Positions 1 to 64,000 of a stretch of 64,000 nt of DNA are shown piece by piece (the stretch's first letter is position 1; every line of letters starts with the position of its first letter). This stretch comes from an uncultured Gemmatimonadales bacterium (GTDB lineage: Bacteria; Gemmatimonadota; Gemmatimonadetes; Gemmatimonadales; Gemmatimonadaceae): positions 288,001 through 352,000 of the forward strand of contig CAWBZV010000005.1 in assembly GCA_963793305.1 (NCBI GenBank). The letters run 5' to 3'. The notes under the pieces were generated by a model. The model searched no databases and had not been told where the DNA came from. It saw only the letters and a program-made list of their open reading frames with translations. A program made the position numbers and the translations under genes.

Positions 1-383
1 AGGAGCTTGAGCGCGGCCGAGTTGACGACGACGAACGGATCGTCGAACCCCACGGCCATGGCGTTGACGATCGGAGTCTGCGTCACATAGAGCTGTGGGC
101 GCTTCGGCCAGTCGAGCGTCGCAAGAACCTCGGTCCACAGCGCGTCCAACTTTGGCCGTTGGCGCGGTCCGACGCGTACCGCACTCGCCGTAAACAGATG
201 CCTGACACCGCGGTCGCTGATCGCCGCCGCGACCTTTCGTATGATCTCGTCGAACCCCGGCAAGGCCCGCAGCGTTTGCAGCGCGGCCCGGTCCGCCGGA
301 TGCTCCCATGCGACGGACGAGATCTGCGTGAGCACCACTCTCCCGCCGCCAGGTCTCGCCGACTGCACCGGCAATTCACTCAT
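1..383 (-). CDS. M48 (HtpX-like) zinc metallopeptidase, N-terminal part; runs off the window edge
   Basis: Manual translation MSELPVQ...ISSVAWEHPADRAALQTLRALPGFD...LYVTQTPIVNAMAVGFDDPFVVVNS; GGAGG RBS at 390-394; HExxH not inside the window. Confidence 0.75.
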   Translation of the reverse strand, partial: MSELPVQSARPGGGRVVLTQISSVAWEHPADRAALQTLRALPGFDEIIRKVAAAISDRGVRHLFTASAVRVGPRQRPKLDALWTEVLATLDWPKRPQLYVTQTPIVNAMAVGFDDPFVVVNSAALKL

Positions 384-434
384 GTGTGTCCTCCGTTGGA
401 CCGCACTACGTGTGCGCCGCGGCCGGAGTTGCGT

Positions 435-788
435 TCAGAGGCAAGAGTGCCCCACGTAACAGCCGTACCCGAGTCCCGTCACCAGAAGCGCCGGCACCGA
501 GAGAAGCGCGACCGCGAACGCCGCTGCCCTGGGAAGAATGTGGCGGTGCCCCAACCAGAATCCGGCCCACACGAACGCGAGCGCAACGCCATAGCACAGC
601 GCGGTAGCCACCACGTCATCCCTGGAGTGAGGCATCAAACCCATCAAGACGATCGTCGTAATCGCCACGAACGCGGCGTAGAGAAGGCCAATAACCCAGG
701 GACGCAACGTCGGCCGCCAGATGAGCACGAGCCCGAACACCGCCATTGGCAAGCAGAACGGCGGCAGCTGTACCCAGAAAAAGTTCAT
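435..788 (-). CDS. Hypothetical membrane protein (about 4 TM)
   Basis: MNFFWVQLPPFCLPMAVFGLVLIW..., hydrophobic; ATGA overlap with the upstream gene's stop. Confidence 0.6.
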   Translation of the reverse strand: MNFFWVQLPPFCLPMAVFGLVLIWRPTLRPWVIGLLYAAFVAITTIVLMGLMPHSRDDVVATALCYGVALAFVWAGFWLGHRHILPRAAAFAVALLSVPALLVTGLGYGCYVGHSCL

Positions 789-1960
789 AACCCCAGGAAC
801 GCCTGTTCCAAATCTTCGAGCAGATCCTCGACATCCTCGACGCCACACGAGAGCCGAATGAGGCCGTCGCCGATCCCGAGCTCCGCCCGCCGCTCAGGTG
901 GCACTGACGCATGCGTCATCATGGCAGGGAGGCTGATCAAACTCTCGACACCGCCGAGCGACTCGGCGAGTGAGAATACCCTCACGCGCTCCAACACTTT
1001 CCTCGCGCAATCAGTCGTACCGAGGTCGACGGAAATCATGCCGCCGAACCCGCTCATCTGCCGAACCGCGAGCTCGTGCTGCGGGTGAGAAGGGAGCCCA
1101 GGATAGATGACGCGGTCTGCGCCAACCCGGTCGACGAGCCAGTTGGCGATCTGCCGGCCGTTCGCGTCGTGTCGGGGCATGCGGAGGTGCAGCGTTTTGG
1201 TTCCTCTGAGCGCGAGCCACGAGTCAAAGGGCCCAGGTACGGCCCCGGCAGCGTTTTGCAAAAATGTGAGTCGCTCGGCGAGACCGTCGTCCCGCACGAT
1301 GGCGATGCCGCCGACCATATCGCTGTGGCCATTGAGGTATTTAGTCGTCGAGTGATATACAATGTCCGCTCCCGAACCAATTTCCAGCGGCCGTTGGAAA
1401 AACGGCGTGGCGAACGTATTGTCAACAATCAGCAAGGCGCCGGCGCGGTGAGCGATCTCGGCCATAGCTGCGAGATCAGTCAGCCGCATCAACGGGTTGG
1501 TCGGCGTCTCGACCAGCACCGCGACCGTCTTTTGACTGATCGCGTCGACTACGCGCTGGGGATCGCGCGTATCGACAAAGGTGAAGCGGAGACCGAAATG
1601 CTCCAGCACCCGGTCGAACAGCCGAAACGTTCCGCCGTAGGTATTGTCGCCACAAATGATGTGGTCGCCCGAGCGGAACAATTTCATGATCGTGTCCAGG
1701 CATCCCATGCCGCTCGAAAACGCGAATCCGTGTGTGCCGCCCTCGAGGGCCGCGACATTCCGCTCCAGCGCCTGCCTGGTGGGATTCGTGCCACGCGCGT
1801 ATTCGTACCCCTTGTGCCTGCCCAGTCCGTCCTGTACAAAGGTGGAAGTCTGGTAGATCGGGGTCATGACGGCGCCGGACACAGGGTCCGGCCGCTGGCC
1901 AGCGTGGATCGCGCGCGTCGCGAACCGCGCTACTAGGTCGTCGTCGAAGACGCGAGTCAT
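785..1960 (-). CDS. metB: Cystathionine gamma-synthase/lyase (Cys/Met metabolism PLP enzyme)
   Basis: FATRAIHAGQ, YEYARGTNPTR, VDNTFATP, HSTTKYLNGHSD, LAESLGGVESL; exact reaction uncertain. Confidence 0.85.
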   Translation of the reverse strand: MTRVFDDDLVARFATRAIHAGQRPDPVSGAVMTPIYQTSTFVQDGLGRHKGYEYARGTNPTRQALERNVAALEGGTHGFAFSSGMGCLDTIMKLFRSGDHIICGDNTYGGTFRLFDRVLEHFGLRFTFVDTRDPQRVVDAISQKTVAVLVETPTNPLMRLTDLAAMAEIAHRAGALLIVDNTFATPFFQRPLEIGSGADIVYHSTTKYLNGHSDMVGGIAIVRDDGLAERLTFLQNAAGAVPGPFDSWLALRGTKTLHLRMPRHDANGRQIANWLVDRVGADRVIYPGLPSHPQHELAVRQMSGFGGMISVDLGTTDCARKVLERVRVFSLAESLGGVESLISLPAMMTHASVPPERRAELGIGDGLIRLSCGVEDVEDLLEDLEQAFLGL

Positions 1961-1975
1961 GGAGCGATCAAGATA

Positions 1976-3064
1976 ATGGACGGGGTACCAGGCGGCGACC
2001 CGACACGCCGCTGCCTCGTCGTGGACGACGAGCCGCGGCTGCGCCAAGTGCTCATGCGCCTCATGGAAGGCGAGGGCTTCGAGTGCTTCGAGGCCTCGTC
2101 TGGCGCTGGTGCAATAGAGGTATTGCGCCATACGCCGGTCACGCTCGTGCTCACCGACCTGCGGATGCCGCAGATGGACGGCATCGAGCTCTTGCGGCAA
2201 GTGCGGCTCCAGTACCCGGACACGGCCGTCGTGCTCGTTACCGCCGTCGCTGACGTCGATATCGCCGTCAGCTGCCTGGCGATCGGCGCGATGGACTACC
2301 TCATGAAGCCGTTCAATCTCGATGAGGTCCGCGCGCGCGTCGCCCAAGCCCTCGAGAAACGCCGGCTCTTAGTCGAGAACCGAGGCTACCAGGAACGCCT
2401 GGAAGAGCGCGTCCAAGCTCAAGCACGCCGCCTGGAAGAATTATTCCTGGCCAGCATGCAAGCGTTCGCCGAAGCGCTCGAAGTAAAGGACAGATACACC
2501 CGCGGCCACTCGGTCCGCGTGAGCCAATACTCGGCTGCTATCGCACGCGCCTTGGGACTGCCGTCGGAAGTTGTCCGCCAAATCGAAATCGGCGGCCACG
2601 TTCATGATATCGGCAAAATCGGCGTGCGCGAGTCGGTTCTCAACAAGCCGGGACCGCTGACCGACGAAGAGTACGAGCACATCATGACGCACCCCATGGT
2701 GGGATGGAGGATCCTCGCTCCGATCCTGGGTGATGCCCCGCTCGCGCTCAATATCGTGAGATCGCACCACGAACGATTTGATGGCCGTGGCATTCCGGAT
2801 GGCTTGGCGGGAACAGCGATCCCACTCGAAGCGCGAATAGCGGCGGTCGCTGATGCGTTCGACGCGATGACGAGCGGCCGCGCCTATCGCCGCGGAGGCC
2901 GCCTCGGTCTCGACGCGGCGTTGGCCGAGATGCGACGCTGTAACGGAACGCAATTCGATCCCGAAGTCCTGACAGCATTCGTGAATGCGATCGACACCGG
3001 GGCGATCACACTCGCGGCCATTTCGATCAGCGGCGACTACCCGGCCGTGGGCCGGCTCACCTAG
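1976..3064 (+). CDS. Response regulator with HD-GYP c-di-GMP phosphodiesterase domain
   Basis: REC domain (LVVDDE, TDLRMPQMDG, KPF) plus HDIGKIG and HHERFDGRGIP. Confidence 0.9.
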   Translation: MDGVPGGDPTRRCLVVDDEPRLRQVLMRLMEGEGFECFEASSGAGAIEVLRHTPVTLVLTDLRMPQMDGIELLRQVRLQYPDTAVVLVTAVADVDIAVSCLAIGAMDYLMKPFNLDEVRARVAQALEKRRLLVENRGYQERLEERVQAQARRLEELFLASMQAFAEALEVKDRYTRGHSVRVSQYSAAIARALGLPSEVVRQIEIGGHVHDIGKIGVRESVLNKPGPLTDEEYEHIMTHPMVGWRILAPILGDAPLALNIVRSHHERFDGRGIPDGLAGTAIPLEARIAAVADAFDAMTSGRAYRRGGRLGLDAALAEMRRCNGTQFDPEVLTAFVNAIDTGAITLAAISISGDYPAVGRLT

Positions 3065-3073
3065 CTTTGAGCG

Positions 3074-4610
3074 ATGTCCAATGCTGGGTTGATGATCAGT
3101 GTCTCCGGAGTCCGGGGCCGCGTAGGCGAAGCCCTGACCCCGGAAGTGATCGCGACCTACGCCGCCGCCTTCGGCGCCTGGGCTAAACAGAACCGCCTGC
3201 ACGACCGCCCACTGGCAGCACCGACCCGCCCACACGACCGCCCACTGGCGGCGCCGACCCGCCCACACGACCGCCCGCTTGCAGGACCAACCCGCCCAGA
3301 TGCGACGAGTGGCGAAGCCACACCGGTAGTAGCACCGACCCATCCAGAGGCGACGAGTGGCGAAGCCACGAGGAGTGCAGTTGTCGTCGGCCGCGACAGC
3401 CGCGTCTCAGGCCCGATGTTCACCCGCGTGGTAATCGCAGCGCTGCAGTCGGTCGGCTGCGACGTAATCGACGTTGGCCTCGCGCCGACACCGACCGTCC
3501 AACTGGCCGTCGAGTGGCATCACGCCGCCGGTGGCCTGGCGATTACGGCCAGCCATAACCCGATCGAGTGGAACGCCCTCAAGTTCATCGCGCCGAGCGG
3601 CCTATTCTTGTCGAGCGCCGAAGGCGCCGAGATGCGCACGGCGATGGAGCGCGGCATCCCCCGCGCAACGTGGGACTGCCTCGGCCAGGTCACATTCCGA
3701 CCCTGAGGCGATCTCCCGCCATATCGAGGCAATCCTCGCGCTGCCGTACGTCGACGTACCGGCAATGCGCCGTCGCCGCTTCCACGTCGCGCTCGACTGC
3801 GTCCGGGGCGCCGGCGCGACGATCATGCCGGAGCTCTTAGACCGTCTCGGCTGCCGCGTCACCGCCATAAATCTCGAAACCGACGGCCGCTTCCCCCGTC
3901 CGCCAGAGCCGGTCGCCGAGAACCTCGGCGATCTGGAGCGCTTGGTCCGCGAATCGCACGCCGACATCGGGATGGCCGTTGACCCGGATGTCGACCGCCT
4001 AGCCCTCGTGGACGAAACGGGCTCGGCGATCGGCGAAGACTACACGCTAGCCTTGGCCGCCGGCGCCGTGCTGCGCCGCACGAAAGGCCCGGTGGTGACC
4101 AACCTGTCCACCAGTCGGGTGGTCGACGATGCCGCCGCCCTCGCGGGCGTCGAAGTGATCCGAGCCCCGGTCGGCGAGGTCAACGTCGCCATCCGGATGC
4201 GGGACGAAGGCTCCCCGGTCGGCGGTGAAGGCAACGGCGGGGTGATCGTCAAAGACTTGCACCTCGGCCGCGACGCACCCGCTGGCGCGGCCCTGGTGCT
4301 GCAGTTGCTATTGGAAGCCGATGCGCCGCTGTCGAGAATCGTCGGCGACCGGCCACGTTATGCCATCGTAAAGGACAAACTCGACCGTCCGTCGGGAAGT
4401 TTAGATTCCGTCTACGCAGCGTTGCGGACCGCCTTTGCCGGAGCCGGGGTAAATACCGCCGACGGCATCCGGTTCGCTTGGGCAGATCGCTGGGTCCACG
4501 TCCGGCCGAGTGGCACGGAGCCGGTCGTTCGGGTGATCGCCGAAGCGCCGACGGAAGCTCTCGCTCGCGAATTAGTGGAGCGGTCTCGCTCTTATCTCTT
4601 GGGTCAATAA
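3074..4610 (+). CDS. glmM: Phosphoglucosamine mutase / phosphohexomutase (+1 frameshift near 3697; in-frame repeat insertion)
   Basis: SVSGVRG, GRDSR, TASHNP, DPDVDR, GGEGNGG, VRPSGTEP split over two frames; directly upstream of glmS. Confidence 0.8.
3193..3370 (+). repeat. In-frame tandem repeats: 33 bp x3 (RPHDRPLAAPT) then GCGACGAGTGGCGAAGCCAC x2 at 48-bp spacing
   Basis: Read directly in DNA and translation. Confidence 0.9.
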
Positions 4611-4613
4611 ATC

Positions 4614-6437
4614 ATGTGTGGAATCGTCGGATACGTCGGCCCGCGCTCGGCCGCCCCGGTGCTCATCGACGGCCTCAAGCGCCTCGAATACCGCGGCTAT
4701 GACTCCGCGGGCGTGGCCGTCATGAACGGGCGGCTCGAAACGCGGAAGCAAAAGGGAAAGATCTCCAATCTGGAGTTGCTGCTCGACGCCGAGCCGGTCG
4801 AGGGGTCAATCGGGATCGCGCACACCCGCTGGGCGACGCACGGCGCGCCGAACCAGTGCAACGCGCACCCGCAGCTCGACTGCAAGGGTGAGATCGCCGT
4901 CGTTCACAACGGCATTATCGAGAACGCCACCGCGCTCCGCCGCATGCTCGAGGAGCACGGGCACCTCTTCGTCTCCGAGACCGACACCGAAGTCCTGTCG
5001 CACCTGATCGAGGCCGCGTTCGATGGCTCGCTCGAGGACGCGGTCATGGAAGCGCTGCACCAGGTCGAAGGCGCGTACGCGATTGGCGTGCTGTGCAGCC
5101 GCGATCCCGACAAGATCGTCGCCGCCCGCCGGGGCGGTCCCCTCCTCGTGGGCCTCGGCGACGGCGAGTACTACATCGCGAGCGACGCGTCGGCGATTCT
5201 GGCGCACACCCGCGAGGTGGTCTATCTGGAAGACGGCGATCTCGCGGTCCTCGACCGGAACGGCTACCGGATCCTCGACCTGAACGCGACGACGCTCCAC
5301 CGGCGGGTGACCAAGATCGACTGGGACCTCGCCCAGATCGAGCGTGGCGGCTACGCGCATTTCATGCTCAAGGAGATCTTCGAGCAGCCGGAGACGATCG
5401 CCAACACCATGGCCGGCCGGTTGCTGGCCGACGAAGCGACCGCGAAACTGTCCGGGCTCAACCTGACCGACGACGAGTTGCTGGCGATCGACAACATCAT
5501 CATCACCGCCTGCGGCACGAGCTGGCACTCGGCCCTGATTGGCGAGCAGATGATCGAAGAACTGACTCGCGTGCCGGTCGAAGTCGAATACGCGTCCGAA
5601 TTCCGGTATCGCAACCCGATCGTCACCAATCGCACACTGTGTATCGTGATCTCGCAGTCGGGCGAGACAGCCGACACGCTCGCCGCAATGCGCGAAGCGC
5701 AGCGGCGTGGTGCCCGTACCTTAGGGATCGTGAACGTCGTTGGCTCAACGATCGCCCGAGAGGCAGGCGCAGGGATATACCTCCATGCTGGGCCGGAGAT
5801 CGGCGTTGCCTCCACGAAGGCATTCACGAGCCAGGTCGTGGCCCTGGCGATGTTCACGCTCAAACTCGGCCGACTCAAAGCCCTCTCGTCGCTCCGCGGT
5901 AGCGAGATCATTCACGCGCTCGAAGCACTGCCGGGTCAGGTGAAGGGCATTCTCGACCGAGCGCACGAGATCGAGGAGTTGGCCGAAGAGTTCAAGCGAG
6001 CCACGAATTTCTTGTACCTCGGCCGCGGCTACAATTTCCCGACGGCGCTCGAAGGGGCGCTCAAGCTGAAAGAGATCAGCTACATCCACGCCGAGGGCTA
6101 CCCGGCGGCGGAGATGAAGCACGGCCCGATTGCGCTGATCGACGAGATGATGCCGGTGGTCTTTATTGCCCCACACGATTCTGTGTTCGACAAAGTGGTG
6201 TCGAACGTGCAAGAAGTGAAGGCGCGTCGCGGCACCGTGATCGCGATCACGAGCCGCGACGAGCCATCGCTCAAGGGAAAGCTGAACTACGACTTCCGCA
6301 TTCCCGAGACGATCGACATGCTGACGCCGATCCTGGCCTCGGTGCCATTGCAGCTGCTCGCCTACTACGTCGCCGTCAAGCGCGGCGCGAACGTCGATCA
6401 GCCGCGCAACTTGGCCAAGTCCGTCACGGTCGAGTAG
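4614..6437 (+). CDS. glmS: Glutamine-fructose-6-phosphate aminotransferase
   Basis: MCGIVGY start, HTRWATHG, SQSGETADT, PRNLAKSVTVE end. Confidence 0.98.
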   Translation: MCGIVGYVGPRSAAPVLIDGLKRLEYRGYDSAGVAVMNGRLETRKQKGKISNLELLLDAEPVEGSIGIAHTRWATHGAPNQCNAHPQLDCKGEIAVVHNGIIENATALRRMLEEHGHLFVSETDTEVLSHLIEAAFDGSLEDAVMEALHQVEGAYAIGVLCSRDPDKIVAARRGGPLLVGLGDGEYYIASDASAILAHTREVVYLEDGDLAVLDRNGYRILDLNATTLHRRVTKIDWDLAQIERGGYAHFMLKEIFEQPETIANTMAGRLLADEATAKLSGLNLTDDELLAIDNIIITACGTSWHSALIGEQMIEELTRVPVEVEYASEFRYRNPIVTNRTLCIVISQSGETADTLAAMREAQRRGARTLGIVNVVGSTIAREAGAGIYLHAGPEIGVASTKAFTSQVVALAMFTLKLGRLKALSSLRGSEIIHALEALPGQVKGILDRAHEIEELAEEFKRATNFLYLGRGYNFPTALEGALKLKEISYIHAEGYPAAEMKHGPIALIDEMMPVVFIAPHDSVFDKVVSNVQEVKARRGTVIAITSRDEPSLKGKLNYDFRIPETIDMLTPILASVPLQLLAYYVAVKRGANVDQPRNLAKSVTVE

Positions 6438-6447
6438 GTCGAGCCCA

Positions 6448-6886
6448 CTGCGCGCGCTGCTGCAGCGCGTCTCACGCGCCGAGGTCCGCGTCGGCGCCCG
6501 CGTGGCGGGCCGCATCGAGCGCGGCCTGCTCGTCTTGGTCGGCTACACGCACGATGATGGCGAAGCACAACTGGTCTGGATGACCGACAAGATCCTCGGC
6601 CTCCGTATTTTCAGCGACGCGGACGACAAGAATGAATTTGTCTCTCGCCAACGTCGACGGCGCGGTGCTCGTCGTCTCCCAGTTCACGCTCTATGGCGAC
6701 GCCGTGAAAGGTCGCCGGCCGAGTTTCATTGACGCCGCGCGCCCGGAAGTCGCCGTGCCCCTCTATGAGCGCTTTGTCGGGCTCCTCCGGGAGCGCGGCG
6801 CCAAAGTCGAGACGGGTGAGTTCGGCGCCATGATGGAGGTCGAGTTGGTGAACGACGGCCCGGTGACGCTGTGGCTCGAGCGCTAA
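6448..6886 (+). CDS. dtd: D-aminoacyl-tRNA deacylase (+1 frameshift near 6630; apparent CTG start)
   Basis: [31 protein letters not shown]. Confidence 0.9.
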
Positions 6887-8073
6887 AAGTCTGCCTCGTC
6901 TCTCCGGCGCCGATCTGGGTCAACCCGCGGCTCCGGAAAGAAGCCGACGCACTCCATGCCGCGGGCTACGATGTCGTCGTCGGCTACCGCCTCGATGGCG
7001 ACGCCACGCGCGATGACGCGATCCTGGCGACCAAGCCATGGCCGTGGTACCGGTTGGATGTCAGCCGCACCCGCGCTCCCGTCCGTTGGCTAACGTCAGC
7101 CCTCCGCGAGCGCCTGGCGGGGATGCTCGGCCTCGACGCCCAAGCCTATTGCCGCGGCTATCCGGCGCTTTTGCGCTGGGCGATCGCGCAGCGAGCCGAC
7201 CTGTACATCGCCCACACACAGCCGGCATTGGCGATAGCCGCCGAGGCCGCGAAGGCGACCGGCGCGCCCTACGCGTTCGATTGCGAGGATCTCCTGGCCG
7301 AGGAGACGGCGGACGGCTTGCGGTCCGCCCCTCGTCGAGAGATGATCCGCCGGCTCGAACGCCGATATTTGCCGGGCGCCGCGTACGTCTCCGCGACGTC
7401 GCAGCCAATGGCCGACTATCTCGTGCGGCAATATGGCCTGACGCGGGTGCATGTCTGGCACAACTGCTTCCCGCGGTCTGAGCTCTCCACGCTCGCCCCA
7501 CCCGCGGCCCGCCCGCTAGGCGAGACGGTCGATCTCGCCTGGATGGGTGCGACGATAGGCCACGGCCGCGGTCTCGAAGATGTCTTCGCCGTACTCCCCA
7601 CACTCGATCCGCGCATCCGCCTGTATCTCTACGGAAACCTGATGGAGTCGCACCGCGAATGGTTGTCGGCGCTCGGCCAGCGGGTGGTAGTCCGCCCACT
7701 CCCGCCGGCGGCCGAGGTGATGCCGACGCTCGCGCGCCATCACATTGGCCTGACGCCCGACCGCGCCGACTCACTGAATCTCAGTCTCACCATCTGCAAC
7801 AAGTTCTTTCTGTATCTGCAGTCCGGACTCGCGCTGGTCGCCACCGACCTCCCAGGCCAGATGTCGGTCCTGGGTCCGCACCCCGAGATCGGCGCGGCGT
7901 ATCGTCCAGGCGACACCGATGCGCTGAGGTCGATCCTGCGCTCGCTGACCGACCGCGCCACACTCGCGGCGCGCCAGTCGGCCGCCTGGGAGCTCGGTTG
8001 CACGACGTATTCGTGGGACGTTGAACAGGCGCTATTCCTCGACGCGGTCCGGGCGACGGCGGGCGCCGATTAG
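6871..8073 (+). CDS. GT-B (family 4-like) glycosyltransferase
   Basis: [42 protein letters not shown]. Confidence 0.8.
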
Positions 8074-8724
8074 GAGACCCTGCCAACCCACGATCACGAT
8101 CCACAGGGTGCTGGCGACCCAGAAGAGGGCGAAGATGTTGTTCAGCACATCGAGATCCCTCGCGCGGAAGAGCCTAACGAACAGAACGACTTCGACGATG
8201 CCGATGAAAAACAGTCCCGCCGAATACAGCGCGATGATGACGATGCGCCGGAGCGGCGACGGCATGGCGGGATCCGGTGCGTCCTTGACTCGCTCGGCGT
8301 GATAATCGCCCGCCACGGCGCGATCCAGGTCGCGAATCTGCACCGTCGTGTGCGTGAGCTTGTCGTGAAGCGCTTGGTGCCGGCGCGTGAACGCCATCGC
8401 GATGCCCGACGGCAAGCCGAATACGGTCTTGAGCACGAACCGCACGAACGCGCGCCAGAACGGCGGATTGCCGCCGGTTGCGTCATCCACCACGCGCAGG
8501 TTCGCCGCGCGCTGGCCAATCGTCGCGCCGAAGCCCCACACCAGGAGTGGCTCATAGAGGAAGATGAGCCCGTAGAAGAGGACGACGAGCACCCGACCGG
8601 AGCCCGGCACGTTCCGCGTGAAATCTCCCCCGATCGCGATGGCCACGATGCCGAATCCCACTACCATCGCATCCAGAGCGACCGCCCAGAGGCGGCGGCC
8701 GAACGCCGCGTAGGCCGGCGTCAT
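8032..8724 (-). CDS. RDD family membrane protein
   Basis: YAAFGRRLWAVALD, GATIGQRAANLRVV, QALHDKLTHTTV. Confidence 0.85.
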   Translation of the reverse strand: MTPAYAAFGRRLWAVALDAMVVGFGIVAIAIGGDFTRNVPGSGRVLVVLFYGLIFLYEPLLVWGFGATIGQRAANLRVVDDATGGNPPFWRAFVRFVLKTVFGLPSGIAMAFTRRHQALHDKLTHTTVQIRDLDRAVAGDYHAERVKDAPDPAMPSPLRRIVIIALYSAGLFFIGIVEVVLFVRLFRARDLDVLNNIFALFWVASTLWIVIVGWQGLLIGARRRPDRVEE

Positions 8725-9083
8725 TGGATGACTGCCAGGGCAAGCAGAGCCCCGACGAATACGAGTGGAAAGAGCTTCGCTGCGAGGACAAACGGACCCT
8801 TCATGGGCTCAGCCGTGAGGTGTGGGCCGAGACGGAACCCCGCGATGAGTAACCCCGGACACGCGATGAAAACCAGAAATGCGAATCCGAGTGATGCCGC
8901 GCCGGACCAATACCAGAATAAGTCGGTCAGCAGCAATTCGAGCAGCCCGCCGTAGGCGAAGTAGCACCAGAACGCGAGCCAGCGGAGCCGGCGGTCAGCC
9001 ATGCGTCGCCGCAGCACGAGATAGTGTGCCAATCCTAGGGGCGGCGGCACGAAATTGACGACGATCCCCACCCAGCTGGGCAT
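8721..9083 (-). CDS. Hypothetical membrane protein
   Basis: MPSWVGIVVNFVPPPLGL..., several hydrophobic segments; ATGA coupling to the RDD gene. Confidence 0.55.
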   Translation of the reverse strand: MPSWVGIVVNFVPPPLGLAHYLVLRRRMADRRLRWLAFWCYFAYGGLLELLLTDLFWYWSGAASLGFAFLVFIACPGLLIAGFRLGPHLTAEPMKGPFVLAAKLFPLVFVGALLALAVIQ

Positions 9084-9090
9084 GGCGTGA

Positions 9091-9603
9091 TCAGGGAATC
9101 GGCACGCGCACTCCAAACTGGAACGGAATGAACGCGTAGCTGGACGGCAAGTAGTCAATGTGGTACCGGAATTCGAAAAATGGCTGGACCGGCCCGATTG
9201 GATAGCGGGCCCCCGCTCCGATGTTGAGCCCAGGGTCGACGCGATTGGCGCTGTAGATGCTGAAAATGTAGGCGCCGCCACCAGCGAGCACGTACGGGCG
9301 GAGCCGCGTCCCGGGGAGCGGGGGATCGACGATCACGTCGAAGGCGATGCGCGTGACATGCTCCGCGACCTGGGAGAATCCCCCAAAACCGACACGGTCC
9401 CACCCGACTTCGGCGCGAAACGCGATCGGCAATTTGGGGGCCGGATGCCAGTCGACCGCGCCCATGAGATCCAACCCCGCGGTGCGACCTTCGCTCAGAC
9501 CAACGGGCACCGTGACGCCGACGCTGCCATCCACGGCCCACTGCGCCGACGCAGGTGCGGCCGACGCCATCACGAGCGCCGCAACCACGATTCGTGTGTT
9601 CAT
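9091..9603 (-). CDS. Small outer-membrane beta-barrel protein
   Basis: Signal peptide (ASA-Q), RPYVLAGGGAY, GLNIGAGARY, terminal FIPFQFGVRV strand. Confidence 0.75.
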   Translation of the reverse strand: MNTRIVVAALVMASAAPASAQWAVDGSVGVTVPVGLSEGRTAGLDLMGAVDWHPAPKLPIAFRAEVGWDRVGFGGFSQVAEHVTRIAFDVIVDPPLPGTRLRPYVLAGGGAYIFSIYSANRVDPGLNIGAGARYPIGPVQPFFEFRYHIDYLPSSYAFIPFQFGVRVPIP

Positions 9604-9681
9604 GGGCGATGAGTGTGCCGCGCCGCTCCAGTTGTGGCAAGAGTGGGCGATCCGCCGTTACAGACGCTACTCTTTCGCGCC

Positions 9682-10290
9682 ATGCAGGTGATCCTGGCAT
9701 CGCAGTCGCCGCGGCGGCGCGACCTCCTGAACCTGATCGGCATCGCGCACACCGTGCGCCCAGCAGATATCGACGAGACGCCGTTGCCGGGCGAATCTCC
9801 GGTCGCCTGCGTCGAGCGCCTCGCGCGAGCGAAGGCGCGACGGATCGCCTCGAGCGAGCCGGAAGCGCTGGTGATCGCCGCCGACACCATCGTCGTGATC
9901 GACGATCGGATCCTCAACAAGCCGACGGACGTCGACGACGCGCGGCGGATGCTGCGCACGTTGCAAGGTCGCCGGCATGATGTCTACACGGCGGTTTGCG
10001 CGACGTTGGATGGCCGCGAGGCAGCCGGTGTCGAGGATACCGGTGTCTGGTTTCGCCCGCTCACGGATGCGGAGATCGACGCCTACATCGCCACGGGCGA
10101 GCCAATGGACAAGGCCGGCGCGTACGGCATCCAAGGCTACGGCGCCACGACCGTCGAACGCGTCGACGGCGATTTCTTTACGGTCGTCGGGTTGCCTCTG
10201 GTTCGCCTCACTCGCTTATTGACCGGGATCGGAGTCACGTACGATTTCGGCCAATTACGGCACTCACCCTCTGGGTCGGCGCGTCCGTAG
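9682..10290 (+). CDS. maf: Maf family nucleoside triphosphate pyrophosphatase
   Basis: ILASQSPRRRDLL, IAADTIV, GEPMDKAGAYGIQG. Confidence 0.95.
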   Translation: MQVILASQSPRRRDLLNLIGIAHTVRPADIDETPLPGESPVACVERLARAKARRIASSEPEALVIAADTIVVIDDRILNKPTDVDDARRMLRTLQGRRHDVYTAVCATLDGREAAGVEDTGVWFRPLTDAEIDAYIATGEPMDKAGAYGIQGYGATTVERVDGDFFTVVGLPLVRLTRLLTGIGVTYDFGQLRHSPSGSARP

Positions 10291-10303
10291 CTTCAGGACT
10301 ACC

Positions 10304-11383
10304 ATGCTCACACTTGCCTTGCTCGCCGCACTGCTGCGGCCGCCCGTCGACACGTTCGTCGTCGACTCGTTCAAGTTCGAGAGCGGCGTCACGCTGCCGA
10401 ATGTGAAGATCGTGTACGCGACGTACGGCCAGCTCAACGCCGCTCGCGACAACGCCGTCCTGGCGCCGTCGCACTACATGGCCGACCACAACGGCTACAA
10501 CTGGCTCCTCGGTCCCGGTCAGGCGTTGGACACGACTCGCTATTTCGTCGTCGCGACGGAGATGTTCGGCAATGGCCACTCCTCGAGTCCGAGCAACACC
10601 CCAGAGCCGTTCCACGGGCCGCGGTTCCCGGCGGTTTCGATTCGCGACAACGTGCGCATCGTGCACCAGTTGCTGACCGACTCGCTGCACCTCACGCACC
10701 TGCGGGCGATCGTCGGCTTCTCGATGGGCGCCGAGCAGGCATTCCAATGGGCGGTATCGTATCCGGCCTTCGCCGATCGCATCGTCGCCACGTCCGGTAC
10801 CGCGAAATGCTATCCACACGGCGTGGTTCGCCTCGAGGGCCAGATCGCCGCGCTCGAGGCCGATGCTTCGTTCCAGGCTGGCGATTACACGGCTGAGCCA
10901 CTGCGCGGCATCCGCGCGTTCGGCACCGTCTGGGCCGCCTGGCTTTTCTCTCAGGAATGGTGGCGTACCGAGCTGTGGAAAGCCGACACGTCCAACGGTC
11001 ACTCGTTCGAGGACGTCCTCTCGCGCATCGTCGACGATTTCACGCACAACGATGCCAACGACATGATCCTTCAAGCCCGCATGTGGGAGAGTCATGATAT
11101 CGGCACCACGCCGGGCTATAACGGGGACATCGAACGCGCATTGCGCGCCATCACGATTCCCGTGCTCTACATGCCGTCAGAGACCGATCTCTATTTCCCG
11201 GTGGGCGATGCGAAATACGAGGCGCAGTTCATCCCGCACGTCACGCTCGCGGCGATTCCGTCTTTGTGGGGCCACCCCGCCGGCGCCGGCGCCAGCCCCG
11301 CCGACCTCGCGTTCCTGAACCGGACGATCAGCGACTTCCTACGAGGATCGGTAGCGGTCCTGCCACAGGGCAACGCGCGCTAG
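10304..11383 (+). CDS. Alpha/beta hydrolase, homoserine O-acetyltransferase (MetX)-like
   Basis: YATYGQLNAARDNAVL, GFSMGA nucleophile elbow, TDLYFP, SLWGH; hydrophobic N-terminus. Confidence 0.8.
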   Translation: MLTLALLAALLRPPVDTFVVDSFKFESGVTLPNVKIVYATYGQLNAARDNAVLAPSHYMADHNGYNWLLGPGQALDTTRYFVVATEMFGNGHSSSPSNTPEPFHGPRFPAVSIRDNVRIVHQLLTDSLHLTHLRAIVGFSMGAEQAFQWAVSYPAFADRIVATSGTAKCYPHGVVRLEGQIAALEADASFQAGDYTAEPLRGIRAFGTVWAAWLFSQEWWRTELWKADTSNGHSFEDVLSRIVDDFTHNDANDMILQARMWESHDIGTTPGYNGDIERALRAITIPVLYMPSETDLYFPVGDAKYEAQFIPHVTLAAIPSLWGHPAGAGASPADLAFLNRTISDFLRGSVAVLPQGNAR

Positions 11384-12370
11384 CACTTGGTCGACGGTGA
11401 TCCGAGGCATTCGGCCTCGTCTTCGGGTCCAGATGACCGCATCACCGTCACCCGGCTCGCGGAACGCATCGACCACCAGGTCGTGATATTTGCGATAGGG
11501 ACCCGTGCGCCTGGGATCGGCCTGCGCCATGAGACTCACCACCGGCCGGTCCAGCGCGACGGCCATGTGCAATGGCCCCGTGTCGAGCGAGATCACCAGC
11601 GCGGCGCCATCCACAATGGAGACCAGGCGCCGGAGCCCTGAGCCGAGAGCGTTGCGCACCGGATACCGTGCGAGCATCTGAATGCGATGCGCCGTCTCGT
11701 GTTCACGCTGAGATTGGCCACCAACGATCACCGGCTCGAGGTCATACGTCACCGTGAGCGCGTCGGCGACCTTGGCCCAGCGCTCGGGTAGCCACTCGCG
11801 ATCCGAATCCCCGGCGCCGACGACCAGGGCGGCAACCGGTCGGTCCATCGAAGCGAAGAACGACTGCTGCCACGACCGCTCCTCGCCCCGCGGCCCCAGT
11901 TGCCAGGCAATGGGCTCCGCCGGAATCTTGAGCGCCGTCAAGAACTCGAAATACTGATCCTGGACGTGCGCCCGCGGCCCCGGATCGATGCGCGACGTCG
12001 TGAACAGCCAGTTGAGATCCCGCGCCCGGGCGCGATCGAACCCCAGCTTGACCGTCGCCGGCGTGACCGCGGTCACGAGCCCGCCTTTCAACGCCACCTG
12101 CAGATCGATCAAGAGATCGAATGGCTCGCGCTTGCGGAGCGCCAGGTGATAGGCGGCGAACGCGCTCAATCCGCGATGCGGATCGATCTCGATGATCTCG
12201 TCGATCGATGGATGACCGCGGACGAGCGCGGCCGGGCCGGGCTCGATCACCCAGGTAATCCACGCCATCGGATACTCGCGCTTGATCGCGTTGATCACCG
12301 GCAGCACGTGCACGCTGTCGCCGATCGCGCTCAGCATGACGACGCAGATCCGGTCGAACGGCGACGTCAC
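11339..12370 (-). CDS. GT9 ADP-heptose:LPS heptosyltransferase
   Basis: SAIGDSVH, DTGPLHMAVAL, RTGPY. Confidence 0.9.
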   Translation of the reverse strand: MTSPFDRICVVMLSAIGDSVHVLPVINAIKREYPMAWITWVIEPGPAALVRGHPSIDEIIEIDPHRGLSAFAAYHLALRKREPFDLLIDLQVALKGGLVTAVTPATVKLGFDRARARDLNWLFTTSRIDPGPRAHVQDQYFEFLTALKIPAEPIAWQLGPRGEERSWQQSFFASMDRPVAALVVGAGDSDREWLPERWAKVADALTVTYDLEPVIVGGQSQREHETAHRIQMLARYPVRNALGSGLRRLVSIVDGAALVISLDTGPLHMAVALDRPVVSLMAQADPRRTGPYRKYHDLVVDAFREPGDGDAVIWTRRRGRMPRITVDQVLARVALWQDRYRSS

Positions 12371-13386
12371 GGCCGATACCGCACGCGCCAGAGCTTCACG
12401 CGGTCCATCACCATCGGTACGGTGATGTGCATCATCCCATCGAGCCGCCGCTCCTTCATGCGCCGCGACGGCTCGCCAAATCCGTTGGCGATGAGGTCGT
12501 GGTATTTGCGATACGGGCCGTAGACGATCGGGTCGTTATATCCGATGAGACTCACGACGGGCCGGTCGAGCGCGACCGCGATATGCAGCGGCCCCGTATC
12601 CAGCGACACGACGAGCGCGGCGCCGTCGAGGATGGCCACCAAGCGCCGGAGCCCTGATCCCAACGCATTGCGCACGGGATAGCGCGCGAGGGTCTGGATC
12701 TGGTGCGCGGTCGCGATCTCGCGCGGTGTGCTCCCGCCGACCATGACGGGCGCGAGCCCATACTCGGTCGTGAGCGCATCGGCCACGGCGGCCCAGCGCT
12801 CCGGCAGCCAGTTCTTGGGCTCCCGACTCGACCCGATCACGAGGGCCGCGACTGGCCTATCAATGGCCGCGTAGAACGACGATTGCCATTCCCGCTCTTC
12901 CGCCCGCGGCGCCAGGTCCCAGATCACCGGCTCGGCGTTGACCCCGAGCGGTCCCAGAAATTCAAAAAACTGATCCTGAATGTGCCGGGGCCCTTTGACC
13001 CGCGGGATCCTGGCGTTAGTAAAAAGCCAGTTGAAATCCCTGGCGCGCCAGAAATCGAACCCGAGCTTTGTTTCGCCCTTGATCAGCCAGGTCAAAATCC
13101 CAGCCTTGAGATACGGCTGCAAGTCGAAGACAACGTCGAAGACGCGCGCGCCGCAGGCGCGCCGTACTTCGTAAAACGCGCCAAGCCCTCGATCGCGATC
13201 AAAGACGATGAGCTCGTCGATGGCGGGATGCCCCGCCACGAGCTCCGCGGGCCCGGGCTGCACGATCCACGTCGTCTTCGTCGCCGGCGACCGTCGCTTG
13301 ATCGCATTGAGCAGCGGCAACACGTGCACCGCGTCACCGATCGCGCTCGGCATGACGATGCACACACGAGATCCGAGCGCGATCAT
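12367..13386 (-). CDS. GT9 ADP-heptose:LPS heptosyltransferase (paralog)
   Basis: SAIGDAVH, KNWLPERW, DTGPLHIAVAL. Confidence 0.9.
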   Translation of the reverse strand: MIALGSRVCIVMPSAIGDAVHVLPLLNAIKRRSPATKTTWIVQPGPAELVAGHPAIDELIVFDRDRGLGAFYEVRRACGARVFDVVFDLQPYLKAGILTWLIKGETKLGFDFWRARDFNWLFTNARIPRVKGPRHIQDQFFEFLGPLGVNAEPVIWDLAPRAEEREWQSSFYAAIDRPVAALVIGSSREPKNWLPERWAAVADALTTEYGLAPVMVGGSTPREIATAHQIQTLARYPVRNALGSGLRRLVAILDGAALVVSLDTGPLHIAVALDRPVVSLIGYNDPIVYGPYRKYHDLIANGFGEPSRRMKERRLDGMMHITVPMVMDRVKLWRVRYRP

Positions 13387-14013
13387 CGGCCGAGTTTTTT
13401 CGCTGACCGCATGAGCCGAGATCTGTTGCGTTCATCGACGCGCCGATCGCGGGGCGGCAAAAAATACACGGTGTCGATGTCGAGAACGTACGCGGTTCCG
13501 CCATCGACGATCACATTGCGCATGTTGAGATCCGGGTGCACCGCGCCCGCCCGGCTCATCGCTTGTATCAGGGTCTCCGCTTCCTCGGGGCTCGTCAATT
13601 CCCGTCCAGCGATCTCCCGAGTGACAACGTCCGCGCGCTCAATGCCCGGGATGACCGTGTACGTCGCATACGCGACGATGTCAGGCGTCGGGACGCCGGC
13701 GGCCCGCAGCCGAATGGCGACGTTCGAGCTCGTGCGGTGCGCGCGTCGGCGCCAGAAAGAGGTCTTGTGTGAGCGGCGCCAGCAGTCCGCCATGTCGCGA
13801 GTGCCGGACCACGACGGGGACGTTGGCGAGCACGGTCGCGTACGCAACATCACGCCCGCGCAGAGGCTTGGCGTTCGGCGCGCGCGCGGCCCAGCCATGC
13901 AGCGTCTCGCCGCTTGCCAGAACCGCGTCGACCGCTGCCGCAAACGCCTCGAGCACGACCGCTCGGGTGCGGCCGCGGCGGAGCAGGGAGTAACCTGCCG
14001 GAACGTGGCTCAG
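13383..14013 (-). CDS. LPS kinase, Kdo/WaaP family (+1 frameshift near 13724; apparent CTG start)
   Basis: VVVRHSRHGG...TRAPHEL then AGVPTP, HPDLNMRNVIV, YVLDID, RNRSRLMRS; LPS context. Confidence 0.75.
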
Positions 14014-15569
14014 CCGGCGACCCGAAAAACGGGAATCGCGTGCGCTTTCCCCTTGAGATCCATCGGCGGCCGCTCTTCGAGCCTCGGCGGCGCCTTGAGC
14101 GCCCGCCGCATGGCATCCGACAACAAGATCTCCCCCGCCTCGGCGGCCGAGCAGAGCCGGCTGGCCGTATTGACGGTGTCGCCGATCACGGTGAACTCGA
14201 GCCGGCGCTCCGAGCCGATATTCCCGGCGAACGCCTCGCCGAAATTGAGCCCGATGCCGATGCCGAGCGCCGGCCGCCCCGCCGCGAGCCACTTCACGTT
14301 CAGCTGCTCGAGCGCGCGCATCATGTCGACCGCCGCGCGCATCGCGCGATCGGCGTCGTCGTTCGTGCCGATCGGCGCCCCCCACTGCGCCATGACGGCG
14401 TCGCCCATGAACTTGTCCAGCGTGCCGCCGTGTCGGAACACGCAATCGACCATCTCGGTGAAATATTCGGAGAGCAGGGTCGCCATGTCATCGGGCTTCA
14501 TCGTCTCCGACAGCGCCGTGAATCCTCGAATATCACTGAATAGCACGGCAATGGGCCGCTTATCGCCCCCGAGCTTCACCGCATCCAACGACGTCGCGAT
14601 TCTCGCCGCGAGACTCGGCGCGAAGTATCGCTCGAAATTGCTACGCACAATGAGCTCTTGCCGGATGCGCTCCGAGAACTGCCCGTTCTCAATGGCCGCG
14701 GCGGCAATCGATGCAAACGCAATTAAAAAGTCGAGATCGTCCTCACCGAAGCGATGGGTAGACGTAACGTTGTCCACGTAGAGCACGCCAAGCACGCGCC
14801 CTTCGCTCCCGACGAGCGGCGCACACATGGTCGATCTGACGCGTTGCATAAGAATGGACTGCCCGCCAAATCTCATATCCTCGGGAGCGTTGTCAGACAG
14901 AATGCCAACTTTGTCCTGCACCGCTGTTCTCACAATGGACTGCGGCACGGTTCTCTGAGCAGCTGTACCATGTCGATCCCGCGAGACTTTCGGAACGTTG
15001 TCGAGCAGTATCGACACGTAGTCGACGTTGAAGATCTGCAAGCAGAACCCGGCGATCGTATCCAGCAGCGCGCCAGTGTCGACGGTCCGCGTCAGCCCTT
15101 TCGAGACTTCCAATAGCAGCGCCAACTTCTTGGCCGAGCGCTGCTCGTCTGATCCCGTCGGGTGCGTGATGCCAAGCACCGCGCCATCAGTGGCCGGCAA
15201 CTGCCGCACGATCGTCGCGCCCTTGGGCGGCGTGGCCAGCGCGGGCGGCGCGGGCGGGACAACGTGCTCCAACGACGGCGTCAGCTGCGTGACCTTGAAT
15301 GGCACCTTCCCAAACGAGATGACGTCGCCGGATGCCAGCCGCGCCGTTTCGATGCGCCCGCCGTTCAGATAGGTGCCGTTGCTCGACCCGAGATCCCGAA
15401 CCTCGACGCCGTCGTCCCCAGCCACGAGCTCGGCGTGCCGCCTCGAGATGGTCGGATCGAACACGGGGATGTCGCTGGTGAGCGCCCGGCCGACTACCAC
15501 GGTCGACCCCGCGGGGAGATCGAACGTTTGCTCGTGCTCGCCGCCGACGCTCGTCAGCTTGAACGGCAT
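14010..15569 (-). CDS. Class III adenylate/guanylate cyclase with FHA and GAF domains
   Basis: FHA (VGR, SRRHA, DLGSSNGT), GAF, LFSDIRGFT, LDKFMGDA, TVIGDTVNTASRL. Confidence 0.92.
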   Translation of the reverse strand: MPFKLTSVGGEHEQTFDLPAGSTVVVGRALTSDIPVFDPTISRRHAELVAGDDGVEVRDLGSSNGTYLNGGRIETARLASGDVISFGKVPFKVTQLTPSLEHVVPPAPPALATPPKGATIVRQLPATDGAVLGITHPTGSDEQRSAKKLALLLEVSKGLTRTVDTGALLDTIAGFCLQIFNVDYVSILLDNVPKVSRDRHGTAAQRTVPQSIVRTAVQDKVGILSDNAPEDMRFGGQSILMQRVRSTMCAPLVGSEGRVLGVLYVDNVTSTHRFGEDDLDFLIAFASIAAAAIENGQFSERIRQELIVRSNFERYFAPSLAARIATSLDAVKLGGDKRPIAVLFSDIRGFTALSETMKPDDMATLLSEYFTEMVDCVFRHGGTLDKFMGDAVMAQWGAPIGTNDDADRAMRAAVDMMRALEQLNVKWLAAGRPALGIGIGLNFGEAFAGNIGSERRLEFTVIGDTVNTASRLCSAAEAGEILLSDAMRRALKAPPRLEERPPMDLKGKAHAIPVFRVAG

Positions 15570-17080
15570 GCCGCCCGCACCTGTCCGATAGCGGTCAGTA
15601 GCGCCCGCGCCTTATTCTCGGTCTCCTCCCACTCGCGCGCGGGATCGGAATCGGCCACGATGCCGGCGGCAACCTGCACCGATGCGGTGCCGTTGGCGAT
15701 GATGCACGTCCGGATCGTGATCGCGAGGTCCATGCGACGGCCACCCGCGGCGACGTAACCGACCGCGCCGCCATACGGCCCGCGCCGCTCAGGCTCGAGC
15801 TCGTCGATGATCTCCATCGCTCTCACCTTGGGCGCCCCACTCAGCGTTCCCGCGGGGAATGTTGCCCGGAACACATCCAGCGCATTCGCATCGCCGGCAA
15901 TAGTCCCTTCGACCTGACTCACGATATGGAGCACATGCGAGTATCGCTCGATCTTCATGAGCTCCGTCACGCTCACCGACCCGAACTCGGCGATGCGCCC
16001 GATATCATTGCGGCAGAGATCCACGAGCATGACGTGCTCGGCCCGCTCTTTCTCGTCGGCAATGAGCTCCGCGCTCAGCGCTTCATCCTCCGCCGCCGTC
16101 TTTCCTCGTGGACGTGTCCCCGCGATGGGTCGTAACGTGACGCGCCCGTCCGCAACTCTCACGTGCACCTCGGGTGAGCTGCCCACCAACTCGACCCCAT
16201 CGAGGATGAGATGAAACATGTACGGCGAGGGATTGATGGCCCGCAGCGCCCGGTAGAGAGCAGCCGATGGAAAATCATGCTCGACATCAATGCGCCGTCC
16301 GAGCTCGGCCTGAAAACAATCCCCGGCAAAGACATACTCGCGAATGCGCTCGACGTCGCGCATGTAGTCCTGCCGGGCATAGGTCGATCGTCCGGTCGCC
16401 GGCGGAGCCGAAGGGTCGAGATCGAGCGGCGCGAGCGCCTGCGACGCCCGCAGGCGCGCCAATGTCGCCTCGATGTCCGCGAGCGCCGCGTCGTAGCGCG
16501 CCCGAATCTCCTGGCTCGTGAGATCGGCCGACACAGGCACGCTCATGACAACCCGAGCCCGCGCGCGAAAGTTGTCGATGATCACGACACCCCGCGTCAT
16601 GACGAAGATCGCGTCGGGCACGCGCAAACCCGCCGGTGGCGGAGAGGCCAAGTGCTCGATGTATCGCACGACGTCGTAGCCGAAGTAACCGACGGCGCCC
16701 CCCCAGAACGCCCCGAGCTCCGAGTCGAGCTCGCCGAGCGGCGGCGGTGTGTCGCGAGCCAAAACGGCGTCGAGGTCGGCCAGGGGGTCGGCAGGGCGGC
16801 GCGCGCCGTGCCACCCGCGCTCGGGCGTCCAATCTTCCACAACCCCATCCGTCAGCCGCCAGGCGCTTCTCGGCTCGGTCCCCATAAACGTGTATCGCGA
16901 CCAGGTCTCAGAACCCGCTGGAGCGGATTCGAGCAGGAACGCGAACGACCCGCGCCGGAGCTTCGCGAACGCCGACACAGCGGTATCGGTGTCCAGTAAG
17001 CAGTCCCGCCAGACCGGGATGACGCCACCCGCGGGGCCGACGGCTTGCGCCAGCGCGCAGAATCGCTCAAATCCGGGCAT
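15554..17080 (-). CDS. trpE: Anthranilate synthase component I
   Basis: FLLESA, NPSPYM, RPIAGTRPRG, KERAEHVMLVDLCRND, PAGTLSGAPK; start could also be 17110/17113. Confidence 0.9.
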   Translation of the reverse strand: MPGFERFCALAQAVGPAGGVIPVWRDCLLDTDTAVSAFAKLRRGSFAFLLESAPAGSETWSRYTFMGTEPRSAWRLTDGVVEDWTPERGWHGARRPADPLADLDAVLARDTPPPLGELDSELGAFWGGAVGYFGYDVVRYIEHLASPPPAGLRVPDAIFVMTRGVVIIDNFRARARVVMSVPVSADLTSQEIRARYDAALADIEATLARLRASQALAPLDLDPSAPPATGRSTYARQDYMRDVERIREYVFAGDCFQAELGRRIDVEHDFPSAALYRALRAINPSPYMFHLILDGVELVGSSPEVHVRVADGRVTLRPIAGTRPRGKTAAEDEALSAELIADEKERAEHVMLVDLCRNDIGRIAEFGSVSVTELMKIERYSHVLHIVSQVEGTIAGDANALDVFRATFPAGTLSGAPKVRAMEIIDELEPERRGPYGGAVGYVAAGGRRMDLAITIRTCIIANGTASVQVAAGIVADSDPAREWEETENKARALLTAIGQVRAACRSS

Positions 17081-19055
17081 GTTCAACAAGGGGCTGGCCG
17101 CGTGTGCCATCATGTCGCTGTCACTGGCGGGGGTCGTCGAGGCTCAAGTATGGAACAGCGCCGAAGCGCGCGCCCTGGTCGAACGCGCGACCGCTCTCCG
17201 TACGCGCCAGCTCGCCGATACCGGACTGGTCGACTACCACGCGACGGCCCACGGCTACGTGACGTTTCTGGCGCAACTCGGAGACGGGCTCCGCGAGCCG
17301 CCCAGAATCGTCCGCGCCGACCAGCTCGCGCTCGAAGTCTATTGGCGGGCACCGAACTTCAGCAAGCAGATTATCGAGGGACGACGCGACACGCTGCTGC
17401 TCCCCACGGACATCGTGTACCACCGTGATCACCTCGGCATCGTGCAAAATAATTTCCCCGATGCGATTCGGTTGGGGGAAGGGGACGAGGTGAAAGATGT
17501 GCCCCACCCGCTCTCGCGCGTAGGACTCGCGCTCTACGACTTCGCCATCGACGACTCGCTCACTATTTCACCCCCACCCGTTCGCGTATACCGAGTCCTG
17601 GTACGTCCGCATGATCCCAACTCGGCCGGTATCGTCGGCGCAATCTATATCGAACCGCGTGAAGGCCAGGTCGTGCGCATGGTGTTCGACTTCACCCGCC
17701 GTGCCTTCCTCCAGCCCGAGCTCGAGGGCATCTCGGTCGCATTGGAGAATGCGCTCGTCGACGGGCGATTTTGGCTCCCGAACCGTCAGGAGATCGAGAT
17801 CCGCCGCTCCGGCACGTGGCTGGATGCACCGGTGCGCGGGATCATCCGCTCCCACTGGGAGATCGCGAACTATGTCGTGAACCGGGGGGTGCCGTCGTTC
17901 TTTGGCGGCGCCGAAATCGTCTCGGTCGACGCGACGCATCTACAACAGTACCCATGGCACGGCGGCATCCTCGACTCGCTCGAATCCGGATCGCACGTCG
18001 TCACCGACGCCAATGTCGTGCGGCTCCAGGACTACGTCCGGGACTACGGCGTCCGCCACGTGACCGAGACGGCCATCGCCGCGCGCTCCGCATCCGACTT
18101 CGTCCGCGTCGACCGCGCCGAAGGCCTGGCCCTCGGCGCCGGCCTCACGCAACACTTCGGCTACGGCTTCTCGGCCACGGCCCGAGCGCGCTATGGCTTC
18201 GCCGACACCCGAGCGAAAGGCGAGGCTGACCTGTCGTGGAACTGGCTCACGCTCTCCGCCTACCGCGACTATCGGGACGTGGGCAATGTCCCAGAAAGCT
18301 CTCGTCTCATAAACAGCCTCGCCGCCCAAGAATTTGGCACTGATCACACAGACCCCTACGACACACGTGGGGTGGCCGCTTTCGTCTCGCTACCCACGTT
18401 GGGCGGCTTCACCTGGCAGCTCGGCGTCCGCCGCGAACGCCAGGACTCATTGGCCGTCCGCGCGCACCCGACGTCGGGCCATTTCGCTCCCACCGTCCCC
18501 GCCGTTTCCCTCTGGCAGACGTTGCCCTCCCTCACTGTCTCGCACCCCACTTCCCCAGGTCCCCTCGGCACAGAGATCCGCCTGGATGCCGCTTTCACCG
18601 GAGCATTCGGAACGTTCGCCCGAGCGAACGCCGTATTGTCGATCGAGCGTCCGGAGGGCGCCGACAGATTAGTCACGCGAACAACGCTCGCCGGAGTCAC
18701 CGCCGGCCCGGTCCCAATACAAGACGACGTGTTTCTCGGCGGGCCGATCACGGGCCCGGGCTACGCGTACCACGAGTTTGTTGGCCGTGCGGGAGCGACC
18801 GAACACATAGAATGGCAGTTCCCGATTCCTGCCCCCGGGATCACCTTGGGCCGCTACGGAACCAGCCCCAGAACGGTGACGCTCGCCCCGTTCGTACACG
18901 TGCTGTACACGTCCCGCGATGGGTACTACCCGTCTGCAGGCATGGGTGTGCTAGCGCTCTTCAATCTGGTCCGATTTGATGTCGCCCACGGCCTACGACG
19001 GGGCGCCTGGACGTTCGCATTCGACCTCGATCGCACCCTCTGGCCGGTGCTGTAG
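17079..19055 (+). CDS. Hypothetical outer-membrane protein (signal peptide, C-terminal beta-barrel)
   Basis: MFNKGLAACAIMSLSLAGVVEA-Q signal-like start; amphipathic strands ending LVRFDVAHGL...WPVL. Confidence 0.65.
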   Translation: MFNKGLAACAIMSLSLAGVVEAQVWNSAEARALVERATALRTRQLADTGLVDYHATAHGYVTFLAQLGDGLREPPRIVRADQLALEVYWRAPNFSKQIIEGRRDTLLLPTDIVYHRDHLGIVQNNFPDAIRLGEGDEVKDVPHPLSRVGLALYDFAIDDSLTISPPPVRVYRVLVRPHDPNSAGIVGAIYIEPREGQVVRMVFDFTRRAFLQPELEGISVALENALVDGRFWLPNRQEIEIRRSGTWLDAPVRGIIRSHWEIANYVVNRGVPSFFGGAEIVSVDATHLQQYPWHGGILDSLESGSHVVTDANVVRLQDYVRDYGVRHVTETAIAARSASDFVRVDRAEGLALGAGLTQHFGYGFSATARARYGFADTRAKGEADLSWNWLTLSAYRDYRDVGNVPESSRLINSLAAQEFGTDHTDPYDTRGVAAFVSLPTLGGFTWQLGVRRERQDSLAVRAHPTSGHFAPTVPAVSLWQTLPSLTVSHPTSPGPLGTEIRLDAAFTGAFGTFARANAVLSIERPEGADRLVTRTTLAGVTAGPVPIQDDVFLGGPITGPGYAYHEFVGRAGATEHIEWQFPIPAPGITLGRYGTSPRTVTLAPFVHVLYTSRDGYYPSAGMGVLALFNLVRFDVAHGLRRGAWTFAFDLDRTLWPVL

Positions 19056-19520
19056 CACCCAGGCCAGGAGAAACGCGCCAACCGTGACGGCAACGTCCGC
19101 CACGTTGAACGTCCAGAACCGCAGGGAGCCTACGCCGAGGTCCACGAAGTCGACCACCCCGCGTGACCACCGCACGCGGTCGATCACGTTCCCGAGGGCG
19201 CCGCCCGTCAACAGGGCAAGCGCAATGACGCGCGCGGTCTCACCGGGCGCCGTGCGCCGATAGGCCCGCCACAGGATGCCAATGACCACCAGCGCGGCCG
19301 CGGTCAACAGCCACCGCGACTCGCCCCGATTGAGAATGCCGGTCGCGGCACCCCGGTTGTAGGCGAGGGTCAACCGAAACACATCGCCCACGATGTCGTG
19401 CGGTACATCGGGTGGCGACAAGGCCTCGACCGCGAGGCGTTTGGTCGAGCAGTCGAGCAACAATACGGTCAGGAGCACCGGCCAGTACCGCTTTGCCTTA
19501 ATATTGTTGGACGATGCCAC
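18993..19520 (-). CDS. lspA: Lipoprotein signal peptidase II
   Basis: LDCSTK, YNRGAA, GGALGNVIDR, VVDFVD, TFNVADVA; GTG start with AGGAG RBS. Confidence 0.92.
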   Translation of the reverse strand: MASSNNIKAKRYWPVLLTVLLLDCSTKRLAVEALSPPDVPHDIVGDVFRLTLAYNRGAATGILNRGESRWLLTAAALVVIGILWRAYRRTAPGETARVIALALLTGGALGNVIDRVRWSRGVVDFVDLGVGSLRFWTFNVADVAVTVGAFLLAWVLQHRPEGAIEVECERPGAPS

Positions 19521-19885
19521 TCGTACTCCTGGTCGAAGATGAGGAGACGCTCCGTAAGGTCCTTCGCAATCTGCTCGAACGCGATGGCTTCGAAGTCGCC
19601 GAGGCGGCCGACGGCGCCGAGGCGTTGAGCGCGGTCGATCGGCTCTCACCCAATGCCATCGTGCTCGACCTCAATCTGCCCGTGCTCGACGGCTACGACG
19701 TGCTGTCTCGCCTCCGTACTCGAAGTACGAGCGCGACGCTCCCGGTGTTGGTCTTGACCGCGAATGGCGATGAGGCCTCGGAGGTCCGCGCCCTCAAAAT
19801 GGGCGCGAACGAATTCCTGACAAAACCGTTCCGCCCCCGCGCCCTCGGCGCACGGCTCAAGCTGCTCCTGTCGCGCGACGGATGA
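19514..19885 (+). CDS. Single-domain response regulator
   Basis: LLVEDE, LDLNLPVLDG, FLTKPF. Confidence 0.9.
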   Translation: MPLVLLVEDEETLRKVLRNLLERDGFEVAEAADGAEALSAVDRLSPNAIVLDLNLPVLDGYDVLSRLRTRSTSATLPVLVLTANGDEASEVRALKMGANEFLTKPFRPRALGARLKLLLSRDG

Positions 19886-20337
19886 CCGACATCGTCGTCG
19901 GGGTCGTGGATGTCTATGTGATCCGTCCGTCTTGGCACGTCCTCCTGCTCCAACGCCGCGAGGGCACGCGCTGTCCGGGAAGCTGGGAAACCGTGCACGG
20001 TCATATCGAGCGTGACGAACCCCCCGAATCCGCCGCGGTCCGCGAAGTCCGGGAAGAGACAGGCCTTGTCGTGGAACGCCTGTATAACGTCACCGTGCAG
20101 CCATTCTATCTGCACCGGTACGGAGCGGTTCAACTGGCGGTCGTCTTCGCCGCATTTGTGGCGGAAGACTCGCACGTCGTACTCGGCACGGAACATCAAC
20201 AGGCCGAGTGGCGCACCGTCGACGAAGCGCTGGCGCGCTACACGTGGCCGAGGTCACGTGCCGCGCTCAACGACATCGTCGATCTACTCGCCTTTGGCGA
20301 TGCAGGGGTCGTAGAAGACGTCCTGCGCGTGCTCTAG
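19882..20337 (+). CDS. NUDIX hydrolase (NudB-like)
   Basis: GHIERDEPPESAAVREVREETG Nudix box. Confidence 0.9.
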   Translation: MTDIVVGVVDVYVIRPSWHVLLLQRREGTRCPGSWETVHGHIERDEPPESAAVREVREETGLVVERLYNVTVQPFYLHRYGAVQLAVVFAAFVAEDSHVVLGTEHQQAEWRTVDEALARYTWPRSRAALNDIVDLLAFGDAGVVEDVLRVL

Positions 20338-20340
20338 TCG

Positions 20341-21186
20341 TCAGAACCCGCGGCGACGCAACGTCGGCAAGCAGTCCTCGTCGCGAAAATCCGGCGGCAC
20401 GTTCGGCTTGACGCGAACGCTCTTCGCGGGGATGCCGACATTCACGTGATACGCCCGCACGTCCTTGGTCGCGACGGCCATGGCGCCGACCATGCCCTGG
20501 CAATGCACATTGACACCAGCGAGCACAGTCGCGTGATACGTGATGCGCACGCCGTCGTCGAGCCGCGTGACGGCGTTCGTCACCTCGCGCCCGTCGACGA
20601 TGCTGTGCGTATGCGAATAGATATTCGCGAAATCGGAGATCGACACGTTGTTGCCGATGATGATCCCACCGCGATCATCGAGCAACACATTCCGATGCAC
20701 CACGACGTTGTCGCCGACCTCGAGGTTGTACCCGAACGAGAATTCGACGCTCTGAAACGCCTTGAAATTCTCGCCAACCCGCTTGAAGATGTGCTGCGCC
20801 AAGACACGCCGTAACCGTACGCCCAGATCAACGTCCTGACCGCCCAACGGGCTGCGGTCGAACGAATACCAGAGCCACAGGAGCGGCTTGATCGGCTGAT
20901 ACTGCGCGTCATCGCACTCGGCGTAGTACTCGGGCTCGAGCGTGATGTTACGCGGATCGAGCGATGCCAACGCGAGCCGCACGCCCGCCGGGACTTTCGT
21001 GTCCTGGATGGCGGTCTCCCAGTTCGCCGCGTACGCGGGGTACCAGAGCTCCGCCAACGTTCGTCGACAGAGTGTGGCGCGATCGGTCGCAGGATTCGCG
21101 AGTGCGTCGGCTAGCCCGTCGAGCCACTCCTGGGCCAGCGGCAACGAGGGATGCTCGGCCAACTTGCGCAGTGGGAGGAACGTCAT
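20341..21186 (-). CDS. Hexapeptide-repeat acyltransferase
   Basis: LEVGDNVVVH, IIIGNNVSIS, GAMAVATKDV, VGIPAK. Confidence 0.85.
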   Translation of the reverse strand: MTFLPLRKLAEHPSLPLAQEWLDGLADALANPATDRATLCRRTLAELWYPAYAANWETAIQDTKVPAGVRLALASLDPRNITLEPEYYAECDDAQYQPIKPLLWLWYSFDRSPLGGQDVDLGVRLRRVLAQHIFKRVGENFKAFQSVEFSFGYNLEVGDNVVVHRNVLLDDRGGIIIGNNVSISDFANIYSHTHSIVDGREVTNAVTRLDDGVRITYHATVLAGVNVHCQGMVGAMAVATKDVRAYHVNVGIPAKSVRVKPNVPPDFRDEDCLPTLRRRGF

Positions 21187-21190
21187 AGGC

Positions 21191-21791
21191 TCAAGATAAC
21201 ACGAGCGCGGCGAGCGCGTCGGCCAGCTCGTCCCGTCCGGTTCCTGTTACAGCGCTGAAAGGAATGATCTGCTCGGGATCGAGCTCCAGCTCGCGCCCCA
21301 GCCGCTCGAATGTGCTCCGTGACCGCTCGCGAGCTCAGCTTATCGATCTTGGTCACGACAACGATAGTCGGTACGCCCGTCTCGGCGAGAAAATCGAGCA
21401 TTTGCCTATCATCCGGGCTCGGCTCGCGTCTCACGTCGAGCAGTTGGACCACGCCACGCGGCCCGGGCGTGCTTTTGAGATACCCCTCGATGAGCGGCCG
21501 CCACGCCTCCTTTGCGGCCTTTGACACCCGTGCGTACCCATAGCCGGGCAGGTCAACGAGTACGAACTGGTGATTGACGCGGAAGAAGTTGATCTCGCGC
21601 GTTCGCCCAGGGGTGTTACTGACCCGGGCAAAGCCGCGGCGACGAACGAGACGGTTGAGCAGGGACGATTTCCCGACGTTCGACCGTCCCGCAAACGCGA
21701 CTTCCGGCAACTCGGGCGGCGGCCGCCACCCACCCGGCGACGCTTGCCCGCCGAGGAATTCCAGATCCCGAATCGGGAGCGGGTCGGTCAG
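21191..21791 (-). CDS. engB: Ribosome biogenesis GTPase EngB/YihA (+1 frameshift near 21309; apparent CTG start)
   Basis: GRSNVGKSS, TPGRT, DLPGYGY, TKIDK, then FSAVTGTG in the other frame; follows lon. Confidence 0.9.
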
Positions 21792-24208
21792 TGTGTCACC
21801 GTGTCGGCGACAGGGGCGGGAATGCTGGGGGTCTTGGCACTGCGCCGTGGGCCAACCGTAGGCGCCGGTGCCGGTGGCGCCGCGCGCAATGCGATCACGA
21901 GCACGTCGTCCATGGACTTCACGGCGTGGAACGTGACAGTCTGGCGGACTTCCTCGGGCAGCTCCTCGATCTCACGCTCATTGCCGTATGGCACGATGAT
22001 GTGTCGCACGCCGGCTCGATGCGCGGCCACGGCTTTCTCCTTCAGCCCCCCGATGGGCAACACGCGCCCACGCAGGGTGATCTCCCCGGTCATCGCGATA
22101 TCACCGCGAACCGCCCGGCGCGTCAGCGCGCTGACGATCGCGGTCGCGATGGCAATCCCGGCGCTTGGCCCATCCTTTGGCGTCGCTCCCGCGGGGATAT
22201 GGACATGGATATCGCGATTGCGGTAGAAATCGCGATCAATCCCCAATTCCTTGGCCCGGCGGCGCGCATACGAGAGCGCCGCCGACGCCGACTCTTTCAT
22301 GACTTCGCCGAGCGTACCGGTGAGTTGCAACTTCCCGCGACCACGCACGACGCTGACCTCGATCTCGAGCGTCTCGCCACCGACGGACGTATACGCCAAT
22401 CCCCGCGCGACGCCCACGACGTCCTCGAAGGACAGGTCGTCGGGATCGAACGGCGCGGGGCCGAGCAACGCCTTGAGATCACTCGCCCCGACGAGCGCCG
22501 TCGTCTCCGCCGGTGCGGCCTCGGCGCGTCTCCGCGCGAGCTTGCGCGCCACGCGAGCGATCCGGCGATCGAGCTCGCGCACGCCCGCCTCGCGCGTGTA
22601 CCCGCGGAGTATGCCGGGCAACGCATCGCTCGCCCACGTCACCGATTCGGGCGCGAGACCGTTTCTCGCCAATTGCCTGGGTACCAGAAACTGCCGGGCA
22701 ATCGCCAGCTTCTCGTGATCGAGATATCCGCTGAGCCGCAAGATCTCCATGCGATCCCGTAACGGCTCCGGGATAGTCTGGAGCGAATTCGCGGTCGTGA
22801 TAAACAGCACTTGCGAGAGATCGTAATCGAGCTCGAGATAATGATCGTTGAATGCTCGATTCTGCTCGGGATCCAGCACTTCGAGTAACGCAGCCGACGG
22901 GTCCCCTCGATAATCGGCGCCGAGCTTGTCGATCTCGTCCAGCAAAATGACGGGATTCACCACCTCGGCTCTCTTCATGGCCTGAATGATCCGTCCAGGC
23001 AGAGCCCCAATGTATGTGCGGCGATGACCCCGTATCTCGGCCTCGTCCCGCACGCCGCCGAGGGACATGCGCACAAATCGCCGCCCAAGCGCCCTGGCTA
23101 CCGATTGCCCGAGCGAAGTCTTGCCGACACCCGGCGGACCGACGAGACACAAAATGGGTCCTTCCAGTCGCCCAACCAGAGCCAACACCGCTATGTAGTC
23201 GAGAATGCGGTCTTTCACGTCCTCGAGCCCGTAGTGGTCTTGGTCCAGCACGGTCCGAGCATGTTCGACGTCCAGAACGTCATCCGTGCGCGCGGTCCAC
23301 GGCAGGGACAACAGCCAATCGAGATAATTGCGCCCGACCGTAGTCTCGGGAGACATCGGAGCCGTTCGGCGGAGTTTTCGCAACTCACGCCGTGCCCGCG
23401 CCGCGACCGGTTCGGGCAATCCGCGCTTGGTGATCTCCGCGTCGACCTCACCGAGGTCGTCGCCCTCGTCCTGCCCGAGCTCGCGATTGATCGCGCGCAG
23501 TTGCTCCTGCAGATAAAATTCGCGCTGATTCTGAAACAGCGACCCTCGGACATCGTCGTCGATCTTCCGCTCGAGCCGCAGGAGCTCGATCTCGGCGCCG
23601 AGGACCCGCCCGAGCGCGGTCCACAGCTCGACGGCCGTCTCCGCATCGAGCAACGCCTGCTTCGCATCGTGCCGCAGCACGAGATGCGCGGCGATCGCCA
23701 TGGCGCGCCGCTCGTCTGATTCGATCGCCTGCACGAGCGCGACGACTTCGTCGGGAATCCGCCGGTGCAGGGCGACGTACTCCTCGAACCGCGCCATGGC
23801 CTGGCGACTCTCGACGGCCGGCGTCTCGCCAGCCAGCGCATAAGGCGCGACGGCCGCGCGCAAGAGCTTCGCGCTGGGCAGATACCGCGTCACACGCGCC
23901 CGCGCGAGGCCCTCGACGAGGACTTTCGCCGTTCCACCGGGCATACGAGCGAACTGCAGGACCCGCCCGATGACGCCGACGCGGAACAGGTCGGACGCCG
24001 CTGGGTCCTGGACTTCGCCGCTTTCCTGCGCTACGAGGAGGAGATACTGGTCGCCGGCAATCGCTGCCTCGACCGCGGCGAGCGATGCCGGGCGGCCGAC
24101 GAGCAGCGGGATGACGACGTGCGGAAAGACGACGACTTCGCGCAACGGCAGGACCGGCAGACGGTCCTCGGTCGTGATCTGCTCGCCGTCACGGGCAAAG
24201 GTGGGAAC
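21788..24208 (-). CDS. lon: ATP-dependent protease La
   Basis: LPVLPLREVVVFP, GPPGVGKTS, PKDGPSAG, IGGLKEK; the SD-positioned start reads GTT. Confidence 0.95.
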   Translation of the reverse strand, partial: VPTFARDGEQITTEDRLPVLPLREVVVFPHVVIPLLVGRPASLAAVEAAIAGDQYLLLVAQESGEVQDPAASDLFRVGVIGRVLQFARMPGGTAKVLVEGLARARVTRYLPSAKLLRAAVAPYALAGETPAVESRQAMARFEEYVALHRRIPDEVVALVQAIESDERRAMAIAAHLVLRHDAKQALLDAETAVELWTALGRVLGAEIELLRLERKIDDDVRGSLFQNQREFYLQEQLRAINRELGQDEGDDLGEVDAEITKRGLPEPVAARARRELRKLRRTAPMSPETTVGRNYLDWLLSLPWTARTDDVLDVEHARTVLDQDHYGLEDVKDRILDYIAVLALVGRLEGPILCLVGPPGVGKTSLGQSVARALGRRFVRMSLGGVRDEAEIRGHRRTYIGALPGRIIQAMKRAEVVNPVILLDEIDKLGADYRGDPSAALLEVLDPEQNRAFNDHYLELDYDLSQVLFITTANSLQTIPEPLRDRMEILRLSGYLDHEKLAIARQFLVPRQLARNGLAPESVTWASDALPGILRGYTREAGVRELDRRIARVARKLARRRAEAAPAETTALVGASDLKALLGPAPFDPDDLSFEDVVGVARGLAYTSVGGETLEIEVSVVRGRGKLQLTGTLGEVMKESASAALSYARRRAKELGIDRDFYRNRDIHVHIPAGATPKDGPSAGIAIATAIVSALTRRAVRGDIAMTGEITLRGRVLPIGGLKEKAVAAHRAGVRHIIVPYGNEREIEELPEEVRQTVTFHAVKSMDDVLVIALRAAPPAPAPTVGPRRSAKTPSIPAPVADTVTH

Positions 24209-25461
24209 TACGCCTCCTTCTTCTGTCGCTTAGGCGCGATCTCCAGCAGCGGTGGCGCGGCGTTGGTCACCGTCGATTCGATGACCTTGACCTCCACCAC
24301 ATCCTCCCGGCTCGGGAGGTCGAACATGATTTCCGTCAGCATCTCTTCGAGGATCGCTCTCAGGCCTCGAGCGCCCGTCCCTCGCTTGAGGGCCTTATTC
24401 GCGATCGCCTTGAGCGCGCTCTCCTCGAACGTGAGCTTGACCTCTTCCAGGTCGAACAACTTGGCATACTGCTTGGTGAGCGCATTCTTCGGCTCTTTCA
24501 GTATGCGCACCAGCGACTCTTCGTCCAGCGCCTCCAACGGCACCGCGACCGGGAGTCGCCCAACCAACTCGGGAATCAACCCGTAGCGCAGCAAGTCGTC
24601 CGGCTCGACATCGGCGAACGGATTTTTCACCGCCCGTTTCGCGATCAGGCCGACACTCATCTCATCCTTGGAGAACCCAATCTGCTTTCTCCCGGTCCGC
24701 GCCTCGATGATTTTTTCCAATCCGTCGAAGGCGCCACCGCAGATAAACAGGATGTCTTTCGTATTGATCTGAATGTATTCCTGTTGCGGGTGCTTCCTGC
24801 CGCCCTGAGGCGGAACAGAAGCGACCGTTCCTTCGAGAATCTTGAGCAGCGCCTGTTGGACGCCTTCGCCCGACACGTCGCGTGTGATGCTGGGATTCTC
24901 CGACTTGCGAGCGATCTTGTCGATCTCGTCGATGTAGACGATCCCGCGCTCGCACTCGGCGACATTAAAATCGCCCGCTTGCAGCAGGCGAACGAGGATG
25001 TTCTCGACGTCCTCGCCGACATACCCGGCTTCCGTGAGCGTCGTGGCGTCGGCGATGGTGAACGGCACATCGAGAATGCGAGCGAGCGTCTGCGCCAACA
25101 GCGTTTTCCCGACGCCGGTCGGCCCGATCAGCAGGATGTTCGACTTGTCGAGCTCCACTTCGTCATCGCGCAGCGACGCCGAGTTGATGCGCTTGTAGTG
25201 ATTGTAGACCGCGACCGCCAGCGCCTTTTTCGCCCGCTCCTGCCCGATCACATATTGATCGAGCACGTCCTTGATCTCCTGAGGCGACGGCACCTGCGTA
25301 ATCGCTTCCGCAACCTCCCGCTCTTCGTCCTCGGCGAGGATCTCGTTGCAGAGCGCGATGCACTCGTTGCAGATGTAGACGGACGGGCCCGAAATGAACT
25401 TCCGGACCGAGTCCTTCGACTTTCCACAGAACGAGCAGCGGAGGTGTTTATCGTGGGACAT
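24208..25461 (-). CDS. clpX: Clp protease ATPase subunit
   Basis: CSFCGK zinc domain, [25 protein letters not shown] loop. Confidence 0.98.
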
Positions 25462-25528
25462 AGCGACGCCAGGGGACGACTGGGATACGAGCCTGCCGAG
25501 AACTAACAGCCGTGCTAGGACCGGTCAA

Positions 25529-25602
25529 TATGATAGCGATGCGGCGCGCAATGATCATGTGAAGCTTTTCACAAAGGTATCGTGCGCCGCATCACTATCG
25601 TG
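25529..25602. promoter_or_regulatory. Imperfect 21-bp inverted repeat enclosing TGTGA-N6-TCACA (CRP/FNR-type site, 25558-25573) upstream of clpX
   Basis: TGTGAagctttTCACA read directly; arms 25529-25549 and 25582-25602; TATCAT -10-like hexamer on the minus strand at 25530-25535. Confidence 0.55.
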
Positions 25603-25606
25603 TAAG

Positions 25607-26236
25607 TCATGCTGTCACGGTGGGTTGTTTCGAGGCCTCAATGACCTCGCCGCGTTGAGCGACGATATTGTCGATCAATCCGTAGCCCTTTGCCTCCTCC
25701 GCGGACATGTGATAATCGCGCACGATGTCGCGCTCGATTTGCTCGACCGGACGGCCCGTGTGCTTCGACATGAGCTCATTCATCTGCGCCCGCAGATACA
25801 GAATCTCGCGTGCCTGGATCTCGATGTCGGCCGCGGTGCCCGACGCGCCACCGGACGGCTGGTGGATCATGATCCGCGAGTGCGGGAGCGCCGAGCGGCG
25901 ACCCTTTCTGCCCGCTGAGAGCAGGAACGCGCCCATACTGGCCGCGAGGCCCATGCACGTCGTGTTCACCGGGCTCCGCAGGTATTGCATCGTATCATAG
26001 ATCGCCAGACCAGCCGACACGCTGCCGCCGGGCGAGTTGATGTACAGATAGATATCGCGGTCCGGGTTGTCGGCATCCAAGAACAACAACTGCGCGATCA
26101 CAATGTTCGCGACATCGTCGTTGATCGGCGTGCCGAGGAAAACGATGCGGTCCATGAGGAGCCGCGAGAAAATGTCGTACGTGCGCTCGCCGCGGCTCGA
26201 CCGCTCGATCACGTACGGAGGATAGATCGTCGCCAT
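25607..26236 (-). CDS. clpP: Clp protease proteolytic subunit
   Basis: [36 protein letters not shown]. Confidence 0.97.
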
Positions 26237-26299
26237 ACTCACCAAAGCCTCGTGTTCGCCCTTCGTTGAGACTGCACTTGTCCGATGGCACTCGCTTCG

Positions 26300-26526
26300 C
26301 TTCGTGCCGCAGGTGCTCTCACTTCGTGTCCGCAGGTGCTCCCACTTCGTGCCCGCAGGCGCTCTCACTTCGTGTCCGCAGGTGCTCCCACTTCGTGCCC
26401 GCAGGCGCTCTCACTTCGTGTCCGCAGGTGCTCCCACTTCGTGCCCGCAGGTGCTCCCACTTCGTGTCCGCAGGTGCTCCCACTTCGTGCCCGCAGGTGC
26501 TCCCACTTCGTGCCGCAGGTCCTCTC
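26300..26526. repeat. Tandem array of a 23-bp unit CTTCGTG(T/C)CCGCAGG(T/C)GCTC(C/T)CA, about 10 copies, no spacers
   Basis: Units start at 26300, 26322, 26345, 26368, 26391, 26414, 26437, 26460, 26483, 26506. Confidence 0.95.
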
Positions 26527-26643
26527 GCATCACACGCCTGTAACTTCGCCAACGTCACAACGTTCTCTACTCTTGCCGCCCGTCATTGCGTCGCCGCCCC
26601 TACGTTCGCTACACACGGTCGCGCCGAAGGCGCGCTGTGTACC

Positions 26644-27892
26644 TCACGCCTCGGTGACGGCGTTCCGTTCCATAAGCCACTTGAACACTTTATCCTCGGT
26701 GACGCCGCGCTCGATCTCACGAAGCCGCCCGGCTTTCTGGAGCGACGCATACACCTCAGCCACGTTCGCTTTCCGTTTCGCCGCGGTCTCGGCGATCCGA
26801 TCATCGACCTCGGCCTCGGTCGCCCCGAGTTTCTCTTTCTCAGCCACCGCATCGATGATGAGATCGCGCCTCACCTGCCGCTCGGCCATCGCATTGAACT
26901 CGGTCGTGAACCGCCCACGATCCTCCTGCGGGATCTGATATGCATTGGCATACGCGTCGACGAGCTGCGCCACCCAACTCGGCGGGACGTTCGAACGGAT
27001 TCGCGCTGGCGATCTCGTCGAGCAACTTCTGCCGCACTGCCGCATCCGCGTCGCGCGTCGCATGCTCCTCGAGATCCGTCCGCACGGTCTTTTTCAATGC
27101 GTCGAGCGAATCAAAATCCCCGACTTCCCGCGCGAACGCATCGTCGAGCGGAGGCAACACTTTGCGCTTGACGTCCTGCAAGGTCACGCGCACGGGCTTC
27201 GTCTTGTCTCTTTGGGTCTCGTCGGGGAAGTCCGAAGGCCACTTGACCGGCCGCTCGATCGTCTGACCGGGCTTGGCCTCCATGATCAGCTCTTCGATCC
27301 CGGGAATCGCCTGGCCGCCGCCGAGCACGATGCGATACTCCTTGCCTTCGGCCGGGATGGCCCCGTTGTCGTCAGCCGTCGCCAGCAGCACCGTCACGAG
27401 GTCGCCCGGCGACGGGCTCTCGTCAAGCGGCGCCCATGTGGCGCGCTGATCGCGCATCTGCTCGATCTGCTCGGTGACATCGTCGTCCCGCACCACATTC
27501 GTGGGGCGCTCGACGCGGAACCCGGCGAGCCGCGGCAGCGGCACTTCGGGCCGAACCTCCAGGTGCAACTCGAACGTCAGATCCTGACCTTCAGCGAACT
27601 TCACATCGTGCACGTGTGGCTGAGCCGCCGGCTTGAGATGCTCTTTCTCCAGCGCCTGCTTGGCCGCTTCCTGGATCAACGACTCGATCGCCTGCTGCCG
27701 GATCGCTTCCCCAAACCGCTTCCTTACCATCGCCGCCGGCGCCTTGCCGGGGCGGAACCCCGGCAGCCGCACGTTCGACGCATATCGCTGCGCCGCCGAC
27801 TCCTCGGCCACCAGCACGTCGGCGGCCGGCACCGAGACCTCCAGCAGCCGTTCGGCGCCCGTTGTTTTCTTAGCTGTTACCTGGATGTTCAT
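26644..27892 (-). CDS. tig: Trigger factor (+1 frameshift near 26990)
   Basis: LPGFRPGKAP, FKBP-like IPGIEELI; C-terminal helices in the second frame; tig-clpP-clpX-lon order. Confidence 0.93.
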
Positions 27893-27901
27893 AGGGGAAT
27901 A

Positions 27902-28342
27902 TTAACCCCCGCCCTTGGGCCGCGCTCGCAGATGCCGCTGCTGGCCCACGGCGTATGCCTCACGGAGCCAGCTCACAAAATCGCTATCGATCTCGCCGGG
28001 TTCGGTCAGGCGGAACACATGCACATGATTCCGCGCCGAAATCGTGTCAATGCGCCGGAACCTTGGGTGCTCCAAACGCCTCGCCAGCACGACATGGCCG
28101 TCGAGCCATTTACGCCGGGGCGTCACCTGCGCAAACGACATTCTCACCTGAAACGCTATTCGGGTCTTCTCAGGGAGAACGATGACGGGGCCGATGCCTT
28201 TGACGGCGGCCACCACCGCCTCGTAAAGCGCCTTGACCCGCGGCTCGACTTTCTCGAAGTGGTGCGCCAGGTCGTGGCGCCCGCACGCATGCGACTGATT
28301 CGCATTAGCGAATCGCCGCCCACACTTGGCGCAGCGCCACAT
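27902..28342 (-). CDS. DUF5655-like protein with N-terminal CxxC...HxC motif
   Basis: MWRCAKCGRRFANANQSHACG, KTRIAFQVRMSFA, WLREAYAVG. Confidence 0.7.
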   Translation of the reverse strand: MWRCAKCGRRFANANQSHACGRHDLAHHFEKVEPRVKALYEAVVAAVKGIGPVIVLPEKTRIAFQVRMSFAQVTPRRKWLDGHVVLARRLEHPRFRRIDTISARNHVHVFRLTEPGEIDSDFVSWLREAYAVGQQRHLRARPKGGG

Positions 28343-28344
28343 AG

Positions 28345-28397
28345 ATGCTCGGGGCGGGACTTGAACCCGCACGTCTTTTGGACACAGGATCCTAAGT
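28345..28397 (-). repeat. att site: displaced 3' half of tRNA-Leu
   Basis: Near-identical to 33531-33582; exact 17-bp identity GACACAGGATCCTAAGT ending at the anticodon loop. Confidence 0.92.
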
Positions 28398-28975
28398 TCT
28401 GCCCAGTCGCAGCGAGCGGTCCCGCCCCCCTCTAAAGATAGAAGCAAGAAACGGCACGACGAACCAACGAACGGCAGGGTCGCGGTCACAGTTCTGATCA
28501 CAGCGCGACCCGTTGGAAAGTCCCGCGCACATCGCGATACCGAGGGCCACGCGGTAGGTCGTGAGACGGCGCGAACGCTCGCCCCGCCCTTACCCGTTAA
28601 GGTACAACCGGGGCCCGCCAGGGCGCCGGCTAGGCCGGCATCAGCCGGCCGTGGCGCTGTTGATCGTCTGGAGCGCGTCGCGGGCAATCGCGGTCATACG
28701 GAGCGCCTGGACGGCATCCTCGCCCGCGCGCTCACAGGAATCGCGCGTCGCACCGCCCAGCGCGGCGACCTGGGCCGCGCCCGTCTGCTGCGCGCCGTTG
28801 CCGGCGACACTGTGCCACACGCCCGCCGCGCCGAGTGGCGGCCGTGACGGCGATTGTGCCGGACCGCAATGCGCCCTCTACTAGCTGGCGCGCAGCGCGC
28901 GGGCGTAAGCGCGCTTCTCGATACGTTAGCACATCTCGTCACGACCGGCGCAAATCGAGACCCGACCGGCTCGTC

Positions 28976-29885
28976 ATGGCGGCCCGCGCCAAAGGATTGA
29001 CATACGCGATGGCCACGCGGCTCATGATGCTCAAGAGCCCACTCTGGCGGTCATATCGCAACACGCTGTTCTGCACGGACTGCATCACGTCGACTCCAGA
29101 GGGCGGACGGGCGAAACGTTGCGGCAATCAGATGGTGCATGGTGTGCGGCCGCATCCGCGCGGGCAAGGCGTTCCGGCGGTACTACCCCATCGTCAGCCG
29201 ATGGCGCGATGCCCAACACGTCATCCTGACGATCCCCAACGTCGCGCGGCTCGCGCTCGCCGGCGCCATCGACGCAATGTTCGTGGCAACGTCACACGTC
29301 ACGCGCACGATGCTACGTGTTCACGGTGTCCGCCTCGAGGCGCTGCGTAAGCTCGAGAACACTCACAACCCGGCGCCCCTCGACGGCGTGCGCGAAATGC
29401 ACCCGCACTTCCATTTCGTGGTCAAGACAGCGCGCATGGCCACGCTGATGGTGGACCTTTGGCTAGCGGCGTTCCCCGACGCGGTGCGTTGCGCGCAGAA
29501 GATCGTCCCTGCCGACGCGACCGTGGTCCACGAGCTTTTCAAGTATTTCACCAAGCTGGTGGCCAAGCGCGGGCATGCTGACGGATCGACGGCGACAGAG
29601 TTAGCCGATCCCGATGCGCTCGACATCATGTTCCGCGCAATGCGGCGCCGCCGCGTTTTTCAGCCGATCGGGTTCAAGGGGCTCGCGGTGGATGAAGAGG
29701 AGCCAATCCCTGACGATGAGATCGAGGCCGGCATCCGCACGCGCCTCGGCGAGCCCGGCACCGCGTGGTATTGGTCGCAAGATCGGCTCGACTGGTTGAA
29801 CGCGGCGGGCGTCGCGCTCGCCGGCCACGACCCGGGTAATCGGTTCCGTGAACTGGTCGAGGGCTACGGTCGCGGGCCGCCGTAA
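28976..29885 (+). CDS. HUH rolling-circle replication initiator, Rep_1/pC194-like (+1 frameshift near 29128)
   Basis: After correction: C...CGNRWCMVC zinc motif, motif 1 ILTIPN, motif 2 HPHFHFVV, motif 3 ELFKYFTK; start uncertain. Confidence 0.82.
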
Positions 29886-29957
29886 GGGGCCACGGTTCCC
29901 GGCAAAATCCATCCGAAATTCCGCGCGAAATCCTGGGGGCCGAGGGCCGACACCCCG

Positions 29958-30064
29958 GAGACCGAGCACGAGACCGAGCGTGAAACCGAGCGTGAATCTG
30001 AGCCGGAATCTGAGCCGGAATCTGAGCGGAACCCGAACCGGAACCCGAACCGGAACCCGAGCGC
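29958..30064. repeat. Drifting 12-bp tandem repeat (about 9 units) downstream of rep
   Basis: GAGACCGAGCAC/GAGACCGAGCGT/GAAACCGAGCGT/GAATCTGAGCCG x~3/GAACCCGAACCG x~3. Confidence 0.85.
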
Positions 30065-30088
30065 CCCCTGTTCCGCGCGATTCCCTCG

Positions 30089-30262
30089 CTACTTCCGCTT
30101 CGGCTCGTCGGCCCGTCGATCGGCTTCGCGCAGCAGAACCAAGCGCGCCCACGAGCTCATGTCGCGATGGTCGACCCATGCGGCGTGCTCTATGCGCTTC
30201 TTCTCTGCCAGGCTCAGCCGTATCACGAACCGCTGATCGCGCGTCTCAGGCGTCTTAGGCAT
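30089..30262 (-). CDS. Small ribbon-helix-helix-like DNA-binding protein (57 aa)
   Basis: RDQRFVIRLSLAEKKRIEHAAW...MSSWARLVLL: beta strand-helix-helix pattern. Confidence 0.7.
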   Translation of the reverse strand: MPKTPETRDQRFVIRLSLAEKKRIEHAAWVDHRDMSSWARLVLLREADRRADEPKRK

Positions 30263-30385
30263 ACGAGGGCAACATAGGTACAATGGGGCGCCTTGTCTGT
30301 TTGCCTATGGGACATCTTAGGCGTCTTGTTGCACTCTGAGGCACACATCGCCTACATTCTCCGCCGACCTCACAACGGAGAGAAC

Positions 30386-30601
30386 ATGCACATGTCGAAC
30401 GTTGCGGCTCCCTGGTGGCTCGGCACCGCTATGGACGCGGTCATGTGCGGTGTCCTGATCTGGTCGATCATCACGCTGACGAAGCGGGCCAAGCGTACCA
30501 TGGACGAAGCGGACAAGGCCTTCGGCGGCATGGGTCGCGACATCGACCGCATACGCCGCGACCTCGGCGATGACGACGAGCCGTGGCAGCGGGAGAGTTG
30601 A
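30386..30601 (+). CDS. Small single-pass membrane protein
   Basis: GGAG RBS; hydrophobic AVMCGVLIWSIITL followed by KRAKR; TTGA coupling to the next ORF. Confidence 0.6.
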   Translation: MHMSNVAAPWWLGTAMDAVMCGVLIWSIITLTKRAKRTMDEADKAFGGMGRDIDRIRRDLGDDDEPWQRES

Positions 30602-30813
30602 CCAGCGTGGCCCCCGACGGCCGACGCCTAGCACCGCGAGACATTGACCGTCTGTTCGCTCTGTGCGATGCACTGACGGACTCGCTCATCTTCAAGTCGT
30701 GGCCGCCGACGCGCCGGGTATCCGTGCGGAGACTTTGGCGTCTCCATACGCAAGGGCGCCGATTGGCCGAGTACACGGCAGCGCTCATTGCACGACTCGA
30801 TCGGCGCCAATGA
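30598..30813 (+). CDS. Hypothetical protein (71 aa)
   Basis: 4-bp overlaps with both neighbours. Confidence 0.5.
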   Translation: MTSVAPDGRRLAPRDIDRLFALCDALTDSLIFKSWPPTRRVSVRRLWRLHTQGRRLAEYTAALIARLDRRQ

Positions 30814-31079
30814 TCGAGCCGGCTCCCGTCGTGGGCGTGATCGGGATCGTTATACGGCGCCTCCGAAAGCGCGCGGGTATATCGCAAGAACGCCTCGCTG
30901 CCGAGTCCGGAATCGACCGGAGTTACGTCGGGCGGGTCGAGCGGCACGGGGCGAGCGTCGGCATCGCGACCATGGACGCGTTACTCACCACGATCCGCGT
31001 ATCGTGGGCCGAGTTCGGCGCCGTCCTCGACGCCGAGCTAGCCTGTGCCGCGCGCGACAAAGACCGGGGGACGCGATGA
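30810..31079 (+). CDS. XRE family HTH regulator (R-M controller-like)
   Basis: IRRLRKRAGISQERLAAESGIDRSYVGRVERH. Confidence 0.88.
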   Translation: MIEPAPVVGVIGIVIRRLRKRAGISQERLAAESGIDRSYVGRVERHGASVGIATMDALLTTIRVSWAEFGAVLDAELACAARDKDRGTR

Positions 31080-31354
31080 TCCGGCGCTACACGGCCGAGA
31101 CATCCGTGATGGTCGCGGAGATTCTAAAGCGCCATCGTCGCCGGATGAATGTCTCGCAAGAGCGCTTGGCGCACATGGCCGACGTTGACCGCACGTATGT
31201 GGGCAAGGTCGAACGTGGCATCTTGAATCCAACACTTGCTAGGTTCGACCGGTTGTTGGGTGCAATGGGCGTCACGTGGAAGGACTTCGGCGAAAGCCTC
31301 GATACGGAACTGGCCAAGCAGTTGGCAGGGTCGCCGCCGCACCCGCGCTCCTAG
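31076..31354 (+). CDS. XRE family HTH regulator (R-M controller-like), second copy
   Basis: SQERLAHMADVDRTYVGKVERGILNPTL. Confidence 0.88.
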   Translation: MIRRYTAETSVMVAEILKRHRRRMNVSQERLAHMADVDRTYVGKVERGILNPTLARFDRLLGAMGVTWKDFGESLDTELAKQLAGSPPHPRS

Positions 31355-31480
31355 CCGCTTTATGCGCCCACCCAGGGGCGGCCGCGCGCCAGCTACGCGG
31401 CGGCCCATTGAACATCGGCGTTATGGATGTTATTCGTCCAGTGGTTCCATAAACCACTAACCACAAACCCACGAGGTGAA

Positions 31481-31777
31481 ATGGCGTACTGGCAACCGCA
31501 GAACGGCGTGTTCAAGGATAGAGCGGGGAACTACCACATCCGCCTGTACGCGCGCGACAAGTGGGGGATCGAGTGGCGTGCGGAGGTTCCGCTTCAAGGA
31601 CGTGTGCCGGCTGCGGTGGCCGCCCGAGTGCTAGGGGTCAGTCCACAGACGATCAGCAACTGGATCGCGTCCGGAGGTTTTTCGACGGCGGCCCGAATTG
31701 TAGGGAACGCGCGCACCGTAGCGGTGCGGGACATTGTCGCTCTAGCTGTCAAAAATGGGTGGGTACAGCCCGAGTAG
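31481..31777 (+). CDS. Small protein with C-terminal HTH
   Basis: GAGGTG RBS; AAVAARVLGVSPQTISNWIASG. Confidence 0.7.
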   Translation: MAYWQPQNGVFKDRAGNYHIRLYARDKWGIEWRAEVPLQGRVPAAVAARVLGVSPQTISNWIASGGFSTAARIVGNARTVAVRDIVALAVKNGWVQPE

Positions 31778-31809
31778 AGATCGTTTGCAAACCACTTAGG
31801 GAGGAGAAC

Positions 31810-31962
31810 ATGTCGCCGACAAAACGGGAATTAGAGGACCGGGTCGATGAATTGGAGTCGCTTGTAGAGGATCTCACGGAGCGCGGGCGCCAGGCCCTCG
31901 GCTACGATAACGCCGAGGATGCAAGCGAATCCGATCAGGATTCGTCCGAGGACGACGAGTGA
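31810..31962 (+). CDS. Very acidic 50-aa protein
   Basis: GGAGGAG RBS; MSPTKRELEDRVDELESLVEDL...DSSEDDE (19 of 50 residues D/E). Confidence 0.65.
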   Translation: MSPTKRELEDRVDELESLVEDLTERGRQALGYDNAEDASESDQDSSEDDE

Positions 31963-31976
31963 ACGGCACGAAACGC

Positions 31977-32011
31977 AGACCGCCCGCACGATCGGACTAG
32001 GCGGGCGGTCT
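31977..32011. terminator. Perfect 11-bp hairpin between the small-gene cluster and xis
   Basis: AGACCGCCCGC-N13-GCGGGCGGTCT; no U-tract. Confidence 0.45.
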
Positions 32012-32075
32012 ACGATCCCCTAACCCTCAGCGGTTAGCCGTTCGCCCGGCCCGCTGATTGATCGGAGTTAGCAGA

Positions 32076-32357
32076 ATGCATTCCGATGACCGAAAGATCC
32101 CCCCAGTGGAGCCAGAACACAACGGGCGCGATTCCGTTGCCGGCTCACCTGCCGATCCATTGCTCAAACCGCGCGATGCTGCGCGATACCTCGCGATGTC
32201 GATTCGGCAACTCAGCGACCGGCCGGATATTCCGCGCGTAGACACCGCGCGCTCTGGCGCGAGACGGCGGCAAATCCGCTATCGCAAGAGTGACCTCGAC
32301 CGCTTCATAGTGTCGCGTCAGATCGGCCAGATGACCTTTCCGTGGGGGGCCGACTAA
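32076..32357 (+). CDS. Excisionase-like HTH protein
   Basis: LLKPRDAARYLAMS...IRYRKSDLDRFI; TAATG overlap with the integrase. Confidence 0.8.
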   Translation: MHSDDRKIPPVEPEHNGRDSVAGSPADPLLKPRDAARYLAMSIRQLSDRPDIPRVDTARSGARRRQIRYRKSDLDRFIVSRQIGQMTFPWGAD

Positions 32358-33442
32358 TGTGGCGCCGTGGCCGACAATACTGGAGTTGGGTCTACACGAG
32401 CGAGGGCCGCGTTCGGCGGTCCCTCGATACCGCGGACTCGACAACGGCGCGCGAAATCGAACGAATGCTGGGCACGCTCCGCGAGCGTCGCGAATGGCGA
32501 TTGCTCAACGCGGCGGCGCGCGGTAGCCTCGGGGTGGGGAAGTTGCTCGACTTCTGGCGCCGCGAGGGCGACGGCATCGCGGAGCTGCGCGCGCAGCTCG
32601 ACGACGTAAACCTGAACGACCATGTCGATGGCTGGCGCACGTGGGTTTGCGGTCACGCAGACGAGTCCACGGCCGACACGTACGTTCGGCAACTGCGCGC
32701 CCTCATTCCCGACGACAAGCCGTTTTTGCGGTCCGCGTTCACGCGCGTGACAATCTTCACGGCCCTGTACGCGCTGGCGGGTAGTAACTCGACCAAGAAG
32801 AGATACGCCGCCGCGTGGTCATCCTTCTCGCGGTACCTGGTCGAGCGGGAAGTGCTGGAGTCGAACCCGTTGCGTTTGATCACCGTGCCGAGCAACAACA
32901 AGCCTCGCGAGATATGGCTTGATCTTCCCGACTCGACTCGTCTCGTCAAAGCGCAGCCGGCGCCGTTCCGCGCGATGGCCGCGTTGCGCGAGGGCGCGGG
33001 CGTCGAGATTTCGGCGGCACTTACGGTGCGGCGCCGAGACGTTGACGAGCGCGGTCACATTGTGCACGTCCACGGGACCAAGAACGCCCGCCGGGACCGG
33101 GCCGTGTTGGTCGACGATTGGGCATGGCCGATCTTCATGGAGGCTGTGCGGGGCAAGCTGCCGGATGCCCTGTTGTTCGACGGCGTGACGAGGTTCGTCG
33201 CGCTCAACGTCCATCGGGCGGCCGTGAAGGCGCTCGGCCTGCCCTCCGCGTATACCATGCACGACAGCCGGCACAGCTACGCCGTGCGGTGGATGAAGGC
33301 CGGGGCGAACCCCCAGGACATCGCCAACAACCTCGGTCACCGGGACGCGTCCCAGGTGATCAAGTGCTATGGGAAGTACCGGCACTCTCTGGACGATCTG
33401 CGCCGCGCCCGCGAGGCCCGGAAGGGAAGGGCATCGCGATGA
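32357..33442 (+). CDS. Tyrosine recombinase/integrase
   Basis: SNPL, HGTKN, HDSRHSYA, LGH...Y; adjacent to the tRNA att site. Confidence 0.9.
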   Translation: MWRRGRQYWSWVYTSEGRVRRSLDTADSTTAREIERMLGTLRERREWRLLNAAARGSLGVGKLLDFWRREGDGIAELRAQLDDVNLNDHVDGWRTWVCGHADESTADTYVRQLRALIPDDKPFLRSAFTRVTIFTALYALAGSNSTKKRYAAAWSSFSRYLVEREVLESNPLRLITVPSNNKPREIWLDLPDSTRLVKAQPAPFRAMAALREGAGVEISAALTVRRRDVDERGHIVHVHGTKNARRDRAVLVDDWAWPIFMEAVRGKLPDALLFDGVTRFVALNVHRAAVKALGLPSAYTMHDSRHSYAVRWMKAGANPQDIANNLGHRDASQVIKCYGKYRHSLDDLRRAREARKGRASR

Positions 33443-33531
33443 GCGCGGTCACGATTCTGGTCACAGCGCCCGCCGCTACCGCTTCGCCCGCGGCCGCTGA
33501 TGAGAGCGCAAATCGCGGTGCTGTACCGACA

Positions 33532-33613
33532 TGCTCGGAGCGGGACTCGAACCCGCACGTCTTTCGACACAGGATCCTAAGTCCTGCGCGTCTGCCAGTT
33601 TCGCCACCCGAGC
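33532..33613 (-). tRNA. tRNA-Leu (anticodon TAG), 82 nt, no encoded CCA
   Basis: GCTCGGGTGGCGAAACTGGCAGACGCG-CAGGA CTTAGGA TCCTG-long variable arm-GCGGGTTCGAGTCCCGC-TCCGAGCA. Confidence 0.95.
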
Positions 33614-33660
33614 CAGATTGCCGCTTCGCAGCAATCTAGCTCGGTGGGCGAAATTGGCGA

Positions 33661-35203
33661 TCAGCCGCCGATCTTCAGGCTGACCACTCGCTTGCCGCAG
33701 GGTCCCTGCGGTTGCGGCGAGCAGACGAGGAGGGTGACGAAGTCCCCGGACTTGGTGCGCGAGAGCGCGTTCTGCAGCTCGGGCACCGTATGCACGTCGC
33801 GCTTGGGCTGCGGATACAGCACCTCGAGGATCACGTCACTCGGCTGCAGCTTGCCCCGAGCGGGACCGTTGGTGTTGACGTCGGTCACCTGCAATCCACG
33901 GTCGTCGCTGGTCAGCTGGTTCGCCTGCGCGAACTCCGCGCTCACGGGCTCGACGGTGATACCGAGCTTCTCGGTGCTCGCGCCCTCGGGCGGCTTCACG
34001 ACCGAGTCGGAGGCATCCGCGATCTGCTCCTCCGACGGCGCCTGCATGAGATGCACGGTGAACGTCTTCTTGTCACCGAACCGCATGACATCGAGCGTGA
34101 CCGTCTGCCCGGGCTCGTGCATCCGGATGATGCGCTGCAGGGTACTCACGCGATCGACCGGCTTCCCATCGGCGCCGACAATGATATCGCCGACTTCGAG
34201 CCCGGCTTTCTGCGCGGGGCTCGAGCCGTCGGACGGCTGGAAGCCGCCGACTTTCGCACCGCCGATCGACTTGAGGCCAGCCGCGCCTGCGTCCTCGGGA
34301 TCCACCGGCGCGATCGAGATGCCGATCACGGCGCGCCGCACCTTGCCATACTTGATGATCTCGTCCATGACGCCCTTGGCGAGCGTGATCGGAATCGCGA
34401 AGCCGTAGCCGGAGTAGTAGCCGGTCGGGCTGGCGATCGCGCTGTTGATGCCGATCACGTCACCGTGCCCGTCGACCAGCGGGCCGCCCGAGTTGCCGGG
34501 GTTGATCGCCGCGTCGGTCTGGAGGAAGTCGGAGACCGCGTACTTGGACGGCAGCAGGCCTTGCAGCTCGACACCACCGCGCCCTTTCGCGCTCAGGATT
34601 CCCGCGGTGACGGTCTCGCGGAGACCGAGCGGGTTGCCGATCGCCAGGACCCACTCGCCGACCTTGGCCGAGTAGTCATCGCCCAGGCTGACGGTCGGAA
34701 GATCCGTCGCGTCGATCTTGATCACGGCCACGTCGGTCGTGGGATCGCGGCCGATCACCTTGGCCTTGAACACGCGCTGGTCATCGAGCGTCACCGTCAC
34801 CCGGTCGGCGTCCGCGACGACGTGGTTGTTGGTGAGGATGTAGCCGTCGGCCGAGACTACGAAGCCCGAGCCGCTCGCTTCCCGAGGCTCGGGGCGCTGC
34901 GGGGCCGAACTGTTGGAAGAAATCTTCGAGGCCGGGAGGCACGCGGCCGCGCGTGCGCGGATCCGTGGGCCGTGCCTCGCTCGTCGTCGTGATCGACACC
35001 ACGGCCGGCGTCACGTGGGCGGCGATCGAAACGAAACTATTGCTGAAGTCCGCGACAGGACGGGTGTCCTGGACTGGTGGCTTCGAGGTGGTCTGCGCGA
35101 AGCTCTTGTGCGTGAGGTCGAGGGCGGAGGCGAGCAAAAGGCCGCCGAAGAATGCCCCGACGATCGCACCGCCGATTCGCGCCTTGGCGAACGCTGGTGA
35201 CAT
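33661..35203 (-). CDS. degP: DegP/HtrA periplasmic serine protease with two PDZ domains (+1 frameshift near 34902)
   Basis: SGSGFVVS..YILTNNHVV, TDVAVIKI, QTDAAINPGNSGGPL. Confidence 0.9.
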
Positions 35204-35331
35204 CGACTGTTCCGGTGCTAAGGGTTACTCAAATCTACACTGCCCGGGACGATAAAGTTCGGGCACGGCTACTCATAAGACGCTCATCTAGCGCCTGTGG
35301 TTTACCACAAAAAGTGCACAAAGGCAGATAT

Positions 35332-35554
35332 ACAAAGGGCCACCCGCGGCTAACGCCGCGAGGGCCCTGTGATCTGGCGATCGCCTTCCACGCCCGAGGG
35401 CTGCCGTGTCTGCACGAAGGGCCCGCGTGACTGACGCCACGAGAGCCCTTGTGATCCGCCGATCCAGCGCGTCGATCGTTCGTCCAGTTCAAGCCGGACG
35501 CTTGGTCGATGCAGCCGACGCCTCACGGAGCGTAAGCGACGTGAGGTCGTCGGC
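35332..35554. repeat. Cluster of palindromic REP-like elements downstream of dnaK
   Basis: Two related ~43-bp palindromes (35332-35374, 35414-35456) and hairpin GCCGACG-CCTCACG...CGTGAGG-T-CGTCGGC (35514-35554). Confidence 0.6.
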
Positions 35555-35561
35555 CAATTTC

Positions 35562-37511
<1,950 letters not shown>

Positions 37512-37605
37512 TGAGTCCCTCTGATGGTGACTGGTGTTGACGCCGAGAGAGGCATGGCAAGCCTAAGGCCCACATTCTCGGCCAAACTGGCAGCACTGAG
37601 GCCGC

Positions 37606-38358
37606 ATGATCCCGCTTGGCGATGACGTTCCGACAGTCCGGACGCCGTATGCGACGTACGCAATCATCATCATCTGCTTTCTTGTCTGGATCTTCTACCA
37701 GGGCGCCGGACTCGACGCGGTCCGCCTGGCGACGACCGTTTGCAATACGGGGATGGTCCCCGGAGAACTGACCCACCTCGCTCCCATCGGACAATCCGTG
37801 CCGCTGGGTCCTAATCTGTCCTGCGCGGTCGATAACGACCCCATCAATATCCTGACGCCACTGATCTCAATGTTCCTGCACGGCGGTTGGGCGCACATCC
37901 TGGGGAACATGCTCTACCTGTTCGTCTTCGGCCGGGCGGTCGAGGACAGCATGGGCAGCGTCCGGTTCGCCTTTTTCTATATCATCTGCGGCCTGGTCGC
38001 CGCCGCCACCCACATCGCGTTCAACTCGGCTTCGCCAGTGCCGACGGTCGGCGCCTCTGGCGCGATCTCAGGCGTCATGGGTGCCTATCTCGTCATGTAC
38101 CCGACCGCCCGGGTTCGGATGTTCTTCATCATTTTCATCGTACGCTTCCCGGCGTGGCTGGTGCTCGTCTGGTGGTTCCTGACGCAGGCCGTGACCGGCC
38201 TGGAGCAACTGAACCAGATCAACGCCAACGCTGGGAACGGCGTCGCCGTGTGGGCTCACGTCGGCGGATTCATCTGCGGAGCGATCCTCGCCAAGTTCTT
38301 CGTAAATCCTTCGCATGTGCAGAGCCGGATGGATCGCGTCCGATTGCGCACTATATAG
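37606..38358 (+). CDS. Rhomboid family intramembrane serine protease
   Basis: FLHGGWAHILGNM, GASGAISG, AHVGGF. Confidence 0.93.
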   Translation: MIPLGDDVPTVRTPYATYAIIIICFLVWIFYQGAGLDAVRLATTVCNTGMVPGELTHLAPIGQSVPLGPNLSCAVDNDPINILTPLISMFLHGGWAHILGNMLYLFVFGRAVEDSMGSVRFAFFYIICGLVAAATHIAFNSASPVPTVGASGAISGVMGAYLVMYPTARVRMFFIIFIVRFPAWLVLVWWFLTQAVTGLEQLNQINANAGNGVAVWAHVGGFICGAILAKFFVNPSHVQSRMDRVRLRTI

Positions 38359-38367
38359 ATTCGACAA

Positions 38368-39096
38368 GTGCCGCGTGGCGTAGTCTACCGTGCCGAAGCT
38401 GGGCGACTCGGTGATTGGATCGACCATACGCTGCTCCGCGCCGATGCTACGGCAGCGGAGATAGACCGGCTGTGCTCGGAAGCGGTGACGCACCGGTTCG
38501 CGGCAGTCTGCGTGAATCCACAGTGGGTCGGCCGGTGCCGGGAAACACTTGGTCTACGGACCAACATCGCGGTGGCGACTGTCGTCGGATTTCCACTCGG
38601 CGCGTCGACCTCGACCGTCAAGGCCGCCGAGGCGGCCGCCGCGGTCGACCAGGGGGCCGCCGAGCTCGACATGGTCACCGCGCTAGGGGCGATCAAGGAC
38701 GGGGATTGGGAGTATGTCGAACGCGATATCCGGTCAGTTGTCGAAGCCGCCGATGGGGCGCTCGTGAAGGTCATCATCGAGTCGGCGACGCTGACGCCAA
38801 CCGAAATCTTCCGCTCGTGTCGCGTGGCGCGCGAAGCGGGCGCGAACTATGTGAAGACCAGCACCGGTATGCACCCCGCCGGCGGAGCAACTCCCGCGGC
38901 CGTCGCGCTGATGCGCCTGGCCGTCGGTGACGACCTCGGCGTCAAGGCGGCGGGCGGCATACGAGACTGCGCGGCAGCCTTCGCCCTCATCGAAAGCGGC
39001 GCAACCCGCATCGGCACCTCAGGCGGCGTTGCCCTGGCGGACTGCGTAGGCCCCGCTCCAAAACCTATCTGCGAGCTCTTTGGGAGATGGCAGTGA
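38368..39096 (+). CDS. deoC: Deoxyribose-phosphate aldolase
   Basis: IDHTLL, VVGFPLG, KVIIES, VKTSTG, VKAAGGIR. Confidence 0.95.
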   Translation: MPRGVVYRAEAGRLGDWIDHTLLRADATAAEIDRLCSEAVTHRFAAVCVNPQWVGRCRETLGLRTNIAVATVVGFPLGASTSTVKAAEAAAAVDQGAAELDMVTALGAIKDGDWEYVERDIRSVVEAADGALVKVIIESATLTPTEIFRSCRVAREAGANYVKTSTGMHPAGGATPAAVALMRLAVGDDLGVKAAGGIRDCAAAFALIESGATRIGTSGGVALADCVGPAPKPICELFGRWQ

Positions 39097-41267
39097 CCAT
39101 TACGGACACGATCGGACCCGGCACCACTCAGCCGGCACACTTTCTCAACCGCGAGCTCTCCTGGCTCGAGTTCAACGCCCGCGTTCTGCAGGAGGCGTTC
39201 GACGCGCGCAATCCACTCCTCGAGCGCGTCAAGTTCGTGGCGATTTTCAGCTCGAACCTGGATGAGTTCTATACCGTTCGCGTCGCCGGCCTCCGACGTC
39301 AAGTCGCCGCGGGCATCGCGCTGCCGTCGCCCGACGGACTCACGCCTTCGGAGCAACTCGCGGCGATCACTGTCCGCGTAAACGATCTGCTGGCGCAGCG
39401 CCGCAAGGTCCTCCACGAGCTGCTCCTGCCCGCGCTGGCCGAGCGCAGCGTCCGCCTGGTCGCCATGCCGGATCTGACGCCTCCCGAATGGCTGACCGTG
39501 GACGAGTTCTTCGAGTCCCAGGTGTTCCCGGTGCTGACGCCCCTCGCGGTCGACCCGGGTCACCCGTTCCCCTATATCTCGAATCTGTCCCTGTCGCTCG
39601 CCGTCGAAATACGCGACCCGGTGAGCAAGACCGACCATTTCGCGCGCGTGAAGGTCCCAAAGAGCCTCCCACGCTGGGTCCCGTTTGGACGCAACTACTG
39701 CTTCATCCCACTCGAGCAAGTCATTGGCACGAACCTCGGCGCCCTCTTCCCGGGAATGGAAATTCTCGGCTGGCACGCCTTTCGAGTCACCCGCTATACG
39801 GATCTGGAGTTGGCCAAAGTTGACGAGGCCGAAGACCTGCTCGAGATGATCGAGCAGCAGGTGTTCGAGCGCCGCTTCAGCGAAGTCGTGCGCCTCGAGG
39901 TCCAGCCGACGATGCCCGCGCATCTCCGCTCGCTGCTCCTCGAAGAACTGCGCGAAGAGACATTGGCCAACCTCCCGCCACTCACCGAGGCAGACGTTCA
40001 GGAGGCCGACCCGCTCCTCGACTTGGGCGACCTCATGTCGCTGCTACACATCGATCTCCCGGACCTCAAGGATCCACCGTTCACCGCCATCGTCCCACCG
40101 GAGTTCCGCGAAGTCGGGCACTCGCACCTGACGGTGTTCGACGCGATCCGCGAACGGGATGTGCTCGTGCACCATCCGTTCGAGTCGTTCCAAGCGTCCG
40201 TCGAGCAATTCTTGAAGGCCGCCGCCCAAGACCCGGCCGTGCAAGCGATCAAGATGACGCTCTACCGCACATCCGGCGACGCGTCCATCGTCCACGCGCT
40301 GACCGAAGCGGCCATGCTCGGCAAGCAAGTCGCCGTGCTCGTCGAGCTCCAAGCGCGCGGCGACGAGTCCAACAACATCTCCTGGGCGCGCACACTGGAA
40401 AATGCGGGCGTGCACGTGGCCTATGGTGTGCCGGGCCTCAAAACGCACGCCAAAACAACGTTGGTCGTTCGCCGCGACGCCGACGGCCTGCGCCGCTACG
40501 TGCACATCGGGACGGGGAATTACAACTCGTCGACGTCGAAACTCTATACCGATATCGGCCTGTTCACCTGCAGCCCGTCGATCGGCGCCGATGTCAGCGA
40601 TCTGTTCAACTCGCTGACAGGCTATTCGCGTCAACGCCTCTACCGCAAGCTGCTCGTCGCCCCGGCCAACATGCTCGGCCGATTCCTCGAGCTGATCGAA
40701 CGCGAGGCGCAACTCGCGCGCGATGGAAAGGGCGGAAAGATTGTCGCCAAGCTCAACGCGCTCGTGCATCCCGAAGTCATCGAGACGCTCTATCGCGCAT
40801 CGCAAGCCGGCGCCGAGATCGATTTGATCATCCGCGGTATCTGCTGCTTGAAGCCTGGCGTCGAGGGACTGAGCGAGCGTATTCGGGTCAGCAGCATCAT
40901 CGGACGATTCCTCGAGCACTCGCGCATCTGGAAGTTCGCCAACGCCGGCCAGCCCGAGTACTACATCGGCTCAGCCGACTGGATGCCACGCAACCTCGAG
41001 CGCCGGGTCGAATGCGTGACGCCGGTCGATGATGTCGCGCTGCACGCCCGACTCGACTCGGTGCTCGCCACGGACCTGGCGGACAATCGCCTCGCGTGGG
41101 ACCTCGCTGGGGACGGCTCATACCAGCAGCGCCAGCCGAACGGGCAGCCCGAGCGCGCCAGTCAGAAAATTTTGATCCGCGAGCCGTGGGGCCGCGTCGG
41201 CGACGACGGTGTGGCTCCGGCGCGCCCGAGCGGTGAGCGCTTGCGGCCGGAAGCTTCTGCCGGGTGA
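39087..41267 (+). CDS. ppk1: Polyphosphate kinase 1
   Basis: NRELSWLEFNARVL, SNLDEF, KTHAK, RFLEHSRI. Confidence 0.97.
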   Translation: MAVTITDTIGPGTTQPAHFLNRELSWLEFNARVLQEAFDARNPLLERVKFVAIFSSNLDEFYTVRVAGLRRQVAAGIALPSPDGLTPSEQLAAITVRVNDLLAQRRKVLHELLLPALAERSVRLVAMPDLTPPEWLTVDEFFESQVFPVLTPLAVDPGHPFPYISNLSLSLAVEIRDPVSKTDHFARVKVPKSLPRWVPFGRNYCFIPLEQVIGTNLGALFPGMEILGWHAFRVTRYTDLELAKVDEAEDLLEMIEQQVFERRFSEVVRLEVQPTMPAHLRSLLLEELREETLANLPPLTEADVQEADPLLDLGDLMSLLHIDLPDLKDPPFTAIVPPEFREVGHSHLTVFDAIRERDVLVHHPFESFQASVEQFLKAAAQDPAVQAIKMTLYRTSGDASIVHALTEAAMLGKQVAVLVELQARGDESNNISWARTLENAGVHVAYGVPGLKTHAKTTLVVRRDADGLRRYVHIGTGNYNSSTSKLYTDIGLFTCSPSIGADVSDLFNSLTGYSRQRLYRKLLVAPANMLGRFLELIEREAQLARDGKGGKIVAKLNALVHPEVIETLYRASQAGAEIDLIIRGICCLKPGVEGLSERIRVSSIIGRFLEHSRIWKFANAGQPEYYIGSADWMPRNLERRVECVTPVDDVALHARLDSVLATDLADNRLAWDLAGDGSYQQRQPNGQPERASQKILIREPWGRVGDDGVAPARPSGERLRPEASAG

Positions 41268-41839
41268 CCCACGACGATGGACCGGGGTCTCCCCAGGTAG
41301 TGGCAAGCGACGCGGAAACAATAGCCCGTGTCGTGGCCGGTGACACCGAGGCATTCAGCATCCTCGTCGACCGTTACGGCAATCGGGCAGCTCGTTATGC
41401 CACGCGGATGCTCGGCGATCGCGCCGAGGCGGAGGAAGCCGTCCAGGACACTTTTGTGCGCGCCTATCGGGCGCTCAGCCGCTGTGCGGATCGCGACCGG
41501 TTCGGTCATTGGTTGTTCAGCATTCTGATCAACCGGTGCCGGACCGCCGGGGCGCGGTCGGGACGGCGTGCTCGCACATTTGTCCGCGACGAGACGGCGT
41601 TGGTGGCGGCGGCGGCGCCCGATGCGTTTGATGGAGTGGCCTGGCGTGAAGAGATTGCACACGCACTGGCTCGGCTCGAAATGAGTCAGCGCGAAGCGTT
41701 TTTGCTCAAGCACGTCGAACAGTTGAGTTACGACGAGATGGCGGCGATTACTGGGGCCGGAATATCGGCACTCAAAATGAGAGTCAAGAGAGCGACGGAT
41801 CAGCTACGTATGTTGCTGCATGAGGCATATAGTGCCTGA
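41264..41839 (+). CDS. ECF RNA polymerase sigma factor
   Basis: AEEAVQDTFVRAY, WLFSILINRCR, LSYDEMAAI, KMRVKRA. Confidence 0.92.
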   Translation: MTHDDGPGSPQVVASDAETIARVVAGDTEAFSILVDRYGNRAARYATRMLGDRAEAEEAVQDTFVRAYRALSRCADRDRFGHWLFSILINRCRTAGARSGRRARTFVRDETALVAAAAPDAFDGVAWREEIAHALARLEMSQREAFLLKHVEQLSYDEMAAITGAGISALKMRVKRATDQLRMLLHEAYSA

Positions 41840-42308
41840 CTGGATTGATCAACTCGGTGAAGAGCTGCGTGCGCCAGTCGAGCTGTCGTCGCTCACAACG
41901 GCTCGAATCATGGCGGCCGTGCGTGCCGATGCGGCGCGCCGCAAGCGGACGCGTATTTGGGTGGCGTCTGCCGCCGCGGCGGTCGTCGTGCTAGCGGCCG
42001 GCGGCATCGTGGCCGTGCAGATGAGAACGGAGCAGGGGACTGCTGTGCAGTTCGCGTTGCCGATACCTGCGGCGCACGAAGTCGTAATCGTCGGCGACTT
42101 CAACCACTGGGACACACACGCCACGCCGCTGCGTCGTACGACGAACGGCACATGGCAGACGACGGTCCGCCTCAAGCCCGGCGCCCACGTCTACTCGTTC
42201 GTCGTCGACGGCAACCGCTGGGTCCCAGATCCGGCCGCACCACTCGCGCCAGGCAGCGACTTCGGCGCCCCGAACTCGCTCGTCACCGTCACCCCGGGTG
42301 CGACATGA
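41832..42308 (+). CDS. Putative anti-sigma factor: one TM plus CBM48/AMPK-beta-type glycogen-binding domain
   Basis: TM WVASAAAAVVVLAAGGIVAV; VIVGDFNHW, LKPGAHVYSFVVDGNRWVPDP, DFGAPNS. Confidence 0.8.
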   Translation: MPDWIDQLGEELRAPVELSSLTTARIMAAVRADAARRKRTRIWVASAAAAVVVLAAGGIVAVQMRTEQGTAVQFALPIPAAHEVVIVGDFNHWDTHATPLRRTTNGTWQTTVRLKPGAHVYSFVVDGNRWVPDPAAPLAPGSDFGAPNSLVTVTPGAT

Positions 42309-43036
42309 GATCGGCGAAGCCGATCTTGCTGTCAACAGACCAGTCGAGCGGCGCGAAAGCGCTGCGTCGACGCGCCGCGGAGCGGCGGTACGCCGGCGCG
42401 GTCGTCCTCGGGCTCGCTGTCCTCACCGTTCGCTTGGACGCCCAAGCAAACGATGACCGCCTGCGCGGCCTGTTCGATTCGCCGACGTACGCCTCCTTGC
42501 ACGCCGTGCTCGACTCGGCGCGCGCCGCCGGACTACCAACCGAGCCCCTGATCGACAAGGCCTTGGAAGGCTCGGCGAAGCACGCCACCAGCGATCGCAT
42601 CGTCATCGTCGTTCGCGACCTGTCCGCCAGGCTGGCAGATACGCGCACCGCACTAGGCGGATATGGCACAACCGACGAGCTATCGGCCGGGACCGCCGCG
42701 CTGCGCGCGGGAATCGCACCGGCGACGCTTGCCGACTTACGCCGTTTGCGGCACAATGAACAGGTGACGATTCCTCTCGCTGTTGCCGCTGAGTTGGTCG
42801 CTCGTGGCGTCCGTCCGGATAGCGCCTCCGCCCAGGTCTTGCGCTTGGCCGCCGCCGGAGCGCCCGACGTCGAACTTGCCACCCTGCCTCGGTCCCTCGC
42901 CTCGCCCTCGGTTGTCTCCTCTCTCTACCCCGGCGGCCCCGGGTTTTTGGCCCCTACCACCGCGGTCAATGGAGGCAAGTCGAGCGGACCGGTTGAAGCC
43001 GGAAGGCCACCAAAACGGAGCCCACAACGCCCCTGA
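42305..43036 (+). CDS. Hypothetical exported helical protein
   Basis: ATGA coupling; hydrophobic segment ending LDA-Q; GLPTEPLIDKALEGSAK. Confidence 0.65.
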   Translation: MRSAKPILLSTDQSSGAKALRRRAAERRYAGAVVLGLAVLTVRLDAQANDDRLRGLFDSPTYASLHAVLDSARAAGLPTEPLIDKALEGSAKHATSDRIVIVVRDLSARLADTRTALGGYGTTDELSAGTAALRAGIAPATLADLRRLRHNEQVTIPLAVAAELVARGVRPDSASAQVLRLAAAGAPDVELATLPRSLASPSVVSSLYPGGPGFLAPTTAVNGGKSSGPVEAGRPPKRSPQRP

Positions 43037-43046
43037 TTGACGCTCC

Positions 43047-44141
43047 GTGCGTTGGCCAATCGGTGTCGCCATAGCGGGTGTTCTCAGCGGCCTCCCATGT
43101 CGGGCGGCCGCGCAATTTCTAACGACCATCGACGCGAACGTCGCGAACGCGACGTACGATGGCTACCTGACATCCGCCGTATACACGGTCGCCCCATCGG
43201 CGGTGTTCGCCGTCGGTCCCATCAGGGCCGGCGCCGACGGGGCGTACTCGGAGTTCGAGTCCGGTCACGGAAGCGGCATCGTCGGAGTGAACGCCCTCGG
43301 CGGCACCAAAATCTATGGGCCTCTGTCTTGGGAGCTCGGGACAGAAGGTACCGCCCTCTGGTATCGGTCCAACCCACCAGTGGTGAGTGGCGACATCGCG
43401 CCGCGACTCCGCTTCGATCGCGGCCTATTCAAGGCCTGGGTCGGCGGCGCATTTGGCAGCAGCGACAACGATAGCCTCCACGGCTCGTTCGTCGATCGCT
43501 TCGATGCGGGCCTGTCATACGCGTTGCCGCACGTGACGCCGGTATTCACGATCGCAACCACGCACGCCGGCCACGCGCAGTATACCGACGTGGATGCCGC
43601 GATCCAGAGCGAGCTCGGACGATTCAGCTTGATTGCCACTGGCGGACATCGCGCTGGCACATTGCTCGGCGGGAGCGCGAGTTGGCTGAGCGCCGAGTTG
43701 CACGTCACGCTCACCAACAACCTCTCATTCGTCTTCGCGGGCGGCTCGTATCCTGTCGATCTCGTGCGTGGAACGCCCGGCGCCCGCTTCATCTCCGCGG
43801 GCGTCCGGCTGTCCCGACTGTTCGCGGTGCGCAAGCCGTCAATGGGGACCGTTCGGTACAGCAACGGCTCGAATGACGTCCTGACGGACGCGCGCACGTT
43901 GCGCTTCACCGCGCAGGCGAACGCCCACGTCGAGCTCATGGCGGATTTCACGAACTGGCAGCCGGTACCAATGACCGAAGTGCGGCCGGGCCTCTTTCAG
44001 GTGACGCTGCCGGAGGCCATTCGCTCCGGGTCGCACCGCGTGAACATCAGGGTCGACAATGGCGACTGGAGCGTGCCGAACGAGTTGCCGCCCGTCGTCG
44101 ACGATTTTGGTGGAAAGGCGGGCGCGCTGGTCGTGCCCTAG
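43047..44141 (+). CDS. Outer-membrane beta-barrel-like protein with C-terminal CBM48-like domain
   Basis: Signal peptide (AAA-Q); VELMADFTNWQP, HRVNIRVDNGDW, DDFGG. Confidence 0.72.
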   Translation: MRWPIGVAIAGVLSGLPCRAAAQFLTTIDANVANATYDGYLTSAVYTVAPSAVFAVGPIRAGADGAYSEFESGHGSGIVGVNALGGTKIYGPLSWELGTEGTALWYRSNPPVVSGDIAPRLRFDRGLFKAWVGGAFGSSDNDSLHGSFVDRFDAGLSYALPHVTPVFTIATTHAGHAQYTDVDAAIQSELGRFSLIATGGHRAGTLLGGSASWLSAELHVTLTNNLSFVFAGGSYPVDLVRGTPGARFISAGVRLSRLFAVRKPSMGTVRYSNGSNDVLTDARTLRFTAQANAHVELMADFTNWQPVPMTEVRPGLFQVTLPEAIRSGSHRVNIRVDNGDWSVPNELPPVVDDFGGKAGALVVP

Positions 44142-44156
44142 CTCGGCGCAGCCGGG

Positions 44157-45762
44157 CTATTCCGTGTCGTCCGCGTCGTCGTTCCCCGAGATGACGCTGC
44201 CATCCGGTCCGACGATCTCCACCCCGACGCCGGCGATACTCGCGAGGAGCGCCGATTTCCGGCTCGCGCCCCACAGCTCCAGCCGCAAATCCCCCGCGCC
44301 CGGCTTCGGCACCGCGGTCAGCCGCATCGCGCGCCCCAGCCATCGCACCTTCACCCGATCGACCGCGCCGACGTGTCCGCGATCGAACCCGTCCGCGATG
44401 CGGAGCAGGGCCGAGAGCCGTTTGATGCGTTTTCTGAGGCCAGGATCGAGCTGCCCATAATTCTGGTGCTTCTTCTTCGGCTGCGCGCCGCGGTGATATC
44501 GCGCGACGTTCGCGATGGCCACTTGCTCCTCAGGAGATAACCCGAGCAAATCCGCGTGCAGGATCAGGTGATACGAGTGCTTGTGGTGATTGTGATAGTT
44601 GATGTGATATCCGACATCATGGAGCAGCGCCGCATCCGCCAGGATATCGCGATCGCCCGGCGAACACCCGATGCGATCCCCGATCGCGTCGAACAGTTGC
44701 AGCGCAATGCGCTGCACTTGCCGCGAGTGCGGTTCTTCATAGTGGCTCCGCTCGGCGAACTCGCGCACCGATCGCTCGCGGGCCTCGCCAGGATCGGCCA
44801 CGGTCGGCGCCACTCGCGCGGTCTCCAATAGCAGTCCCTCGCGAATCCCATACGCCGACACGTTGACTTCACGAGCTTCAACGCGCGCGAGTACTTCGGC
44901 CGAGACGGCGAGTCCCGCGACGATGATGTCGGCGCGAGCGGCATTCAATCCCGGGTACGGTTCGCCGCTCCTCGACGCTCATGTCTTGCAGGATGTCGAG
45001 GATGTGCTCGAGCTCGACGCGGGGCACGCGTGTGGCATGCACCGTTCTCGCCGTCTGGACTCCCTGACGAGCGAGATAAATGCCGGCGAGGTTCGTGAAC
45101 GTCCCGCCGGACCCGATCACCTGAGCCCCGCGCCAATCTCTGACTGGCAGATGCTCCTTCAGCGCCTCGCGCACCTCTTTCCGTAGGTCGCGAACGCCCC
45201 GCCGCGCGGGAACGCCGACGAGGTGCTCCTCGGTGAGCCGTATGGCGCCGAACGGAAGCGAGATGAGCCGGTCGAGCAAGCCGTCAGCGGAGAGAGCCAA
45301 TTCGAGCGAGCCACCGCCAATGTCCATGACAACCGCGCGTCCGACGCCGAGATCGAAGTGGGCGAGCGCGCTACGAAACGTGAGCCGCGCTTCTTCTTCG
45401 CCGACCAGCGCGCGAACCCGAAGACCGGTTTCGGCGCGAACGAGGTCCAAGAAGGCGGGTCCGTTGACCGCATCGCGAACCGCGGAAGTAGCGACGGCCT
45501 CGACGCGGCGGGCGCCCAGTTGGGCCGCAAGCGTGGACATGCGGCCCAGCGCGTCGAGCGCGTCGCGCATGGCGGTCTCGCTCAGCTCACCGGACGCGGT
45601 GAGGCCGGCACCAAGCCTGGGAGCGGCCTTGAGTTCGTCGACGATCCGGATCGACCCATTCGTCGACACATCGGCGACGATCTGTCGGATCGAATTCGAC
45701 CCGATATCGATCGCCGCGATGCGGCGCGTCTGATCGTCGCGGCCGTTCCCGGATCGCTCCAC
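44157..45762 (-). CDS. ppx: Ppx/GppA exopolyphosphatase with HD domain (+1 frameshift near 44951)
   Basis: AAIDIGSNSIR, ATSAVRDA, DIGGGSLE, RADII, GIREG, LLHDVG. Confidence 0.92.
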
Positions 45763-46490
45763 TAGGCCTGGTTCGAGCCCGCGCCAGCGAGGCGTTCGCG
45801 CTCGTACTCCTCATAGCGATGCTTGATCTGCTTGCCCTCGGCCAGAAAGACGGCGTCCTCTCCGATGTTCGTCGCCAGGTCGGCCACCCGCTCCAGGTTG
45901 CGCCCGACCAGCAGCAGCTCCAGCGACGGATTGATCGTCCGGGCGTCGGCCATCATGTGCGTGAGGAGGATGCGGAACAGCGAGTTCATGAGCGCATCGA
46001 CCTGATCGTCGGACTTACATACCTCGCGCCCCAACAAGCCGTCCGCGCGGATAAACGCGTCGAGCGCGTCGGAGAGCATCTGGCGCGACCGCCGGGCCAT
46101 GTCCTCGATCTCGGGCTCTGGCGTGATCGTCGAGTGCATCGCCACCAGGCGCAGCGAGCACTGGGCGATGTTGACGGCGTGATCGCCGACCCGTTCCAGG
46201 TCGCTGGAGATCTTGATCGCGCTCACGATGAACCGGAGGTCGCGGGCCATCGGCTGCTGGAGCGCCAGCAGCGAAACCGCCAGTTGCTCGATCTCGACCT
46301 CCAACACATCGAGCTCGCGGTCGCCCGCGATCACGGCATCGGCGCGGTCCTTGTCCTGCTTGAGCAACGCATCGACGGCCAGATCGACCAGGCCTTCCGC
46401 GCGTTCGGACATCGTCATGAGACGGTCCTTCAGCGTGTCCAGCTGCTCGTGGAAATGCCGGAATCCGGATTGCGCTTCAGGTAGGGTCAT
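45762..46490 (-). CDS. phoU: Phosphate signalling protein PhoU
   Basis: [35 protein letters not shown]. Confidence 0.95.
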
Positions 46491-47263
46491 CCGAATCTCC
46501 CGGTGATGTAGGCGTTCGTCCGCTCCTCGCGGGGCGACGTGAAGATCTGCGCGGTCGCGCCGACCTCGATGATCCGGCCCAGATAGAAGAACGCGGTGAA
46601 ATCGGACACCCGCGCGGCCTGTTGGAGGTTGTGGGTCACGATGACGATCGTCAACTCCCGTCTCAGCTCGTACAGCAACTCCTCGATCTTTTGCGTGGCG
46701 ATCGGGTCGAGCGCGCTCGCCGGCTCGTCGAGCAGCAAGACTTCCGGCTGGTTCGCCAACGTCCGGGCGACGCAGAGCCGCTGTTGCTGTCCCCCGGACA
46801 GTCCGAGGGCACTCTCCCGAAGCCGGTCTTTGACCTCGTCCCAGAGGGCGGCCTTTCGGAGCGCATTCTCGACCAGCGCGTCCAGCTCCTCGCGCGTGTT
46901 CGTGGCGTTGTTCAGCCGTGGGCCGTAGGCGATGTTGTCGTAGATCGACTTGGGAAACGGGTTCCAGCGCTGGAAGACCATTCCGACGCGCTGCCGGAGC
47001 GTCGTGACGTCCTGGGCCGCCGCGTAGATGTCGTCGCCGTCGAGCACCATCCCGCCGGTATGCCGCACGTGGGGAATGGTGTCGTTCATGCGATTGATCG
47101 ATCGCAGAAACGTCGACTTCCCGCAACCCGACGGACCAATGAGCGCCGTAATGGCCCGGGGCGGCATGTCGAGATCAATGTCATACAGCGCCTGTTTCTT
47201 CCCGTACCAGAAGCTGTACTTCTGGGCGGCGATATGACCCGTAGTAGGTGGCGCGGCGGTCAT
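46487..47263 (-). CDS. pstB: Phosphate ABC transporter ATPase (second copy)
   Basis: [31 protein letters not shown]. Confidence 0.95.
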
Positions 47264-48134
47264 CCGAATCGCCCGGTGATGTACGCCTCGGTGCGGTGAT
47301 CGGTCGGATTCGTGAACAATTTCCCCGTCGGCGGCATACTCGACCAGCTCGCCCGAGAGCATGAACGCCGTCTTGTCGGACACCCGGGCCGCCTGCTGCA
47401 TGTTGTGCGTGACGATGACGACCGTCATGTCGCCGCGCAGCTCATAGACCAGCTCCTCGACTTTCTGCGTGCTGATCGGGTCGAGCGACGCGGTCGGCTC
47501 GTCGAGGAGCAGGACGTCGGGCTCCGTGGCGAGCGCGCGGGCGATGCAGAGGCGCTGTTGCTGGCCGCCCGAGAGGCCCGTCGCGGGGTCCTTGAGGCGA
47601 TCTTTGACCTCGTCCCACAGCGCCGCGCGCTTGAGGGCTTTCTCGACAATCTCGTCGGTCTTGTGATGGCTGTGCTTCATCTTTTTGACGCGCAGCCCGG
47701 CCGAGACATTGTCCTTGATGGACATGGTGGGGAAGGGAGTCGGCCGCTGGAACACCATGCCGATCTTCTTCCGGACTTCGATGGGATTGACGCCCCGGCC
47801 GTAGATATCCTGGCCGTCGAGCGCCACCGCTCCCTTGACCCGACCGGTCGGCACCGTCTCGTGCATGCGATTGAGGCACCGGAGCAATGTCGACTTGCCG
47901 GAGCCCGACGCGCCGATGATCGCCGTCACCAGTTTTTCCTGGACGTTCATGGACACGCCGCGCACCGCCTCGGACGATCCGAAAGAACGCGGACAGCTGG
48001 TCCACCGCCAGCGCGGTCCGCCCCGCCTTCGCGGCGGCGTCGGCGGCCGCCGAAGACGGCCGGGGCGCGATGGCGGCAGCGGTGACCGAGGCTGCGGCCT
48101 TGGTCGCCGCTTCCCGATTCGCGGGGCTAGTCAC
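47260..48134 (-). CDS. pstB: Phosphate ABC transporter ATPase (first copy; +1 frameshifts near 47982 and 47324)
   Basis: [26 protein letters not shown]; corrected end [18 protein letters not shown]. Confidence 0.9.
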
Positions 48135-49035
48135 CACCGGTGCCCGTGAACTGCCCGCGGGTAGCGTATCGGGCGATGAGGCTGATGACGAAGATGAGAA
48201 CGATGAGGACGAGGCCACCGGCCCAGGCTTGGGCGTGTTGGTCGTCGTAGGGACTTGTGCCATAATAGAAGATCTGCAAAGGAAGAGCGGCGATCGGCTG
48301 ATTGAGCGACGTCGAGAAGAACGAGTTGCCGAGCGCCGTGAACAACAGCGGAGCGGTTTCGCCGGCAATGCGGGCGATCGCGACCAGCGCCCCGGTGACG
48401 ATGCCGGCGCTTGCCGTGCGGAGCACGATCGTGAGCGACGTCCGCCAGCGGGCGTACCCGAGCGCCAGCGCCGCCTCGCGAAGCGAGACCGGAACAATGC
48501 TCACCATTTCCTCGGTCGTTCGCGCGACCATTGGGATCATCATGGCGCCGAGGGCCACGCCGCCGGCCCACGCCGAGAAATGGTGGACCGGTCGCACGAG
48601 GAACTGCCACGCGAAGATGCCCATGACGATCGACGGCAGTCCGTTGAGCACATCGGAGAGAAACCGGACGGTGTTGGCGAGCTTGGTGCCCCGATGCTCG
48701 GCCAGGTACAGCCCGGCGCCGATGCCGATCGGCAGCCCGAGAAGACTCGCCAGCGCGATCAGGATCAGCGTCCCGACGATCGCGTTCGCCATCCCGCCGC
48801 CCGGTTCACCCTCGGGCTTGGGCATGTTGGTGAAGAAATGCAATTGGATCGAGCTCGCGCCGTACTTGATCAGGTAGGCGGTGATCACGATCAGCGGAAT
48901 CGTCGCCAGGACCGCGGCGCCGATGATGAGACCCACCATCACGCCGTTCACGGCTTTGCGCCGTCTCAGCGACTGCACGGCCTTTGCCGTGAATTGCTTC
49001 TGGGCCGTACTGGGCCGAAGCTCGGGTTGTGTCAT
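48127..49035 (-). CDS. pstA: Phosphate ABC transporter permease PstA
   Basis: [35 protein letters not shown]. Confidence 0.95.
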
Positions 49036-50049
49036 CCCTTGCTCCCGGTCCGAGAGACTTCCCACACGAGCCAGCGCGCGATCGCGTTGACGATCACGGT
49101 GATCACGAACAGCACGAATCCGACGGCCATCAGCGCGGACAGATGCAGGTCGCCCGACGCCTCGCTGAATTCGTTGGCGATGAGCGACGCCATCGTATAC
49201 GCGGGCGCGAACAACGACGCCGAGATCTCCGCGCGGTTGCCGATGACCATCGTCACGGCCATCGTCTCCCCGAGGGCGCGGCCCAGAGCCCAAGATGACG
49301 CCGCCGATGATGCCCGACTTCGCGTAGGGCAGCAGCGCGCCTCGGATCATCTCCCATTTCGTGGCGCCGAGCGCCAGCGCCGCTTCGCGTTGCGACCGCG
49401 GCACGGCCAGCAGGACCTCGCGCGAGACCGACGCGATGTACGGCAGCACCATGATCGCCAGGATCATTCCGGCCGCCAGCATGCTGTAGCCGTAATTGGG
49501 CCCGCTGAAGAGCGGAATGACGCTCAGGTGCAGCGTATCGCGCAGGAACGGGATCAGCGCCGTCCTGAGCAGCGGGATGAGGACGAAGATCCCCCATACG
49601 CCGTAGACCACACTCGGAATCGCCGCCAGGAGATCAACGAAGAACGCCACGGGTTGTCGAAGCCACGGTGGCGCGAACTCCGAGAGAAATACCGATACAC
49701 CGATGGCGAGCGGGGTGGCGATCAGGAGAGCGATCGCGGACGAGACCAGGGTCCCGTAGATCGCTGGCGCGGCGCCGAATTTTCCGTTGACCGGGTCCCA
49801 CGAGCTGGACGTGAGGAAGGAGAGCCCGAAGCGGTGCAGCGCCGGCCAGCCGGCGATAAAGATCGAGACCGCAATGAGAACGAGGAGGACGGGAACACAC
49901 ACGGCGAAAACCCAGATGACGCCGGAGTAGATCCGATCGCCAAGCGCCGATCCTTCGATTCCCTCGAACCCGTCGCCGCCCGATGGTGTCGCTTGCGCGC
50001 CGCCGGTCGTAATCGGCACGGCCGGCGGCGTTGCTACCACGTCACTCAC
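49032..50049 (-). CDS. pstC: Phosphate ABC transporter permease PstC (+1 frameshift near 49287)
   Basis: [20 protein letters not shown]; corrected GRALGETMAVTMVIGN. Confidence 0.93.
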
Positions 50050-51140
50050 GTGCCACTCGCACCGACCTTGATGGAGTCGAGGCGGGCGACGAGGCGGGTG
50101 TCGAGTGATTGCGGCAGCGGCGCGTAGTCGAGCGGTGCCGCCTCCTTCTCCCCATCAGTCAGTGCCCAGCGCAGGAAGTCCACCAATTTCTTTCCCTTGG
50201 TCGGATCCACGAGGGTCTTGTCGATCAGCAGATACGTGAATGATGAGATTGGGTATGCCGTCGCGCCCGGGCCGTTGACGATCGATACGCGGTAGTCCGT
50301 GTTCGGCGGAAACTTGGCCGCTGCAGCGTCGGCCGCCGCCGTCACCGATTCCACCGACGGAGCAATGAACTGGCCGCTGGCATTCTTGATTGACGCGGCG
50401 GGTAGGTTGTTTTGCTTGGCGTATACGAGCTCGATATACCCGATCGCGCCCGGTGTCTGCTTGATCTGGCCCGCGACGCCCTCGTTGCCTTTGCCGCCAA
50501 TGCCAACGGGCCACTGAACCTCTTTCCCCTTGCCGGGTGCCTTGGCCCAATCGGCATTCACGGAGGAGAGGTAGTCCGTGAAGATATACGTCGTGCCGCT
50601 GCCGTCCGAGCGGTGCACGACGAGAATGTCGGTGCCGGGCAGCTTGACGCCGCTATTGAGCGCGGCGATCGTTTTGTCGTTCCACTTGGTGATTTTGCCC
50701 GAGAAGATCTGGGCTATCGCATCGCCAGTGAGCTGGAGCGGTTGCGTGACCTCGGGGACGTTGTAGGTCAGGACGACGGCGCCGAGCACAGTGGGAAAGT
50801 GGAAGACCGGGGTCTTGAGCTTTGACATCTCGTCGTCGCTCATCGGCGCGTCGGAGGCGCCGAAATCGACGGTCCCTTCGGTGAGTTGCCGGATGCCGCC
50901 GCCGGACCCGATCGACTGGTAGTTGATCTTCACACCGGACTTTGTCGCATAGTCGGCGAACCATTTCGAGTACAGCGGATACGGGAAGGTCGCGCCGGCG
51001 CCGGTCAGATCAGCACCGCTCGATGCGACGGCCCCGTTGGCGGCCGAGGTCGAATCTTTGGTGGCAGACGCGGATTTATCACCGCCGGCGCACGCCACAA
51101 CTGCCAAGGCGCCGAGAACCCAACAGCAACGCATGTACAT
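50046..51140 (-). CDS. pstS: Phosphate-binding protein PstS (predicted lipoprotein)
   Basis: VVAC lipobox-like, GAGATFPYP, SIGSGGG, HRSDGSGTT. Confidence 0.96.
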   Translation of the reverse strand: MYMRCCWVLGALAVVACAGGDKSASATKDSTSAANGAVASSGADLTGAGATFPYPLYSKWFADYATKSGVKINYQSIGSGGGIRQLTEGTVDFGASDAPMSDDEMSKLKTPVFHFPTVLGAVVLTYNVPEVTQPLQLTGDAIAQIFSGKITKWNDKTIAALNSGVKLPGTDILVVHRSDGSGTTYIFTDYLSSVNADWAKAPGKGKEVQWPVGIGGKGNEGVAGQIKQTPGAIGYIELVYAKQNNLPAASIKNASGQFIAPSVESVTAAADAAAAKFPPNTDYRVSIVNGPGATAYPISSFTYLLIDKTLVDPTKGKKLVDFLRWALTDGEKEAAPLDYAPLPQSLDTRLVARLDSIKVGASGT

Positions 51141-51203
51141 GTCGCTCCTCTAACGTGTGCCGCAAGTTAGACCGCGCTCCAGAGGGGTACGACAAACCGC
51201 CTT

Positions 51204-51230
51204 GTAACGCCCTGTAACGACAGGGTCACG
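51204..51230. promoter_or_regulatory. Pho-box-like direct repeats upstream of pstS / divergent porin
   Basis: GTAACG at 51204 and 51214, GTCACG at 51225; the same GTAACG-N5-GTCACG occurs at 63870. Confidence 0.55.
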
Positions 51231-51414
51231 TGGGACCGGAACCTGTTGTCAGGCGCGAGCGTGACGGCAGGGGCACGTATTCCAATGCGGCCTCGTAACG
51301 TAACGATCATCGATTGTAAAATGCCCGCGTTCGCTATTGTGCCGGCTTCCGAAGACCTGTTGGTTGGGCGCTGGTTTCTCGTGTTGCATCCACTGATCAG
51401 AAGAGGAGTGCCCA

Positions 51415-52884
51415 ATGCATCGATCGAACGCACGCGCGCGAGTCCGCCGACGCGTGCGCCCGTCCTCGGTGGCCTGGCTGTTAGCAGTTACGCTCGCCGC
51501 GCCCATCTCCGCTCGGGCGCAGGACATGACCGATACCACGTTCAAGCTCCGGTATAAGGGCGTCACGATCACCCCGGTGGCGTTTTTCGCGGGTGAAGCC
51601 GTGTGGCGCGAACGGAATGAAACGGCTGATATCGGTTCAAACTTCAACGCGATCCCGTTCACGCACTCGACCAACGCCCAGTTGAGCGAGTTCCGTGGCT
51701 CGGGTCGCCAGTCCCGCATCGGCCTCGGCGTCGAAGGAAAGCCCAGCAGCGATCTCAAAGTCCAAGGCTACTGGGAGTCAGACTTCCTGACGGTCGGAAC
51801 CACCTCAAACTCCAACGAGAGCAACAGCTACGCGCTACGTGTTCGTCAGATCTGGGGTGGTGCGACGTACGACCACTCCTCGTTCTTCGCCGGCCAGATG
51901 TGGTCGCTCATGACCCCGATGAAGAACGGCGCCGCACCACGCGGTGAGGCAGTACCGCTTACGATCGACGCCCAGTATAACGTGGGCTTCAACTGGGCCC
52001 GCCAATGGGGCGTCCGGTTCGTTCAGGACTTCAACCATAAGGCCGCATTCGCCATCGGCGCCGAAGAGTCGCAGATGACGACCGGCGGCCACGGTATCCC
52101 GGCCGACGTGTTCATCGGCAACACGGGAGGCAGTCTGCTCAACTCGACCGCCACCTACTCGACCAATGTTGCCCCCAATGTCGTCGCAAAACTCTCTTTC
52201 GACCCAGGCCCGGTGCACATTGAGATCAAGGGCATCGGCCGCTTCTTCCGTGATCGCATCGTCGATACGACCGGGGCCGCGCCGCCGCCGGTCGGAAATA
52301 TCATTCGCGTCGCGGGCGGCGTCGGCGCCGGCATCTGGTTGCCCTTCATGTACGAGAAACGTGACGTCCTCGACGTCGGCGTCTCGGGTCTCTGGGGCAA
52401 CGGCATCGGCCGCTATGGCACGGGTGGTTTGGCCGACGCGACCACGCGCGCGGACGGCACGATCGTTCCGATCCGGAACGCGCAAGGCCTCGTCTCGATC
52501 GAGGCGCACCCGACGAAGAAGCTCGACATCTACTTGTACGGCGGCAGCGAGTACGAGTATCGCATGGTGACGTACACGGGCGCTGGCAAGGCCGTCGGTT
52601 ATGGCGCGCCGACCGCCGTCAACTCGGGCTGCGACAAAGAGTATCCGCCGGTGAGCACCACGTCCGTGGGCGTGCCAGGCGCTTTGTGCACGGGCGACAC
52701 GCGCGACCTGTGGGAAGGCACGGCTGGCTTCTGGTACAGCTTCTATCGCGGTGCGTACGGCCGCTTCACCTGGGGCCTCGAGTATCACTACGTGAGCAAG
52801 AACACGTGGGCCGGCGCGAACGGCATTCAGCCGCAGGCGATCGACCCCATGTTCTATACGTCGTTCCGCTACTACATCCCGTGA
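51415..52884 (+). CDS. Outer-membrane porin-like protein, possibly phosphate-regulated
   Basis: AGGAG RBS, signal peptide (ARA-Q), RQSRIG, YWESDF, terminal FYTSFRYYIP. Confidence 0.75.
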   Translation: MHRSNARARVRRRVRPSSVAWLLAVTLAAPISARAQDMTDTTFKLRYKGVTITPVAFFAGEAVWRERNETADIGSNFNAIPFTHSTNAQLSEFRGSGRQSRIGLGVEGKPSSDLKVQGYWESDFLTVGTTSNSNESNSYALRVRQIWGGATYDHSSFFAGQMWSLMTPMKNGAAPRGEAVPLTIDAQYNVGFNWARQWGVRFVQDFNHKAAFAIGAEESQMTTGGHGIPADVFIGNTGGSLLNSTATYSTNVAPNVVAKLSFDPGPVHIEIKGIGRFFRDRIVDTTGAAPPPVGNIIRVAGGVGAGIWLPFMYEKRDVLDVGVSGLWGNGIGRYGTGGLADATTRADGTIVPIRNAQGLVSIEAHPTKKLDIYLYGGSEYEYRMVTYTGAGKAVGYGAPTAVNSGCDKEYPPVSTTSVGVPGALCTGDTRDLWEGTAGFWYSFYRGAYGRFTWGLEYHYVSKNTWAGANGIQPQAIDPMFYTSFRYYIP

Positions 52885-52889
52885 TCGCT

Positions 52890-52940
52890 GGCTCCGTAAT
52901 CGGCGCTCAGAAGGCGAATCGAGCGCCGATTACGGGAGCC
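52890..52940. terminator. Long hairpin between convergent porin genes
   Basis: GGCTCCGTAATCGGCGCTC-N12-GAGCGCCGATTACG(G)GAGCC. Confidence 0.55.
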
Positions 52941-54424
52941 GTGTTGTCTTTGTGGTAATAGGGCACGCCAGGACCGTGAGGAATGGCGATGGCCAGACCG
53001 CCGCTCACCTCGGACCACTCGATTCCGGCATACAGGTCGACACGCTTGGTCAAGCGATGATCGGCGTAGAATGACAGCTCGTTGAGAGTACCCGCGCAGG
53101 ACGCGCGGAAGCCGATGGTGGGGTCGGACGAGCAGGTCGACGGACCACGACGAAAGTCGTTCTGCAGCTGATTGTAGTAGGACAGCGTGAAGTCGGTCTT
53201 GCTGTCGTACGTATACTTCGCGCCCGTCCACCAGATATTCACGATCTTGGGCGAATCGAGATTGTTGTCTTCGACGCCGCTCAACAGATACCCGCCCTGG
53301 ACCGAGGCGCCAACGCCCAACGGGTTCGCGGGGTTGGTCTGCCAGATATACTCGTAGCCGCCGAAGATCTTGAATTGGGCCGACGCATATTTGGCGGCGA
53401 CCATCACGGCGGTGTTGTCGGTGATGATGCCGTACACGGTGTTGGCCGGGTCAATCAGATTGGTGCCGCCCGTGATGGGGTTGGTATTGATGCTGTTGGT
53501 CGTCGACTGATATGACCCCTTCACCGCCTGAGGCCCCAGCAAGGGATTGAGTATGCTGATCGCCTGGTTGTAGTGTTGCCAGACGACGTCGGCGGAGAAC
53601 CCACTGTACGTTCCACCGAGGTCGAATCCATACGCGGTGTTGTGCGGCTGTTCCGGCGTGCAGTTGCCCGCGGTCCAGTCTGTCGAGTCAGAGAAGCAAC
53701 CCCCAGTACCGTCGGCGAATTTGAACATCGCGCCGAAATGCACCGGACCATAGGCGAGCCGATATTTCAGGGCGTTGTCCCAGCGCGCATCCTGCGTGTC
53801 GCCGCCGCCGGCCATCGTGCCGTTATACCCGATGTATGAAAAGGCATAGCCGCCGCCGGCCGGATCGTACTGGAGCATCGCATCGGTACCCAGCGCGCGC
53901 TGACGACCAAACGTCAACGTGCCGAAATGCGTCGAGCCGATACCGCCGTAGAATTCGTCATTGAAGGTTTGACCCTCGCGCGAGCCGTCGATGGTAGCCG
54001 TATAGCTGCCCCGGGGAAGGCCGCCTTGGGTGGCCATGGTGGCTGGCGCACTGGCGAACTGGCCTGACTGCGGATTGATGCCGGTCGAAAGGTTGAACAC
54101 AGCGAACCAATCGTGCAGGAACTCTTCCCGGCCCCTCAAGCCCAGACCCGTCTGCTGCAGGTTGTTCGGTGCAATGAGCCATTGGGGGTGATTGCCGTTC
54201 CGGTTCACCAGTGCTTCGCCTTCATAGTTGTAGCCGTTCTCTGGTAAGCCGTGGCTGACCCAGCCCACACCGACGTCATACGCGCCGTACAGGGTGATGC
54301 CGTGCCAGGTCAGTGGACAATCGCTGGCGAAGAACTGCTGAACACTCTGGCAAGCTGCCGAGGCCTGCGCCTGCGCGCGAACACTACACAGGATGCCGAC
54401 CGCTACAACGACAATTTTCCTCAA
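52907..54424 (-). CDS. Gram-negative-type porin
   Basis: TTG start with GGAGG RBS, signal peptide, ITLYGAYDVG, FGTLTFGRQ, C-terminal Phe. Confidence 0.8.
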   Translation of the reverse strand: MRKIVVVAVGILCSVRAQAQASAACQSVQQFFASDCPLTWHGITLYGAYDVGVGWVSHGLPENGYNYEGEALVNRNGNHPQWLIAPNNLQQTGLGLRGREEFLHDWFAVFNLSTGINPQSGQFASAPATMATQGGLPRGSYTATIDGSREGQTFNDEFYGGIGSTHFGTLTFGRQRALGTDAMLQYDPAGGGYAFSYIGYNGTMAGGGDTQDARWDNALKYRLAYGPVHFGAMFKFADGTGGCFSDSTDWTAGNCTPEQPHNTAYGFDLGGTYSGFSADVVWQHYNQAISILNPLLGPQAVKGSYQSTTNSINTNPITGGTNLIDPANTVYGIITDNTAVMVAAKYASAQFKIFGGYEYIWQTNPANPLGVGASVQGGYLLSGVEDNNLDSPKIVNIWWTGAKYTYDSKTDFTLSYYNQLQNDFRRGPSTCSSDPTIGFRASCAGTLNELSFYADHRLTKRVDLYAGIEWSEVSGGLAIAIPHGPGVPYYHKDNTAPVIGARFAF

Positions 54425-54461
54425 CGTTCCCTCCGAGGTGCCTTGTTGGGAACGTAAGGTA

Positions 54462-54848
54462 TTATCGTCGTGCTTTTCTCGCGACCATGATCTCGGTGGC
54501 CTTGATGACCGCCAGCGCCTCGACACCCTCTGATAGACCAAGTCTTTCGGCTGACGCTTTCGTGATGACCGCGACGACCTCTTGCGGTACGAGCGCGATC
54601 GCGACTTCGATCATGAGCCCGTCAGACCTGAGCGACCGTACACGCCCTCTCAGTTGATTGCGCGCGGAGAGGTCGATACCACCCGAGGCCTCGGCGGGAG
54701 CGGCGAAAATAGCGGCGCTCGGAAAGAGCCACCGACGACCGTGTCGCACCGTCGGCAGCTTGCCCTGCCGCGCCAAGAGTTGCACGCGCTTGATGTGCAT
54801 GTGCAGGAGATCTGCTACCTGGCGCGCCGTTAAGAGATCGTCAGCCAT
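54462..54848 (-). CDS. Excisionase-type HTH plus TOBE (molybdate-binding) regulator
   Basis: LLTARQVADLL...RHGRRWLF; LSARNQLRGRV, AVITKASAERLGL, AVIKATEIMV. Confidence 0.88.
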   Translation of the reverse strand: MADDLLTARQVADLLHMHIKRVQLLARQGKLPTVRHGRRWLFPSAAIFAAPAEASGGIDLSARNQLRGRVRSLRSDGLMIEVAIALVPQEVVAVITKASAERLGLSEGVEALAVIKATEIMVARKARR

Positions 54849-54917
54849 GCCGCACAATAAAGGGTTATGTCCCCATGCCAAGCACTCGCATTCCGGGACC
54901 GGCCCGTGCGTCGTAGT

Positions 54918-55736
54918 ATGGGAAGCAACGTGACGCTCACGTTCTTCTCCATGTGCCTCGCCGCGGCCTCAATGGTCGCGGGTCTGGTCGGCGCCCTCAC
55001 GGGTCTCGGTGGCGGCGTGCTCCTCGTGCCCCTCCTCACGCTCGGCTTCGGGGTCAACGTCCGGTATGCGGCCGGTGCGTCGCTCGTCTCGGTGATCGCG
55101 ACATCATCCGGCGCCGCGGCCACCTATGTGCGCGACGGACTGACCAACATCCGCATTGGAATCTTACTGGAGGTCGCGACGACGCTCGGCGCCGTCGCCG
55201 GCGCGCTCGTCGCCGATCGACTGTCCGCCGGCGTCATCGCCGTGATCTTCGGCGTCGTCCTGCTCGGCTCCGCCGTACGCACGCTCGCGCCGGACGCCGA
55301 ACCCGAGCCCGGGTCGCCGAGTGATCCCCTCGCCGTTCGGCTCCGACTCCATCTCGAAGGCCACTATGCCGTGCAACGGGTCCCACTTGGCTTCGCGATG
55401 ATGGGGATCGCCGGCGTACTCTCGGGATTGCTCGGCATCGGCTCCGGTGCCTTCAAGGTACTGGCCCTGGATCGCGTCATGCGGTTGCCGTTCAAGGTGT
55501 CGACGACGACGAGCAACTTCATGATCGGCGTGACCGCCGCCGCCAGCGCCGGCATCTACCTGCGTCACGGCTACATCAATCCCCCGCTGGTGTGGCCGGT
55601 CATGATCGGTGTGCTGGCGGGGGCGCTCGTCGGGGCGCGCGTGCTGCGCAATGCCCAAGTCGTGGCATTGCGGCGGATCTTCACCGTCGTGATCGTCGTA
55701 CTCGGGATCGAAATGATCCTCAAGGGGGTGTCGTGA
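54918..55736 (+). CDS. TauE/SafE (TSUP) family exporter
   Basis: GALTGLGGG, SGLLGIGSG, STTTSNFMIGVTAA. Confidence 0.9.
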   Translation: MGSNVTLTFFSMCLAAASMVAGLVGALTGLGGGVLLVPLLTLGFGVNVRYAAGASLVSVIATSSGAAATYVRDGLTNIRIGILLEVATTLGAVAGALVADRLSAGVIAVIFGVVLLGSAVRTLAPDAEPEPGSPSDPLAVRLRLHLEGHYAVQRVPLGFAMMGIAGVLSGLLGIGSGAFKVLALDRVMRLPFKVSTTTSNFMIGVTAAASAGIYLRHGYINPPLVWPVMIGVLAGALVGARVLRNAQVVALRRIFTVVIVVLGIEMILKGVS

Positions 55737-56044
55737 GCTCCCTCGAGCGCACGGTGAGCGTGGCCCTTCGGGGTGGTGTCCTGTTGGCCGCGGTCATCGC
55801 GGGCGTCGGCGGGGTCGCGTATCTCGCCGCCCACGGATCGGAACCCGCGTCGTTCGGCGCGCCGCCGGCACTCCGACCGGTCGGTACGAGCGAGCAGATC
55901 CTCGCCATCGGCGTGCTCGTGATGATCGCGACGCCGGTCCTCCGCGTCGCATTGCTCGTCATCGCGTTCGCGCGTCAGCGCGACGTAGTGTTCGCGGGAC
56001 TCAGCGCGTTCGTGCTCGCCGTGTTGTTGGTCAGCCTCGCGTGA
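55733..56044 (+). CDS. DUF1634-like membrane protein
   Basis: GVLVMIATPVLRV; GTGA-coupled to the TauE gene. Confidence 0.8.
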   Translation: MSSLERTVSVALRGGVLLAAVIAGVGGVAYLAAHGSEPASFGAPPALRPVGTSEQILAIGVLVMIATPVLRVALLVIAFARQRDVVFAGLSAFVLAVLLVSLA

Positions 56045-56916
56045 GGACCGACACGAAGGCGCGCACCGCGGCCGACCGCTCGCTCCGCATCGTGATCCGA
56101 TGCAATGGCCGCGTGATCTTGAGGTCGGTCAGCTCGAGGACCACGAGCCGCCGTAGCGCGAGCATGTCCTCGATCGCGGCCCGAGACACGACCGAGAGGC
56201 CCACACCAGCGGCGACGATCCGCTTGATTGTCTCGACGCTGTCGGCGGCGAGCGTGCGCTGGGGAACGATGCCGCGCGATGCCAGCACATCCAGCACCGT
56301 CCGCCGCGTACCGGATCCCGGCTCCCGCAGCACGAACATCTCGTGTGCCAGTGCCAATGTGGCGATCGGCGCCTGCGGCGCGAGGGGGTGGGACGGGGCA
56401 CCGATCACGACCAACTCGTCCTGGCGCCACGGCACGATCCGGAGCCGCGGGTCGTCTGGAACGGGCGCCTCGGTCAGCCCGACGTTCGAGCTCGCGGTTG
56501 AGCAGGCCGGTGGCAACGTCCCGCGAGGGGGCGGTGTGGAGAGACACGTCCACCGCGGGATGTCGCGCGTGGAATGCCTGGACGTGCGGCGGTAAGAGGT
56601 ACGTGGCGATGGTCGGGCTGGCGCCGATCCGCAGCGCCCCGGCGCCGATCCCTCGAATCGCGGTGAGCGCCTCCTCGGCCGCCCGGGCCTCGGCGAGAAT
56701 CGTGCGCGCGTGGCCCAGCAGGACGAGCCCCGGTTCTGTCAGGTGCACACCGGCCGGTCCGCGCTCCACCAGGGCGACGCCTGCCTGGTGCTCCAGATCG
56801 CGCACGCTCTTGGACACCGCCGGCTGCGTCAAGCCGAGCTGCGCGGCGGCGCGCGTGAAGCTCCCCTGGTGGGCGACCGCGACGAAGACGCGGAGCAACC
56901 GAAAGCTGAGTGCCAT
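56031..56916 (-). CDS. LysR family regulator, CysL-like (+1 frameshift near 56485)
   Basis: GSFTRAAAQLGLTQPAVS, IGASPTIATYLLP, REPGSGTR, ETIKRIVAAG. Confidence 0.9.
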
Positions 56917-56992
56917 AACGAAATGGAATGGCGAGGTAACGGGATTCGCAATTGTGGGCATCCGTTCCCGCCATATAAGCTCCTAAGACCCT

Positions 56993-59900
56993 ATGGTCCG
57001 CTTCGCGTTACGCCAGCCGTACACCGTCGCCGTCCTCTGCGGCGTGTTGATGCTCATGGCCGTGCTGTCGGGACAGCGCATGGCCGTCGACATCTTTCCG
57101 TTGATCGACATCCCGGTCGTGGCCGTCGTCTGGACGTACCCCGGAATGCTGCCGCAGGACATGGAGAGCCGGGTCGTGCTCCTGAGCGAGCGCGGCCTCT
57201 CCTCGACCGTCAACGGCATCTCGCGCATCGAGTCGCAGTCCGAGTACGGCGTGGGTCTGGAAAAGGTGTTCTTCCAGCCCGGCACCAACATCGCCACCGC
57301 CATTGCACAGATCGTCGCCTCGTCGCAGACCGCCATTAAGGCAATGCCACCCGGTATCACGCCGCCCTACGTCATCCAGTCGAACGCGTCGAACGTCCCC
57401 GTCGCGCAGCTGACGCTGTCGTCCGAGACGATGTCCGAGCAGAACATCGCGGACTACGGCCAGAATTTCATCCGACTCCGGCTCTTCACTATCCCCGGGC
57501 TGGCCACGCCGCAGCCGTACGGTGGCAAGATCCGGGAGATCACCGTCGAACGTCGACCCCAAGCTGCTCAATTCGGCTGGCCTGTCGGCCGCCGACGTGC
57601 TCGCGGCGCTGCAGCAGTCGAACATCATCCTGCCGGCGGGGACGGCGCGCATCGGAACGCGCGAGTACGACGTGGCAATGAACTCGTCGCCCTCCAGCGT
57701 CGCCGCGTTCAATGACATCCCGATCAAGGTCGTCAACGGCGCCCTCGTGCGCATCGGTGACGTGGCCCGGGTCCGCGACGGGTTCGCCGAGCAGACGAAC
57801 ATCGTGCGGGTCGACGGGAGGCGCGCCGCCTATTTGAGCATCTTGAAGAAAGCGGACGCCTCGACGTTGTTCGTCGTCGAAGGGACGAAGGCGATGATCC
57901 CGCAGATCAAGGCGGTCGCCCCGCACGGGCTGGAGATCCGGCTCGACTTCGACCAGTCACGGTTCGTCCGGGCCGCGATCAGCGGCGTCATTCGCGAGGC
58001 CGTCACGGCGGCCGTGCTCGTCGCGCTCATGATCCTGGCGTTTCTCGGCAGCTGGCGCAGTGTGGTCATCGCCTGCATCTCGATCCCGCTGGCGATGGCG
58101 ACGGCCGTGATCGGCCTCAACGCGACGGGCAATTCGTTCAATATCATGACGCTGGGAGGCCTTTCCCTGTCCATCGGGCTCCTGGTCGACAACGCCATCG
58201 TGACGATCGAGAACGTCCACCGGAATCGCGCGATGGGGAAGCCGCTGACCGTGGCGATCCTCGACGCGCTCCAGCAGATCGCGACCCCGGTCGTTGTGGC
58301 CACGCTGGCGATCTGCGTCGTCTTCTTCCCGGTCGTCCTGCTGCAAGGACCAGCGCGCTTCCTGTTCATTCCGATCGCGCTCGCGGTCGTGATCGCGATG
58401 CTCGCGTCCTACTTCTTGTCGCGGACGCTCGTGCCGACGCTGGCTCGCATGATGCTCGGTGCCGAGCCCGTGCACGATCCCGAGGGGATCGATACCGGCG
58501 ACGGGGTCGCCCATCCGCCGCCGGCGTCGGGCTTCTGGCATACGTTCAACAACGCGCGCGATCGACACTTCGCGCGATTTCAGCGGGCCTATGCCCGCGC
58601 CCTGACGGTGCTCATCCAGCACCGCTACTTCACGCTCGCGACGTTCGCCCTGGTACTGGTCGCCAGCTTGGGACTCGCTCCCGTCATTGGCCAGGATTTC
58701 TTTCCCGCGACCGACGCCGGCCTCATGAAGCTCCACTTTCGCGCGCCATCCGGTACGCGGATCGAGCACACGGAGCAACTCGTCGCGCAGGTCGAGCAGC
58801 GCATCCGGCACATCATCCCCCCGGCCGAGCTGGGCACGATCAACTCGACGATCGGCATTCCCGGCTCGCTCAACCTGGCGTTCGTGCCCACGAACAACGC
58901 CAGTGGCATGGACGCGGAAATCCTGATCGCGCTCAATCCCAATCACCACCCGACGGCCGGCTATGTCAACCAGATCCGCGCGGCGATCAGCGCGGAGTTT
59001 CCCGGGTCGACCGTGTACTTCCAGACCGCCGATATCGTCGGGCAAGTGCTGAACTTCGGACTCCCGGCGCCGATCGACGTCCAGATCCAGTATCCGGATC
59101 TCGGCCGCGCCTATGAAGTGGCGCGCACGCTGCGCGACCGGATGCGGGAGGTGCCCGGCGCGACCGACGTGACGATCAAACAAGTGCTCGACTATCCGAC
59201 GCTGTACCTCGACGTCGACCGCCAGCGGGCGGCGGAGCTCGGCATCACCCAGCGCGACGCGGCCAACAGCATGCTCATCTCACTCGCCTCGAGCGGTCTC
59301 GTGTCGCCCTCGTACTTCGTCAATCCGGCGAACCAGGTGAGCTACCTCGTGGCGGTCGAGGTCCCGCTGCCGCGCATGACGTCGACACAGGATGTGCTGA
59401 ACACGCCCATCACCGCGGCCGGACATTTCAAGGAGACGCTCCCACCTTGGGCCGTGACCAATCCGCAGCCCCAAGCCCCGGTGCAGACGCTCGACAATAT
59501 CGCGCACATGACCACGACGGCCGCGCCGGCGGAGATCGATCACTACACCGTCGCGCGCGTCCTCGACGTGCTGGCGAACGTCCAAGGGCGCGATCTGGGG
59601 ACCGTTGTCGCCGGTGTCGAGCGGCAGGTCGCCTCACTCGGTACACTGCCTCCCGGCATGCAGATCACGGTGCGTGGGCAGGGCAAGGTCATGAACGATG
59701 CGTTCAGCAATCTCGCGGTTGGATTTATCGTCGCCGTGCTCCTCGTGTTCGCGCTGATGGCCGTCTTGTTCCAGTCGTGGATCGACCCCTTGATCATCAT
59801 GGGCGCCGTGCCGGGCGCCGTGGTCGGCATTCTGTGGATGCTCGTCCTCACCCACACCACGATCAACATTCAGTCGCTGTTGGGCGCGATCATGGCCGTC

Positions 59901-60266
59901 GGTATCGCGGTCGCCAACTCCATCCTCGTCGTCAGCTTCGCCAACGATCAGCGCGTGGAGCGGAGCCTCGAGCCCGAGCAGGCCGCGATCGAGGCCGGTA
60001 AGACCCGCCTGCGTCCGGTGCTCATGACCGCCGGCGCGATGGTACTGGGTATGCTACCGATGGCGATCGGCGCCGGCGAGGGTGGCGAGCAGAACGCGCC
60101 GCTCGGCCGCGCCGTGATCGGCGGTCTCTGCATGGCGACCGTCGTCACGTTGCTCGTCGTCCCCGTCTTGTATACTGTACTCGCCCGGAAGCTCCCGGGA
60201 GCCTATCGCGTCGTGCGGCGGTTCGAGGCCGAATCCCAGGGACTGGAATATCATGAGTACCAGTAG
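56993..60266 (+). CDS. RND efflux permease (+1 frameshift near 57549)
   Basis: DIFPLIDIPVV, GLLVDNAIVTIEN, RLRPVLMTA, APLGRAVIGGL. Confidence 0.92.
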
Positions 60267-61377
60267 GTTGTATTTGGGCGGGGCGCTCATCGTACTGGTG
60301 ACGCTTGGCGCGGTGGTGTTCTTGACCGCCGAGCACAAGAGTTCGCTGACCCACGAGACGACTGCCCGTGTCGCCAATGTCGATGCGGGACCCCGGGTCC
60401 AGGTGGTGGCGGCCGAGGCGGGCGGCGGAAACCGCGACCTGGTACTCACCGGCGAGTCACGGCCCTATTTCTCGGCCACGCTGTACTCCAAGGTCAGCGG
60501 TTATCTCACCACCGTGCGGGTTGATAAGGGGGACCGGGTCCACACCGGCAATGTGCTCGCAGTCGTCGAGTCGCCCGAGACCGACGAGTCGTATGCGTCC
60601 GCGCTTGCCGATGCCAAAAACAAACGCGAGATCGCCGACCGCGATGCCCAGCTTATTGCACGCAAGCTGATCGCGCCCGAAGAAGCCCAGACTGCGGAGG
60701 CGGACGCGGCCGAGGCCGAGGCCCACGCGCGCGCGCTGAGCACGCTCAAGGGTTACGAGGTCATCAAGGCGCCCTTTGACGGCGTGATCACCGCGCGCTA
60801 CGCGGACCCGGGCGCCCTCATGCAGAATGCGCAGACCTCGCAGACGAGCGCGCTGCCCGTCGTTGCCGTCGGCCAGATCGATTCGTTGCGGATTTTCATC
60901 TACGTCGACCAGGCCGATGCCGCGGATGTGCAGCGCGGCTCGCGGGTGACGATCGTGGATCCGTCGCATCCTGGCCCGCTGATCCATGCCCGTGTCACCC
61001 GGTACACCGGAGAGCTGGATCCCGCGACCCGCACGCTCCTCGCCGAGATCAACGTCCCCAACGCCAAGCACCAAGTCGTGGCGGGCAGCATCCTGCAGGT
61101 GACGCTGGAGGTGCACTCGGTGCCGTATGTCCGCGTGCCGGCCGAGGCGGTATTCGCGCGCGGCTTCAAGAACTTCGTCGCCACCGTCACACCGACCAAT
61201 CAGATCGCCTTCCGCGAGGTACATGTCGTCGACAACGACGGCCTGACCGTGCGCCTAGCCCCCGGCGATCTCAGTCCCGGCGACCGGGTCGCGCTCAACC
61301 TTGGCGACTCGGTCCCCGATAGTCAACGCGTGCAGCCGATCGGCGAACCCTCGCCAGCAAGCCGCGCCGGCACGTAG
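60253..61377 (+). CDS. RND membrane fusion protein
   Basis: SKVSGYL..VDKGDRV, IKAPFDGVIT, LDPATRTL. Confidence 0.92.
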   Translation: MSTSRLYLGGALIVLVTLGAVVFLTAEHKSSLTHETTARVANVDAGPRVQVVAAEAGGGNRDLVLTGESRPYFSATLYSKVSGYLTTVRVDKGDRVHTGNVLAVVESPETDESYASALADAKNKREIADRDAQLIARKLIAPEEAQTAEADAAEAEAHARALSTLKGYEVIKAPFDGVITARYADPGALMQNAQTSQTSALPVVAVGQIDSLRIFIYVDQADAADVQRGSRVTIVDPSHPGPLIHARVTRYTGELDPATRTLLAEINVPNAKHQVVAGSILQVTLEVHSVPYVRVPAEAVFARGFKNFVATVTPTNQIAFREVHVVDNDGLTVRLAPGDLSPGDRVALNLGDSVPDSQRVQPIGEPSPASRAGT

Positions 61378-61383
61378 TCCCCT

Positions 61384-62784
61384 ATGCGACATCGATCGTC
61401 ACTCCGCGCCTTGGCCCTGGGTGCCTGCCTATGGCCCGTCCTCGCGCTCGGACAAGCGCCGCCGGCGCAGCCCGAGAGCTTGTTTCTCACCCTGGACAGC
61501 GCCGTGGCGATCGGCGTCAAAGGCGCGACCCCAGTGCTCCAGGCGCAGGATATCTCCCGCCTGTCGGGAACGCTCGTGCTCGAGCGGTACGCGCAGTTCC
61601 TGCCCGATCTCCGCACGGGCGGCCTGTTCGACCAGTACTCAGGCAACCTGCTCCTGAGCCAGCGCGACATCCATCCGACCGACACGCGGTTTCGCGAGCT
61701 CGGGTACCACGTGTCGTCGAGCCTCAACCTGTTCAATGGGTTCGCCAACGTCGCCGGCGTCAAAGCGGCGCTGGCGACGCGAACCGCGGCCGACCTGACG
61801 CTCACCCGCGCGCGACAGACGATCGCGCTCGATGTGACTCAAGCCTACCTCGGCGTCACCCTCGATCAGCAATTGGTGACGATCGCGCGGCAGAACCTCG
61901 CCGCGTCCCAACTGCGTGTGGTGCAGCTCCAGGAGCTGGTACGGGTCGGCAAACGCCCGCCCGCCGACCTCTATCGGCAGCAAGCGCAAGCCGCCGCCGA
62001 CCTGTCGGCGTTGGAGGATGCCATCAACCGCGTCCAAGCCGACGAAGTGGGGTTGTTGGAGCGCATCCGCCTGGACCCCCATTTGCCGGTCCAAATTGTC
62101 GAGCCATCACCCGACACCGCTGCACTCGGCCCGCGCTACACGAACGTCGACGCGCTGGTGCACGACGCGACCGCGCGTCGCGCCGACCTGTTGGCAGCCG
62201 ACGCGAACCTCACGGCGAGCCGGGAGGACATCACGCGTGAACGGAGCGGCTACCTGCCGCGCGTGGATCTGGGTGCCAGCGTCTTCAGCCTCGGGCGGTT
62301 CTTCGACTACGCGAACACGAACGGAACCTCACTCCTGACCGCGCCCCAGACGCCGCTCATAGACCAAGTCGGGCACAACACCACCGGCGAGCTGTGGCTC
62401 GGCCTCAACTGGTATGTGTTCGATCAGTTCCGGACCCGACTGGCCGTGGAGCAGGCCCGCGTCTCGTACGACGCCGCGCAGTACGCCGATCAAGACTTGC
62501 GTCTGGGAGTGGCCGGCGATGTGGTTCGCGCGCTCGCGGACTATCGGACCGCCGTCAATCAGTTCATCGCATCGCGCGCGGGACTCGATGCGGCCCAGCA
62601 GGCATACGATCTGGTCAACGGGAGGTTCGAGGTCGGATTCGCCAGCATCGTCGACGTGACGACCGCGCAAGCCGCGCTCGTGCAAGCCCAATCGCTCCGA
62701 GCCCAGGCGACCTTTAATGTGGCGCTTCGAAAGCGGGCCGTCGGATACGCGTTGGGACTCGATCCGACGGCGCCGCTCCCCTAA
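61384..62784 (+). CDS. TolC family outer-membrane efflux protein
   Basis: Signal peptide, DVTQAYL, GYLPRVDL, RFEVGFASIVDV; third gene of the RND operon. Confidence 0.88.
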   Translation: MRHRSSLRALALGACLWPVLALGQAPPAQPESLFLTLDSAVAIGVKGATPVLQAQDISRLSGTLVLERYAQFLPDLRTGGLFDQYSGNLLLSQRDIHPTDTRFRELGYHVSSSLNLFNGFANVAGVKAALATRTAADLTLTRARQTIALDVTQAYLGVTLDQQLVTIARQNLAASQLRVVQLQELVRVGKRPPADLYRQQAQAAADLSALEDAINRVQADEVGLLERIRLDPHLPVQIVEPSPDTAALGPRYTNVDALVHDATARRADLLAADANLTASREDITRERSGYLPRVDLGASVFSLGRFFDYANTNGTSLLTAPQTPLIDQVGHNTTGELWLGLNWYVFDQFRTRLAVEQARVSYDAAQYADQDLRLGVAGDVVRALADYRTAVNQFIASRAGLDAAQQAYDLVNGRFEVGFASIVDVTTAQAALVQAQSLRAQATFNVALRKRAVGYALGLDPTAPLP

Positions 62785-62793
62785 GGAATAGGG

Positions 62794-63813
62794 TTACTTC
62801 TGAGCAGTCTGTATCTGGCTCAGACGCTGGTCGAGCATGGCAACGATGCTCTCGGGCAGCGGAGCGTAGTCGAGCGCCGGCGCCTCTTTCTCGCCATCAT
62901 GAATGGCCCATTTCACGAAATCAATGAGCTTCTTGCCCTTCGTCGCATCGGCGAACGTCTTCGGGATGAGCAGGTACGTGAACGACGAGATCGGATACGC
63001 ATCCCCGCCCGGCGCATTCACGATCGACACGCGGAAATCTGTCGTCGAGGGCAGCTTCGCCGACGCGGCAGCGGCCGTCACCGCGGCGACCGACGGCTCG
63101 ATGAACTTGCCCGAGGCATTCTGCATTGACGCATAGGGCAGCTTGTTCTGGCGAGCATACACCAGCTCGACGTAGCCGATCGCGTACGGCGTCTGCTTAA
63201 CCTGGCCGGCGACGCCTTCGTTGCCCTTACCGCCGATACCCACTGGCCACTGAATTTCCTTGCCCTTGCCAGGCGCCTTGGCCCAATCGGCGCTCACAGC
63301 CGTCAGATAGTCGGTGAAGATATACGTCGTGCCGCTCCCGTCCGAGCGGTGCACGACCAGGATATCGTTGCCCGGCAGCTTGACGCCCGGGTTGAGCGCG
63401 GCGATCGGCGCGGCGTTCCACTTCACGATCGTGCCGAGGAAGATCTTCGCCAGGACATCGCCATTCAGCCGGAGCGCCTTGTCGACGCCGGGCAGGCTGT
63501 ACGTGATGACGACGGCGCCGAGCACGGTCGGAACGTGAAGCACAGGCGTCTTGAGCTTCGCCTGCTCGTCATCGCTCATCGGCGCATCAGACGCGCCGAA
63601 ATCGACCGTGCCCTCGGTCAGCTGGCGAATGCCGCCGCCGGAACCGATCGACTGATAGTTGATCTTGACGCCCGTCTTCGCCGCGTAGTCGGCGAACCAT
63701 TTCGAGTAAATGGGATACGGGAACGTCGCTCCCGCTCCCGTCAAATCGGCACCTTGCGCTGCCGCTACGCTTGCGGCCGCCGCGAAGAGAACGCCGGCTA
63801 GACGAATCGACAC
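62794..63813 (-). CDS. pstS: Phosphate-binding protein PstS (second copy, cleavable signal peptide)
   Basis: GTG start with GGAG RBS, AAA-Q, GAGATFPYP, HRSDGSGTT. Confidence 0.96.
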   Translation of the reverse strand: MSIRLAGVLFAAAASVAAAQGADLTGAGATFPYPIYSKWFADYAAKTGVKINYQSIGSGGGIRQLTEGTVDFGASDAPMSDDEQAKLKTPVLHVPTVLGAVVITYSLPGVDKALRLNGDVLAKIFLGTIVKWNAAPIAALNPGVKLPGNDILVVHRSDGSGTTYIFTDYLTAVSADWAKAPGKGKEIQWPVGIGGKGNEGVAGQVKQTPYAIGYVELVYARQNKLPYASMQNASGKFIEPSVAAVTAAAASAKLPSTTDFRVSIVNAPGGDAYPISSFTYLLIPKTFADATKGKKLIDFVKWAIHDGEKEAPALDYAPLPESIVAMLDQRLSQIQTAQK

Positions 63814-63869
63814 ATGTCTCTCCGTGAAAGAAGTGCCCGCAACTTAGGTGTGGCAGTCTCCGTCGCGGC

Positions 63870-63886
63870 GTAACGCGTCGGTCACG
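63870..63886. promoter_or_regulatory. Pho-box-like motif upstream of the second pstS
   Basis: GTAACGcgtcgGTCACG; -10-like TAAGTT on the minus strand at 63841-63846. Confidence 0.5.
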
Positions 63887-64000
63887 CCGAGGGAAAGAAT
63901 GCTGATACCGTCGTCCCGCGGCCCGGTTGGCTCTCGGCCTTCACGGATCCGCCATGTGCCTCAACGAGATGCCTGACGATGGCCAGTCCCAGGCCCGTGC
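63882..64000 (-). CDS. Sensor histidine kinase C-terminus (PhoR-like by context), partial
   Basis: Manual translation ...[38 protein letters not shown] (HATPase G2 box). Confidence 0.8.

Follow-up and report, generated by a model that had tools for sequence, protein, structure and literature searches.

A 5.2-kb mobile element integrated in a tRNA-Leu gene of a Gemmatimonadota bacterium

Elements of the pSAM2-type AICE group encode a tyrosine integrase, Xis and regulators, target a tRNA gene, and carry a rolling-circle Rep with a pC194-type nick site (PMC2440964). The same features are shared by a 5.2-kb element located in the 64,000-nucleotide stretch of Gemmatimonadota DNA analysed here (the window), to which all coordinates refer. 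In contrast to pSAM2-type AICEs, the element has no FtsK/SpoIIIE translocase in profile searches. Hence, it is not self-transmissible. Furthermore, its Rep belongs to PF01446 and lies at the end opposite int, the element is half the size, and the phylum is different. Streptococcal IMEs also combine Int with a Rep-type nickase, and 35 of 118 lack a coupling protein (PMC5704250). Like IMEs, the element has its own integration module and nickase but no mating pore. However, the streptococcal IMEs use Rep_trans, Rep_2, PHA00330 or Viral_Rep, not Rep_1, and most encode TcpA (PMC5704250). Integrated HUH-Rep plasmids (pCRESS and orphan clusters; Kazlauskas et al. 2019) share site-specific integration, an HUH Rep and a lack of virion genes, though pCRESS Reps are nucleases fused to an SF3 helicase, which is missing from the element's Rep. 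In the available part of that source (PMC6668415) we found no Gemmatimonadota cluster. The pC194/pUB110 rolling-circle plasmids have the Rep_1 family and nick motif in common with the element but are free and have no integration module. PICMI satellites are similar in size (~6 kb), in pairing int with an HTH_17/AlpA-type gene, in their variable cargo slot and in having no capsid genes (PMC10803314). Unlike the element, PICMIs depend on a primase and integrate at fis.

The general kind of element is already known, as AICEs minus the transfer gene, Rep-relaxase IMEs and integrated HUH plasmids. An earlier reading made from the sequence alone (the sequence-only reading) had proposed a candidate for a novel system. 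This applies to the family but not to the kind, because pSAM2 and integrated HUH-Rep plasmids already provide examples of Int and Xis paired with a rolling-circle Rep at a tRNA. The Gemmatimonadota family is apparently undescribed; our literature search found no description of a Gemmatimonadota family combining Rep_1 and Int. To our knowledge, few mobile elements have been described from this phylum.

The element is genuine. Identical 17-bp cores occur at 28381-28397 and 33566-33582, with the spacing of 5,185 bp that the sequence-only reading had reported. They are embedded in repeat copies of 57-58 nt (28345-28402 and 33531-33587; 91% identity) that overlap the 3' half of tRNA-Leu(TAG) and are far above chance (blastn E 6e-14). 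The tRNA-Leu(TAG) gene (33532-33613, minus strand) now consists of a 5' half from the host and a 3' half supplied by the element. The distal att site (28345-28402, minus strand) is the displaced original 3' half of the host gene, and matches the tRNA at an exact empty site in G001, a genome of the same genus. This match (L116) has 98% identity over 104 nt and extends into host DNA. Nothing is inserted directly behind the tRNA in G003 and G005 which, with G001, makes three of three same-genus loci read. The element entered tRNA-Leu(TAG) by crossover within the 17-bp core, which spans the anticodon loop, and on integration its own copy replaced the tRNA 3' half. Because positions 28345-28380 are the displaced host tRNA end, the element proper (28398-33582, 5,185 bp between the cores) starts at 28398, not at 28345 as first proposed.

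Pairs of direct repeats of family D3 are found near the left (28481-28506, plus strand) and right (33444-33469, plus strand) ends and are putative arm-type sites. The left and right pairs are identical at 19 of 22 positions, compared with a maximum of 16 of 22 among 60 random pairs. GC content does not distinguish the element, the tRNA was the only match in an Rfam search, and predicted promoters and terminators were as numerous as in shuffled sequence. A non-coding array of 12-bp direct repeats (29961-30062, plus strand) was considered as a family trait and rejected; among 17 elements scanned, only this one and L032 have such non-coding arrays.

The integrase gene (32357-33442, plus strand) encodes a tyrosine recombinase with an arm-binding N-terminus. 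The assignment is based on PF00589, phrog_1, an alignment with XerA and a structural model (pLDDT 94.6) with the fold of lambda Int, Xer and Cre (Foldseek match to XerA, E 5e-10). Five residues of the R-K-H-R-H-Y catalytic set are kept, and the first Arg is replaced by Glu217. The same replacement is present in 119 of 120 Int homologues, while K242, H302, R305, H328 and Y338 are kept in 117-119. Int departs from its homologues at one of 54 conserved columns. A reading of Glu217 as the sign of an inactive integrase was rejected, since this residue hardly varies across homologues that retain the remaining catalytic positions. IntDOT uses an Arg further downstream in place of the first catalytic one (PMC8138268). 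By analogy, Int is probably active, with Arg246 (favoured) or Arg248 substituting for the missing residue. The first catalytic Arg is likewise absent or shifted in IntDOT/IntCTnDOT and IntDes (PMC8138268), whereas the element's family has a near-invariant Glu at this position; the main text of PMC8138268 makes no mention of the Gemmatimonadota Int family. With its Glu in place of Arg, the integrase offers a variation on tyrosine recombinase catalysis that is open to direct testing. Some elements flanked by paired att sites, at several tRNAs, encode Glu-type Ints, and members of the Int family also occur in primase elements and prophages. Coupled to int is a gene for an excisionase-like HTH_17 protein (32076-32357, plus strand; HTH_17 E 1e-3, phrog_66 E 0.03). 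Its homologues are found directly before int in relatives.

The sequence-only reading had described the HUH Rep as one ORF. Its Rep_1 identity stands but the gene is split near 29129 by a +1 shift, with the N- and C-terminal parts in different frames. The N-terminal part (28976-29129, plus strand) contains RARAK-like and SYRNT motifs and the first Cys pair. It aligns with P0003 (42% over 57 aa, E 5e-9) and was also recovered as the second match of the Rep profile. The C-terminal part (29130-29885, plus strand), with HPHFH and FKYFTK, matches PF01446 (E 2.6e-4) at 21 bits, under the Pfam cut-off of 33.2. In alignments, the HUH motif HPHFH and the catalytic Tyr motif KYFTK are conserved. The protein of ~300 aa would comprise the Rep_1 domain only. 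The C-terminal part has 242 homologues, the best at 44% identity, and PF01446 was found in all 119 homologues listed. In a quick tree, for which 60 of 92 rows were left after near-duplicate removal and Reps without the anchoring motif were dropped (several virus-like ones among them), Rep sits on a long branch (1.48; median 0.52) and falls outside the 99%-supported clade holding four virus-like rows. A full-length relative of Rep matched 395 plasmid records, the best rows at 25-29% identity. Virus-like replicons of 8-15 kb, which gave endolysin or structural matches, also use this Rep family. Rep alone found no match among viral contigs, the Rep alignment found two loci there, both virus-like, and a phage collection gave one weak inovirus match (E 2e-4).

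A predicted double-strand origin (28917-28936, plus strand) carries a pC194-type nick motif in the CTCGATAC form. The prediction comes from conservation across Rep loci; the motif is present in 79 of 87 with enough upstream DNA and in 0 of 162 control windows. At 28917, CTCGATAC is a C variant of the CTTGAT-type site, named as the pC194 nick site in PMC2440964, and the same variant occurs in five other loci. No significant hairpin was found around the predicted origin (z -0.73 and -0.37). The origin is in frame with Rep in 73 of 79 relatives. The element itself has a second frame shift, a net deletion, downstream of the origin and ahead of the Rep start.

Nine relatives from Gemmatimonadota combine Rep_1 and an Int of the same family between tRNA att sites (L005, L006, L032, L126, L134, L136, L114, L025 and L007+L130). 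Among these, L114 has a Rep fragment, L025 is missing one end, and L007+L130 is split over two contigs linked through an att fragment, as we infer. The HTH and acidic genes are common to six of the nine. Restriction or other defence-type cargo is present in eight, and the same slot in the element holds five small ORFs. Pfam scans of the relatives' ORFs found no virion genes, coupling protein or FtsK/SpoIIIE translocase. Since the nine share a layout, and eight have defence genes in the slot, we conclude that the element is a nearly cargo-free, minimal member of this family and not a virus remnant. Hence, a composition of almost only replication, integration and regulatory genes, as described by the sequence-only reading, is true of this copy but not of its relatives. 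They are indeed larger, as for a remnant of a larger element, but owing to cargo and not to machinery missing here. Int does not define the family, because Rep_1 was found in only three of nine elements with paired att sites in an integrase-led sample. Exact terminal repeats occur in 32 of 97 Rep-relative loci, mostly circles of 1.7-7 kb. None of these 32 circular contigs bears the element's integrase family, a weak 25% match in L017 being to a different recombinase. Family members often have a dead Rep or none (L023, L113, L114, L132). The HTH-acidic-Xis module is also found next to a D5 primase elsewhere in the host genome (L239). The family combines a compact backbone for integration and replication, bounded by exact att sites, with a slot for defence cargo in which new systems can be sought.

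All ten ORFs listed by the sequence-only reading are present, and the Rep_1, RHH, XRE, HTH and integrase labels hold in Pfam and PHROG profile searches. None of the ten matched a virion, Zot or transfer protein, in agreement with its statement that no Zot, capsid, relaxase or FtsK/T4SS genes are recognisable. That reading had named virion matches among the small ORFs, or a described family with this layout, as evidence against it; neither was found. Only Rep and Int exceed 120 aa. The TM, orphan and acidic ORFs had no family match in profile searches. An RHH/Arc-like regulator of 57 aa (30089-30262, minus strand; phrog_3431 E 6e-5) has a paralogue with 47% identity at another genomic site, where a RES-domain gene lies downstream of it. 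Four coupled genes follow. The first (30386-30601, plus strand), with an SD-like GGAGA and start/stop overlap, encodes 71 aa that include a single hydrophobic stretch and end in an acidic tail, and found only itself among 1.84 billion representatives. The second, a 71-aa orphan ORF (30598-30813, plus strand), overlaps both neighbours and has no family, homologue or usable Atlas match. XRE regulators 1 (30810-31079, plus strand; HTH_3 E 1e-10) and 2 (31076-31354, plus strand; HTH_3 E 4e-10) come next. Two conserved family genes lie between these and xis. One (31481-31777, plus strand; HTH_17 E 1e-5, with homologues) encodes 98 aa forming a beta-hairpin and a BldC/Xis-like HTH; its model (pLDDT 85) weakly matches BldC in Foldseek (E 0.06), and Atlas leads were all under 0.9. 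The other (31810-31962, plus strand) encodes a 50-aa helical peptide with an acidic tail and has homologues at the same position in relatives.

We consider it likely that the locus is a rolling-circle replicon integrated at a specific site and belonging to a Gemmatimonadota family with the order att, origin, Rep_1, cargo slot, HTH, acidic peptide, Xis, Int, tRNA. The integrative rolling-circle plasmid of undescribed type favoured by the sequence-only reading is thus upheld at family level, given the nick motif, circular Rep relatives, nine relatives of the same layout and the outcome of the literature search. The element can probably excise and copy itself as a small circle. Judging from the protein families involved, Int and Xis would excise a 5,185-bp circle via the arm repeats, Rep would nick the origin at CTCG/ATAC for rolling-circle copying with host enzymes, and the HTH, XRE and RHH proteins would silence excision and replication while integrated. 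The family would usually pay its way by defence cargo, in place of which the element has its five small ORFs. Lacking transfer genes, the element must hitch. It may do so by non-specific phage transduction or DNA uptake, which is plausible if short of an even chance, or possibly with a conjugative helper, Rep acting as relaxase. Spread as a dedicated satellite is unlikely, and some other route less likely again. We would offer a broader proposal only as speculation. In it, the elements form an undescribed family of rolling-circle 'hitchers' that depend on helpers and carry defence systems from one Gemmatimonadota host to another, with a hairpin Arg replacing the first Arg of the Glu-type Int, an acidic peptide serving as DNA mimic or helper-responsive switch, and a Rep_1/D5 primase swap in the HTH-acidic-Xis-Int module.

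The general design is unsurprising, and this copy may be disabled. Two frame shifts within ~200 bp of the Rep region could mean that it is stranded and replication-dead, able at most to excise and decaying after cargo loss. The long Rep branch, the decayed relatives and the missing defence cargo are consistent with this, as is the shift between origin and Rep start; being a net deletion, it misfits the error pattern of the assembly. However, the +1 insertion at 29129 is of the same type as every one of the 12 shifts in 46.3 kb of host DNA. At that rate (~0.26 per kb), about one shift would be expected across the coding DNA of the element, and this is the number seen. Two of the host shifts are absent from short-read contigs; among the contigs listed, none covers 28925-29406. 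Hence, the +1 shift may be an assembly error. Nor need the shift before Rep do harm, because the N-terminal frame is open through the origin. Rep has three departures at 47 conserved columns, and 26 of 116 homologues, a set picked by likeness to the query, depart equally often. Int has its single departure, and both ends, the arm repeats and gene coupling are intact. We lean slightly towards a Rep intact in the living cell, and regard a dead copy as a lesser but real possibility.

The integrated replicon could otherwise be an integrative mobilizable element, its Rep_1 mainly a relaxase and its origin doubling as oriT for a helper conjugation system. The pC194 and pUB110 Rep_1 proteins serve as relaxases for ICEBs1, and 118 of 144 streptococcal IMEs have Rep-type relaxases (PMC5714925, PMC5704250). 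The host genome has two VirD4-type genes, Trb-type pore genes and a MOBP relaxase element at whose head lies a paralogue (41%) of the Int described here. Yet Rep_1 is missing from the IME relaxases listed in PMC5704250, known cases need a TcpA-type coupling protein (PMC5704250) while the host couplers found are VirD4-type, and the relatives' scanned ORFs include no recognised coupling protein; this reading is rather unlikely. We hold still less probable the helper-dependent satellite suggested by the sequence-only reading. Here, Rep_1 would replace the primase of a PICMI-like element, a helper phage would package concatemers and the small ORFs would handle the helper. Small size, int and HTH_17 genes and a cargo hot spot are as in PICMIs (PMC10803314), and both the module beside the D5 primase and the Int family shared with primase elements and prophages fit. 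Nevertheless, the element has no primase, terminase or capsid-modifying gene, the 92% complete host genome has no Terminase_6N match, no Rep-plus-Int element occurs among the viral contigs searched, and nothing links the element to a phage. That the element is a small virus, such as an inovirus, or what is left of one is largely refuted and very improbable. The Rep family does drive virus-like replicons, and the 71-aa ORF with a hydrophobic stretch is in the size class of inovirus coat proteins (PMC6813254). However, that ORF has no relatives and no counterpart in the nine related elements, which lack virion genes in Pfam scans, and Zot/pI (PF05707) is missing from the element and the 92% complete genome. 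The sizes of the ten ORFs and the position of Rep outside the virus-like clade point the same way.

Short-read contigs were compared at the locus. They revealed no circle, joined att site or rise in copy number for the element, and among the joints listed none skips 5,185 bp or closes a circle. Contig depth in X1 was 2.6-4.5 inside the element and 8.6-13.4 on the flanks, a depth that is not a copy number. X3 and X4, two of 18 runs with a small word share, were also compared. The left junction is bridged by a contig from X1 (record 3), possibly the source sample. X1 record 8 begins with 26 unaligned letters, which may come from an allele with an empty site or from the tRNA of a different organism.

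The window holds a real integrative rolling-circle element that is precisely bounded. Judging by the named genomes in which its closest relatives occur, the host belongs to Gemmatimonadota. A tRNA search placed tRNA-Leu(TAG) at 33532-33613 on the reverse strand, and a copy of its 3' 57 bases (91% identity) lies at 28345-28402. The 17-bp att core occupies 28381-28397 and 33566-33582. In G001, a genome of the same genus, the locus is empty. There, the tRNA comprises the host 5' half and then the sequence of the displaced copy, continuing into the DNA left of 28345. G003 and G005 likewise have no insertion directly behind the tRNA; in the remaining two same-genus genomes the tRNA itself was not found. 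Hence, from the comparison with G001, G003 and G005, crossover took place within the 17-bp core, and the element is 5,185 bp long and supplies its own tRNA 3' half. This half differs from the displaced host half at four positions. The sequence-only reading had put the repeat cores 5185 bp apart, and both the cores and the empty site in G001 bear this out. The left junction is spanned by one short-read contig, from a run that may be the source sample. This contig stops at 28924, four bases beyond the predicted nick site; it is a single contig and the coincidence may be chance.

Paired direct repeats lie at 28481-28506 and 33444-33469. The left and right repeats share 19 of 22 bases, compared with at most 16 for 60 random pairs. 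In other elements with the same integrase (Int) family, 9 of 12 score 17-21. We read these repeats as putative arm sites. In the flanks, a DUF5655 gene (27902-28342, reverse strand) sits directly behind the displaced tRNA end, and its G001 copy has internal deletions. Between tig and clpP, a 23-bp unit is repeated ten times in tandem (26300-26524), and the corresponding stretch of G001 is different.

All ten ORFs named in the sequence-only reading were found, with labels confirmed by Pfam and PHROGs. In line with that reading, these databases gave no virion, Zot, relaxase or translocase match among the element's ORFs. The TM ORF, orphan ORF and two XRE genes occupy a cargo slot between Rep_1 and the HTH gene, and are oriented away from the RHH gene. 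Their start-to-stop overlaps suggest one operon. Homologue searches with the TM and orphan ORFs gave none, and these ORFs were not found in relatives. A model of the conserved HTH protein shows a beta-hairpin joined to a BldC/Xis-like domain; its structure matches are only weak.

Rep has 242 homologues (best identity 44%). A motif conserved at the DNA level precedes the first Cys motif by 170-330 bases in 79 of the 87 Rep loci for which enough sequence was available; none of 162 control windows has it. In the window it begins at 28917. The motif agrees with CTTGAT, the nick site of the pC194 family according to the available text of PMC2440964. The Rep gene is split: near 29129, the reading frame of its N-terminal part is offset by one base from that of the remainder. 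A second frame shift, a net deletion, lies between the origin and the Rep start. Origin and Rep are kept in one frame in 73 of 79 relatives. Since the frame runs open through the origin, the second shift may do no harm. The conserved columns of Rep show no excess of decay. Compared with G001, the assembly has 12 net frameshifts in 46.3 kb of coding DNA, all insertions (about 0.26 per kb), not counting another cluster that lies within a tandem array. Single-base insertions that split tig (26991) and degP (34901) are absent from short-read contigs, and are thus assembly errors. At this rate, the coding DNA of the element should hold roughly one error, and the shift near 29129 is the one seen. 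Against an assembly error, no listed short-read contig spans that site, and the second shift is a deletion in a frame that most relatives keep. On balance, we lean slightly towards an intact Rep in this copy.

In a profile alignment, Int Glu217 lies opposite the catalytic Arg of XerA (G-L-R). Among 120 homologues, including the window's own protein, 119 carry Glu at this position and one carries Asp. R246 is kept in 119, R248 in 120, and K242, H302, R305, H328 and Y338 in 117-119. In XerA, the residue aligned with R248 is Arg and the one aligned with R246 is Lys. Hence, R246 is the new residue relative to XerA. It is a candidate substitute for the missing first catalytic Arg. The modelled Int fold is ordinary. 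In the accessible part of PMC8138268, IntDOT shows the same kind of Arg swap and IntDes a shifted Arg; Gemmatimonadota go unmentioned in the main text seen. Our literature search yielded no paper on a Glu-type tyrosine recombinase.

Of 401 genomes in the order, 32 have Int matches. In an integrase-led sample (20 of 33 non-self places), paired att sites were found in 9 of 20, with Rep_1 in 3 of these 9. Other loci combine the integrase with a D5 primase, DnaB or phage genes, or lack a replicase. Within the window's own genome, an element at tRNA-Met (contig C2, 869.5-886 kb; L004, L229) encodes a 41% paralogue of Int, with RadC, PIN, AAA/OLD, VirD4, a MOBP relaxase and a NikA-like gene. It is an IME with a Glu-type integrase. 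Two HTH genes, an acidic peptide, D5 primase and Xis lie at the end of contig C11 (L239:12400-16400). This element probably continues into the Int at the start of contig C25 (L238), and would probably couple the HTH-acidic module to another replicase. An 8.1-kb element (L128:2889-11040) pairs a Glu-type Int with a phage cement-protein gene and is possibly a capsid-forming satellite.

The sequence-only reading had proposed searching related genomes for Rep and Int pairs. Nine Gemmatimonadota relatives pair Rep_1 with the window's integrase family: L005, L006, L032, L126, L134, L136, L114 (a Rep fragment only), L025 (contig ending in Rep) and L007+L130 (two contigs of one genome, their link inferred). 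Most family loci were located via Rep, which biases this count. Relatives with both ends measure 6.4-10.2 kb and lie at tRNA-Met or tRNA-Leu; the distal att site adjoins Rep and the tRNA adjoins Int. Defence-type cargo separates Rep and Int in eight of the nine. It includes restriction-modification systems (EcoRI-, MmeI-, XamI-, XhoI- and BglII-type), GmrSD and AbiJ, as well as an OLD ATPase paired with UvrD, a combination that we take to be Gabija-like. L134 carries genes of the DsbA type. Six of the nine have the HTH and acidic genes in common; the HTH profile found L005, L134 and L239, and the acidic-gene profile L005, L032, L126 and L239, without being built from them. In a quick tree, the Rep_1 proteins of L126, L134 and L136 belong to a distant clade. 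Therefore, the replication gene has been exchanged. Two reduced members were seen: a 1.9-kb remnant reduced to the origin and the start of Rep (L113:8808-10747), and a 5.5-kb HTH-acidic-Xis-Int element in which Rep was looked for and not found (L132:11896-17446). At L112:9898-9993, ARAGORN reports a 'tRNA-Ser' that overlaps the 3' fragment of a tRNA-Met; this is probably an att site called in error.

The sequence-only reading had suggested a possibly undescribed type. The family apparently is undescribed; the kind is already known, and the window's copy is a minimal member. Similar elements in Bacteroidota make the design less surprising. In the text available to us, AICEs have a translocase in addition (PMC2440964) and PICMIs require a primase (PMC10803314), whereas the element has neither. 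The Rep of pCRESS elements is a helicase fusion, unlike the window's Rep (PMC6668415, in part). The accessible portions of PMC6813254, PMC12595487, 10.64898/2026.01.13.699239 and PMC13386836 held nothing matching. A literature search mostly outside subscription papers, and covering parts of those consulted, yielded no description of a Rep_1 and Int family in Gemmatimonadota; the PMC6668415 and PMC8138268 datasets could list such proteins. The most distinctive traits of the family are its Glu-type integrase, conserved HTH-acidic module and defence-cargo slot.

The element carries no transfer genes. A helper-dependent satellite had been proposed, and evidence for this was sought and none found. 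Rolling-circle plasmids travel in phage as concatemers. PMC5615212 is listed as dealing with phage transfer of plasmids. Conjugal transfer would draw on the host genome, where VirD4 and Trb genes are present. The available text of PMC5714925 and PMC5704250 describes Rep_1 proteins able to serve ICEBs1 as relaxase, but the known cases depend on a TcpA-type coupler. On contig C3, Trb-type mating-pore genes (776-784 kb; L233) and, at another place, a VirD4 accompanied by a TraF-like peptidase (73-75 kb; L231) both appear incomplete.

The wider Rep family was sampled as 97 loci fetched via Rep alignment, the metagenome part being the best 80 of 441 matches. Exact terminal repeats occur in 32 of the 97, mostly circles of 1.7-7 kb. 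Few genomes of the phylum carry the close Rep clade: 7 of 401, counting the window's own. In the quick tree, the window's Rep has a long branch, with GC-rich circles and Gemmatimonadota elements around it, and falls outside the clade that contains the four virus-like rows. Several 8-15 kb Rep replicons have endolysin or structural matches and presumably resemble FLiP-type viruses. Eight such virus-like replicons, circular or integrated, carry the window's Rep family and origin (L028, L029, L068, L085, L096, L097, L019 and L022); most of their ORFs have no PHROG. By our reading, dif-like repeats bound L019 and L022. In Bacteroidota, L021, L024 and L017, the last a 6.9-kb circle, pair a Rep of the window's family with unrelated tyrosine recombinases.
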